Part shown: positions 1 through 29,110 of the stretch, one piece after another
How the letters are laid out: the number at the start of each line of letters is the position of its first letter
How positions within the stretch are numbered: position 1 is the first letter of the stretch
Assembly: GCA_029261955.1 (NCBI GenBank)
Contig: JAJDAI010000831.1
Location: forward strand, 1 to 29,110
Source of the DNA: Deltaproteobacteria bacterium
GTDB taxonomy: Bacteria > Myxococcota_A > UBA796 > UBA9615
Length of the DNA: 29,110 bases
Direction: 5' to 3'
Notes under the pieces: model-generated
Seen by the model: the letters and a program-made list of their open reading frames with translations, nothing else
Database searches by the model: none
What the model was told of the DNA's origin: nothing
Position numbers and translations under genes: made by a program

Positions 1-2
1 CC

Positions 3-746
3 GGCATGGAAGGCAGCGACATCGGCGGCGCCTTCGCGGCCATCGACAAGGTGCTGCAGCCCATCAAGGACAACCTCGCCCTGGGCTACCGCATCGACTA
101 CGGCGGCCAGTACGAGGACATGGTCGAGGCCTTCATCGCGCTGACCGGCGCGCTGCTGCTCGCCATCCTGCTCGTCTACATGGTGATGGCGTCGCAGTTC
201 GAGGCCTTCGTGCAGCCCCTGGTCATCATGTTCACCCTGCCGCTGGCGATCATCGGCGTGGCGCTCACCCTGCTCGCGACCAGCACACCGGTCAGCGTGG
301 TGACCTTCGTCGGCTTGATCATGTTGGCAGGCATCGTGGTGAACAACGGCATCGTGCTGGTGGACTACATCAACCAGATGCGGCGCGAAGGCATGGACCG
401 GCGCACGGCCATCGTCAAGGGCGGCGCGACCCGCCTGCGCGCGGTGCTGATCACGTCGGGCACGACCATCGCCGGCCTGCTGCCCATGGCGCTCATCGCC
501 GGGCGGGGCAGCGAAATGACGGGCGACATGGCGCTCGTGGTCGCAGGCGGCTTGGCTGCGGCCAGCGTGTTGACGCTGCTGGTGGTGCCGGTGCTCTACG
601 AGTGGTTCGACACGCTGGGAAGCAAGGGCCAGGCCCTGCTCCAGCGGCTGGTGCACAGCGGGGACCTCCAAGAGGACGACCCCGAGCCCGAGATGAACGA
701 AGCGGACGCCGCGTTCGGCGCGCTGCCCGAAGGAAGCCCCTCATGA
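3..746 (+). CDS. RND efflux permease (AcrB/AcrD/AcrF family), C-terminal part; 5' end outside window
   Basis: C-terminal TM set with LAILLVYMVMASQFE, GIVVNNGIVLVDY, RLRAVLIT and GGL..ASVLTLLVVPVLY motifs; frame open to the window edge. Confidence 0.93.
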   Translation, partial: GMEGSDIGGAFAAIDKVLQPIKDNLALGYRIDYGGQYEDMVEAFIALTGALLLAILLVYMVMASQFEAFVQPLVIMFTLPLAIIGVALTLLATSTPVSVVTFVGLIMLAGIVVNNGIVLVDYINQMRREGMDRRTAIVKGGATRLRAVLITSGTTIAGLLPMALIAGRGSEMTGDMALVVAGGLAAASVLTLLVVPVLYEWFDTLGSKGQALLQRLVHSGDLQEDDPEPEMNEADAAFGALPEGSPS

Positions 747-2272
747 AGTGGTTGCTCTTGCTGTTGGTCCCGGCGCTCGCGTCGGCTCAGGAAGCCCCCT
801 CAATGGTGCAGGCGGCGGCATCAGCCCCGTCGCTGCGCCTGGAGGCTGCGCTGCACACCGCGCTGTCGGAGAACAAGAACCTCGTCACAGCCCAGGAGCT
901 GTTGCCGCAGGCCATGGCGAGCCGGGACAAGGCCTGGGCCTTCATCCAGCCGAACATCGACCTGGGCCTGCAGTACCGGGTGAACGACCGCGAGATCGCG
1001 TTCGACATGAGCGAGCTGGGCGATGGCCTCGGGGACGCCTTCGGCGGCATCTACGGGAACCTCGGCTTCATCTACGGGGAGCTGTTCCAGCTCGGCACCA
1101 TCGACGGCGATGACTGCAACAACCTCGCGGAGATCAACGGCTTCGCGGACTGCGCGGAGCTGACGAACGTGTTTCTGGAGGGCGGCGACATCGAGCCCGA
1201 CACCGACACGGACGACGCCGAGCCCACCGTCATCCAGCCGAAGGAGCAGTTCTTCTTCAACGCGCAGGTGAACTGGCCGCTCTCGCCGCGGGTGATCCCC
1301 CTCGCCGTGGCCGGCGAGCGCCAGGTGGACGCGGCGAAGGCGCAGCTCCAGCAGATCAAGGAGCAGGTGGTCTACGGGGTCGTGCAGGCCTACGCCGGCG
1401 CCTACGGAGCGCAGGAGAGCGTGGGGCTGCTGCTGAACCAGGTCGAGCTGGCGGCGGCGCACCACAAGGACACCGACGCGCTCTTCCGCGCGGGCGTGAT
1501 CACGAAGGACGTGCTGCTGCGCGCCCAGGTCGAGGAGCAGAAGATCATCCTGCAGCTCAAGCAGGCGCAGCAGGCTCACCGGACCGCGCGCCGTGGGCTC
1601 GGTCTGCTGATGGGCACGGGGATCGGCGGACACGGGCGGCTCGAGCCGCTGCCCGCCGTCGTCGTGGACACCGGCACGACGGGCGAGGACTGGGCCGAGG
1701 ACGCCATCGAGCACCGGCCCGAGGTGCGGGGCGCGCAGGCGCAGGCGCTGGCGGCAAAGAACATCTCGATCGACGCCGGGCTGCAGTTCCTGCCGACCGT
1801 CGCGTTCAGCGGCAACTACAACTGGACCGACCAGAGCGCCGGCTTCGACGACAAGCAGGGCGCGTGGTGGATCGGGGTCGGCGCGAGCATCCCGGTGTGG
1901 GACGGCGGCATCCGCGTGCACCAGGCGCGCGAGGCGGCGTCGCGGCAGCGGCAGGCCGTCGCCAACGTCGAGGCGCTGCGCCAGCAGGTCGCGGCCGAGG
2001 CCGAGGACGCCTGGGACGCCTGGCTCTCGGCGCAGGACTCGCTGCCTGTGGCCACCCTGGAGCGGGACCTCGCAGCGGAGGCCTTCCGGCTGGCCGAGGT
2101 CCGCTACCGCGCGGGCGCGTCGCGCCAGGTGGAGATCCTGGACGCACGCGCCGTGCTGCAGGGGGCCGAGCTGAGCCTGCTCCAGGCGCGGATCAGCGAG
2201 CGGGTGGCGGGCGTGCGCCTGATGCAGGCGGTCGGTGAGGCGCGGACCTGGGCGAACGGGCTCGGGGGCTGA
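743..2272 (+). CDS. TolC-family outer membrane efflux protein
   Basis: ATGA overlap with RND stop (743-746); signal peptide MKWLLLLLVPALASA; two OEP-like halves (LEAALHTALSENKNL..., RPEVRGAQAQ..., IPVWDGG, AEVRYRAGASRQVEILDARAVL). The track's upstream start at 602 lies inside the RND gene. Confidence 0.92.
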   Translation: MKWLLLLLVPALASAQEAPSMVQAAASAPSLRLEAALHTALSENKNLVTAQELLPQAMASRDKAWAFIQPNIDLGLQYRVNDREIAFDMSELGDGLGDAFGGIYGNLGFIYGELFQLGTIDGDDCNNLAEINGFADCAELTNVFLEGGDIEPDTDTDDAEPTVIQPKEQFFFNAQVNWPLSPRVIPLAVAGERQVDAAKAQLQQIKEQVVYGVVQAYAGAYGAQESVGLLLNQVELAAAHHKDTDALFRAGVITKDVLLRAQVEEQKIILQLKQAQQAHRTARRGLGLLMGTGIGGHGRLEPLPAVVVDTGTTGEDWAEDAIEHRPEVRGAQAQALAAKNISIDAGLQFLPTVAFSGNYNWTDQSAGFDDKQGAWWIGVGASIPVWDGGIRVHQAREAASRQRQAVANVEALRQQVAAEAEDAWDAWLSAQDSLPVATLERDLAAEAFRLAEVRYRAGASRQVEILDARAVLQGAELSLLQARISERVAGVRLMQAVGEARTWANGLGG

Positions 2273-2306
2273 AGCCGGGCGGGTCCATGAGCGCGCGGAC
2301 CTGATC

Positions 2307-2345
2307 TCGATCAATCGACAACTTTGTCCGGTAACACCCCGTAAT
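2307..2345 (+). promoter_or_regulatory. Possible promoter/operator upstream of radical SAM gene 1
   Basis: AT-richer patch in a 116-bp gap; short palindromes TCGAT-CA-ATCGA (2307-2318) and GACAA-CT-TTGTC (2317-2328); AAC-N17-CGTA (2320-2343) resembles ECF-sigma promoter spacing. Confidence 0.2.
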
Positions 2346-2388
2346 GCCGATGGTCGCCTCGCGCAGGGCTTCCTACCCTTCGCGCGTT

Positions 2389-3687
2389 ATGCACATCCAC
2401 TTCGTGTACCCCAGCTGGAAGCGCCCGAGCGAGAGCCACCCCGAGCTCGCGACGGTCAACGCCCACCCCTACATCGGCACGCCGTCCATGTCCGTGGCCG
2501 CGCTCGCCGCGAACACGCCGCCGGGCTGGACCTACTCGTTCCACGACGACCGCGTCGAGCGCATCGAGCCGGGCCCGGGGCCCGACCTCGTGGCCATGCC
2601 CATCTTCACGCCGGCTGCGGACCGCGCCATCGAGCTGGCAGACGGCTACCGCGCCGCGGGCGTGCCGGTCGTCGCGGGCGGCATCTTCACCTCGCTCATG
2701 CCCCACATCATCGCGCCTCACGTGGATGCGCTCTGCATCGGCGAGGGCGAAGGCGTCTGGCCGGTGATGCTGAACGACTTCGCGAACGGTTGCCTGAAGC
2801 CGGTCTACGAGGCGACCGAGCTCTGGGACCTGGCGAAGGCTCCGATCCCGAAGTACGAGCTCTACCTGGACTGGGTCGACGCGGTGCGCGACTCGGGCCT
2901 GGCGATCAACCCCGCCGTCGACTTCCCGCTCCAGCTGAGCCGCGGCTGCCCCATGGGCTGCTCGCACTGCGTCGTGCCCCACTACATGGGCCCGAAGCTG
3001 CGGCTGACGCCGCCGGAGCACATCCGGGCCTGCTTCGAGAAATTCGCGAGCATGGGCGGCCGCCGCGGCGCCACGCTGACCGAGGACACGACGATCCTGC
3101 CGGCCCGCGCCGTGCAGCAGCACCTCGTGGACGTGGCGAAGGCCTGCGAGGACATCGAGACCGAGATCGCCTACATCGGCTCGGGCCCCGAGTTCATCCA
3201 CATGGCGCCGCAGTCCTTTTGGGACTCCATGAGCTCCCTGAACGTGCACATGGTCTACCTGATGTTCGGTTTCGGGCACACGTCGCGCGACTCGACGAGC
3301 ATGAACGCCACCCCGAAGGCCATCGCCCACGCCGTCGAGACCATCAAGATGATCTCGGACCACGGCATGGAGGTGTACGGCTCCTTCTCCATCGGCCACG
3401 ACACCGAGGACGAGTCGGTCGCCGACCGGGTCCTGGAGATCTGCCACAAGGGCGAAGTCGAGGTCGCCGAGTTCGCGGTCGCGACGCCCTACCCCGGCAC
3501 GCGCGCCTGGAAGAAGCTGAGCAAGGAAGGCCGGATGCTCGACCGGCCCTTCGGCGACTTCAACGACGCCAACGTCGTGTTCCAGCCGGCCAACATGACG
3601 CCGGACGCGCTGCAGCAGACCTACCTGAACCTGTGGAAGGACTTCCACGCGGATCGGCCTACGTCGAAGTGGCCGGTGCAGATCTGA
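2389..3687 (+). CDS. Cobalamin-binding (class B-like) radical SAM protein 1
   Basis: N-terminal B12-binding fold (HFVYP..., VVAGGIFTSLMP, LCIGEGE); LSRGCPMGCSHC CxxxCxxC at 2947-2970; YGSFSIGHDTE and ATPYPGT motifs. Start placed at ATG 2389 (track start 2344). Confidence 0.9.
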   Translation: MHIHFVYPSWKRPSESHPELATVNAHPYIGTPSMSVAALAANTPPGWTYSFHDDRVERIEPGPGPDLVAMPIFTPAADRAIELADGYRAAGVPVVAGGIFTSLMPHIIAPHVDALCIGEGEGVWPVMLNDFANGCLKPVYEATELWDLAKAPIPKYELYLDWVDAVRDSGLAINPAVDFPLQLSRGCPMGCSHCVVPHYMGPKLRLTPPEHIRACFEKFASMGGRRGATLTEDTTILPARAVQQHLVDVAKACEDIETEIAYIGSGPEFIHMAPQSFWDSMSSLNVHMVYLMFGFGHTSRDSTSMNATPKAIAHAVETIKMISDHGMEVYGSFSIGHDTEDESVADRVLEICHKGEVEVAEFAVATPYPGTRAWKKLSKEGRMLDRPFGDFNDANVVFQPANMTPDALQQTYLNLWKDFHADRPTSKWPVQI

Positions 3688-3697
3688 GGGACGCCTG

Positions 3698-3725
3698 AGC
3701 GGGGGCCGCTGGTGCGGTCCCCGTT
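3698..3725. terminator. GC-rich hairpin between convergent genes (possible terminator)
   Basis: GGGGGCCGC-TGGT-GCGGTCCCC (3701-3722, one G-U pair), extendable to 3698-3725; no clear U-tract. Confidence 0.35.
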
Positions 3726-3760
3726 GATGGCCTCGGCGGGGGATTCCCGGTGGCGGCCGC

Positions 3761-4471
3761 TCAGGGGGCCGGCGGCCCGAAGCGGAAGTCCGCCGACAGG
3801 CGGCAGTCCCGGGTCCTCGTCGGCAGCCCCTGGTGCAGGGTGTAGACCCCGAAGAGCACGACGTCCCCCGGTTCCAGATCGGCGGTCGCCCAGGAGCCCT
3901 CGGGCACCGGATCCACCCCCTCCTCCGAGCGACGAAGCCCCGAGTGCGGCAGCAGCCCGGCGCGGTGGGATCGGGGCAGGATGGCCAGCGGCCCGCGCTC
4001 CAGGGGGCAGCGCTCCAGCGGCATCCAGGCGGCGACGAGCGGGCTGTCCCCGTCGAAGTAGTGGCGGTCCTGGTGGGGCCGGGTTCGGGCGCCGGTTCCG
4101 CGCACCCGCACGATGTCGCCGCGTCCCATCGTCGGCTCGCCGCCGAGCAGCGCCCGCACGACCGCCTGGAGCGCCGGGTGCCGCCGCAGCGCGTCCATCG
4201 GGGGGCTCGGGTAGACCACGCGCTGGAGCTGGATGTAGTCGGGGTCGTCGTAGTCGGGCGTGGGGCGGGTGAGCCCCTGCTCGTCCAGGCAGCCCAGCTC
4301 GGTGAGGGTCGCACGCACCAGGCTGCAGAGCGCCGCCGTCCTCGCCGGCTGGATGAGGCCCGGCAGGAAGAGGTAGCCGTCCGAGTCGTAGCGCGCCGCG
4401 AGCCGAGCCGGCGCGCCGAGCAGCGCCGTGCTGTCGACGAAGGGGTGGAAGCCGGGCGAGCTCAGGCCCAT
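3761..4471 (-). CDS. Phytanoyl-CoA dioxygenase (PhyH) family Fe(II)/2-oxoglutarate dioxygenase 1
   Basis: DGYLFLPGLI, HQD facial-triad motif, AWMPL, ILPRSH, PGDVVLF..YTLH, RLSADFRF; start overlaps the methyltransferase 3' end by 10 bp. Confidence 0.88.
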   Translation of the reverse strand: MGLSSPGFHPFVDSTALLGAPARLAARYDSDGYLFLPGLIQPARTAALCSLVRATLTELGCLDEQGLTRPTPDYDDPDYIQLQRVVYPSPPMDALRRHPALQAVVRALLGGEPTMGRGDIVRVRGTGARTRPHQDRHYFDGDSPLVAAWMPLERCPLERGPLAILPRSHRAGLLPHSGLRRSEEGVDPVPEGSWATADLEPGDVVLFGVYTLHQGLPTRTRDCRLSADFRFGPPAP

Positions 4472-5226
4472 GCCGTCCACCCCCTCCACCGCTCCGTGCG
4501 CCAGGAGCCCGGGGCGCAGGATGCCGCGACCTCAGCGAGCAGGGCGCGCCGGCGGGGCTCGTCCAGATCGGGGCGCATGGCCTCGGCGACCGGGGGCAGC
4601 GCCAGCCAGGCCGTGTAGGACTCGAAGCTCCAGGTCGTCTGCACGCTCCAGGGCTCGGGCCGCAGACCCACCCCCCGCAGCTGCTCCTCCAAGCCGGCGG
4701 CGTCGGGCAGCGGATCCCCCGCTTGCGGAGCGGTCGGACGACCGGCGACGAAGCGCTGCGCAGGCTCGACGAGGTGGGGGTCCGGCCCCCCGCCCGGCGC
4801 GTCCGGCTCCCCCAGGTAGGCAGCGGGAATGGCGAAGACGAGCGCCCCGCCCTCGGCGAGGCGGGCTCGAAGCTGGTCCAGCGCCTGCTCCAGCGGACCC
4901 AAGAGCCACAGCGATGCGCCGCACACGATCCGGTCGAAGCGTGCTTCGGGCAGGGACGTCAGCCAGGACACCCGGGGGTCGTCCAGCTCGGCAGCCTGCC
5001 GCATGGCGGCGGCGGGCTCCACGCAGCACAGCTCCGCTTCAGCGGGCAGCCGGGCCAGCAAGGCCCGCGCCGTGCCGCCGGTGCCCGCGCCGACGTCGAG
5101 CACGCGGCGGCTGCCCGCCAGGTCGGCGTGCTCCGCCAGCGCCGCGTTCACGGCGTGGTAGCGGTCGAAGCGGGCCCCGAAGTCCTGCCAGGCCTGCACC
5201 GTCTCGGCTCGATCCCAGGCGCTCAC
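4462..5226 (-). CDS. Class I SAM-dependent methyltransferase
   Basis: VLDVGAGTGG motif I, CVEPAAAMR, FDRIVC, LAEGGALVF; GTG start overlaps the radical SAM 2 stop (GTGA, 5223-5226). Confidence 0.88.
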   Translation of the reverse strand: MSAWDRAETVQAWQDFGARFDRYHAVNAALAEHADLAGSRRVLDVGAGTGGTARALLARLPAEAELCCVEPAAAMRQAAELDDPRVSWLTSLPEARFDRIVCGASLWLLGPLEQALDQLRARLAEGGALVFAIPAAYLGEPDAPGGGPDPHLVEPAQRFVAGRPTAPQAGDPLPDAAGLEEQLRGVGLRPEPWSVQTTWSFESYTAWLALPPVAEAMRPDLDEPRRRALLAEVAASCAPGSWRTERWRGWTAWA

Positions 5227-6635
5227 GCGGTCGCTGCCGGGGCGGAGGAGGGCTCCGGCGCGAAGAGCGGATCGCGCAGCAGACCCATGCGGGCGAGGTT
5301 GTGCTCCGCCTTGAAGACGAGGCAGCGCCCGATGGCCGCGCGCGTCTCCTCGTCGTAGCCAAAGAAGTCCAGGCCGAGGTTCGCGTCGTCGACGTAGTGG
5401 CGACGAAAGGCCTCGGGCTCGGCGATCGGCGGCGCCTCGACGTAGTGGCTGTAGGCCTCGTCCAGCCACCAGTCGGTGAAGCCGAAGCGCTCGTGGTGCT
5501 CCTCGTAGAGCGGCGTGCCCGGGAAGGGCACCGCGACACCGAGGGTGCTGAAGGTGTCCACCAGCGGCGCGATCCGCTGCATGAAGGCCAAGGTGTTCGC
5601 CAGCTCGGCCGGGCCCTCCTGCGGAAAGCCGAGCATGAAGTTCGCGGCCGTCTTCAGCCCCGCGTCCCGCGCCATGCGCAGCGCCGCCTCGACCTGGGCC
5701 GTGCTCACGCCCTTCTTGATGAGGCGGAGGATCCGGTCGTCGCCGCTCTCCACCCCGAAGTTCACGTGCACCAGCCCCGCCCGCTTCATCGTCGCCAGCA
5801 GCTCGGGGCTCACCATGGAGGCGCGGGTGATCGCGCTCCAGCGGGGGCGGAACTCCAGCCGTTCAATCCGCGCGCAGAGCGCCTCAAGCCGCTTGCGGTG
5901 GGCCGTGAGCGCGTCGTCCCAGAAGGGGAAGAAGCGCGTGCCGAAGGCGTCGTGGTGGGCCTGGAGCTCGTCGGCGACGTTGTCGTCGGAGCGGTAGCGA
6001 AAGCCCCGGCCGGTCACGTAGTTCGCACAGAAGGTGCACTTCGCCGGGCAGCCACGGCTCGTCAGCAGCCCGCCGGGCACCATCTGCCGGCCGCTCGGCT
6101 CGTACCAGGCGGGGTCGAAGAGGTGCTGGGCACGCTGGGGGAAGGCCAGGGCATCCAGGTCCGCGATGAAGCCGGCCGGCGCGGTGTGCACGGGGCCCGA
6201 GGGGGACGGGAGCACCAGCCCGGGCACCTCGCCCAGGTCGCGCCCGGTGCGGAGCGCCTCGACGAGCTGGACGAGGCTGTGCTCCGCTTCGCCGACGACG
6301 GCCACGTCGAAGCCCTCCCGCAGCGTCTCCTCGGGCCGGACCGTGGTGTGGGCGCCGCCAGCCACCAGCAGGGGCCCCGTGCCGACGAGCCGCCGGACGA
6401 GGCGGTAGGCGTGCCACACCCAGCGCGTGAAGAGCCCCAGCCCGACGACCTGCGGCTGGAAGCGCTCGATGCGCGCGAGGAGCTGGTCCTCGTCTTCATC
6501 GAAGTGGCGGGCGGCGGCGTCGATGACCTCGACCTCGCAACCCGCAGCCAGCAGCGCGGCGGCGACGTACTGCTGGCCCAGCAAGGGCGCCCCAAGCCGT
6601 TCGGGCGACGGGGGATTCAGCAGCAGGACGCGCAT
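5223..6635 (-). CDS. Cobalamin-binding (class B-like) radical SAM protein 2
   Basis: MRVLLLNPP, VAGGAHTT, VAVVGEAE; TSRGCPAKCTFC; PFWDDAL, NFGVESG, NFMLGFPQE, VPFPGTPLY. TTG at 6644 is an alternative start. Confidence 0.92.
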   Translation of the reverse strand: MRVLLLNPPSPERLGAPLLGQQYVAAALLAAGCEVEVIDAAARHFDEDEDQLLARIERFQPQVVGLGLFTRWVWHAYRLVRRLVGTGPLLVAGGAHTTVRPEETLREGFDVAVVGEAEHSLVQLVEALRTGRDLGEVPGLVLPSPSGPVHTAPAGFIADLDALAFPQRAQHLFDPAWYEPSGRQMVPGGLLTSRGCPAKCTFCANYVTGRGFRYRSDDNVADELQAHHDAFGTRFFPFWDDALTAHRKRLEALCARIERLEFRPRWSAITRASMVSPELLATMKRAGLVHVNFGVESGDDRILRLIKKGVSTAQVEAALRMARDAGLKTAANFMLGFPQEGPAELANTLAFMQRIAPLVDTFSTLGVAVPFPGTPLYEEHHERFGFTDWWLDEAYSHYVEAPPIAEPEAFRRHYVDDANLGLDFFGYDEETRAAIGRCLVFKAEHNLARMGLLRDPLFAPEPSSAPAATA

Positions 6636-6667
6636 CGCAGCCAAGGGCTCTCCGGCGGCTAGGGGGT

Positions 6668-6688
6668 CGTCACCGGGGTCCGGTGACG
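6668..6688 (-). terminator. Perfect inverted repeat just downstream of the Tat-protein stop (terminator or mRNA-stabilising stem)
   Basis: CGTCACCGG (6668-6676) / CCGGTGACG (6680-6688), 3-nt loop, 5 nt after the stop at 6694; no U-tract. Confidence 0.4.
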
Positions 6689-6693
6689 CACCA

Positions 6694-7527
6694 CTAGGGC
6701 AGCTCGGTGGGCTCCTGCGGGAGCGACTCGACGGCGCCGCCGCCGGGGATCCGCGTGATGCGCAGGAGGTGGCCGGGGGTCGAGATGTTGTCGCCAGCCA
6801 CGACGGGCCCGACGGGCACGTAGGGGGGCGCGAAGGTGGGCACGGGCCCGCCGCCGAGGATGCCCTCGACCATGGCGTCAGCGCTCCAGTCCTGGACCCT
6901 CTGGCCGACCCGCCAGGCGATGGCGTGCACGAGCGCGACGACCGGGTGTCCGCCCTTGATGGGCCCCTTGTCGAGCACGGACGAGGCCAGGGAGCCGGTC
7001 AGGCCGCTGGTGATCTTCGCGTAGCTGGCCGAGGACTCCGGCTGGAGCAGCACGGCGTCGCCTTCGGTGACGGGGGCCTCGGGCGCGGGCACGGCCGCGA
7101 AGTCGGGAAAGGCGTCCGAGGGGGGCAGGCTCCAGTCTGCAGCCCAGCCTTCCCAGGCTTCGGCCGCGGCCACCGCCAGCAGCGAGGCGCCGTCCTCTTC
7201 GACCCCGTCCGCGATCAGGCCGTCCTCGACGAGCAGCGCGACGTCCACCGGGCTGCTGAGGGAGCCGCCTTCGAGCGTGAGCGAGTTGATCTCCCCGTGG
7301 CCGTACTCGGCCTCGGAGAGCCAGGCGTTCCAGGCACCCGTGATCACGTCGGCCATGGCCTCGGCGTCCGCATCGAGCGCGGGGTTGCCGCGGTTCGGAG
7401 CTCCGTGGCCGTTGCCGCCTCGGGCTGCCGCGCCAGGCCGCGCGATGGCGGTGGCGGCGACGCCAGCGGAGAGGCCGAGGAGCACGTCGCGGCGGTTGGG
7501 GATTCGGTTGGGGTCGTCTTGGCTCAT
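6694..7527 (-). CDS. Hypothetical protein with twin-arginine (Tat) signal peptide
   Basis: NRRDVLLGLSAGVAATAIARPGAAA: RR, hydrophobic core, AxA site; GAGG 6 nt before ATG 7527 (alternative ATG 7533); acidic mature region with WxxW helices and C-terminal GGGPVPTFAPPYVPVGPVVAG. Confidence 0.8.
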   Translation of the reverse strand: MSQDDPNRIPNRRDVLLGLSAGVAATAIARPGAAARGGNGHGAPNRGNPALDADAEAMADVITGAWNAWLSEAEYGHGEINSLTLEGGSLSSPVDVALLVEDGLIADGVEEDGASLLAVAAAEAWEGWAADWSLPPSDAFPDFAAVPAPEAPVTEGDAVLLQPESSASYAKITSGLTGSLASSVLDKGPIKGGHPVVALVHAIAWRVGQRVQDWSADAMVEGILGGGPVPTFAPPYVPVGPVVAGDNISTPGHLLRITRIPGGGAVESLPQEPTELP

Positions 7528-7554
7528 GGTCATCCTCTTCTTGAGGATCGGACC

Positions 7555-8322
7555 TTAGACGACGACGGGGAAGCCTGTCCCCTTCAATCGACCGCCCTCG
7601 TCCAGGGGGAAGTGGACCCGCGAGGCGGGCGCGATCCGCTCGACATCGATGACGCACTCGGCGTCGAAGAGGTGAGCGACGACCGTCCTGCGGGCGCTCC
7701 CGCTTCGGTTCGGGGCGGAGCGGTGCCAGGTCCGCGGCGTGTGCACGCTGAGGTCCCCGGGCTGCAGGACCAGGGCCCCGCGCGAGGCATCCACCTGCGC
7801 GCGCTGCGCCGGGGCGAGGCCGGCGAGGCCGTCCTGGAGCATCGGCTCGCCGTGCAAGGAGTCGACCGGCTCGGGCCAGCGGTGGCTGCCGTCCAGCACC
7901 TCGAGGCCGCCTCGATCCAGGTCCTCGACCCCCAGGGCCAGGCGGACGGAGAGCACCCGGTCCGGCGCCAGGTAGCCCGTGTAGGAGGCGTCGCGATGCC
8001 AGGGCACCTCGCCCCCCATCCCCGCGGGCTTGCCGATGAGCGCGTCCTGCAGCAGGCGCACCTTGGGGGCCTCGAGCAGGGCCGAGGCGATGCGACCCAG
8101 CCGCCCGTCGAGCAGCCAGCGGCGCAGGTCGGCGTGGAGCCGAAAGGCCCCGGGGCGCTGGACGACAGGGGGCAAGCCGGTGGTGCCGATGCAGGCATCG
8201 AAGGCCGCACAGAGCCGGTCGACTTCGGGCTCTGGGACGACCTCTCGGAGCACCGCCCAGCCGTGCTCCAGCAGGTGGACCCGTGCCGCTGTGAGGGCCT
8301 CGTCGCTCGGTGCAGGGCTCAC
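7555..8322 (-). CDS. Phytanoyl-CoA dioxygenase (PhyH) family Fe(II)/2-oxoglutarate dioxygenase 2
   Basis: HGWAVLREVV, VPWHRD, LEVLDGSH, QPGDLSVH..RTWHRSAPNRS..ARR; GTG start overlaps the radical SAM 3 stop (GTGA, 8319-8322). Confidence 0.88.
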   Translation of the reverse strand: MSPAPSDEALTAARVHLLEHGWAVLREVVPEPEVDRLCAAFDACIGTTGLPPVVQRPGAFRLHADLRRWLLDGRLGRIASALLEAPKVRLLQDALIGKPAGMGGEVPWHRDASYTGYLAPDRVLSVRLALGVEDLDRGGLEVLDGSHRWPEPVDSLHGEPMLQDGLAGLAPAQRAQVDASRGALVLQPGDLSVHTPRTWHRSAPNRSGSARRTVVAHLFDAECVIDVERIAPASRVHFPLDEGGRLKGTGFPVVV

Positions 8323-9674
8323 GCCGGCTCGTCCGAGCCGTAGAACGCGGCGCTGAAGCGGCGCACCTCGGGCGACCAGCGCGCCGTCCAGCGGGCGTTC
8401 ACCCCCCGCTGCCACCGGTTGAAGCCGGCCAGCTCGGCCTCGCGCCCCACCCAGGCCTCGTGCGGGAGCATGGCCGTGGCCAGCTGGTGGTGGTCGCCGA
8501 CCTCGCGCCACCAGGTCGGGTGGTCGACGCGGGTGCCGAAGCGGCGGGCGTACTCGGGCAGGCGCCGGTAGGACTCGGTGCCCGGCAGCACGAAGAAGGT
8601 CTGAGCCGACAGCCAGCCGCTCGCCGGGCCGCCGCGCGGCATGAGGTCCTGCACGTAGGCGCGCGTCTCGGCCGCGGTCTCGGGCGTCTCGCCGGGGTAG
8701 TTGAAGAGCAGGTAGACGCCGTGGTGCAGGTCCTCTGCATCCGCGGCACGCAGCATCTCGGCGGACTTGCGCAGGTAGCGCGCGGGATCCGGGGCCTTCT
8801 CCATGAGGCCGGCCATGGTCTCGCTGCCGGTGTCGAGGCCGAAGTCGAGCTTGAAGTTGCAGCGCCGAAAGCGCGCCAGCAGCGCCGGCGTCATCAGGTC
8901 GGCCCTCGTCTCGGCCCAATACTGCACCGGCAAGCCCAGCTCCTCGAGGCCGGCGAGCAGCTCCTCCGTCCAGCTGCGGTGGGCCCCGAAGAGGGGGTCG
9001 GCGAAGGCGATGGAGCGCGGGCTGCGCGCCCGGTAGACGGTCTCGATGATCCGGAGCGCGTCCGCCACCGAGTAGCGCGAGGTCCTGCTGCCTCGCAGTG
9101 GCTCGATGCAGAAGCGGCAGCGGTAGGGGCAGCCGCGGCTCAGGGCGATCCAGACCGCGCCGCCGTGATCGCTGCGCCCGTAGTTGGGCCAGTCGATGTG
9201 GTCGTGTCCGCCCAGGGCCAGGGGGTTGCCGGCCAGGACGATCGTGCGAGGGGGGCGACGCGGCGGATCTGCGCACAGCGAGCGCAGGGGGTGCTCGCCG
9301 TCGCCGGTGACGACCCAGTCCGCCAGCCCCTCGAAGTCCGAGGGCATGCCGGTGGCGTGGTGCCCGCCCACCACGATGGGCAGCTCCGGCCGCACGCGGC
9401 GCAGGTGTTCGATGATCGCGACCGTGCCGAGGTAGTGCAGGCTCGTCCAGCAGGAGATGCCGACCAGCCGGGTGTCGTCCTGGAGCGCCTCGTCGAGCCG
9501 GGAGAGGGCCTCATCCAGGTCGCCGCCGCGGTCCAGCTCCAGCTGCGCCACACCGCAGAGGTCGCTGACGAAGCCCGCCAGGCTGTCCAGGTGCGGCTTG
9601 CCCGCCTCGCGGTTGGACCACCAGCCGTGGCCGTGCAGCACGGGCGGGGCGATGAGCAGGAGCTGGAATGTCAC
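8319..9674 (-). CDS. Cobalamin-binding (class B-like) radical SAM protein 3
   Basis: LLIAPP, VGISCWTS, IVVGGHHAT, VVTGDGE; LSRGCPYRCRFC; FADPLF, LFNYPGET, FVLPGT. Confidence 0.9.
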   Translation of the reverse strand: MTFQLLLIAPPVLHGHGWWSNREAGKPHLDSLAGFVSDLCGVAQLELDRGGDLDEALSRLDEALQDDTRLVGISCWTSLHYLGTVAIIEHLRRVRPELPIVVGGHHATGMPSDFEGLADWVVTGDGEHPLRSLCADPPRRPPRTIVLAGNPLALGGHDHIDWPNYGRSDHGGAVWIALSRGCPYRCRFCIEPLRGSRTSRYSVADALRIIETVYRARSPRSIAFADPLFGAHRSWTEELLAGLEELGLPVQYWAETRADLMTPALLARFRRCNFKLDFGLDTGSETMAGLMEKAPDPARYLRKSAEMLRAADAEDLHHGVYLLFNYPGETPETAAETRAYVQDLMPRGGPASGWLSAQTFFVLPGTESYRRLPEYARRFGTRVDHPTWWREVGDHHQLATAMLPHEAWVGREAELAGFNRWQRGVNARWTARWSPEVRRFSAAFYGSDEPA

Positions 9675-9683
9675 ACGGGGAGC

Positions 9684-10856
9684 CTACCCGCCCGCCCCGG
9701 GGGCCGGGTCGGAACGGGGGGGTTGGGCGGTCCCGTCAGGACTCGGGGGGCTGTCCTCCATCGGAGGCGAAACCCTGACCCCCATCCGCTGCAAATCCCC
9801 CAGGAGCCGCGCGGGCTCCACGGCCTGCGCCATCGTGCTCACGCCCAGGGGCCGGCTGCCATCCGCCCACTGCAGCAACCAGGCGGCCACGGGGATCGCG
9901 GTGAGGTCGTAGCCGTCTTCGTGGCCCAGCTGGAGGACCAGCTGCTCTCGCTCGCTCTGCACCTCCAGCCGCAGCAGCGTGCCGAAAGGCGGGCGCGACC
10001 CCCTCCGCAGACTCCAGCACAGCAGGCGGGCCAGGGGCCCTTCGAGCAGCCCGGGCAGCAGCTTCATCCCCACCAGGACCAGCGGGATGACCAGGTAGTC
10101 GGTGATGGGGTCGAAGCCGCCGACGTAGAAGCCGCAGGAGGTCAGCTGGGGGTACATCTGCGGCAGCGGCCGGAGCTCCTCGAGGAACATCGGCACACAC
10201 ACCTGCTCCCCCCAGGGCGGCCCGAAGTCGAAGCGCGGGCTGCCCCGACCGGTCCAGGACATCGATCGCCACGACCCCTCGACCAGGTGCTTCGAGTCGT
10301 AGTCGGCGAACTCCCGGACCATCTCGCGCGCCGTCTCGGACACGATCTCCAGCCCGCGCCAGTCGATCTGGATGACGCTGCTCACCTGCGCCCGGAAGGC
10401 GCCCGGCACGCGCTCGGCGCCGTAGCGGATCAGCGCCGCGGGAACACCCGGGTGGAAGCCCGCGTCGGTGATCGCGCAGAGATCCGCCGCCTCGAAGAGG
10501 TCCGAGGCAGCGAACAAGCGGGCGACCTTCTCCGCGGAGAGCTGGATGTCCAGGTAGTCGGTCCCGGTGGCCAGGCAGGCCTCGATCGCCACGTCCACAA
10601 ACTCCGAGGTGCTGGAGGCGGCGACCAGCAAGTCGACATCCCGGAGCGCTGCCTCCATCGATGCACGCGAGGAGGCGTCGACGGACAGGGGCGTGCAGCG
10701 CTCCCCGAGCTGCCCAGCCAGCGCCTCCAAGGGCGCCGAGCGGCGACCGGCGGCCACGACCCGAGCCTCAGGGACTTCGGCCAGGAGCAGTCGAGCGATG
10801 CGGGACCCCGTGTTTCCCGAGGCACCGAGGATCAAGACGGTCGGCGATCGGCTCAT
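9684..10856 (-). CDS. Saccharopine dehydrogenase-like NAD(P)-binding oxidoreductase
   Basis: VLILGASGNTG Rossmann motif, VVAAGRR, GTDYLDI, DAGFHPGV; GGAGG 5 nt before ATG 10856. Confidence 0.85.
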   Translation of the reverse strand: MSRSPTVLILGASGNTGSRIARLLLAEVPEARVVAAGRRSAPLEALAGQLGERCTPLSVDASSRASMEAALRDVDLLVAASSTSEFVDVAIEACLATGTDYLDIQLSAEKVARLFAASDLFEAADLCAITDAGFHPGVPAALIRYGAERVPGAFRAQVSSVIQIDWRGLEIVSETAREMVREFADYDSKHLVEGSWRSMSWTGRGSPRFDFGPPWGEQVCVPMFLEELRPLPQMYPQLTSCGFYVGGFDPITDYLVIPLVLVGMKLLPGLLEGPLARLLCWSLRRGSRPPFGTLLRLEVQSEREQLVLQLGHEDGYDLTAIPVAAWLLQWADGSRPLGVSTMAQAVEPARLLGDLQRMGVRVSPPMEDSPPSPDGTAQPPRSDPAPGAGG

Positions 10857-10909
10857 CGCGTCCTCCGACCCCCAGCCTACGGCGAGGTCGAATCCGGGAC
10901 ACCGCGTGA

Positions 10910-12451
10910 TCACCCCCTCGCGAGCGCCGCCCCCACGTGCAGCCCCATCGCGTAGATCGACACCTGGGGCGGCACGCCGATCGAGCTCGGGAAGAGCGAG
11001 CCATCGGCCACCCACAGCCCCTGGAGGTGGTGGTGCTTGCCATCCGAGCCGACCGGGGACTTCGCCGGATCGTCGCCCATCGGCACCGAGCCCATGGGGT
11101 GCACCGCCGTGAGGTCGGGGGTGTCGGCCGCGATCTCCGCCTGCAGCGCGTCCAGGTCGTCGTCGGCCCGAAGGACACGCAGCCCACCCGCGGGCACGAA
11201 GACCGACTCCGCGCCGGCCGCGAAGAGCAGCTTCGCGCAGGCGACGACCCCGAAGGCCACCTCGCGCCGATCCGCCTCGATGGGCTCGTAGTCGATGCGC
11301 AGCCCGAGGTCCCCGCGCGGGCGAACCCGCCCCATCGTCAGGTCGTGGACCATGGGCGTGAAGACAGCCAGGCGCTCGTAGGCGGACATGAGCCGGCGGT
11401 GCTCCGCGCCGAGCCCCGGCACCATCGTCGCGGTGCCCACGGGGTGCGCGAAGGCCGGCACGATCCAGGTGCGCGTGCCGATGGGCGGTTCGGCCCCCTC
11501 CTCGGCGTAGGCCCGCTCGAAGTCGAGGAACTCGGTGCACTCGACGGTCTGGGGGATGCCTTCCCAGGCGCGCACGGGCTCCGCGAACTCCCCCGCCGCG
11601 ACGGGCGCCGGGTGGATGCGCAGGGTTCGGCCGGTCTTGCCGCTCGGGTCGGGCACGTCGGAGCGAAGCAGGATCGCCGGCGTGCCCGTGGCCGAGGCGG
11701 AGACGCAGACCCTCGATGCAACGACCGAGAACTCACCGACCGGCCGCCGGTGCACGGGATCCAGCACGACCCCCTCGACCCCCGTCACCGCACCGCCGGC
11801 GTGCAGCACCCGCACCGCCTGGCAGCGGCTCAGCACCTGGCCCTTGGCGGCGATCAGGCGGGGGAGCAGCACCTTGTTGGCGTTGTTCTTCGCGTCGTAG
11901 GCGCAGCCGAGCAGGCAGAAGCCGCTGCCCAGGCAGCCGGTGCGGTTGTGCTTCAGCCCGCCGGCCTTCCAGCCCAGCTTCGCGGCCCCGGAAGCCAGCA
12001 GCTGGTTGTGCCGATTCCGCCGCGCGACCTCGACCTCGGACACCCCGAGCAGCGACTCCGCCGCCCGGTAGAGCTGCTCCCAGCGCGAAGGCGGCAGCTT
12101 CTCCATCCCGTGCAGCCGCGCCCACTCCCGGCGGATGGGCTCGGGGATGCGCGCGCAGAGGTTGATGTTGTGCACGGTGGACCCGCCCACCGCGCGTCCC
12201 TGGTGGATGCGCACCCGCCGGTCCGCGCTGGTCTGCCCGCCGTTCGCGGTCAACAGCTCGGGGAGCATCTGCTCCTCGCGCTGGGTCATGGCCGAGGGAG
12301 GTACAAACGCGCCGGACTCCAGGACCACGACGCTCAGCCCCGCCTCCGCGGCCGTGGTCGCTGCCGCCATGCCGCCGGCGCCCGAACCGATCACGCAGAC
12401 GTCGGCCTCCAGCTTCAGCGGCAACGAGAGAGTCGAGGCGTCGAAGATCAC
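10910..12451 (-). CDS. GMC-family FAD oxidoreductase
   Basis: VIGSGAGG, VLESG, QGRAVGGSTVHN, CLGSGFCLLGC..DAK, HPMG, VADGSLFPSS; GTG start overlaps the upstream stop (GTGA, 12448-12451); no signal peptide. Confidence 0.92.
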   Translation of the reverse strand: MIFDASTLSLPLKLEADVCVIGSGAGGMAAATTAAEAGLSVVVLESGAFVPPSAMTQREEQMLPELLTANGGQTSADRRVRIHQGRAVGGSTVHNINLCARIPEPIRREWARLHGMEKLPPSRWEQLYRAAESLLGVSEVEVARRNRHNQLLASGAAKLGWKAGGLKHNRTGCLGSGFCLLGCAYDAKNNANKVLLPRLIAAKGQVLSRCQAVRVLHAGGAVTGVEGVVLDPVHRRPVGEFSVVASRVCVSASATGTPAILLRSDVPDPSGKTGRTLRIHPAPVAAGEFAEPVRAWEGIPQTVECTEFLDFERAYAEEGAEPPIGTRTWIVPAFAHPVGTATMVPGLGAEHRRLMSAYERLAVFTPMVHDLTMGRVRPRGDLGLRIDYEPIEADRREVAFGVVACAKLLFAAGAESVFVPAGGLRVLRADDDLDALQAEIAADTPDLTAVHPMGSVPMGDDPAKSPVGSDGKHHHLQGLWVADGSLFPSSIGVPPQVSIYAMGLHVGAALARG

Positions 12452-14064
12452 CGCAGCGCCCCCCTCGGGTCCTGGCCAACCGGCGCCACGAGGGCGGCGT
12501 AGCGCCCCGGCGCCCCGGTCCCGCCCGGCGGCACCCACGGCCCGCGGTAGCCCAGCTCGCCCCAGGTCCGCGCGTCCTGGTACCAACCCAAGAGGCAGAG
12601 GTCCCGGACCCCGCGCGCCGCGTCCGCCATCAGCCCGCCGAACCACTCCAGGCGCTCGAGGAAGCGCCGACGCCCCGCAGGATCCAGCTGCGTGAGCCGC
12701 GAGAGGTGACCGTCCAGCGCGGTGCCCTGCTCGAGCAGCTCGAACATGCCGTGGACCTCGAGCAGCATCGGCGCGGGCATGCCGGCCAGGTAGCGGTCCA
12801 CGGCGGAGGCGAGCTCCTGCCCCGAGGGCCCATCGGCCGGCAAGGGCCCGGGCTCGTCGGGCACCACCGCCTCGGCCGCCGCGGCGATCGCCAGGGCTTC
12901 GTGCCGAGTCAGGACGAGCCCCTCCCAGTCCTCGAAGCCCCCATAACCGACGAGGTGCCGGTAGCCCGCGATCCCCACCGCCAGCGCCGCGCCGCCCACC
13001 AGGACCCGGCGACGGGACCAGCCGCGCCCCGAATCCAGACGCCGCAGCAGCCTCGGGGGCAACCGACCGCGCCACCCCGGCTCCACAGGCAGCTCGCCGC
13101 GGTGCGAGGTCAGCCAGTACAGGACGCGCTTGCCCTGCCAGGTCGGGGCCTCGGCCCGCATCGCGGCGAGGGCCTTGCCGCCGTAGATGGGCTCAGCGCG
13201 CAGGCCGGCCGAGGCGAGCCAGGCCACCGCGCCCGCCGACTCGGGGCTGATGTGCCCGTAGCCTGCCCCCACAAAACCCCGCACCGCCTGGAGGTCCGGC
13301 ATCGGCAGATCCGAGGGGACGGGCAACCCGCTCGACCGGAGAAAGGCCAGGACCTGGTCCCGGTGGTGCCGGAGCGCGCCGTTCGTCACGAAGACCCGCT
13401 CGACTGTCGCCACGGCACGCACGGGGATCGGCCGGCCCGCGAGCGCCAGGCCCAGCGCCGTGCCGACCGCCGTGCCGCCGGTGCCCCAGGGCACGAAGAC
13501 GACGTCAGGCTCGGGGATCTCACCGGCCTCGATCTGCGCGGCCAGCTCCAGCCCGCCCGACAGGCTGCCCACGACGCCCTCCGGCACGGTGCCGCCGGGC
13601 GGGATGGCCGGGATCGGCCCGTCGCGCTTCCCGAACAGGACCCGCGTGCAGCGAAAGGCCAGCTCCAGCCGGCTCCCGCAGAACAGGACGTCGGTGGGGC
13701 CCGAGGCGATGCAGGCGAGGTTCTCCAGGACCGGCTCAGAGCTCGGCTCCCAGAAGCAGTGCGCCTCCAGCCTCCGCCCCAGGCGCGCGGCCGCGAGCGT
13801 CATGGCCACCAGGTGCCCTGAGCCGATGGCCCCCACCGAAGCCCAGGTCTGCGCGGAGACGAAGGGCTCCTGCGCGAGCAGGAAGTCGAGCTTGCGGACC
13901 TTGTTCCCACCCTGGAGCGGCCCGATCTGGTCGTCCCGTTTGACGCCGAACCAGGAGAAGCCGAGCTCCGCGGCCTGCTCCGGCAGCTCGGTCACGGGCG
14001 TGGGGGCTTCGATCCACCCCAGGCGGGGCAGCACATCGAGCGTCGATTGAGTCCAGGGGGGCAC
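12448..14064 (-). CDS. Fusion: PLP-dependent ACC deaminase/D-cysteine desulfhydrase-family domain + gluconate 2-dehydrogenase subunit 3-like domain
   Basis: N-terminal ~330 aa: PTPV, VKRDD, GGNKVRKL (PLP Lys55), GTGGT, EPIYGGKA. C-terminal: SRRRVLVGGAALAVGIAG, AAAEAVVP, VDRYL, FLERL, LCLLGWYQDARTW..LGY.GP. One uninterrupted frame. Confidence 0.8.
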   Translation of the reverse strand: MPPWTQSTLDVLPRLGWIEAPTPVTELPEQAAELGFSWFGVKRDDQIGPLQGGNKVRKLDFLLAQEPFVSAQTWASVGAIGSGHLVAMTLAAARLGRRLEAHCFWEPSSEPVLENLACIASGPTDVLFCGSRLELAFRCTRVLFGKRDGPIPAIPPGGTVPEGVVGSLSGGLELAAQIEAGEIPEPDVVFVPWGTGGTAVGTALGLALAGRPIPVRAVATVERVFVTNGALRHHRDQVLAFLRSSGLPVPSDLPMPDLQAVRGFVGAGYGHISPESAGAVAWLASAGLRAEPIYGGKALAAMRAEAPTWQGKRVLYWLTSHRGELPVEPGWRGRLPPRLLRRLDSGRGWSRRRVLVGGAALAVGIAGYRHLVGYGGFEDWEGLVLTRHEALAIAAAAEAVVPDEPGPLPADGPSGQELASAVDRYLAGMPAPMLLEVHGMFELLEQGTALDGHLSRLTQLDPAGRRRFLERLEWFGGLMADAARGVRDLCLLGWYQDARTWGELGYRGPWVPPGGTGAPGRYAALVAPVGQDPRGALR

Positions 14065-14191
14065 CGGCGAACGCTAGCGGTTCGTCGGGCTGCTCCGCAC
14101 GGACACTCCGGGGTCTCACCCGGGCCATTCAACCCCCGCGCGCCCACCTCGGCCTTGCGATAGAAGGGCGCCAGAACCCCGTGGAGCACCC

Positions 14192-15949
<1,758 letters not shown>

Positions 15950-16105
15950 TCTGGCTGATCCTGCTGCTCGGCTGCGCCCCCGCCGTCGACGAGGCCCCGG
16001 AGCCCTGCCCGGTCTCGGACCCCGAGGTGCTCGTGTGCCTGCAGGAGGCCTTTCTCGACGTGGCCGCCCTGAGCCGGCCCGGCCAGCAGGAGGCCATCGA
16101 CGCGA

Positions 16106-17476
<1,371 letters not shown>

Positions 17477-17564
17477 GTTCTCTCCTGCGGATCACCGGAG
17501 CGTAGCGTGATTCCCGCAGGCGAGTGCCCTTGCATGCCGCCCTTCGGTGACCCAATCTCTTCCC

Positions 17565-18329
17565 ATGCGCGTCCTGCTTCTGCTGCTCCCCCTCCTGCTG
17601 ACCGGCTGCACCGAGTTCTTCGCCCTGGCCGATCCCGGGGCGGGCCAGGAGGAGGAAGAGGAGCCGACCCCCGAGTTCACCGCCGACTCCATGACCGTCG
17701 ACTTCGAAGCGACCTTCGCTGGAACCGACGTCGTGCTGGACTGGGACGTGACCTACTGGGTCGACATCAGCCGCGACGTCGCCAACTGCGCCCAGCGCAT
17801 GCGCAGCCAGGCCAGCGTCGAGCCCCGCCCGTCCAGCTGCACCTCCTGCGACGGCACCTGGGTGGGCGTGCAGGACAGCGTCTCGGACGAGAGCGAGCCG
17901 CTCCAGTTCGGCTCCGACTGCGACCCGGCGATGCTGGACGCGACGCTGATGAACTTCGGCTCCGGCCTGCTTCGCCCGCTCAGCGACAACGGCCTGTCGG
18001 ATCTGCTGTCGGTCGCCTTCATCACCGCGGACATGCACGCCGGCCTGGAGACCGCCATCGACGCGCAGGGCCAGTTCACGGCCGCCTTCATGGAGGCCGC
18101 GGCCGACAACCTCGGCGTGGAGTACGCCGGCGTGGGCCTGCTCCAGATGCGCGAGAACTCGCTGGCCTCGAACATCCAGCTCGACGCGGCCGCCAACAGC
18201 CTCGAGAGCGGCGAATGGCGGCCCTTCTTCGTGGTCTTCCGCGACCCCGATCTGAACGACTACGAAGGCGACGGGCTGCAGGGCGACTACTTCGGCCAGG
18301 GCGTCTTCTCGGTGGGCTTCGCGCGGTAA
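17565..18329 (+). CDS. Hypothetical lipoprotein
   Basis: MRVLLLLLPLLLTGC lipobox; acidic linker; four further Cys including CTSC; G/C-ending codons dominate. Confidence 0.75.
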   Translation: MRVLLLLLPLLLTGCTEFFALADPGAGQEEEEEPTPEFTADSMTVDFEATFAGTDVVLDWDVTYWVDISRDVANCAQRMRSQASVEPRPSSCTSCDGTWVGVQDSVSDESEPLQFGSDCDPAMLDATLMNFGSGLLRPLSDNGLSDLLSVAFITADMHAGLETAIDAQGQFTAAFMEAAADNLGVEYAGVGLLQMRENSLASNIQLDAAANSLESGEWRPFFVVFRDPDLNDYEGDGLQGDYFGQGVFSVGFAR

Positions 18330-18371
18330 CGCGCTGGCGGACTGCGAGTCCAGGGGCTACACGGAGTCCCC

Positions 18372-19055
18372 ATGAGCCCCATCGAACTCGTCTCCTTCGA
18401 CCTGTGCCCCTACGTCCAGCGCAGCGTGATCACGCTGCTCGAGAAGGCGGTGCCCTTCGACATCACCTACATCGATCTGGCCGACAAGCCGCGTTGGTTC
18501 GTGGAGCTGTCGCCCACGGGCAAGGTGCCGGTGCTGCGGGTCGGTGACGATCGCCTCTTCGAGTCGGCCGTCATCAACGAGTACCTGGACGAGACGACCG
18601 GCGCGGTCCGGCTCATGCCCGACGGCGCCCTGGTCCGCGCGAAGGCGCGCATGTGGATCGAGTTCTTCTCGGGGCTCGGTGGCCCGTCCTACATGCTCAT
18701 GGTCGAGGCCGACGAGGCCCGCTCGCGGGGCTACGCCGCCAAGGTGCGCGAGCTGCTCGGCAAGGTGGAGCCCGAGATCGCCGGGCCCCTCTGGGATGGG
18801 GAGGACTTTTCCCTGGTGGATGCCGCCGCGGCGCCGTTCCTGCAGCGCATCGCCTGGATCGAGCGCATCGCGCCGGACCTGGGGCTCACCGCCGGCCTGC
18901 CGCGGGTCCAGGCCTGGACCGAGGCCCTCATCTCGCGGCCCAGCGTACTCGGCTCCACGAAGCCGGATCTGGAGGCCATCTTCGGCGAGTACCTCAAGGG
19001 CGGCGGCTCCCCAGCCCGCACGGCGCCTTCGAGCTGGCTCGGCACGCAGCTCTAG
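18372..19055 (+). CDS. Glutathione S-transferase family protein
   Basis: CPYVQR, SPTGKVPVL, LFESAVINEYLDE, FSLVDAAAAPFL. Confidence 0.92.
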   Translation: MSPIELVSFDLCPYVQRSVITLLEKAVPFDITYIDLADKPRWFVELSPTGKVPVLRVGDDRLFESAVINEYLDETTGAVRLMPDGALVRAKARMWIEFFSGLGGPSYMLMVEADEARSRGYAAKVRELLGKVEPEIAGPLWDGEDFSLVDAAAAPFLQRIAWIERIAPDLGLTAGLPRVQAWTEALISRPSVLGSTKPDLEAIFGEYLKGGGSPARTAPSSWLGTQL

Positions 19056-19064
19056 AGAGCCCCG

Positions 19065-20246
19065 CTAGCGGGGCAGGTCCGCGAGCATGAGCTCGATGGA
19101 CTCGGCCGTGCGCGGCCGCTCCAGGGGCTCCCGCGAGAGCAGGCGCAGGATCAAGCGCTCCACCGCCGGCGGCAGCTTCGGGTTGTGGCGCGTGGGCGGC
19201 ATGGGATCCACGTGGCAGATCGTGCGCACGAGCGTCGGCAGGTGGTTCGAGGCGAAGGGGCGTCGACCCGTCGTCATCTCGTAGAGCACGACACCCAGGG
19301 CCCAGAGGTCGCAGGCGGGCGACGAGGCCTTGCCCTTGAGGAGCTCCGGCGCGACGTAGGCCGGCGTGCCCGGGACGGTGCCCGTCGCGCTCAGCCCGGC
19401 GTCGTCGAGCAGCGGCTTGGCGACGCCGAAGTCGAGCAGCTTCAGCCCGGGCGGCCCGTCGGTCAGGAAGATGTTCGCGGGCTTCACGTCCCGGTGCACG
19501 ATCCCCGCCTTGTGGGCGGCGTGCAGCGCCCGCGCGATCCCCCGACCCACCGACGCCACGAGGCGCAGATCGAGCGCGGCGCCGGGGATCCGGTCCAGCT
19601 CGTCCCGCAGCGTGTGCCCGTGCAGCAGCTCCATGCTCAGGAACAGGCGACCGTTCCAGTCCCCGAAGTCGTACACGACGGGCACGAGCGGGTGCGTCAG
19701 GCGGCCGTAGAGGGTCATCTCCTGGAGGAAGCGCGCCCGCGCCGTGCTGCCGTTGCCGCGCAGCGCATCGAGCAGCTTGAGGGCGATCTCGGTGCCGGTC
19801 TCGTGATCGTCGGCGCGGTAGACGTCGGCCATGCCGCCCTGGCCGAGCAAGGTCCCGAGCGTGTAGCGCTCCCCGACCCGCGTGCCGGGCGGCAGGACCG
19901 GACGCCCGCCGCGCATCCGAGGCTGGTCCCCGAAGCTCGGCAGGGCCTCGCCGGTCTCATCGAGATCGACCCGCAGCAGCTCCAGGCTGTCCGGCAGGGT
20001 CAGCGCGACGCCGTGGCCCGGGGCCGGCACCGCCTCGATGAAGCCGGGGGCGAGCGACGAGGTGCTCAGCAGCGAGTGGGGCGGCGGCGCCATGCCGAGG
20101 GGCCGCTCCTCGACCGGCACGAAGTCCTCACGACGCAGCACCATCGGCGTGTCGAGGCCCCGATCGTCGAGGCCCTGCAGATCCCGGTCCCCCGAGCGCG
20201 TGAGCCCCACATCGATGTCGTAGCTGTCGTTTCCCACGCGGCCCAT
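19065..20246 (-). CDS. Eukaryotic-like (Hanks) Ser/Thr protein kinase, cytoplasmic
   Basis: LGQGGMADVY, ALKLL, HRDVKPAN, DFG, GTPAYVAPE, DLWALG; no TM segment; start position uncertain. Confidence 0.93.
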   Translation of the reverse strand: MGRVGNDSYDIDVGLTRSGDRDLQGLDDRGLDTPMVLRREDFVPVEERPLGMAPPPHSLLSTSSLAPGFIEAVPAPGHGVALTLPDSLELLRVDLDETGEALPSFGDQPRMRGGRPVLPPGTRVGERYTLGTLLGQGGMADVYRADDHETGTEIALKLLDALRGNGSTARARFLQEMTLYGRLTHPLVPVVYDFGDWNGRLFLSMELLHGHTLRDELDRIPGAALDLRLVASVGRGIARALHAAHKAGIVHRDVKPANIFLTDGPPGLKLLDFGVAKPLLDDAGLSATGTVPGTPAYVAPELLKGKASSPACDLWALGVVLYEMTTGRRPFASNHLPTLVRTICHVDPMPPTRHNPKLPPAVERLILRLLSREPLERPRTAESIELMLADLPR

Positions 20247-20307
20247 TGTGGACGAGGCGGGGCGAGATCGCGCAGGCGGATGTTGGCGGAGCGCCCTCGA
20301 AGCCGCC

Positions 20308-20819
20308 TCAGACCTCCCGCACTCCCTGGCCGGGCAGGTCGAGCGCGCGGCCCCGCAGGAAGGTCAACGGGCCACCGAGGCCCGGCACGATGAGCGAGGG
20401 GGCGATGCGCGCCCAGGGCTCGAGCACCGAGCGGCGCCAGGCGATGCCGGGGTGCGGCAGCTGCAGGCCCTCCTCGTCGATCTCGCGCTCGCCGTAGAGC
20501 AGCACGTCCAGGTCGATGAGCCGCGGCCCGTTCTTCACCTCGCGGACGCGGCCCAGCTCCTCTTCGATGGCCAGGCAGCGCTCCAGCAGGGTGCGGGCCG
20601 AGCCGGTCCACTCGATGCGCACGACGCAGTTGAAGAACCAGGGCTGCTCGGTGATGCCCCAGGGCTCGGTCTCGAGCACCGGGGACACCTCGACGATCGC
20701 CGGGAGCAGCGCGATCGCCGCGTCGATGTGCGCCTGCCGGTCGCCCAGGTTCGAACCCACGCCGATCCACGCCTCGGTGGGATCGGGCAGGCGGGCCAGG
20801 GCCGAGGTCATCACCGCGC

Positions 20820-20823
<4 letters not shown>
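20308..20823 (-). CDS. folK: 2-amino-4-hydroxy-6-hydroxymethyldihydropteridine diphosphokinase (HPPK)
   Basis: AWIGVGSNLGDR, ETEPWG..EQPWFFN, IEEELGRVR..KNGPRLIDLDVLLY, LPHP; GTG 20823 overlaps the regulator stop (alternative ATG 20811). Confidence 0.95.
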
Positions 20824-22199
<1,376 letters not shown>

Positions 22200-22283
22200 G
22201 CGGCTGTCCCGAGGGGTGGAAGGAGGCTTCTTCTACACGCGTTTGCAGGGGCTTGTTCCGGGATCTTCTCGCCGCGGACCCGC

Positions 22284-23876
22284 TCAGGTGGCCAGCGGCA
22301 GCCAGATCGAGAAGGTCGTGCCCGCCCCCGGCGCGCTGCGGCAGTCGATGCGGCCGCCGTGCTCCGCGATCACCTGCTGGGTCACGGGCAGCCCCAGTCC
22401 CGAGCCCGCCTCCTTCGTGGAGAAGAAGGGATCGAAGATGCGGTTGACGTGTTCGGCGTCCATGCCGGGCCCGTCGTCGGCGACCTCGAGCAGGACGTCG
22501 CTCCCGTCGACCCGAGCGCCGATCCTGAGGACCCCGCCGCCCTGCTCGGCCAGCGCCTCGCCCGCGTTGCGCACGATGTTCAGCAGGGCCTGCCGGATCT
22601 GGCCGACGTCCAGCTGCACCTCGGGCAGGTCCGTCGGCAGGTCCAGCTCGATCTGCACGCCGCCCTGCTCCAGCTCCTCGCGCTGGAAGCGCACGAGGTC
22701 CCCCACCACGTCGCCGAGCGGGAAGGGCTCCAGCTTCATGGCCGGCGCCTTGCCGATGGCCAGGTAGCTCTCGGTGATGCGGGTCAGGCGCGCCACCTCG
22801 TCGCGGATGGCGTCGACCAGCTCCGCCGCCTCGCCCGCGACGTCGTCGCGCAGCAGCTCCGCGTTCAGGCCGAGGGCGTTCAGCGGGTTGCGGACCTCGT
22901 GGGCCACCTGGGCGGCCATCTGGCCGATGATCGCGAGCCGCTCGTTCTGGAGCTGGGCCTGCTGGCTGGCGCGCAGCTCCGACAGGGCGGTCTCGAGCTG
23001 CTCGCTGCGCTCCTCCAGCTTGCGCTCGCGTTCCTGGACCGAGGTCGCCATCGCGTTGAAGGAGCGGGCGAGCCGGCTGAGCTCCTCGGTGCCCGGGATC
23101 TCCGCGCGCTCCTCGAAGTTGCCCTCGCGGATGCGCTCGACGCTCGCGATCAGCTGACGCACCGGCCGCATCATGAAGGTCGTCGCGGCCACCAGCAGCA
23201 GCCCGATCCCAAAGGCCACGCCGCTCAGCGCCGCCACCGCCAGGCGCGCGTCCCGCTGGCTGCGCTCGGTGCGCTGCACGACCCGGGTGACCCGGCGGCT
23301 CACGCGGCGACCCAGGTCCCGCAGGTTCCCTTCGATCTGCCGGTGCAGCTCGATGAGCTGGGGCACGTAGCCGTCGGCAGGGCTGCCCTCCTCGACCTGG
23401 ATCACGAACTCGGCGTGCACCTCGCGGTAGCTCTCCAGCAGCTCCAGCACGTTGGCGATGTTGTCGGCGATGCGCACGAGCACGGCCGCGTCCGCCTCGT
23501 TCAGCTCCGCAGCCGCCAGCGCCACCGCCACGCCGCGGGCGCGCTCCAGCTGCGCCTGCATGCGCTCCTGAACGAACAGCTCGGTGCGCCGCACGCGGTA
23601 GAGGCGGTCGGCCGTCTGGCCCGGCTCCAGCTCGAGGCCGAGGGGCCAGGACTCCGCGCCCGAGATCTCCCGCCCGAGGGGCAGGTAGCCCGCCGAGAGC
23701 GTGGTCAGGCTGAGCTGCGTGTCCTTCATCTCGACGAGCACGGCGCCGAGGATTCCGCCGAACACCACGAGCAGCACGAGGTAGCCCAGCACCAGGCGCG
23801 CCTGGAGGGTCAGCCGCGGCGCCCCGGCGGGATCGGGGGCACGCTGCGATCGGACACGGGGCGCCTGTTCGGCCAT
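22284..23876 (-). CDS. Membrane sensor histidine kinase with HAMP domain
   Basis: Two TM helices around a helical sensor domain; HAMP (RPVRQL...EELSRLARSFNAM); AHEVRNPL; NIVRNA, DDGPG, FDPFFSTK, GSGLGL. Confidence 0.93.
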   Translation of the reverse strand: MAEQAPRVRSQRAPDPAGAPRLTLQARLVLGYLVLLVVFGGILGAVLVEMKDTQLSLTTLSAGYLPLGREISGAESWPLGLELEPGQTADRLYRVRRTELFVQERMQAQLERARGVAVALAAAELNEADAAVLVRIADNIANVLELLESYREVHAEFVIQVEEGSPADGYVPQLIELHRQIEGNLRDLGRRVSRRVTRVVQRTERSQRDARLAVAALSGVAFGIGLLLVAATTFMMRPVRQLIASVERIREGNFEERAEIPGTEELSRLARSFNAMATSVQERERKLEERSEQLETALSELRASQQAQLQNERLAIIGQMAAQVAHEVRNPLNALGLNAELLRDDVAGEAAELVDAIRDEVARLTRITESYLAIGKAPAMKLEPFPLGDVVGDLVRFQREELEQGGVQIELDLPTDLPEVQLDVGQIRQALLNIVRNAGEALAEQGGGVLRIGARVDGSDVLLEVADDGPGMDAEHVNRIFDPFFSTKEAGSGLGLPVTQQVIAEHGGRIDCRSAPGAGTTFSIWLPLAT

Positions 23877-23964
23877 CGGCCCACTGTACAGCGGTCCCGG
23901 ATCCCAGGAGGCGATTCGGGGTAGGATGCCGGCCGGGATTTCCGCCCGAAAAGGATGCGTTCGC

Positions 23965-25794
23965 TTGGCCGAGACACTCCGGGTGCTGGTGGTCGATGAC
24001 AGCCCGGGCGACCGCGAACTGGTTCGCGTCTCCCTCGCTCAAGATCGCCACCGCGACTACGACCTGGCCGAGGCGCGAAGCCTGGCCGACGCGTTGGATC
24101 AGCTCCACGCCGCGGATCTCGTTCTGCTGGACCTGCACCTGCCCGACGCCGAGGGCACCGAGGGCCTCGCCGCGCTGCGGAACGCGGACTTCGCCGGCCC
24201 CGTGCTGGTGCTGTCCCGCGAGGAGGACGAGCAGGTCGCCAGCGAGCTGCTCCAGGCCGGCGCCCAGGACTACCTCATCAAGGGCCAGCTCAGCGAAGCG
24301 CTGCTGACCCGCTCGATCTCCCACGCCCTGGAGCGACACCAGCTGCGGGAGCTCGCCGACGAGCGGCGCCTGCAGCTGGAGCGCAGCGAAGCGACCTTCC
24401 GAAGCCTGGCTCACGGCGCGGACGGGCTGCTCGTGCTCGTCGAGGGCTGCGTGCGTTACGCCAACCCGGCGGCCGAGGCGCTGCTCGGCCGCAGCGGCGG
24501 CGACCTGCTCGGCACCCACCTGCCGCTGTCGCTCGACACCGGAGCCCTGCAGGAGGAGCTGCTGCCCCGCCCCGACGGCAGCACCGTGCCCGTCGAAGTG
24601 CGCCTGACCCCCACCGAGTGGGAAGGCCAGACCGCCTCGCTCGCGACGCTGCGCGACATCACCGGCCGGCGTGAGCTGACCGAGCGCGTGCGCATGGCCC
24701 AGGCGCTGTCCCTCGTCGGGCGGCTCGCGGGCGGCGTGGCCCACGACTTCAACAACATCCTCACCGGCATGCTCGGGCACCTCGACATGCTGTCCGAGGA
24801 CCTCCAGGCCACCTCGCACGCGCCCGCCATCGCGGCGCTGCTGGACGGGTCCGAGCGCGCCGCGAGGCTGACGCAGCGGCTCCTGGCCTTCGCCCAGCGG
24901 CAGGTCGTCCAGCCCCGCGCCGTCGACGTCAACAAGGTGATCGACCACCTGGAGCGCTGGCTCTCGCACCTGGGCGGCGAGAACGTCCAGCTGCTGCTTC
25001 GCCTGGAGGCTGGGCTTCCCCGGGTCGAGGCGGACCCGCTGGAGCTCGACCAGATCCTCTTCAACCTGGTGGGCAACGCCTGCGACGCGGTCTCCGATGG
25101 GGGCCGGGTCACGGTGCGCACGCGCTACGAGCTGCAGGACGAGCCCTGGGTCGTCATCGAAGTGCACGACGATGGCCCGGGCATCCCCCACGACATCCAG
25201 CAGAACCTCTTCGAGCCCTTCGTCACGACCAAGGAGTCCACGGGCGGCATCGGCCTGGGTCTGCCGACGGTCTCGGACATCGTCGAGCGACGCGGGGGGT
25301 CCATCTCCTTCGAGTCCAACGACGTCGCGGGCACGACCTTCACCATCCGCCTGCCGCCGAGCTCGGCCGGCAGCACGCTGACCTCGGACTCCTTCCCGCC
25401 CGTGGCGGCAGACGAGCCCGGCTCGCGGCGCATCCTCGTCGTGGACGACGACCAGGCCATCCGTCAGCTGCTCAAGGCGGCGCTGGAGGCGGCGGGCTTC
25501 GAGGTCATCGTCGCGCCGGACGGAGCCGAGGGCCTGGCCCGCGGGCGCGAGCTGGCCGGGGCCATCGACCTGCTGATCACCGACGTGATGATGCCGGGCA
25601 TGCGCGGCGACGAGCTGGCAACGCAGCTTCAGAAGGCCCAGCCCGGCCTGCGCGCCCTGCTGATCTCCGGCTTCGCGCGGGACGCCCTCGGCGAGGAGAG
25701 CGTTCCCGGTCCCGGGCTGGCCTTTCTCGCCAAGCCCTTCCGCACCGGCGAGCTGCTCCGACAGGTCCGGAAGCTGCTGAACGGCGGAGACTGA
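23965..25794 (+). CDS. Cytoplasmic hybrid histidine kinase REC-PAS-HisKA-HATPase-REC
   Basis: REC1 (VVDD, LLDLHLPD, YLIKG), PAS (YANPAAEALLG...LRDIT), AHDFNN, NLVGNA, DDGPG, FVTTK, GLGL, REC2 (ITDVMMP, LAKPF). TTG 23965 chosen; ATG 23926 is possible. Confidence 0.92.
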   Translation: MAETLRVLVVDDSPGDRELVRVSLAQDRHRDYDLAEARSLADALDQLHAADLVLLDLHLPDAEGTEGLAALRNADFAGPVLVLSREEDEQVASELLQAGAQDYLIKGQLSEALLTRSISHALERHQLRELADERRLQLERSEATFRSLAHGADGLLVLVEGCVRYANPAAEALLGRSGGDLLGTHLPLSLDTGALQEELLPRPDGSTVPVEVRLTPTEWEGQTASLATLRDITGRRELTERVRMAQALSLVGRLAGGVAHDFNNILTGMLGHLDMLSEDLQATSHAPAIAALLDGSERAARLTQRLLAFAQRQVVQPRAVDVNKVIDHLERWLSHLGGENVQLLLRLEAGLPRVEADPLELDQILFNLVGNACDAVSDGGRVTVRTRYELQDEPWVVIEVHDDGPGIPHDIQQNLFEPFVTTKESTGGIGLGLPTVSDIVERRGGSISFESNDVAGTTFTIRLPPSSAGSTLTSDSFPPVAADEPGSRRILVVDDDQAIRQLLKAALEAAGFEVIVAPDGAEGLARGRELAGAIDLLITDVMMPGMRGDELATQLQKAQPGLRALLISGFARDALGEESVPGPGLAFLAKPFRTGELLRQVRKLLNGGD

Positions 25795-25827
25795 GGGGCT
25801 CGCCCCCGCGGCCGGCAGCCGAGCCCC
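25795..25827 (+). terminator. Hairpin immediately after the hybrid kinase stop
   Basis: GGGGCTCG (25795-25802) / CGAGCCCC (25820-25827) perfect 8-bp stem with 17-nt loop; no U-tract. Confidence 0.25.
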
Positions 25828-25851
25828 GCAGCCGCGGCTATCCTGCCTGCC

Positions 25852-27078
25852 ATGCCCGGAATCCGAGAGCAGTTCCTCCGTCCGCTGAAGAAGCAGGTCA
25901 AGTTGCGTCTCGCGGGGGACGACATCGACACCCTCGTCCAGCGTCGGGACCGCCGCCGGCTGCGCTGGCTGGCCACCGAGTCACCCGACCGCATGCTTCG
26001 CTTCCGGGCGCTGCGCAACCTGGCCGAGCTGCTCGATCCCGAATCGGTCCCCCTCTTCCAGACGACCATCGAAGCGGAGGCGGGCTCGCTGCCACCCTCG
26101 GTGGTCAAGGTGGCGGCGGAGGGCCTGGGCCGGCTGCTCCGCGGGGACGCCGGGCCGGCGCTGCGTCGGCTGCTGGCGCCGGAGCGGCCCGCCTCGGTGC
26201 AGATCGCCGCGGCGCGCTCCCTCGGCCTCATCGGTCGGCCCGAGGACTGGGCCGCCGTACGCGCTTGGGCCGTGCGCTGTGAGGGCGACTGGCCGCTCTT
26301 CCCCGATGAGCGCGACTGCGTCATCCCGCCCCAGCGCGAGCCGGTGGGCACCACGGCCATGGTCTGGATGATCCAGACGCTCTACGCCGACAAGGAGGCC
26401 CGCTGGTGGGCCAGCAAGTCGGGCAAGTGGCTGGGGAGCGAGCTCGACAAGCCCCGCATGTCCAGCGACAAGGGCGCCGACAAGATCGTCGCGCAGGAGC
26501 ACCGCTACGCCTTCGACAACAAGGAGCTGGAGCCCGGGCCCTTCCGCGGCCGCGTGCTGCACCTGGGCGAGCTGGGGCTGGACCGGGACCAGGCGCTGCT
26601 GCTGGGCCTGGCCGAGAGCAGCGAAGGCGAGCGGCGCCGCGCGGCCATCCAGGGGCTGGGCATCCAGTCGGATCCCCGCTCCATCGCGGCCTTCAAGGCC
26701 TGGATCGAACAGGTGCCGGACGACCAGCCCGAGCTGGCGGCCGACCTGGCCCGGGGCGCCGGCCGCCTGGGCTGGCCCGACCTCGTGCCCGCCCTCACCT
26801 CACTGCGCGCCCGCTTCAGCGAGGAGGCCGTGCGCAACAACATCAGCTGGGCCCTCGGCGAGTGTGGGGGGGAGGAGGCCGTGCGGCTGCTCGTGGACCT
26901 CGTGCGGTCGCGCGAGGAGGAGCTGAGCGAGGACGAGTTCGTGTGGATCGCCCGGGGGCTCAAGCGCTGCGGGGTGATCGGCCGCGAAGCGATCCGCGGC
27001 TCCGTGGCCATCGCGCGGGCTGGCGGCGGCGAGCGAGGCCGGGTGGCTCGCCTGGCGGAGATCGCCGGGATTCACTGA
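25852..27078 (+). CDS. HEAT/PBS-lyase-like repeat protein
   Basis: Recurrent helical motifs RFRALRNLAEL, KVAAEGLGRL, QIAAARSLGLI, RRAAIQGLG, DLARGAGRL, VRNNISWALGEC. Confidence 0.7.
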   Translation: MPGIREQFLRPLKKQVKLRLAGDDIDTLVQRRDRRRLRWLATESPDRMLRFRALRNLAELLDPESVPLFQTTIEAEAGSLPPSVVKVAAEGLGRLLRGDAGPALRRLLAPERPASVQIAAARSLGLIGRPEDWAAVRAWAVRCEGDWPLFPDERDCVIPPQREPVGTTAMVWMIQTLYADKEARWWASKSGKWLGSELDKPRMSSDKGADKIVAQEHRYAFDNKELEPGPFRGRVLHLGELGLDRDQALLLGLAESSEGERRRAAIQGLGIQSDPRSIAAFKAWIEQVPDDQPELAADLARGAGRLGWPDLVPALTSLRARFSEEAVRNNISWALGECGGEEAVRLLVDLVRSREEELSEDEFVWIARGLKRCGVIGREAIRGSVAIARAGGGERGRVARLAEIAGIH

Positions 27079-28007
27079 GCGGGGCAGCCCCCCGGGGCGG
27101 TCCGCTCGAGCCGCTCCTCGTTGAGGCGCTCGCTGCACAGGTCGATGAAGGCGCGCACCCGCGGGGCCAGGTGGCGGCTCGCAGGCCAGACCAGCGACAG
27201 GCGCCCCGAGCGCATCGTCCACTCGGGCAGCACCCGGACCAGGGTCCCGCCGTCTCGTGACTGCGCCGTGAAGAGCAGGGGCAGCAGCGCGATCACGGTG
27301 CCGGTCTCCACCAGCGACTGGATCAGGCCGAAGTCGTTGCTCTCGATGACCGGATCGGTGATCCGCACGAGCTCCTCGCCGCCCTGGGAGTGGAAGGGCA
27401 GCGCCCGCCGAGACGCCGCCTTGTGCACGGCCACGTCGTGCTCGCGCAGCTCCGCGGGGCTCTGCGGCGCACCGCGGCGCTCGATGTAGGCCGGGCTCGC
27501 GTAGACCGCCGCCGAGAAGCGCCCGAGCGAGCGGACCATGAGGCCCCCGTCACCGGGGATGTCCTCGCCGTGCAGGCGCAGGCCCACGTCCACGCCCTCA
27601 GTCACGAGGTCCATCACCCGGTTCTCCAGGCGCATGTCGATCGTGACCCGGGGGTGCCGGCGGCGGTACTCGGTGAGCAGGTGCGCCACGGCTCGGGTGC
27701 GGCCGAAGTCGTTGGGCGCCGTGATCACCAGGCGCCCCTGGGGCTCGCCCCGGGCCTCCGTCAGCGCCTGCTCCACCGAGCCGAGCTCCCGCAAGGCCCC
27801 GGCCGAGCGGGCCTGGAGCAGCCGGCCGTCGTCGGTCAGCGCGAAGGAGCGGGCGGATCGGCGGAGCAGCTCCACCCCCAGGTCGTCCTCCAAGCGGGCG
27901 ATGCGGCGGCTGATCGTCGACTTGGGCACCCCCTCGTCCCGCGCCGCGGCGCTGATGGTGCCGCGCTCGGCGACCCGCACGAAGCTGGCGAGGTCGGTGA
28001 GGTTCAT
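27072..28007 (-). CDS. LysR-family transcriptional regulator (DmlR/CrgA-like)
   Basis: FVRVAERGTISAAAR..GVPKSTISRRIARLE..LGVELLRR; GRLVITAP; DLVTEGVDVGLR; APRVRAFID. Confidence 0.94.
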   Translation of the reverse strand: MNLTDLASFVRVAERGTISAAARDEGVPKSTISRRIARLEDDLGVELLRRSARSFALTDDGRLLQARSAGALRELGSVEQALTEARGEPQGRLVITAPNDFGRTRAVAHLLTEYRRRHPRVTIDMRLENRVMDLVTEGVDVGLRLHGEDIPGDGGLMVRSLGRFSAAVYASPAYIERRGAPQSPAELREHDVAVHKAASRRALPFHSQGGEELVRITDPVIESNDFGLIQSLVETGTVIALLPLLFTAQSRDGGTLVRVLPEWTMRSGRLSLVWPASRHLAPRVRAFIDLCSERLNEERLERTAPGGCPAQ

Positions 28008-28047
28008 GTTGCTCCTGCGCAACTTCAGGTTGCTTTCTTGCCATCTT

Positions 28048-28062
28048 GTTGCGCAGGCGAAC
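28048..28062. promoter_or_regulatory. Putative LysR recognition box (T-N11-A) between divergent LysR and DoxX genes
   Basis: GTT-GCGCAGGCG-AAC dyad; T28049-N11-A28061. Confidence 0.45.
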
Positions 28063-28139
28063 CTAGCGCATCTTCAGGGCGAGCGACGGGCCGGGACCGG
28101 GCCGCCGCCCCCAAGAAAACAAGACATCAAGGAGACGTC

Positions 28140-28523
28140 ATGCACATTGCCCTCTGGATCGTTCAAGCCCTGCTCGCCTTCGCCTTCCTCATGGCCGGCG
28201 GCATGAAGATGGGCGCACCCATCGAAGACCTGCTCGCCAACGGGATGACCTTCGTGGAGTGGACGCCGGCCGCCGTCGTGCGCTTCATCGGCGCCGCGGA
28301 GTTCGCCGGGGCCCTGGGCCTCATCCTGCCCTCGGTCCTGCGCATCCAGCCGAAGCTCACGCCCATCGCCGCCGGGGCGCTCGCGTTTGTGATGGTGCTG
28401 GCTGCCGGATCCCACGTCATGCACGACGAGATGGGCGCCCTCGGGGCCCCGATCGTCCTCGGCCTGCTGAGCGCCTTCGTGGCCTGGGGCCGCTGGAGCA
28501 AGGCGCCGATCAGCCCTCGCTAG
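28140..28523 (+). CDS. DoxX-family membrane protein
   Basis: ALWIVQALLAFAFLMAGGMK, RFIGAAEFAGALGLILP, LTPIAA, H in third helix; AAGGAG before ATG 28140. Confidence 0.88.
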   Translation: MHIALWIVQALLAFAFLMAGGMKMGAPIEDLLANGMTFVEWTPAAVVRFIGAAEFAGALGLILPSVLRIQPKLTPIAAGALAFVMVLAAGSHVMHDEMGALGAPIVLGLLSAFVAWGRWSKAPISPR

Positions 28524-28746
28524 CGCCGCTGTCCTCGTCTTCGTCGCCCATGCCGCTGAGCCAGCGGAACGCGCCGACACCCAGGAAGAACACGCCCAGG
28601 CCGAGCAGGATGGCCACGGTCTCCACTTCGTTGAAGTGCACCCCGAAGCGGTTGAAGGTGATCTTCGCGGCGTGGGACTCGGTGTTGTAGGCGTACACAC
28701 CCGCGCCCGCGAGCAGGAAGATCAGACCGGTGATGAAGGCTCCCAT
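28510..28746 (-). CDS. Small hypothetical membrane protein (78 aa, two hydrophobic helices)
   Basis: AFITGLIFLLAGAGVYAY and VAILLGLGVFFLGVGAF separated by a polar loop; acidic tail; GGAG upstream. Confidence 0.6.
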   Translation of the reverse strand: MGAFITGLIFLLAGAGVYAYNTESHAAKITFNRFGVHFNEVETVAILLGLGVFFLGVGAFRWLSGMGDEDEDSGASEG

Positions 28747-28783
28747 GGGCGGGAGCCTGTCAGACCTCGGACCCCCGGCGCAA

Positions 28784-29110
28784 TCAGTAGAGGATCTTCG
28801 CCACCAGCTCGACGCTGCCCTCGAGCTTGTCCCCGAAGCGCACCTCGACGTACATCGGCGTCTTGGGGATCTGCACTTCGAGCTGCCCCTCGACGATGTT
28901 CTCGTCCTCCTCGGCCCCCCAGCGGAAGCGGGACAGGATGAAGACGTAGGGCCCGATGGCCTTGCCCGCCTCGACGCTGCCGGAGCTGATGTCGTCCCCG
29001 AGGTCGACCTCGAAGGAGTCCACGGGCACGTACTTGCCGAGCTTGTTGAAGAGGAAGCCGCCGAGCGCGGCCCCCACGGTGGACATGGCCGCCTGGCCCT
29101 GCGCCGCCGT
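28784..29110 (-). CDS. C-terminus of a TamB/DUF490-like translocation and assembly module protein; 5' end outside window
   Basis: Frame open to 29110; amphipathic beta-strand C-terminus (VEAGKAIGPYVFILSRF...LEVQI...VEVRFG...VELVAKILY) resembling the TamB terminus. Confidence 0.6.
   Translation of the reverse strand, partial: TAAQGQAAMSTVGAALGGFLFNKLGKYVPVDSFEVDLGDDISSGSVEAGKAIGPYVFILSRFRWGAEEDENIVEGQLEVQIPKTPMYVEVRFGDKLEGSVELVAKILY

Follow-up and report, generated by a model that had tools for sequence, protein, structure and literature searches.

Related systems

Radical SAM enzymes that act on full-length proteins are known from several settings: the glutamine and arginine C-methyltransferases of MCR (TIGR04014/Mmp10), QhpD acting on QhpC, and the anaerobic sulfatase-maturating enzymes. 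Bufferins are RiPP-like precursors that bear a signal peptide and are exported after maturation; they are served by MNIO/DUF692 enzymes, carry Sec signals, and have much shorter precursors than the protein discussed here. The polytheonamide cluster poy, finally, encodes the precursor PoyA, the B12-radical SAM C-methyltransferases PoyB and PoyC, the SAM N-methyltransferase PoyE, and the Fe(II)/2OG hydroxylase PoyI (PMC9505594).

The locus reported here resembles poy in that B12-radical SAM enzymes, a SAM methyltransferase and Fe/2OG hydroxylases are grouped around a gene with a ribosomal product (PMC9505594), in this case g6. The resemblance to proteusin/NHLP systems extends to short relatives of the g6 core that stand behind NHLP-clan-like double-glycine leaders, and to locus L071, where a motif-bearing precursor adjoins a TIGR03975 RiPP C-methyltransferase (604 bits; cut-off 282). 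The differences lie in the carrier, the core and the gene complement. In the window (the whole 29,110-nucleotide stretch of DNA that was analysed) the carrier is a folded helical protein of 279 residues with a Tat-like signal and no NHLP leader; the core is near-invariant across phyla, not variable; and a PoyD-type epimerase, a LanM-type dehydratase, a protease and a PCAT exporter are all absent. Pfam and NCBIfam detect no NHLP or Nif11 leader domain in the window g6, while for TIGR03975, with its cut-off of 281.85 bits, g7 reaches 102 bits and g4 and g10 are unmatched. With the enzymes of full-length proteins the proposed system would share a residue-specific radical SAM reaction on a protein that goes on to function as a protein; their substrates, however, are enzymes of known activity, whereas g6 has neither catalytic-type conserved residues nor a known fold, and the accompanying set of PhyH enzymes and methyltransferase is different. 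With bufferins it would share a ribosomal product that is tailored in the cytoplasm and has an export signal and a conserved core, but its enzymes (B12-radical SAM, PhyH, methyltransferase), its Tat-like signal and its longer precursor set it apart. The g6 family and its cassette are apparently undescribed in Pfam, NCBIfam and the literature searched, in which neither the motif strings nor the enzyme combination was found.

Gene organisation of the window

GC3 frame analysis and Pfam place nine codirectional genes (g1 to g9) on the minus strand, from 14064 to 3761, convergent with the plus-strand gene g10 (2344-3687). This bears out the earlier note, which had described nine coupled genes and a convergent B12-radical SAM gene with the same domains, and had seen no classical scaffold enzyme: genes for a PKS, NRPS, terpene synthase or phosphonate mutase are absent throughout the window. 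Its junction counts hold for the 10-bp overlap (g8/g9) and for the gaps of 9-58 bp (9, 21 and 58 bp), but the GTGA overlaps number four (g1/g2, g2/g3, g4/g5 and g7/g8), not three. The RND/TolC genes that it placed directly upstream are present as an AcrB fragment and an OEP/TolC-like gene, on the plus strand and upstream of g10, on the 3' side of the minus-strand operon and not on its upstream side. They were rejected as the product exporter, there being no recurrence with the cluster in G008, L070 or the related loci. Because g1-g9 are codirectional and separated by overlaps or short gaps only, they probably form a single transcript here, in which g1-g3 are probably co-transcribed with g4-g9; a promoter and terminator scan returned nothing and is uninformative at 72% GC, and a search for RNA runs that cover the stretch found none. 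That the arrangement goes beyond chance follows from the synteny conserved elsewhere.

Apart from three genes with B12 domains the window encodes no radical SAM enzyme; the lineage has about 20-40 B12-radical SAM paralogues per genome. The CxxxCxxC motifs of the three are found at residues 182 (g4), 196 (g7) and 202 (g10). Both g4 and g7 lie above the two Pfam cut-offs, B12-binding and Radical_SAM; g10 is above the cut-off for Radical_SAM and just below that for B12-binding (28.4 against 32.1 bits). An NCBIfam equivalog cut-off is reached by none of the ten proteins, and assignment to a named pathway was rejected, with BchE, HpnJ, HpnR, PhpK, AprD4 and the MCR methylases all far under the NCBIfam threshold. 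Neither g7 nor g4 reaches the cut-off of an NCBIfam model for RiPP radical SAM enzymes, and g7 scores a sub-threshold 104 bits against TIGR04014. Tailoring of the thienamycin type (three B12-radical SAM enzymes and two 2OG oxygenases) and of the aminoglycoside type were rejected as well: the window lacks the carbapenem core gene of the former and the sugar or cyclitol genes of the latter.

The conserved g4-g9 unit

The conserved unit is g4-g9, not all ten genes. Its members encode B12-binding and Radical_SAM enzyme A (g4, 451 aa, 8319-9674, minus strand; Pfam), PhyH-type Fe(II)/2OG dioxygenase A (g5, 255 aa, 7555-8322, minus strand), the Tat protein g6, B12-binding and Radical_SAM enzyme B (g7, 470 aa, 5223-6635, minus strand; Pfam), a class I SAM methyltransferase (g8, 254 aa, 4462-5226, minus strand; Pfam) and PhyH-type Fe(II)/2OG dioxygenase B (g9, 236 aa, 3761-4471, minus strand). 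The two dioxygenases match PF05721 with 76 bits (g5) and 72 bits (g9) against a cut-off of 22 bits, and have their iron motifs (H109-R-D111 and H133-Q-D135, respectively) and the downstream His residues; these HxD motifs are not the HxA/G of halogenases. A recent duplication of g4-g5 into g7-g9, or the reverse, was rejected, as g4 and g7 are 28% identical and g5 and g9 barely similar.

The six genes occur together in three genomes, and in G008 and L070 their order is identical, headed by g4 orthologues of 68-69% identity. The inner cassette g6-g7-g8-g9 is far more widespread, with about 30 loci in about 8 phyla. According to the locus labels, a g6-like gene followed by g7, g8 and g9 is present in Burkholderiales, Gemmatimonadota, Armatimonadota, Acidobacteriota, Planctomycetota, Binatia, Eisenbacteria, and Myxococcota-type genomes. 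The g7 orthologues of these 30 loci are 57-81% identical, with a mean column identity of 71%. A g6-like gene lies directly upstream of g7 in 25 of the 29 loci that have upstream sequence, and two such genes stand in tandem ahead of g7 in L048. Downstream, g7 is followed by g8 in L070 and in 23 of the 30 loci, and by both g8 and g9 in 19 of the 30, several of the exceptions stopping at a contig end. No further gene family recurs around the cassette in the 30 loci. A conserved protease or dedicated exporter was likewise not found with it, and neither the cluster nor the 30 related loci contain an ABC/PCAT gene. A hairpin in the g6-g7 spacer of the window is real but weak (z = -2.0), and as a post-precursor element it was rejected, since it is not conserved and the spacers of other loci measure 2-24 bp.

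The g6 protein family and its core motif

The gene g6 (6694-7533, minus strand) encodes a 279-aa protein of an unannotated family, our candidate for the ribosomal substrate; a second ATG at 7527 could also serve as its start. The protein has no match in Pfam or NCBIfam, yet the family is large, with at least 665 clusters, every one of them named 'hypothetical'. A fold match was found neither in pdb nor in afdb_clusters or atlas, and an Atlas feature search returned only low-score Tat-signal rows. The structural model of g6 has a confident helical core and places the two most conserved motifs in low-confidence loops. Conserved loop 1 (residues 138-154; 7072-7122, minus strand) is a low-pLDDT loop and part of the predicted g7 interface. 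The core motif (residues 229-256; 6766-6849, minus strand), which reads G-P-V-P-T-F-A-P-P-Y-V-P-V-G-P-V-V...P-G-H-L, is the best-conserved stretch of the family. Since the invariant residues of the family are confined to G, P, F, W, A and V and its motifs lie in loops, g6 does not look like an enzyme.

A Tat-like signal covers residues 1-37 (7423-7533, minus strand; read from the translation). By inspection it consists of N-R-R-D-V-L-L, then G-L-S-A-G-V-A-A-T-A-I-A, and then A-A-A, so that a twin-arginine motif, a hydrophobic region and an AxA-type site are all present, export itself being predicted. The homologues of G008, L070, L094, L053, L064, L042 and L043 also have a Tat-like signal, whereas most family members begin with MP...AKxRF instead. 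TssC is found in none of the six Tat-type genomes, all of which bear the cassette, and in all eight MP-type genomes (seven with the cassette, and G676 without it). A rule by which MP-type proteins would be T6SS cargo and Tat-type genomes would lack a T6SS was nevertheless rejected: five enzyme-free MP-type Myxococcota genomes are also without TssC, and therefore the link between N-terminus and TssC is not general and is confounded by phylogeny.

The core motif itself is found in 358 representative clusters, mostly at the extreme C-terminus. In L092 and L093 it comes straight after an NHLP-clan-like leader with a terminal double glycine, although both leaders score below the cut-offs of the NHLP-clan models (27 against 40 bits for NF038399). 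Short proteins of L071, P0363 and P0380 carry two to three copies in tandem. The motif-bearing precursors of L071, L078, L092, L093 and L094 adjoin a radical SAM gene of the g4 type (54-56% identity). Homologues of g5 (36-39%) are paired with such g4-type enzymes beside leader-core precursors, and methyltransferase genes also lie beside short precursors with the motif. In G118 a g6-like gene is followed by a double-domain radical SAM gene that resembles the HxsC/SPASM-type peptide maturases but stays below their cut-offs.

Many family genes have no tailoring enzymes nearby. Seven loci sit between FtsK and RNase G, and at E<=1e-60 a g7- or g4-type radical SAM enzyme is missing from three of the five genomes with loci of this kind. 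Similarly, three of the four g6-first Acidobacteriota loci have no radical SAM gene within 1.5 kb. Members of the g7 family that do occur in the enzyme-free genomes (41-45% identity) have no motif carrier near them. The enzyme-free loci imply that the family can function unmodified and, possibly, that the motif serves an independent function.

Proposed role of g6

On balance g6 is probably the substrate: a protein-sized product of the ribosome, tailored first and exported by the Tat pathway afterwards. The Tat protein was one of three substrates suggested by the earlier note, and it is the one favoured by synteny, conservation, the leader-core motif and the complex model; the other two, a lipid and a primary metabolite, find no support. 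Beside the observed gene content, synteny and conservation pattern of g4-g9 and the observed reuse of the motif behind leaders, we infer which reactions take place, at which residues and in what order, how the product leaves the cell and what part it plays, as follows. Made on the ribosome, g6 would fold as a helical scaffold exposing two proline-rich loops, and the C-terminal core (…FAPPYVPVGPVV.GDNI..PG…, the C-terminal motif of the family) would enter the barrel of g7 together with the second g6 loop. Most likely g7 and g4 would C-methylate unactivated carbons of the core, both PhyH dioxygenases (g5, g9) would hydroxylate it, and g8 would add an O- or N-methyl group; class B radical SAM enzymes also perform cyclisation, ring contraction and dehydration. 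Tailoring would take place in the cytoplasm, where SAM, B12 and 2-oxoglutarate are present, and the finished, folded g6 would leave by the Tat pathway. In a broad sense the g4-g9 system may be a RiPP system, as supported by synteny, core reuse behind leaders and the complex model. Speaking against g6 as the substrate are the many family genes without tailoring enzymes, the use of small molecules by PhyH enzymes and by solved relatives of g5, g7 and g9, the scores of g7 and g4 below every RiPP radical SAM cut-off, and the lack of a protease or dedicated exporter conserved with the cassette.

The model of g7 with g6 has a median score of 0.66, the best of three controls scoring 0.00; when the tool was calibrated, 58 of 80 solved complexes attained this mark, as did 2 of 110 mismatched pairs, a calibration that is rough here since our own alignments were used. 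The modelled interface joins g6 residues 83-86, 138-154 and 230-246 to mostly invariant positions of g7 on either side of the cluster-binding motif, and so supports a predicted docking of both conserved g6 loops on g7. The model is equally compatible with g6 as a substrate and as a subunit. It would also be expected if g6 were a partner of g7 that is not modified, either a structural or regulatory subunit or a scaffold presenting the substrate, with the enzymes acting on another molecule. We consider such a role unlikely. In most loci a mere 2-24 bp separate g6 from g7, which suggests equimolar production or a stoichiometric complex, the complex model supports binding while being blind to the distinction, and the family also occurs without the enzymes; but the motif is found alone, in one to three copies behind double-glycine leader-like sequences, without the g6 scaffold and with the same enzyme types adjacent, and this scaffold-free reuse is hard to square with a subunit. 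Moreover, the loops are modelled at the conserved barrel face of g7, where a subunit would block the substrate. The tight spacing fits an enzyme-substrate pair equally well.

We regard it as quite improbable that the enzymes work on a small molecule or membrane lipid synthesised elsewhere, with g6 as an exported binding or carrier protein for the product. PhyH enzymes use small molecules, as do the solved proteins closest to g5, g7 and g9 (PtlH, SnoN, EvdO2, MysH, AprD4), BchE and HpnJ are among the best NCBIfam matches of g7 (far under their cut-offs), and the abundance of B12-radical SAM paralogues in the lineage points the same way. Against this, genes for scaffold formation or for a lipid pathway do not recur in the 30 cassette loci, spread over phyla as these are, and a carrier should conserve a pocket, whereas g6 conserves just G, P, A, V, F and W in loops; the motif, furthermore, exists as a leader-core peptide.

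With g6 as substrate, a wider and more tentative proposal is that of a phylum-spanning, apparently undescribed class of tailored ribosomal products. A single, near-invariant proline-rich core (…FAPPYVPVGPVV…) might be borne by different carriers: NHLP-like leaders, multi-core repeats, and a folded helical protein of about 280 residues. In the window the carrier might not be a leader that is later removed but the mature product itself: two B12-radical SAM/PhyH modules and a methyltransferase would tailor it in the cytoplasm, and it would be exported folded via Tat, as a protein-sized RiPP with a conserved extracytoplasmic function. The near-invariance of the core across about 8 phyla implies a conserved target or function. 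If the proposal is true, the 358 core clusters and the at least 665 carrier clusters represent a widespread, unnamed substrate family for radical SAM chemistry on peptides and proteins, in which leader peptides and a folded exported protein are alternative carriers of one conserved core, and the boundary between RiPP natural products and post-translational modification of proteins blurs. The orphan g4-type and g7-type B12-radical SAM subfamilies and their PhyH partners would then gain a testable substrate, a concrete substrate being the usual gap for this enzyme class.

Neighbouring genes

The earlier note took the ten genes as one set and held that scattered orthologues in related genomes would speak against it; scattering is found for g1, g2, g3 and g10, while g4-g9 keep their order elsewhere. 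A single ten-gene pathway, with an amino-acid-derived intermediate made or processed by the PLP enzyme, the GMC oxidase and the reductase and then decorated by the radical SAM and PhyH enzymes, is therefore very improbable and largely refuted by gene distribution: the probable shared transcript and the retention of g1-g2 in the same flank of a 93%-identical relative speak for it, but the g1-g2 pair travels in unrelated contexts, G008 and L070 have g4-g9 without g1-g3 or g10, g10 orthologues occur in g6-less genomes, and g3 is sporadic. To judge from these distributions, g1-g3 and g10 are neighbours and should be dispensable for the g4-g9 system. For annotation, 'scaffold-less' tailoring clusters are best divided into co-inherited parts before a product is sought.

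With the window proteins as queries, orthologues of g1, g3 and g10 are absent from G008, a genome that is 100% complete. The independent gene g10 (B12-binding radical SAM enzyme C; Pfam) has orthologues of 58-73% identity in G002, G003, G006, G015, G017, G019 and G020, all without g6 and with no cluster neighbours alongside. The gene g3 (9684-10913, minus strand) encodes a saccharopine-dehydrogenase-like NAD(P) oxidoreductase (Sacchrp_dh_NADP; Pfam), for which three weak matches (32-44% identity) were found among 300 other genomes of the phylum that were sampled. The pair g1-g2 is an independent, widespread two-gene module that is present in unrelated contexts without radical SAM, PhyH or g6 genes. 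The GMC flavoprotein oxidoreductase g2 (GMC_oxred_N/C; 10910-12451, minus strand; Pfam) is GTGA-coupled to g1, and its orthologues of 70-76% identity come after g1 homologues in L075 and L076. In g1 (12448-14064, minus strand) a PALP-domain PLP enzyme similar to ACC-deaminase/D-Cys-desulfhydrase is joined to a tail like subunit 3 of gluconate 2-dehydrogenase (Pfam, NCBIfam). The tail alone has no Pfam match in the window protein, and the GMC gene is always next, via a 4-bp overlap. The full-length g1 family (about 540 aa) comprises at least 435 clusters, and several full-length members match PF13618; the g1 tail carries an internal RRR.

Gene content and neighbours

Gene calls from third-position GC and frame analysis of the window (G+C ca. 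72%), with domains assigned by Pfam and the g1 subtype by NCBIfam, confirmed nine codirectional minus-strand genes and a convergent radical SAM gene, and each domain named in the earlier note was found again. On the minus strand lie g1 (12448-14064), a PALP protein (ACC-deaminase/D-cysteine-desulfhydrase-like) with a tail of ca. 200 aa; g2 (10910-12451), a GMC oxidoreductase; g3 (9684-10913), saccharopine-dehydrogenase-like; g4 (8319-9674), a B12-binding radical SAM protein; g5 (7555-8322), a PhyH protein; g6 (6694-7533), without family; g7 (5223-6635), B12-binding radical SAM; g8 (4462-5226), a class I methyltransferase; and g9 (3761-4471), PhyH; on the plus strand follows g10 (2344-3687), B12-binding radical SAM. 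All three radical SAM proteins (g4, g7, g10) carry CxxxCxxC and both PhyH proteins (g5, g9) HxD. The 10-bp overlap noted earlier is right and the gaps measure 9, 21 and 58 bp, but there are four GTGA overlaps, not three. Upstream of g10, likewise on the plus strand, come an AcrB fragment and a TolC-like gene; elsewhere the window encodes a MopE-repeat protein, an aldehyde dehydrogenase, a GST, a Ser/Thr kinase, HPPK, a sigma-54 activator and histidine kinases. The source MAG, from a biofilm metagenome, is fragmented (1279 contigs, 80% complete). A search of RNA runs found none that covers the locus.

The earlier proposal of one tailoring cluster is partly supported: a pathway of all ten genes is not borne out, as g4-g9 occur without g1, g3 and g10 in G008 (100% complete, of the same family but a different genus), and g1-g2 and g10 are found independently. 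In G008, g4-g5-g6 end one contig and g7-g8-g9 begin another, at 56-81% identity; the flanks are unrelated, with UDPGP and a 1328-aa secreted protein at one end and AraC and an SDR at the other, and searches with the window proteins found no g1, g3 or g10 orthologue there. The metagenomic contig L070 has g4-g5-g6-g7-g8-g9 and no other cluster gene (450/252/280/471/254/233 aa), flanked by unrelated genes. The g1 fusion belongs to a full-length family that is widespread (at least 435 clusters, PF13618 (Gluconate_2-dh3) being scored in some members' tails); its homologues elsewhere are always followed, at a 4-bp overlap, by a GMC gene, and their surroundings are unrelated (e.g. a 2-oxoacid dehydrogenase operon or an AMP-ligase). 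For g3, a sample of 300 further genomes of the phylum gave only three weak matches, while g10 has orthologues (58-73%) in seven relatives without g6, where no cluster genes were found alongside. Because of these distributions the window reads, on comparative sequence grounds, as a composite: a conserved six-gene core joined by a PLP/GMC pair and a radical SAM gene, both independent of it, and by a sporadic reductase, g1-g3 and g10 being neighbours, not members.

The g1 tail (12448-13050) contains an internal RRR motif, and the PLP/Gluconate_2-dh3-like fusion, GTGA-coupled to g2, is a widespread uncharacterised two-gene module. Locus L074 (GCA_024449685.1, JAANST012657689.1) is 90-98% identical and keeps the gene order of the window's right flank, from the histidine kinase through g1-g2; it stops at a contig break within g2.

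The inner cassette across phyla

With one genome per species scanned, g7 orthologues were found at 30 loci (53-81% identity) and at one more (43%), labelled Alcaligenaceae, Rubrivivax, Rhodocyclaceae, Burkholderiaceae, Gemmatimonadales, Fimbriimonas, Chthonomonadales, Bryobacteraceae, Solibacter, Terriglobia, Eisenbacteria, Planctomycetota, Binatia and Deltaproteobacteria. The protein is strongly conserved (mean column identity 71%). Both g8 and g9 follow it in 19 of the 30 loci, several exceptions reaching the contig end. Of the 29 loci having upstream sequence, 25 have a codirectional g6-like gene (by HMM) directly upstream, and two more have one nearby. Among these loci no recurring gene families were found beyond the cassette. 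Recent duplication of the g4/g7 and g5/g9 pairs is ruled out (g4 and g7 are 28% identical).

Genomes of this class, G000 (that of the window) to G040, each contain ca. 20-40 matches to the g7-type protein (33 in G000), an unusually large paralogue family. At locus L094 (3696-5052, minus strand) the match to the g7 orthologue is split between two reading frames (query residues 1-252 in one, 253-446 in the other), and the gene calls there include a 189-aa radical SAM fragment, which suggests a frameshift or assembly error. The window's 58-bp g6-g7 spacer (6636-6693, minus strand) has a perfect 8-bp inverted repeat, GTCACCGG-ACC-CCGGTGAC, directly past the g6 stop; the surrounding 76-nt stretch folds at -31 kcal/mol (z = -2.0), and the repeat is not conserved in the 2-24 bp spacers of other loci.

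The g6 family and its core motif

The 279-aa g6 protein has no match in Pfam or NCBIfam. Its family comprises at least 665 clusters at 90% identity, every one named 'hypothetical', and was found in 74 of the 401 genomes sampled from the phylum of the window and in 5 of 301 Acidobacteriota. An alignment of 21 members leaves only G, P, F, W, A and V invariant, with two near-invariant motifs: a loop, …PWYPAFAAFPGP.APP…, from which the window's copy diverges, and a C-terminal …GPVPTFAPPYVPVGPVVGGDNI..PGHL. The AlphaFold2 model has a confident helical core and β-hairpin, with low confidence exactly at the two motifs, and its fold matched nothing outside its own family in pdb, afdb_clusters and atlas. 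A twin-arginine signal starts the window's protein and a minority of others (in G008, L070, L094, L053, L064 and the Armatimonadota copies); most members start instead with a conserved MP…AK.RF… segment. Two Armatimonadota proteins (P0365 and P0383, loci L042 and L043; 600-640 aa) consist of a Tat signal, a g6 domain and a C-terminal extension of ca. 380 aa, one of them with a weak, sub-threshold Tox-PAAR-like match (E = 0.008).

A profile of the 35-residue motif alone, run against 1.84 billion proteins, found 358 representative clusters, nearly always with the motif at the extreme C-terminus, and several carriers are not g6-like at all. The motif is repeated in tandem in P0363 (three copies) and P0380 (two). 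At locus L071 a 158-aa two-copy protein has a PhyH and g4-type radical SAM pair on one side (the latter sharing 56% identity with g4); on the other come a TIGR03975 RiPP C-methyltransferase, which scores 604 bits where the cut-off is 282, and then an O-methyltransferase. L078 has the same layout. At L092 and L093 a helical leader of ca. 100 aa, ending in …VSGG, precedes the motif; its only matches are to NHLP-clan precursor models and fall short of the cut-offs (NF038399, E = 3e-6). These genes lie amid a g4-type radical SAM gene, a g5-type PhyH gene, a further B12-radical SAM gene and O-methyltransferases. At L094 a Tat-type g6-like gene occurs together with g7, g8, g9 and a g4-type radical SAM gene; in genome G118 the gene for a 700-aa double radical SAM protein, similar to HxsC/SPASM-type maturases, is overlapped at its start by a g6-like gene, and L048 has two tandem g6-like genes ahead of g7. 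Since one conserved core thus sits on interchangeable carriers, each among radical SAM, hydroxylase and methyltransferase genes, we read the motif as a core peptide, the sequence signature of a ribosomal substrate.

The short multi-core carriers P0363 and P0380 (L077, 1427-2005) start with a conserved '…LQRLAGNRAV…' segment that has no Pfam match and presumably resembles N-terminal segments of contractile-injection-system-associated proteins.

Proposed mechanism and alternatives

Gene content and co-inheritance are shown, as are the pattern of conservation and the reuse of the core; on this footing it is rather probable that g6 is the tailored and exported substrate of g4-g9; the central Tat protein, one of several substrates guessed at in the earlier note, is favoured as the best explanation. 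As class B radical SAM enzymes commonly do, g7 and g4 would C-methylate unactivated carbons of the core, with its invariant Val, Pro and Ala positions as candidates (the Tyr position tolerates Phe); g5 and g9 would hydroxylate and g8 methylate, all in the cytoplasm, and the folded product would then leave by Tat export.

Complex prediction for g7 with g6 residues 45-279 supports binding, with scores of 0.82, 0.65 and 0.66 against 0.00 in all three controls. In calibration 58 of 80 solved complexes reached this mark, as did 2 of 110 mismatched pairs; these figures are rough here since our own alignments were used. The confidently predicted interface involves the g6 hairpin tip (83-86) and conserved loops (138-154 and 230-246), and on g7 largely invariant residues, including those just before CxxxCxxC and the FFPFWDD segment. 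The model fits substrate and subunit alike. The 2-24 bp spacing of the g6 and g7 genes at other loci would suit a stable complex as well. The nearest solved relatives of the enzymes act on small molecules, and we count this as evidence against g6 as the substrate.

For g6 as a tailored substrate, the polytheonamide pathway offers a precedent, with its triad of B12-radical SAM enzyme, hydroxylase and methyltransferase acting on a ribosomal precursor (PMC9505594). The g4-g9 system would work like such proteusin-type RiPP pathways; however, the window's g6 has no NHLP leader, its cluster lacks a TIGR03975-level radical SAM protein, epimerase, protease and PCAT, and the defining tests of the proteusin family place it outside. 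The earlier note had not recognised the gene set as a described pathway; no description of the g6 system was found in Pfam, NCBIfam release 20 or the literature searched. In this system a conserved proline-rich core sits on a folded Tat-signal protein and would be served by two orphan B12-radical SAM/PhyH modules.

The g6 family away from the enzymes

In one Myxococcota family a g6-like gene sits between FtsK and RNase G, and three of five genomes with this context have no g7- or g4-type radical SAM protein (at E<=1e-60); likewise, three of four Acidobacteriota loci found through g6 have no radical SAM gene inside 1.5 kb. Because the family is often found without these enzymes, modification would be an add-on to a protein that functions in its own right. 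At locus L033, which has the FtsK/RNase G arrangement, the g6-like gene is followed (3522-4784, minus strand) by a conserved Cys-rich protein of ca. 420 aa, apparently a lipoprotein, without family match.

TssC (PF05943) is absent from all six genomes with a Tat-type g6 (G000, G008, G713-G716) and present in all eight with the MP-type N-terminus (G410-G412, G676, G717-G720). Five MP-type Myxococcota genomes also lack TssC, which rules out a general rule, and the pattern may reflect lineage only. One further locus hints at a possible role of enzyme-free members of the family as type VI secretion cargo. At the Acidobacteriota locus L100 (G676:C4:807000-826999), a g6-like gene (10399-11238, plus strand) is the final gene of a VgrG-headed operon, after a PG_binding_1 protein, several unknown proteins and an MT-domain protein, and a fused TssB/TssC sheath gene adjoins this operon.

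What the first reader, a model, noticed from the sequence alone, without database searches (positions are those of the whole stretch)
6694..7527. Tat-exported protein of unknown function at the centre of the radical SAM cluster: candidate modified substrate or orphan injection-system-type protein
Seen in sequence: a clear Tat signal; an acidic mature chain; three pseudo-repeated Trp-bearing helices (ADVITGAWNAWLSEA, AVAAAEAWEGWAADW, AWRVGQRVQDWSADA), each followed by Gly/Pro-rich segments; and a Pro-rich C-terminal motif LGGGPVPTFAPPYVPVGPVVAG (6793-6858). From unverified recollection, near-identical GxGPxPTFAPPYVPVGPVVxG tails and FPxFAAxPxPxAP segments occur in uncharacterised proteins encoded near VgrG/baseplate genes of contractile-injection-type loci in myxobacteria and relatives. 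No such genes are in this window, and I recall no Tat signal on those proteins. Tat exports folded proteins, so one hypothesis is that flanking B12-radical SAM and 2OG enzymes modify this protein (C-methylation, Pro/Trp hydroxylation) in the cytoplasm before export.
Basis: partly seen in the sequence, partly recalled or inferred. Interest (0 to 1): 0.75.

Follow-up and report, generated by a model that had tools for sequence, protein, structure and literature searches.

The report
Exported protein tailored by radical-SAM enzymes
This is a real gene for an exported protein of a large, unnamed family that sits beside a vitamin-B12 radical-SAM enzyme in most well-flanked loci, usually with a methyltransferase and an oxygenase, so it is most likely their protein substrate; relatives in other bacteria are wired to injection-spike (PAAR) genes instead of the Tat export signal.

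Summary
Window 6694-7527/7533 (minus strand) encodes a 277/279-aa protein with a twin-arginine N-terminus, an acidic Cys-free mature chain, three long Trp-bearing helices and the motif LGGGPVPTFAPPYVPVGPVVAG at 6793-6858.

It belongs to a family of about 390 sequence clusters with no Pfam, NCBIfam, PHROG or PDB relative and no known fold. The family shares a ~200-aa domain with two near-invariant Pro-rich motifs and no conserved catalytic-type residue.

Across phyla the gene lies in a cassette X / B12-radical SAM / SAM methyltransferase / PhyH oxygenase. A B12-rSAM relative is present in 27 of 43 well-flanked species loci. In Myxococcota clades the oxygenase and methyltransferase are replaced by non-orthologous ones.

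A complex prediction gives weak support (0.55 versus best control 0.11) for both invariant motifs docking into the rSAM.

The recalled injection-system link is real for other clades, but not for this copy. PAAR lies next to X in 26 of 78 loci, DUF2169 in 6, and one protein is a PAAR-like/X fusion. No VgrG or baseplate gene was found in the flanks sampled.

Best reading (about 0.55): X is modified in the cytoplasm by the flanking enzymes and then exported by Tat. The function of the mature protein is unknown. Other first-reader notes of this scan cover the same DNA; nothing like it was noted on other DNA.

The parts
6694..7533 (-). Gene X: exported protein of an unnamed family (279 aa from ATG 7533; more likely 277 aa from ATG 7527)
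   Evidence: GC3 0.92; translation; RBS spacing; about 390 homolog clusters
7423..7533 (-). Twin-arginine signal region (residues 1-37; RR = residues 14-15 at 7489-7494; candidate AxA sites 29-31 and 35-37)
   Evidence: RR plus h-region conserved in ten relatives. Only Tat models hit at E <= 0.05, own score below cut-off, ortholog above
6784..7386 (-). Conserved ~200-aa domain (residues 50-250): three long helices, each followed by a beta-hairpin; no known fold
   Evidence: Homology spans residues ~57-257. AF2 pLDDT above 90 for 50-230. No fold match
7072..7113 (-). Motif 1, AFPDFAAVPAPEAP (residues 141-154), near-invariant P143, A147, P151, A153, P154
   Evidence: Alignment A1; in the predicted interface with the rSAM
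6793..6858 (-). Motif 2, LGGGPVPTFAPPYVPVGPVVAG (residues 226-247), the most conserved stretch of the family; proposed modification site
   Evidence: Invariant G229, P232, P236, P237 and 15 near-invariant positions. 12-mer identical in 141 of 258 proteins. Residues 230-246 in the predicted interface
6659..6697 (-). GC-rich hairpin (9-bp perfect stem) in the 49-nt spacer between the X stop and the rSAM start; no U tract
   Evidence: dG -26.5 kcal/mol, z -2.9; not conserved in L001 (10-nt spacer)
5223..6644 (-). B12-binding radical SAM enzyme (rSAM_B), the family-wide partner of X
   Evidence: PF02310 2.9e-20, PF04055 3.5e-25; CPAKCTFC at 199; 58-80% identical orthologs directly after X in other phyla
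4462..5226 (-). Class I SAM methyltransferase, start overlaps the rSAM_B stop (GTGA)
   Evidence: Pfam Methyltransf_23/12/25/11; junction; conserved in the cassette
3761..4489 (-). PhyH-family Fe(II)/2OG oxygenase 1 (cassette member)
   Evidence: PF05721 1e-19; HQD at 139; conserved after the MT
7555..8322 (-). PhyH-family oxygenase 2, specific to the window's clade, directly upstream of X
   Evidence: PF05721 6e-21; 57-59% orthologs in L001 and L007; GTGA overlap with rSAM_C
8319..9674 (-). B12-binding radical SAM enzyme (rSAM_C), clade-specific addition
   Evidence: PF02310 and PF04055; CPYRCRFC at 182; 68-69% orthologs in L001 and L007
2344..3687 (+). Third, divergent B12-radical SAM gene (rSAM_A), convergent with the operon; link to X uncertain
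   Evidence: Weak Pfam hits (34.7 and 28.4 bits); CPMGCSHC at 202; no counterpart in L001

Best explanation
X is a folded, acidic, Cys-free protein. Its two near-invariant Pro/Val/Ala-rich loops (residues 141-154 and 226-247) are the sites acted on by the flanking enzymes.

Proposed order of events: X is made in the cytoplasm. The B12-radical SAM enzyme encoded just downstream binds the loops and methylates unactivated carbons. The SAM methyltransferase and the PhyH Fe(II)/2OG oxygenase add further methyl and hydroxyl groups. In this clade a second rSAM/PhyH pair adds more. The finished, folded protein is then exported by the Tat pathway.

Shown: the gene, the family, the motifs, the conserved gene order and intact enzyme motifs. 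Inferred: that X is the substrate, the chemistry, and the export route. The job of the mature protein outside the cytoplasm is unknown. Fusions in relatives point to the cell envelope or to delivery to other cells.
For: (1) Gene order. X / B12-rSAM / MT / PhyH recurs in at least six phyla as a four-gene unit with changing surroundings. Of 43 species loci with at least 5 kb on both sides, 27 hold an rSAM_B relative.

(2) Same enzyme set by non-orthologous genes. In Myxococcota clades the set is rebuilt from a 360-aa MT, an O-methyltransferase, a P4H-type 2OG oxygenase and a 38-49% identical B12-rSAM. This points to a shared task centred on X.

(3) No other substrate gene. The minimal cassette leaves no room for another: X overlaps or abuts its neighbours.

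(4) Conserved residues. They are G, P, A, V, F, W and Y, with T/S at residue 233 seen in the alignment; no conserved D, E, H, K, R or C. That is unlike an enzyme.

(5) Copy numbers. Several loci carry two X genes, and genomes carry up to 3 X copies. The one multi-copy genome also checked for the rSAM (G041, 2 X copies) has a single rSAM_B-like hit above 40% identity. This is as expected for substrates.

(6) Complex prediction of rSAM_B with X(50-279). Median score 0.55, best of 3 controls 0.11, verdict 'weak support'. The mark was reached by 51 of 78 solved complexes and 2 of 108 mismatched pairs, but at 0.60 or under only 5 solved pairs reached it, as did all 4 mismatches that passed. The X side of the interface is 81-86, 138-154 and 230-246, that is both motifs. 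The enzyme side draws on the B12 domain, the rSAM barrel and the C-terminal part.

(7) Enzymes look active. CxxxCxxC is present in all three rSAMs and HxD in both PhyH proteins.

(8) Export. Tat-type N-termini occur in several cassette-linked lineages: the window's clade, L051/L056 (Armatimonadota), P0009, and probably P0045/P0049. Tat carries folded proteins (established knowledge). This suits a protein finished by cytoplasmic, oxygen-sensitive, cofactor-bearing enzymes.
Against: No modification has been observed; everything rests on synteny and a weakly supported model.

In 10 of 43 well-flanked loci X has none of these neighbours. One such genome showed no rSAM_B relative at all (G042).

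In the window's class two genomes have ~40% identical rSAMs but no X.

Some relatives carry Sec-type signals (P0053). That fits less well with maturation before export.

The window's own Tat score is below the curated cut-off.

A 200-aa folded substrate with an invariant 'core' is unlike most RiPP precursors.
Confidence: 0.55

Rival explanations
1. X is a large RiPP-type precursor. The folded N-terminal domain serves as a leader or recognition domain. After modification and export the C-terminal piece around GPVPTFAPPYVPVGPVV is cut off as a small, heavily modified peptide. This is a sub-case of 'substrate' with a different end product.
For: The enzyme set (B12-rSAM C-methyltransferase type, SAM MT, 2OG hydroxylase) matches that of proteusin pathways (established knowledge). 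X sits first in the cassette, like a precursor gene. The conserved motif lies near the C-terminus. A hairpin follows the X stop here.
Against: No peptidase or peptidase-exporter gene is conserved in the cassette. There is no NHLP or Nif11 leader. Motif 1 lies inside the well-folded domain (pLDDT above 90). In some relatives 350 aa follow the motif. The 'core' is invariant, whereas RiPP cores usually vary.
Confidence: 0.15
2. The enzymes make or alter a small molecule. X is not their substrate but a partner: a binding or carrier protein, a scaffold for the rSAM, or a self-protection protein exported to the periplasm.
For: B12-rSAM, MT and PhyH enzymes are common in small-molecule pathways; the best NCBIfam hits of rSAM_B include BchE and HpnJ, all below cut-off. 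The window adds reductase, GMC oxidoreductase and PLP genes upstream. A predicted X-rSAM interface would also fit a scaffold.
Against: The upstream PLP, GMC and reductase genes are absent from the nearest relatives' loci. The minimal cassette has no scaffold-forming enzyme for a small molecule. Tat, PAAR-like, CARDB and PG_binding_1 fusions make X an exported payload rather than a cytoplasmic helper. X copies outnumber the enzymes.
Confidence: 0.18
3. The window's X is cargo of a contractile injection or type VI system, and the Tat-like N-terminus is not used.
For: Relatives lie next to PAAR (26 of 78 loci) and DUF2169 (6 loci), and one is fused to a Tox-PAAR-like domain. The genome has PAAR and Phage_GPD hits on other contigs.
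Against: There is no PAAR, DUF2169 or VgrG gene in the 29-kb window. The window's X groups with the signal-less cassette clade, not with the PAAR-linked clades (quick tree). It lacks the MPxP... N-terminal extension of the PAAR-linked proteins and has a conserved RR signal instead.
Confidence: 0.05
4. X is an unrelated neighbour of the enzyme genes and the shared location is chance.
For: 19 of 78 loci show none of the neighbours.
Against: The same order recurs in six phyla with otherwise unrelated flanks. Junctions are tight: 10-60 nt or overlapping.
Confidence: 0.02

Closest known systems
Proteusin pathways (polytheonamide-type: precursor with NHLP leader, B12-radical SAM C-methyltransferases PoyB/PoyC, N-methyltransferase PoyE, Fe/2OG hydroxylase PoyI); from established knowledge, not tested here
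   Same: A ribosomal product is encoded next to B12-rSAM, SAM methyltransferase and 2OG oxygenase genes. Val- and Pro-rich target sequence. A large non-core part of the precursor.
   Different: No NHLP or Nif11 leader. No radical SAM epimerase gene was recognised, and no peptidase or exporter recurs in the minimal cassettes. The 'core' is invariant across phyla. X is a 200-aa folded domain with a Tat signal. One motif lies inside the fold.
Protein-level C-methylation by B12-radical SAM enzymes on methyl-coenzyme M reductase (Mmp10; glutamine C-methyltransferase TIGR04014)
   Same: A class B rSAM acts on a whole protein rather than on a short peptide. rSAM_B hits TIGR04014 at 104 bits.
   Different: The score is far below the cut-off of 360. 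The substrate here is an exported protein of unknown role, with added MT and oxygenase steps.
PAAR / DUF2169 / DUF4150-linked cargo effectors of type VI secretion
   Same: Many X relatives are encoded beside PAAR and DUF2169, or are fused to a PAAR-like domain at the position where toxin domains sit.
   Different: The window's copy has a Tat signal and no spike genes nearby. No immunity gene or toxic activity is evident. No VgrG or baseplate was found in the flanks sampled. Coupling of such cargo to radical SAM enzymes was not found in the searched literature.
Exported proteins finished before or during export with protein-derived cofactors (for example the QhpC subunit of quinohemoprotein amine dehydrogenase, cross-linked by radical SAM QhpD); from established knowledge
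   Same: A radical SAM enzyme modifies a protein in the cytoplasm before it leaves the cell.
   Different: QhpC is small and Cys-rich, and is cross-linked by a SPASM-type rSAM. X has no Cys, and its partner is a B12-type rSAM.

Membership tests
Tat (twin-arginine) export substrates | N-terminal (S/T)-R-R-x-F-L-K-like motif, moderately hydrophobic h-region, AxA site | tested here: met
   N-R-R-D-V-L-L-G-L, a Gly/Ala/Ser/Thr h-region, then AIA and AAA; conserved in ten relatives
Tat (twin-arginine) export substrates | Score above the curated cut-off of a Tat-signal model (TIGR01409) | tested here: inconclusive
   Own N-terminus: only TIGR02811, 13.2 bits, E 0.087. Ortholog P0003: TIGR01409 17.9 against 16.7. 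Eight others are below cut-off, but only Tat models hit at E <= 0.05
Tat (twin-arginine) export substrates | tatC-dependent export | not testable with these tools
   Needs an export assay
Proteusin / NHLP-type RiPP precursors | Nitrile-hydratase-like or Nif11 leader domain | tested here: not met
   No Pfam or NCBIfam hit for X
Proteusin / NHLP-type RiPP precursors | Adjacent B12-rSAM C-methyltransferase-type, MT and 2OG hydroxylase genes | tested here: met
Proteusin / NHLP-type RiPP precursors | Leader removal by a conserved peptidase or peptidase-exporter | tested here: not met
   No such gene in the cassette in the window or in L003, L005, L006, L097
T6SS/CIS spike-associated cargo (PAAR, DUF2169, VgrG neighbourhood) | Encoded beside PAAR, VgrG or an adaptor, or fused to a PAAR-like domain | tested here: not met
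   Not met for the window's copy: none in the 29 kb; PAAR and Phage_GPD hits are on other contigs. Met for other clades: PAAR 26 of 78, DUF2169 6 of 78, fusion P0204
Class B (B12-binding) radical SAM enzymes (the neighbour rSAM_B) | N-terminal B12-binding domain plus CxxxCxxC radical SAM core | tested here: met
   PF02310 2.9e-20, PF04055 3.5e-25; CPAKCTFC. No curated subfamily reaches its cut-off
Tat-signal small subunits of GMC-type dehydrogenases (gluconate 2-dehydrogenase subunit 3 type) | Match to the family profile | tested here: not met
   No Pfam family at all for X at E <= 0.01. The GMC gene is three genes away and absent from the closest relatives' loci

The most novel reading that the evidence does not exclude
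X defines a new class of secreted proteins whose function depends on B12-radical-SAM, methyltransferase and oxygenase tailoring of two invariant Pro-rich loops. Different lineages send the same tailored domain out by Tat, by Sec, or on PAAR-tipped injection spikes. This would be the first case of radical-SAM-matured secretion-system cargo.
Probability: 0.3. Interest if true: 0.85.

Novelty: new variant of a known kind. Interest (0 to 1): 0.72.

Why it matters
Radical SAM tailoring is known for short peptides (RiPPs) and for a few cytoplasmic enzymes. Here the likely target is a folded, exported 200-aa domain of unknown fold that is spread over many phyla, nearly all of them uncultured.

If confirmed, this would add a new substrate class for B12-radical SAM enzymes. 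It would also give a function to a family of several hundred 'hypothetical proteins'. And it would link protein tailoring to export by Tat and to PAAR/DUF2169 spike loading. That link was not found in the literature searched.

The four-gene minimal cassette is small enough for direct heterologous testing.

Tried and rejected
Family and fold searches that found nothing:
- Pfam, NCBIfam and PHROGs on X.
- Profile search of PDB sequences: best E 0.78.
- Foldseek against PDB and BFVD: nothing at E <= 0.001.
- AFDB clusters and ESM Atlas: only unnamed family members.
- VIA-align wide: best Z 6.8 (ECF S-components), within the stated noise range.
- Language-model atlas: no usable hit.

Other checks:
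- Internal three-fold repeat by hhalign: weak only.
- Fusion partners in longer relatives: mostly no domain; CARDB, Tox-PAAR-like and PG_binding_1 in a few.
- VgrG or baseplate genes next to PAAR-linked X: none in the flanks sampled. They held Hsp70-like, aminotransferase, DUF3160, HEAT, kinase and cytochrome genes.
- An N-terminal 'LLHQTLGNAFVQ' motif in L012, P0043 and P0055 reminded me of DUF4157-type proteins, but Pfam gave no hit.
- Class-level co-occurrence of X and rSAM_B: too few positives. Two genomes with ~40% identical rSAMs lack X, so it is inconclusive.
- Genomes with 'orphan' X: 3 of 4 have an unlinked rSAM_B relative. This is suggestive only.
- RNA evidence: no RNA run holds the stretch; it occurs in biofilm metagenome DNA runs of one study.
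- Literature: no paper on the motif, or on DUF2169/PAAR together with radical SAM.
- The complex prediction gave 'weak support' only and is used as a hint, not as proof.
- The careful phylogeny did not finish; the quick tree is cited.

Full report
**The gene.** The window is 72% GC, so open frames alone mean little. Codon-position GC picks out the real genes. The minus-strand frame 6694-7554 has GC3 0.92 and GC2 0.54.

Two ATGs are possible starts, at 7533 and 7527. The GAGG box lies 6 nt before the second, so 7527 (277 aa) is the likelier start. I number residues from 7533.

**The gene's surroundings in the window.** Pfam gives the following map:
- 3-746 (+): AcrB C-terminal part
- 821-2272 (+): outer-membrane efflux protein
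- 2344-3687 (+): B12-rSAM_A
- 3761-4489 (-): PhyH1
- 4462-5226 (-): SAM methyltransferase
- 5223-6644 (-): B12-rSAM_B
- 6694-7533 (-): X
- 7555-8322 (-): PhyH2
- 8319-9674 (-): B12-rSAM_C
- 9684-10907 (-): saccharopine-dehydrogenase-like reductase
- 10910-12445 (-): GMC oxidoreductase
- 12448-14064 (-): PLP enzyme

GTGA start/stop overlaps join rSAM_B to the MT and rSAM_C to PhyH2. All three rSAMs keep CxxxCxxC, and both PhyH proteins keep HxD.

**Checking the observation.**
- The N-terminus reads N-R-R-D-V-L-L-G-L. A Gly/Ala/Ser/Thr-rich stretch follows, then AIA and AAA.
- The RR and the hydrophobic stretch are kept in ten relatives.
- When the ten N-termini are scanned against 18,950 NCBIfam models, the only hits at E <= 0.05 are Tat-signal models. 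The window's own score is below cut-off (13.2 bits, E 0.087). Ortholog P0003 passes TIGR01409 (17.9 against 16.7).
- The mature chain has pI 4.1, no Cys and seven Trp.
- The three quoted Trp segments lie in three long predicted helices (51-73, 113-133, 198-219), each followed by a beta-hairpin.
- As sequence repeats they are only weakly supported.
- The C-terminal motif is at 6793-6858, as stated.

**The family.** X has no Pfam, NCBIfam or PHROG match. It does have 381 to 392 homologous clusters at E <= 0.001 in two large protein collections. The shared part is residues ~57-257.

An alignment of 96 members (A1) shows two near-invariant stretches:
- (F/Y)PxFAA(V/F)PxPxAP, residues 141-154
- GxGPVPTFAPPYVPVGPVVxG, residues 227-247

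The 12-mer PTFAPPYVPVGP is identical in 141 of 258 collected proteins. The conserved residues are G, P, A, V, F, W and Y. No acidic, basic, His or Cys position is conserved. That argues against an enzyme.

AlphaFold2 with this alignment gives a confident model (mean pLDDT 84.5; above 90 over residues 50-230; 65-80 over motif 2). No library gives a known fold: PDB by Foldseek and by VIA-align (best Z 6.8, within noise), BFVD, AFDB clusters, ESM Atlas, and PDB sequences by profile.

**Gene neighbourhoods.**

*The four-gene cassette.* The closest relatives (64-67% identity, L001 and L007) keep the order rSAM_C / PhyH2 / X / rSAM_B / MT / PhyH1. They do not keep the reductase, GMC or PLP genes, so those are a separate module.

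More distant relatives (30-38% identity) occur in Bryobacteraceae, Chthonomonadales, an 8-Mb genome, and a Tat-bearing one. Each forms a four-gene unit X / B12-rSAM / MT / PhyH amid unrelated flanks.

*Counts over 78 species-level loci.* A scan of one genome per species gave 80 loci. Note that this scan was seeded with the motif. I searched the loci with the window's proteins and with neighbour families that I clustered and named by Pfam.

| Neighbour of X | All 78 loci | 43 loci with >= 5 kb on both sides |
|---|---|---|
| rSAM_B relative | 41 | 27 |
| any of the methyltransferases | 46 | 26 |
| 2OG oxygenase | 28 | 17 |
| PAAR | 26 | 15 |
| DUF2169 | 6 | 5 |
| none of these | 19 | 10 |

*Non-orthologous replacement.* In Kofleriaceae and Haliangiales clades the enzyme set is rebuilt from different genes:
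- a 360-aa methyltransferase upstream of X
- a Methyltransf_2 O-methyltransferase
- a P4H-type 2OG oxygenase (PF13640/PF13661)
- a B12-rSAM only 38-49% identical to rSAM_B

The same three enzyme classes around the same protein, supplied by non-orthologous genes, is the strongest comparative argument that the enzymes and X work together.

*Copy numbers.* Several loci hold two X genes. Genomes hold up to three X copies. G041 has two X copies but only one rSAM_B-like hit above 40% identity. Three of four genomes whose X has no such neighbour have an unlinked rSAM_B relative (55, 45 and 44% identity), one of them with the MT beside it.

**Substrate or partner?** The minimal cassette has no other candidate substrate gene and no room for a hidden small one.

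One complex prediction was allowed. rSAM_B with X(50-279) scored a median of 0.55 against 0.11 for the best of three controls, and the tool's verdict is 'weak support'. The mark was reached by 51 of 78 solved complexes and 2 of 108 mismatched pairs. At 0.60 or below, however, such passes are more often wrong than right unless the pair was already likely.

The confident contacts on X are residues 81-86, 138-154 and 230-246, that is both invariant motifs. On the enzyme they come from the B12 domain, the radical SAM barrel and the C-terminal part. I take this as a hint in the expected direction, not as evidence of binding.

**Where the domain works.** Relatives join the X domain to different export devices:
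- Tat-type signals in several cassette-linked lineages: the window's clade, Armatimonadota L051/L056 (with a further 350 aa after the domain), and P0009
- a Sec-type signal plus CARDB (P0053)
- an N-terminal PG_binding_1 domain in two Burkholderiales cassettes (E 1e-11 and 3e-13)
- a Tox-PAAR-like domain, with X in the C-terminal 'payload' position (P0204, 31.2 bits at the cut-off of 31)

Bryobacterales-type members have no signal at all. The common thread is that X is a payload that leaves the cytoplasm.

**The recalled injection-system link.** It is real but partial.
- The 107-aa neighbour family is PAAR (PF05488, E 4e-19).
- Another neighbour family is DUF2169 (E 2e-91), a known type VI adaptor family.
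- In L011 and L054, PAAR, X, DUF2169, an O-methyltransferase and the B12-rSAM lie co-directionally side by side.
- I found no VgrG or baseplate gene in the flanks sampled.

In a quick tree the window's X forms a fully supported group with L001 and L007. That group lies on a long branch inside the clade of signal-less cassette proteins, apart from the PAAR-linked Myxococcota clades (the careful search did not finish).

The window has no PAAR, DUF2169 or VgrG gene. The genome's PAAR and Phage_GPD hits are on other contigs. The genome is a 79.6% complete assembly from a biofilm metagenome and holds one X copy. X is patchy among relatives: 1 of 14 same-family genomes and 6 of 111 in the class.

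**Verdict.** A further 0.15 goes to the variant in which a modified peptide is released. The second hypothesis (injection-system protein) fits sister clades but not this copy.

The chemistry (C-methylation, O- or N-methylation, hydroxylation on the Pro/Val/Tyr loops) is inferred from enzyme classes only. The role of the mature protein is unknown. No paper on this family or on this coupling was found. I rate it a new variant of a known kind: ribosomal products tailored by radical SAM enzymes.

Noticed in passing
window 6659-6697 (minus strand RNA): A 9-bp perfect GC hairpin (GUCACCGG-ACC-CCGGUGAC core) fills the 49-nt spacer between the X stop and the rSAM_B start (dG -26.5, z -2.9). No U tract follows. 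It might raise the level of X message over the enzyme message. It is not present in L001, where the spacer is 10 nt.
   Followed up: partly
L004, L009, L041: A different, conserved context for X-family genes: FtsK / X / unknown 403-aa protein / RNase E/G, with no tailoring or spike genes. These X proteins carry the MPGPQP... N-terminal extension.
   Followed up: partly
L050, L052, L067, L071, L058: Two X-family genes per locus. Genome G028 has three copies. Some hits in G026, G028 and G030 cover only profile positions ~19-204 (no motif 2) and lie in very long open frames of 613-1678 aa. These may be fusions or high-GC artefacts.
   Followed up: no
L011 (Desulfobacterales MAG) 8066-15570: A co-directional run of genes: PAAR / methyltransferase / X / DUF2169 / O-methyltransferase / B12-rSAM / DUF2169. 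This is the clearest locus joining spike accessories and radical SAM tailoring.
   Followed up: partly
L012, P0043, P0055 N-termini: X-family members with an N-terminal '...LLHQTLGNAFVQRML...' stretch. From memory it resembles the start of DUF4157-type proteins seen near contractile injection loci. Pfam gave no hit.
   Followed up: partly
window 9684-14064: The reductase, GMC oxidoreductase and PLP-enzyme genes upstream of the cluster are absent from the closest relatives' loci (L001, L007), so they look like a separate module.
   Followed up: no
window 2344-3687 (+): The third B12-radical SAM gene is divergent (Radical_SAM 34.7 bits, B12-binding 28.4 bits, the latter below cut-off) and convergent with the operon. 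It has no counterpart in L001.
   Followed up: no
window 14192-15949 (+): A 585-aa protein with eight MopE-type putative metal-binding repeats (PF11617, E 5e-62) lies just outside the cluster.
   Followed up: no
L093 (G043:C3) 6565-8834: An rSAM_B relative (55% identity) plus the methyltransferase stand alone without an adjacent X gene. The genome's X is on another contig.
   Followed up: partly

Follow-up and report, generated by a model that had tools for sequence, protein, structure and literature searches.

A conserved fusion of a PLP enzyme with a putative dehydrogenase small subunit across a predicted internal twin-arginine signal

Results and Discussion

A fused gene family found mainly in Myxococcota

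We identified a gene that joins, in a single open reading frame, a PLP enzyme domain, a predicted internal Tat signal-anchor and a Gluconate_2-dh3-like domain (Table 1). The best reading of this arrangement, based on sequence features and analogy and one that we consider somewhat probable, is that the buried signal acts as an uncleaved, FecR-like ("class V") Tat signal-anchor, which would leave the PLP domain in the cytoplasm and place the C-terminal domain together with a GMC flavoprotein in the periplasm. The gene was found in the window, i.e., the whole stretch of 29,110 nucleotides that was analyzed. The original prediction described the fusion as unusual: indeed, we found no description in the literature of a PLP enzyme fused to a dehydrogenase small subunit, but the fusion is not a one-off and constitutes a large conserved family of hundreds of proteins, most of them from Myxococcota.

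Table 1. Coordinates of the fusion gene, its GMC partner and their features in the window.
Feature	Position	Strand	Remark
Fusion gene P0001, 538 aa	12448..14064	minus	Leading gene of its operon, minus strand
PLP domain, residues 1-345, D-cysteine desulfhydrase/ACC deaminase-like, fold type II	13030..14064	minus	PALP match
PLP lysine K55	13902-13900	minus	In GGNKxRKL
PLP-subfamily C-terminal tail, residues 325-345, L-P-x4-W-R-x-R-L-P-x2-L-x-R-R-L	13030..13092	minus	Conservation
In-frame GTG (V327), proposed internal start, rejected	13084..13086	minus	Column unconserved
Twin-arginine motif W-S-R-R-R-V-L, residues 349-355	13000..13020	minus	About 350 residues into the protein
h-region/predicted membrane helix V354-Y368, followed by basic R369-H370	12955..13005	minus	15 aa uncharged
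Helical C-terminal domain, residues 371-538, putative divergent Gluconate_2-dh3/hitchhiker small subunit	12451..12954	minus	Via homologues
GTGA stop/start overlap, fusion TGA with GMC GTG at 12451	12448..12451	minus	Couples the genes
GMC flavoprotein, 513 aa, without signal peptide	10910..12451	minus	GMC_oxred_N + GMC_oxred_C
Predicted 3Fe-4S ligands C173-x5-C179-x3-C183 (CLGSGFCLLGC)	11903..11935	minus	Alignment to BcGDH alpha

The frame of the fusion gene starts with a GTG at position 14064 and stops with a TGA (12450-12448, minus strand). Searching for the same fusion in other genomes, as had been proposed, yielded 606 homologues that match the protein at full and equal length. The two domains were said to run on without a stop, and this is the case both here and in every genome locus where all three parts are present: the PLP enzyme and the small subunit share a single ORF in 44/44. 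These loci include the complete isolate genome of Minicystis rosea DSM 24000, one Bacteroidetes MAG and one Oligoflexia MAG. The homologues are currently labeled only as "D-cysteine desulfhydrase" or "PLP-dependent enzyme".

We considered that the fusion could be an artefact of assembly or sequencing, in which a stop was lost or a frameshift introduced between two neighboring genes of a low-coverage MAG. The source MAG is fragmented (1279 contigs, 79.6% complete) and the matching Logan contigs from public runs, at a depth of 3-5x, break at the junction of the domains (13061-13139). However, these contigs present no differences from the gene wherever they cover it, and GC3 is 0.93 along the entire frame. 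Moreover, 44 independent genomes, a finished isolate genome among them, repeat the uninterrupted frame, and a protein from a separate assembly (P0003) is 93% identical. An artefact is effectively refuted, and we give it almost no weight. The fusion gene is real, widely conserved and under selection.

The PLP domain

The N-terminal domain was originally described as similar to ACC deaminases and D-cysteine desulfhydrases, which agrees with its match to PALP (PF00291; residues 19-319; E = 1.9e-24; 87 bits for a gathering cut-off of 35). The PLP lysine is present in all of the sequences aligned (34/34), and the alignment of the domain shows little or no variation in the loop G194-T198 (G194-G196-G197-T198), Y294 and K297. 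The nearest solved relatives are the D-cysteine desulfhydrases 7ysk, 4d8t and 1j0a, and the K55 motif and the Gly-rich phosphate-binding loop align with those of 7ysk and 1j0a. AF2 models most of residues 1-340 with a pLDDT above 90.

The domain shares the fold type II, the GGNKxRKL lysine, the Gly-rich phosphate loop and the Y-x-G-K motif with the D-cysteine desulfhydrase/ACC deaminase family (TIGR01275; 7YSK, 4D8T, 1J0A). It differs from this family by its Q-S-N-H motif, which reads G-S-G-H in the fusion, and by an additional conserved C-terminal tail. The family consensus is Y-T-G-K, which we take to be nearer to that of the desulfhydrases than to the Y-E-G-K of ACC deaminases. The scores of the domain remain well below the NCBIfam cut-offs of DcyD, ACC deaminase, CuyA and XcbE (88-101 bits vs. 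289-450), the top scores being those of XcbE (100.8 bits; cut-off 450) and TIGR01275 (87.8 bits; cut-off 289.4). By these scores the PLP domain is a divergent branch, which cannot be assigned to any named enzyme.

The tail precedes the twin-arginine motif and is highly conserved (W331 in 169/174 sequences, P336 in 173/174 and L339 in 171/174). In Sorangium and in L089, PLP proteins that stand alone end in the same tail; residues 325-345 belong to the PLP subfamily and not to the Tat signal.

The C-terminal domain and the GMC partner

The direct Pfam scan of this gene's C-terminal domain and twin-arginine region yielded no match to TAT_signal, nor to PF13618 even at an E-value of 10. PF13618 was matched by 15 of the 38 aligned family members, and the fused homologues P0046, P0049 and P0122 (45-47% identity), together with stand-alone relatives, reached 24-38 bits for a cut-off of 23.4. 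The AF2 model of the domain (pLDDT 88.5) was compared to 48,161 chains using VIA-align: the gamma subunit of Burkholderia cepacia FAD-GDH (6a2u_A) ranked first, although the match is weak (Z = 3.9; 88/114 residues aligned), and 8grj_C ranked third. Foldseek returned no significant match with the same model, and the profile of the small subunit matched only Tat signals in the PDB, non-significantly. The C-terminal domain likely belongs to Gluconate_2-dh3, as originally proposed, by transitivity through those homologues that exceed the PF13618 cut-off and with a weak but top-ranked structural match. That this gene's own domain and twin-arginine region fall below Pfam detection, with a weak structural match and a blank Foldseek search, counts against our best reading. 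Separately, the tree of the small-subunit domain implied frequent changes between the fused and the stand-alone state, but this count is unreliable, since P0156, for one, was entered as "stand-alone" although it stems from a fused gene whose call was truncated.

The gene that follows encodes a GMC flavoprotein and the GTGA coupling that had been reported is present; an NTGA overlap between the two genes is retained in 35/44 loci. The FAD-binding GxGxxG motif is found at residues 22-27 in all GMC partners, and the claim that this subunit lacks its own signal is correct. Profile search of the PDB with the GMC protein gave 6a2u_B and 8hdd_A as best matches (1.8e-20), and also the large subunit of fructose dehydrogenase, whereas phmmer yielded only weak matches to choline and cholesterol oxidases; reaching 6a2u_B required a profile. 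C173, C179 and C183 align with C212, C218 and C222 of BcGDH alpha, the ligands of its 3Fe-4S cluster (PMC6719666). The C-x5-C-x3-C motif is present in 25/25 partner GMC genes and is invariant in the A3 alignment. With its GMC N and C domains and these aligned cysteines, the GMC protein is a catalytic subunit of the 3Fe-4S FAD-dehydrogenase type. Being signal-less and bearing predicted cluster cysteines, it would need to fold in the cytoplasm and be exported by Tat in order to reach the periplasm. The original point that in such dehydrogenases the small subunit normally carries the GMC subunit out as a hitchhiker fits the Gluconate_2-dh3 homologues, the match to BcGDH gamma and the aligned 3Fe-4S cysteines. 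We infer from these relationships that the two gene products would form a complex; the substrates of both enzymes and the electron acceptor are likewise putative.

The pair resembles FAD-dependent dehydrogenase complexes with small hitchhiker subunits (Gluconate_2-dh3, PF13618; for instance the gamma subunit of B. cepacia FAD-GDH, 6A2U). There too, some 170 aa form a helical domain behind a twin-arginine signal, and its gene immediately precedes, and is coupled to, that of a signal-less GMC-type catalytic subunit with a C-x5-C-x3-C 3Fe-4S site. Unlike in these hitchhiker small subunits, the signal of the fusion is internal, behind a whole enzyme, and an AxA-type site is not conserved. In addition, the disulfide between Cys213(alpha) and Cys152(gamma) of BcGDH (PMC6719666) has no counterpart here, the residue following C173 being L, I or V. 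The pair also differs from hitchhiker dehydrogenase complexes by the lack of a conserved multihaem cytochrome c subunit beside it. A further system for comparison is LaoAB of Pseudomonas aeruginosa, a two-subunit Tat-dependent GMC dehydrogenase without a cytochrome subunit. By description, which is the level at which they were compared, both systems consist of a GMC flavoprotein and a small partner with a Tat signal, and the unit contains no cytochrome c gene; LaoB, however, is not known to have a PLP domain.

Clustering of the neighbors in 40 loci revealed the GMC gene as the sole conserved one. No multihaem cytochrome c or other acceptor gene was conserved beside the pair in these 40 loci, and ORFs with CxxCH were present in few of them. 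The saccharopine-dehydrogenase-like gene of the window was not found beside any other fusion locus (tblastn). Since the neighbors are not conserved beyond the fusion and GMC genes, the radical-SAM cluster located downstream lies outside the conserved module. The absence of a conserved acceptor gene beside the pair is an observation that counts against our best reading. Finally, split forms exist in which the PLP protein, which bears no signal, the Tat small subunit and the GMC protein are encoded by separate genes in this same order. The linkage of the PLP enzyme with the dehydrogenase persists when the genes are split, which suggests a shared pathway.

A twin-arginine motif buried in the protein

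The W-S-R-R-R-V-L motif lies exactly where it had been noted. R352 is invariant (174/174), R351 is found in 150/174 sequences and R353 in 123/174; lysine is absent from the four most common residues at positions 351-353 (n = 174; 28-93% identity). In conservation, this buried motif equals the catalytic lysine. An uncharged stretch with a median length of 16 aa follows in 173/174 fused and 33/33 stand-alone proteins, and this h-region is rich in Gly and Ala. Most of these proteins present a basic residue after this stretch, and the net charge is +3.95 before it and +0.63 after it. Moreover, the fused motif aligns column by column with the N-terminal S/T-R-R-x-F-L of the stand-alone small subunits. 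By sequence, the twin arginines, the h-region and the charge features are indistinguishable from the N-terminal Tat signals of the stand-alone relatives.

The family profile retrieved the Tat signals of AioB and of a hydrogenase small subunit from the PDB, with non-significant E-values of 0.6-0.7. No conserved AxA-type site was found after the helix. AF2 models a helix at residues 351-371 with low pLDDT, and this helix does not appear to be packed on either domain of the model. TatC is encoded in the genome.

Topology of the fusion protein

Two outcomes were originally envisioned for the buried signal: the production of a separate small subunit from an internal start, or the anchoring of the whole complex on the cytoplasmic face. 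A third option with experimental precedent was not considered, namely an internal uncleaved Tat signal-anchor with the N-terminal domain in the cytoplasm. In FecR, a folded N-terminal domain remains on the cis side, an internal twin-arginine signal is not cleaved and the C-terminal domain is translocated by Tat (PMC13673990). A 2026 review presents FecR as the only example of a Tat substrate with an internal signal behind a folded cytoplasmic domain (PMC13673990). The twin arginines of FecR are located at positions 79-80, and the protein cleaves itself, its own CTD fragment traveling along (PMC12036975). The "class V" work on FecR is that of Passmore et al. (2020), to which both PMC13673990 and PMC12036975 refer.

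The predicted organization of the fusion is alike: a folded N-terminal domain inside, an internal uncleaved twin-arginine motif with a single hydrophobic helix, and, beyond the membrane, a C-terminal part that is folded as well. A second polypeptide would travel as well, which is the protein's own CTD fragment for FecR and the FAD/3Fe-4S enzyme encoded by the next gene here. The two proteins present no sequence relationship, and the anti-sigma domain of FecR contains about 80 aa where the PLP enzyme contains 345; Tat dependence is proven for FecR and would apply to the fusion by inference. The size of the N-terminal domain, which is probably oligomeric, relative to the much smaller domain of FecR counts against our best reading. 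So does the placement of two enzymes on opposite faces of the membrane without an obvious catalytic reason for their fusion.

According to this best reading, the fusion product would be bitopic, spanning the inner membrane once from a cytoplasmic N-terminus to a C-terminus on the outside. The PLP domain, a desulfhydrase-like lyase of 345 residues with an intact PLP lysine, would fold and remain in the cytoplasm. S-R-R-R-V-L and the 15-aa uncharged helix would constitute the internal uncleaved signal-anchor. The C-terminal domain would bind the coupled, signal-less GMC protein in the cytoplasm once loaded with FAD and 3Fe-4S, and would then export it as a hitchhiker by way of the Tat translocase. 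An FAD/3Fe-4S dehydrogenase would thereby come to face the periplasm, with a single helix tethering it to the PLP enzyme in the cytoplasm.

Alternatively, all the components could reside on the cytoplasmic side: the large N-terminal domain would block a former Tat signal, now reduced to a linker or a monotopic anchor, and the PLP and GMC enzymes would act in one pathway at the cytoplasmic face, as the channelling unit that was originally envisioned. Gene fusions usually unite proteins of the same compartment, and the PLP enzyme, the small subunit and the GMC protein remain linked even as separate genes. The short, Gly/Ala-rich h-region and the lack of a nearby gene for a periplasmic electron acceptor also point in this direction. 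However, a mere linker or anchor requires neither an invariant arginine, nor the absence of lysine from the commonest residues across such divergent sequences, nor a basic residue after the helix, and the motif is unchanged relative to the ordinary N-terminal Tat signals of stand-alone relatives. The drop from a strong positive charge before the helix to near neutrality after it fits a spanning, N-in orientation, and AF2 leaves the helix unpacked. Purely cytoplasmic re-anchoring leaves the retention of every hallmark of a Tat signal unexplained and is not the best supported hypothesis; we judge it rather unlikely.

It is also conceivable that one ORF yields two products, an internal start or proteolysis of the linker freeing a small subunit with a Tat signal that exports the GMC protein, and a separate, soluble PLP domain. 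Some stand-alone small subunits have n-regions of similar length (P0124, P0126), natural split forms exist and FecR cleaves itself, though on the opposite side of its anchor. The in-frame GTG at 13086 (V327), which had been suggested as internal start, was rejected: its column varies too much (H 37, A 20, S 16 and V 15 of 174), the closest relative P0003 presents a threonine and no SD-like motif accompanies it. Met or Val does not predominate in any column from 320 to 350. Upstream of the twin arginines, in-frame starts that have an SD-like motif are not enriched (3/40 loci vs. 17% of control windows), and the 35 codons upstream of the motif in this gene contain none. Furthermore, the linker is strongly conserved at the protein level, and an operon of two separate products has no need for the continuity of frame seen in every locus. 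We consider this scenario quite improbable.

Finally, the PLP domain could represent a built-in maturation or proofreading module, in which sulfide from cysteine would serve the 3Fe-4S cluster, or it could mask the Tat signal until the cargo is loaded. The sulfide would be released beside the small subunit; in BcGDH, the 3Fe-4S cluster is situated where the small and the catalytic subunit meet. If true, this would imply a private step of cofactor assembly coupled to Tat export. We regard either role as very improbable.

Significance

If the FecR-type reading is correct, this family would be the second natural example of such Tat substrates and a much larger one, with its hundreds of members found mainly in Myxococcota. 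It would also be the first in which the cytoplasmic part is an enzyme and the exported part bears a cofactor-loaded hitchhiker. The fusion family would then constitute a ready test of the hairpin model of Tat insertion and of the size of N-terminal extensions that can be tolerated. For genome annotation, signal-peptide predictors that consider the N-terminus only will label the GMC partner as cytoplasmic. The family also connects a PLP enzyme that resembles desulfhydrases with a flavoprotein dehydrogenase of the 3Fe-4S type.

Conservation of the Fused Gene

A word-indexed search retrieved 606 relatives of P0001, the fused protein of the window, and each of the 120 listed is about 510–580 aa long with a coverage of 91–100%. 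One 538-aa protein from another assembly is 93% identical to P0001 and presents the same junction sequence. A scan limited to one genome for each species gave 80 loci; L-numbers denote individual loci. In all 44 loci with detectable PLP, small-subunit and GMC parts, including the finished genome of Minicystis rosea DSM 24000 (L021), a Bacteroidetes MAG (L024) and an Oligoflexia MAG (L019), the PLP enzyme and the small subunit share one uninterrupted frame. The original prediction of a PLP/small-subunit fusion is therefore borne out by other genomes, and an assembly artefact, which these comparative data exclude, retains practically no probability. The contigs of two public runs present zero differences to the window but are broken at the fusion junction. 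The GC3 of the P0001 frame is of coding type (0.93; G+C of the window: 71.6%), and the protein cannot extend further at its N-terminus, as a stop codon lies three codons before the start. The database protein P0156, listed as stand-alone, corresponds to the end of a fused gene whose scaffold is truncated (L092), with the PLP frame running straight into it; some short database entries thus understate the frequency of the fusion.

Coordinates of the fused gene and of the other features discussed
Feature	Sequence	Positions	Strand	Description
Fusion gene (P0001)	Window	14064→12448	minus	GTG start, TGA stop, 538 aa
W-S-R-R-R-V-L	Window	13020-13000	minus	Residues 349-355 of P0001
In-frame GTG	Window	13086	minus	V327 of P0001
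GMC gene start	Window	12451	minus	GTG; GTGA overlap with the TGA stop of the fusion gene
Break in contigs of two public runs	Window	13061-13139		Fusion junction
MopE-repeat gene	Window	14192-15949	plus	585 aa; eight MopE-type putative copper-binding repeats (PF11617, E 5e-62)
Reductase/radical SAM cluster	Window	3761-10856	minus	Downstream of the fusion/GMC pair
Amine-oxidase-like variant	L090/L091	1403-4328		Marine metagenome contig
Multihaem ORF	L053	5286-6959		Directly upstream of the fusion gene
Multihaem ORF	L011	1-2511
Multihaem ORF	L035	3-1613
Stand-alone PLP gene	Sorangium (L041, L042, L044, L048 and others)	~7001-8070
P0156	L092	1-330		Tail of a fused gene

Gene Neighborhood and Variants

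The fusion gene is the first gene of a minus-strand operon, 128 bp from a divergent MopE-repeat gene. The predicted GTGA coupling to the GMC gene is present in the window, and A/G/T-TGA overlaps were found at the GMC start in 35 of the 44 loci. Farther downstream lie a saccharopine-dehydrogenase-like NADP reductase (most likely starting at ATG 10856 behind GGAGGA, with GTG 10913, which overlaps the GMC stop, as the alternative) and a pair of B12-binding radical SAM genes; other genes lie between them. This cluster accompanies the module in none of about 40 other loci; one stand-alone small subunit/GMC pair, that of L087, has a Sacchrp_dh_NADP gene close by. Across 40 loci, no other gene is conserved around the fusion/GMC pair, and this includes cytochrome c genes. 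Multihaem ORFs (5–13 CxxCH) occur near a few fusion loci and could represent lineage-specific electron acceptors.

Split forms were found in Binatia (L069, also L068 and L077), where three separate genes in the same order encode a signal-less PLP protein, a 195-aa small subunit with its own N-terminal Tat signal, and the GMC protein. At L089, the PLP and small-subunit genes lie in different frames and share 26 nt, and L087 and L088 present small subunit/GMC pairs without a PLP gene. At L090/L091, a 533-aa FAD amine-oxidase-like gene replaces the PLP gene upstream, with a 4-bp overlap, and the small-subunit and GMC genes come after it. Different cytoplasmic-looking enzymes may be coupled to such dehydrogenase pairs.

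Domains of the Fusion and Its Partner

Residues 19–319 of P0001 match PALP (E 1.9e-24), and the closest solved structures belong to D-cysteine desulfhydrases and to a homologue of ACC deaminase (7ysk, 1e-22; 4d8t; 1j0a). The Schiff-base lysine K55 (GGNKVRKL), the Gly-rich phosphate loop, Y294 and K297 vary little or not at all among 34 diverse members, and the domain thus looks catalytically competent. It falls below all NCBIfam equivalog cut-offs by a wide margin, so no substrate can be assigned. A segment with conserved W331, P336 and L339 follows. This is no Tat n-region, since the stand-alone PLP proteins of Sorangium and L089 end with the same tail, which therefore belongs to the PLP subfamily. 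The Sorangium proteins end directly after it (…RLPAALSRRLGAHCGGGSR, stop), and no small subunit or GMC gene lies within 7 kb of their genes, so that the PLP enzyme must be able to work without the dehydrogenase.

The relationship of the C-terminal domain to Gluconate_2-dh3 is supported through its homologues: 15 of 38 aligned family members match the profile, and fused homologues of 45–47% identity exceed its gathering score and cover nearly all of it, whereas the domain of P0001 itself has no Pfam match. Its AF2 model (pLDDT 88.5) found nothing with Foldseek; the best structural match among 48,161 chains was the gamma "hitchhiker" subunit of B. cepacia glucose dehydrogenase (BcGDH; 6a2u_A), with a Z of only 3.9.

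The downstream protein contains both GMC domains (Pfam), and a profile of 20 orthologues best matched BcGDH alpha (1.8e-20), then the fructose dehydrogenase large subunit. The three cysteines of its C173-x5-C179-x3-C183 motif, found in 25 of 25 GMC partner genes, fall in the alignment on C212, C218 and C222 of BcGDH alpha, the ligands of a 3Fe-4S cluster (PMC6719666). None of the 25 encodes a signal peptide, in agreement with the signal-less subunit predicted.

The Internal Tat Signal

Among 174 aligned fused proteins, R352 is invariant, while R351 and R353 are arginine in 150 and 123; lysine is not among the four commonest residues at positions 351–353. An uncharged stretch follows the RR pair in 173 proteins (median 16 aa; mean Kyte-Doolittle 2.0) and is followed by a basic residue (R in 157), and the net charge drops from +3.95 over the 15 residues preceding the stretch to +0.63 behind it. 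All 33 stand-alone relatives (~190–220 aa) present these RR/h-region features at their N-terminus, and the internal motif aligns with their signals column for column. Both groups conserve R-x-x-G-Y after the helix and neither conserves an AxA-type site. The AF2 model of the full-length protein is confident for both domains and gives helix 351–371 a pLDDT below 50, so the helix packs onto neither. TatC is encoded in the source genome, which also contains three further small-subunit-like genes (contigs C596, C982 and C407; L084–L086): at least one has an ordinary N-terminal SRRRFL Tat signal, one is followed by a GMC gene, and two in-frame TGA codons were reported in the C596 match. Tat hallmarks unchanged in hundreds of fused proteins, with an arginine as constrained as the catalytic lysine, argue at the sequence level that the buried signal is still in use.

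An internal start at the in-frame GTG had also been proposed, which did not hold: family members have H, A, S or V in the V327 column, and the closest relative has Thr, and the window presents no in-frame start with an SD-like motif in the 35 codons upstream of the RR pair. No column from 320 to 350 is mostly Met or Val, and in-frame ATG/GTG/TTG codons with an SD-like motif within this distance were seen at 3 of 40 loci (control windows from the same genes: 17%). Two products, made by internal initiation or cleavage, are therefore quite improbable, with no conserved start and the frame kept in 44 of 44 loci.

A Candidate Topology

To reach the periplasm, an FAD/3Fe-4S protein without a signal must be folded and pass through Tat together with a partner that bears one, the established hitchhiker logic of this enzyme class (PMC6719666). 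A signal behind a folded domain does not contradict this, because "class V" Tat substrates keep an N-domain on the cis side of an internal, uncleaved signal (2026 Tat review; PMC13673990). The sole example given there is the sigma regulator FecR, whose Tat-dependent insertion through R79-R80 is confirmed (PMC12036975); P0001 resembles it in its internal signal behind a folded N-domain, Tat use being presumed. With this precedent and the preserved hallmarks, we favor, with modest confidence, P0001 as an N-in/C-out signal-anchored protein. An all-cytoplasmic complex of fusion and GMC offers a simple channelling rationale for the fusion but leaves the Tat hallmarks unexplained, and we consider it rather unlikely; arrangements other than these four take the remaining probability. 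In the signal-anchored form, the PLP enzyme would sit at the cytoplasmic face, probably catalyzing, at class level, an alpha,beta-elimination or deamination, and the small-subunit domain and GMC dehydrogenase at the periplasmic face. The latter would oxidize an alcohol or sugar and pass electrons via its 3Fe-4S cluster to an acceptor whose gene lies outside the unit.

Our literature search found no paper describing a PLP-enzyme/internal-Tat-signal/small-subunit architecture, and a survey of Tat tail anchors mentions Gluconate_2-dh3 proteins only for a C-terminal helix. The parts and the transport principle are already known; what appears to be new is their combination, in which an internal Tat signal has an enzyme in front of it and brings a hitchhiker along as well. 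In the topology that we infer, this architecture would be of real interest for Tat researchers.
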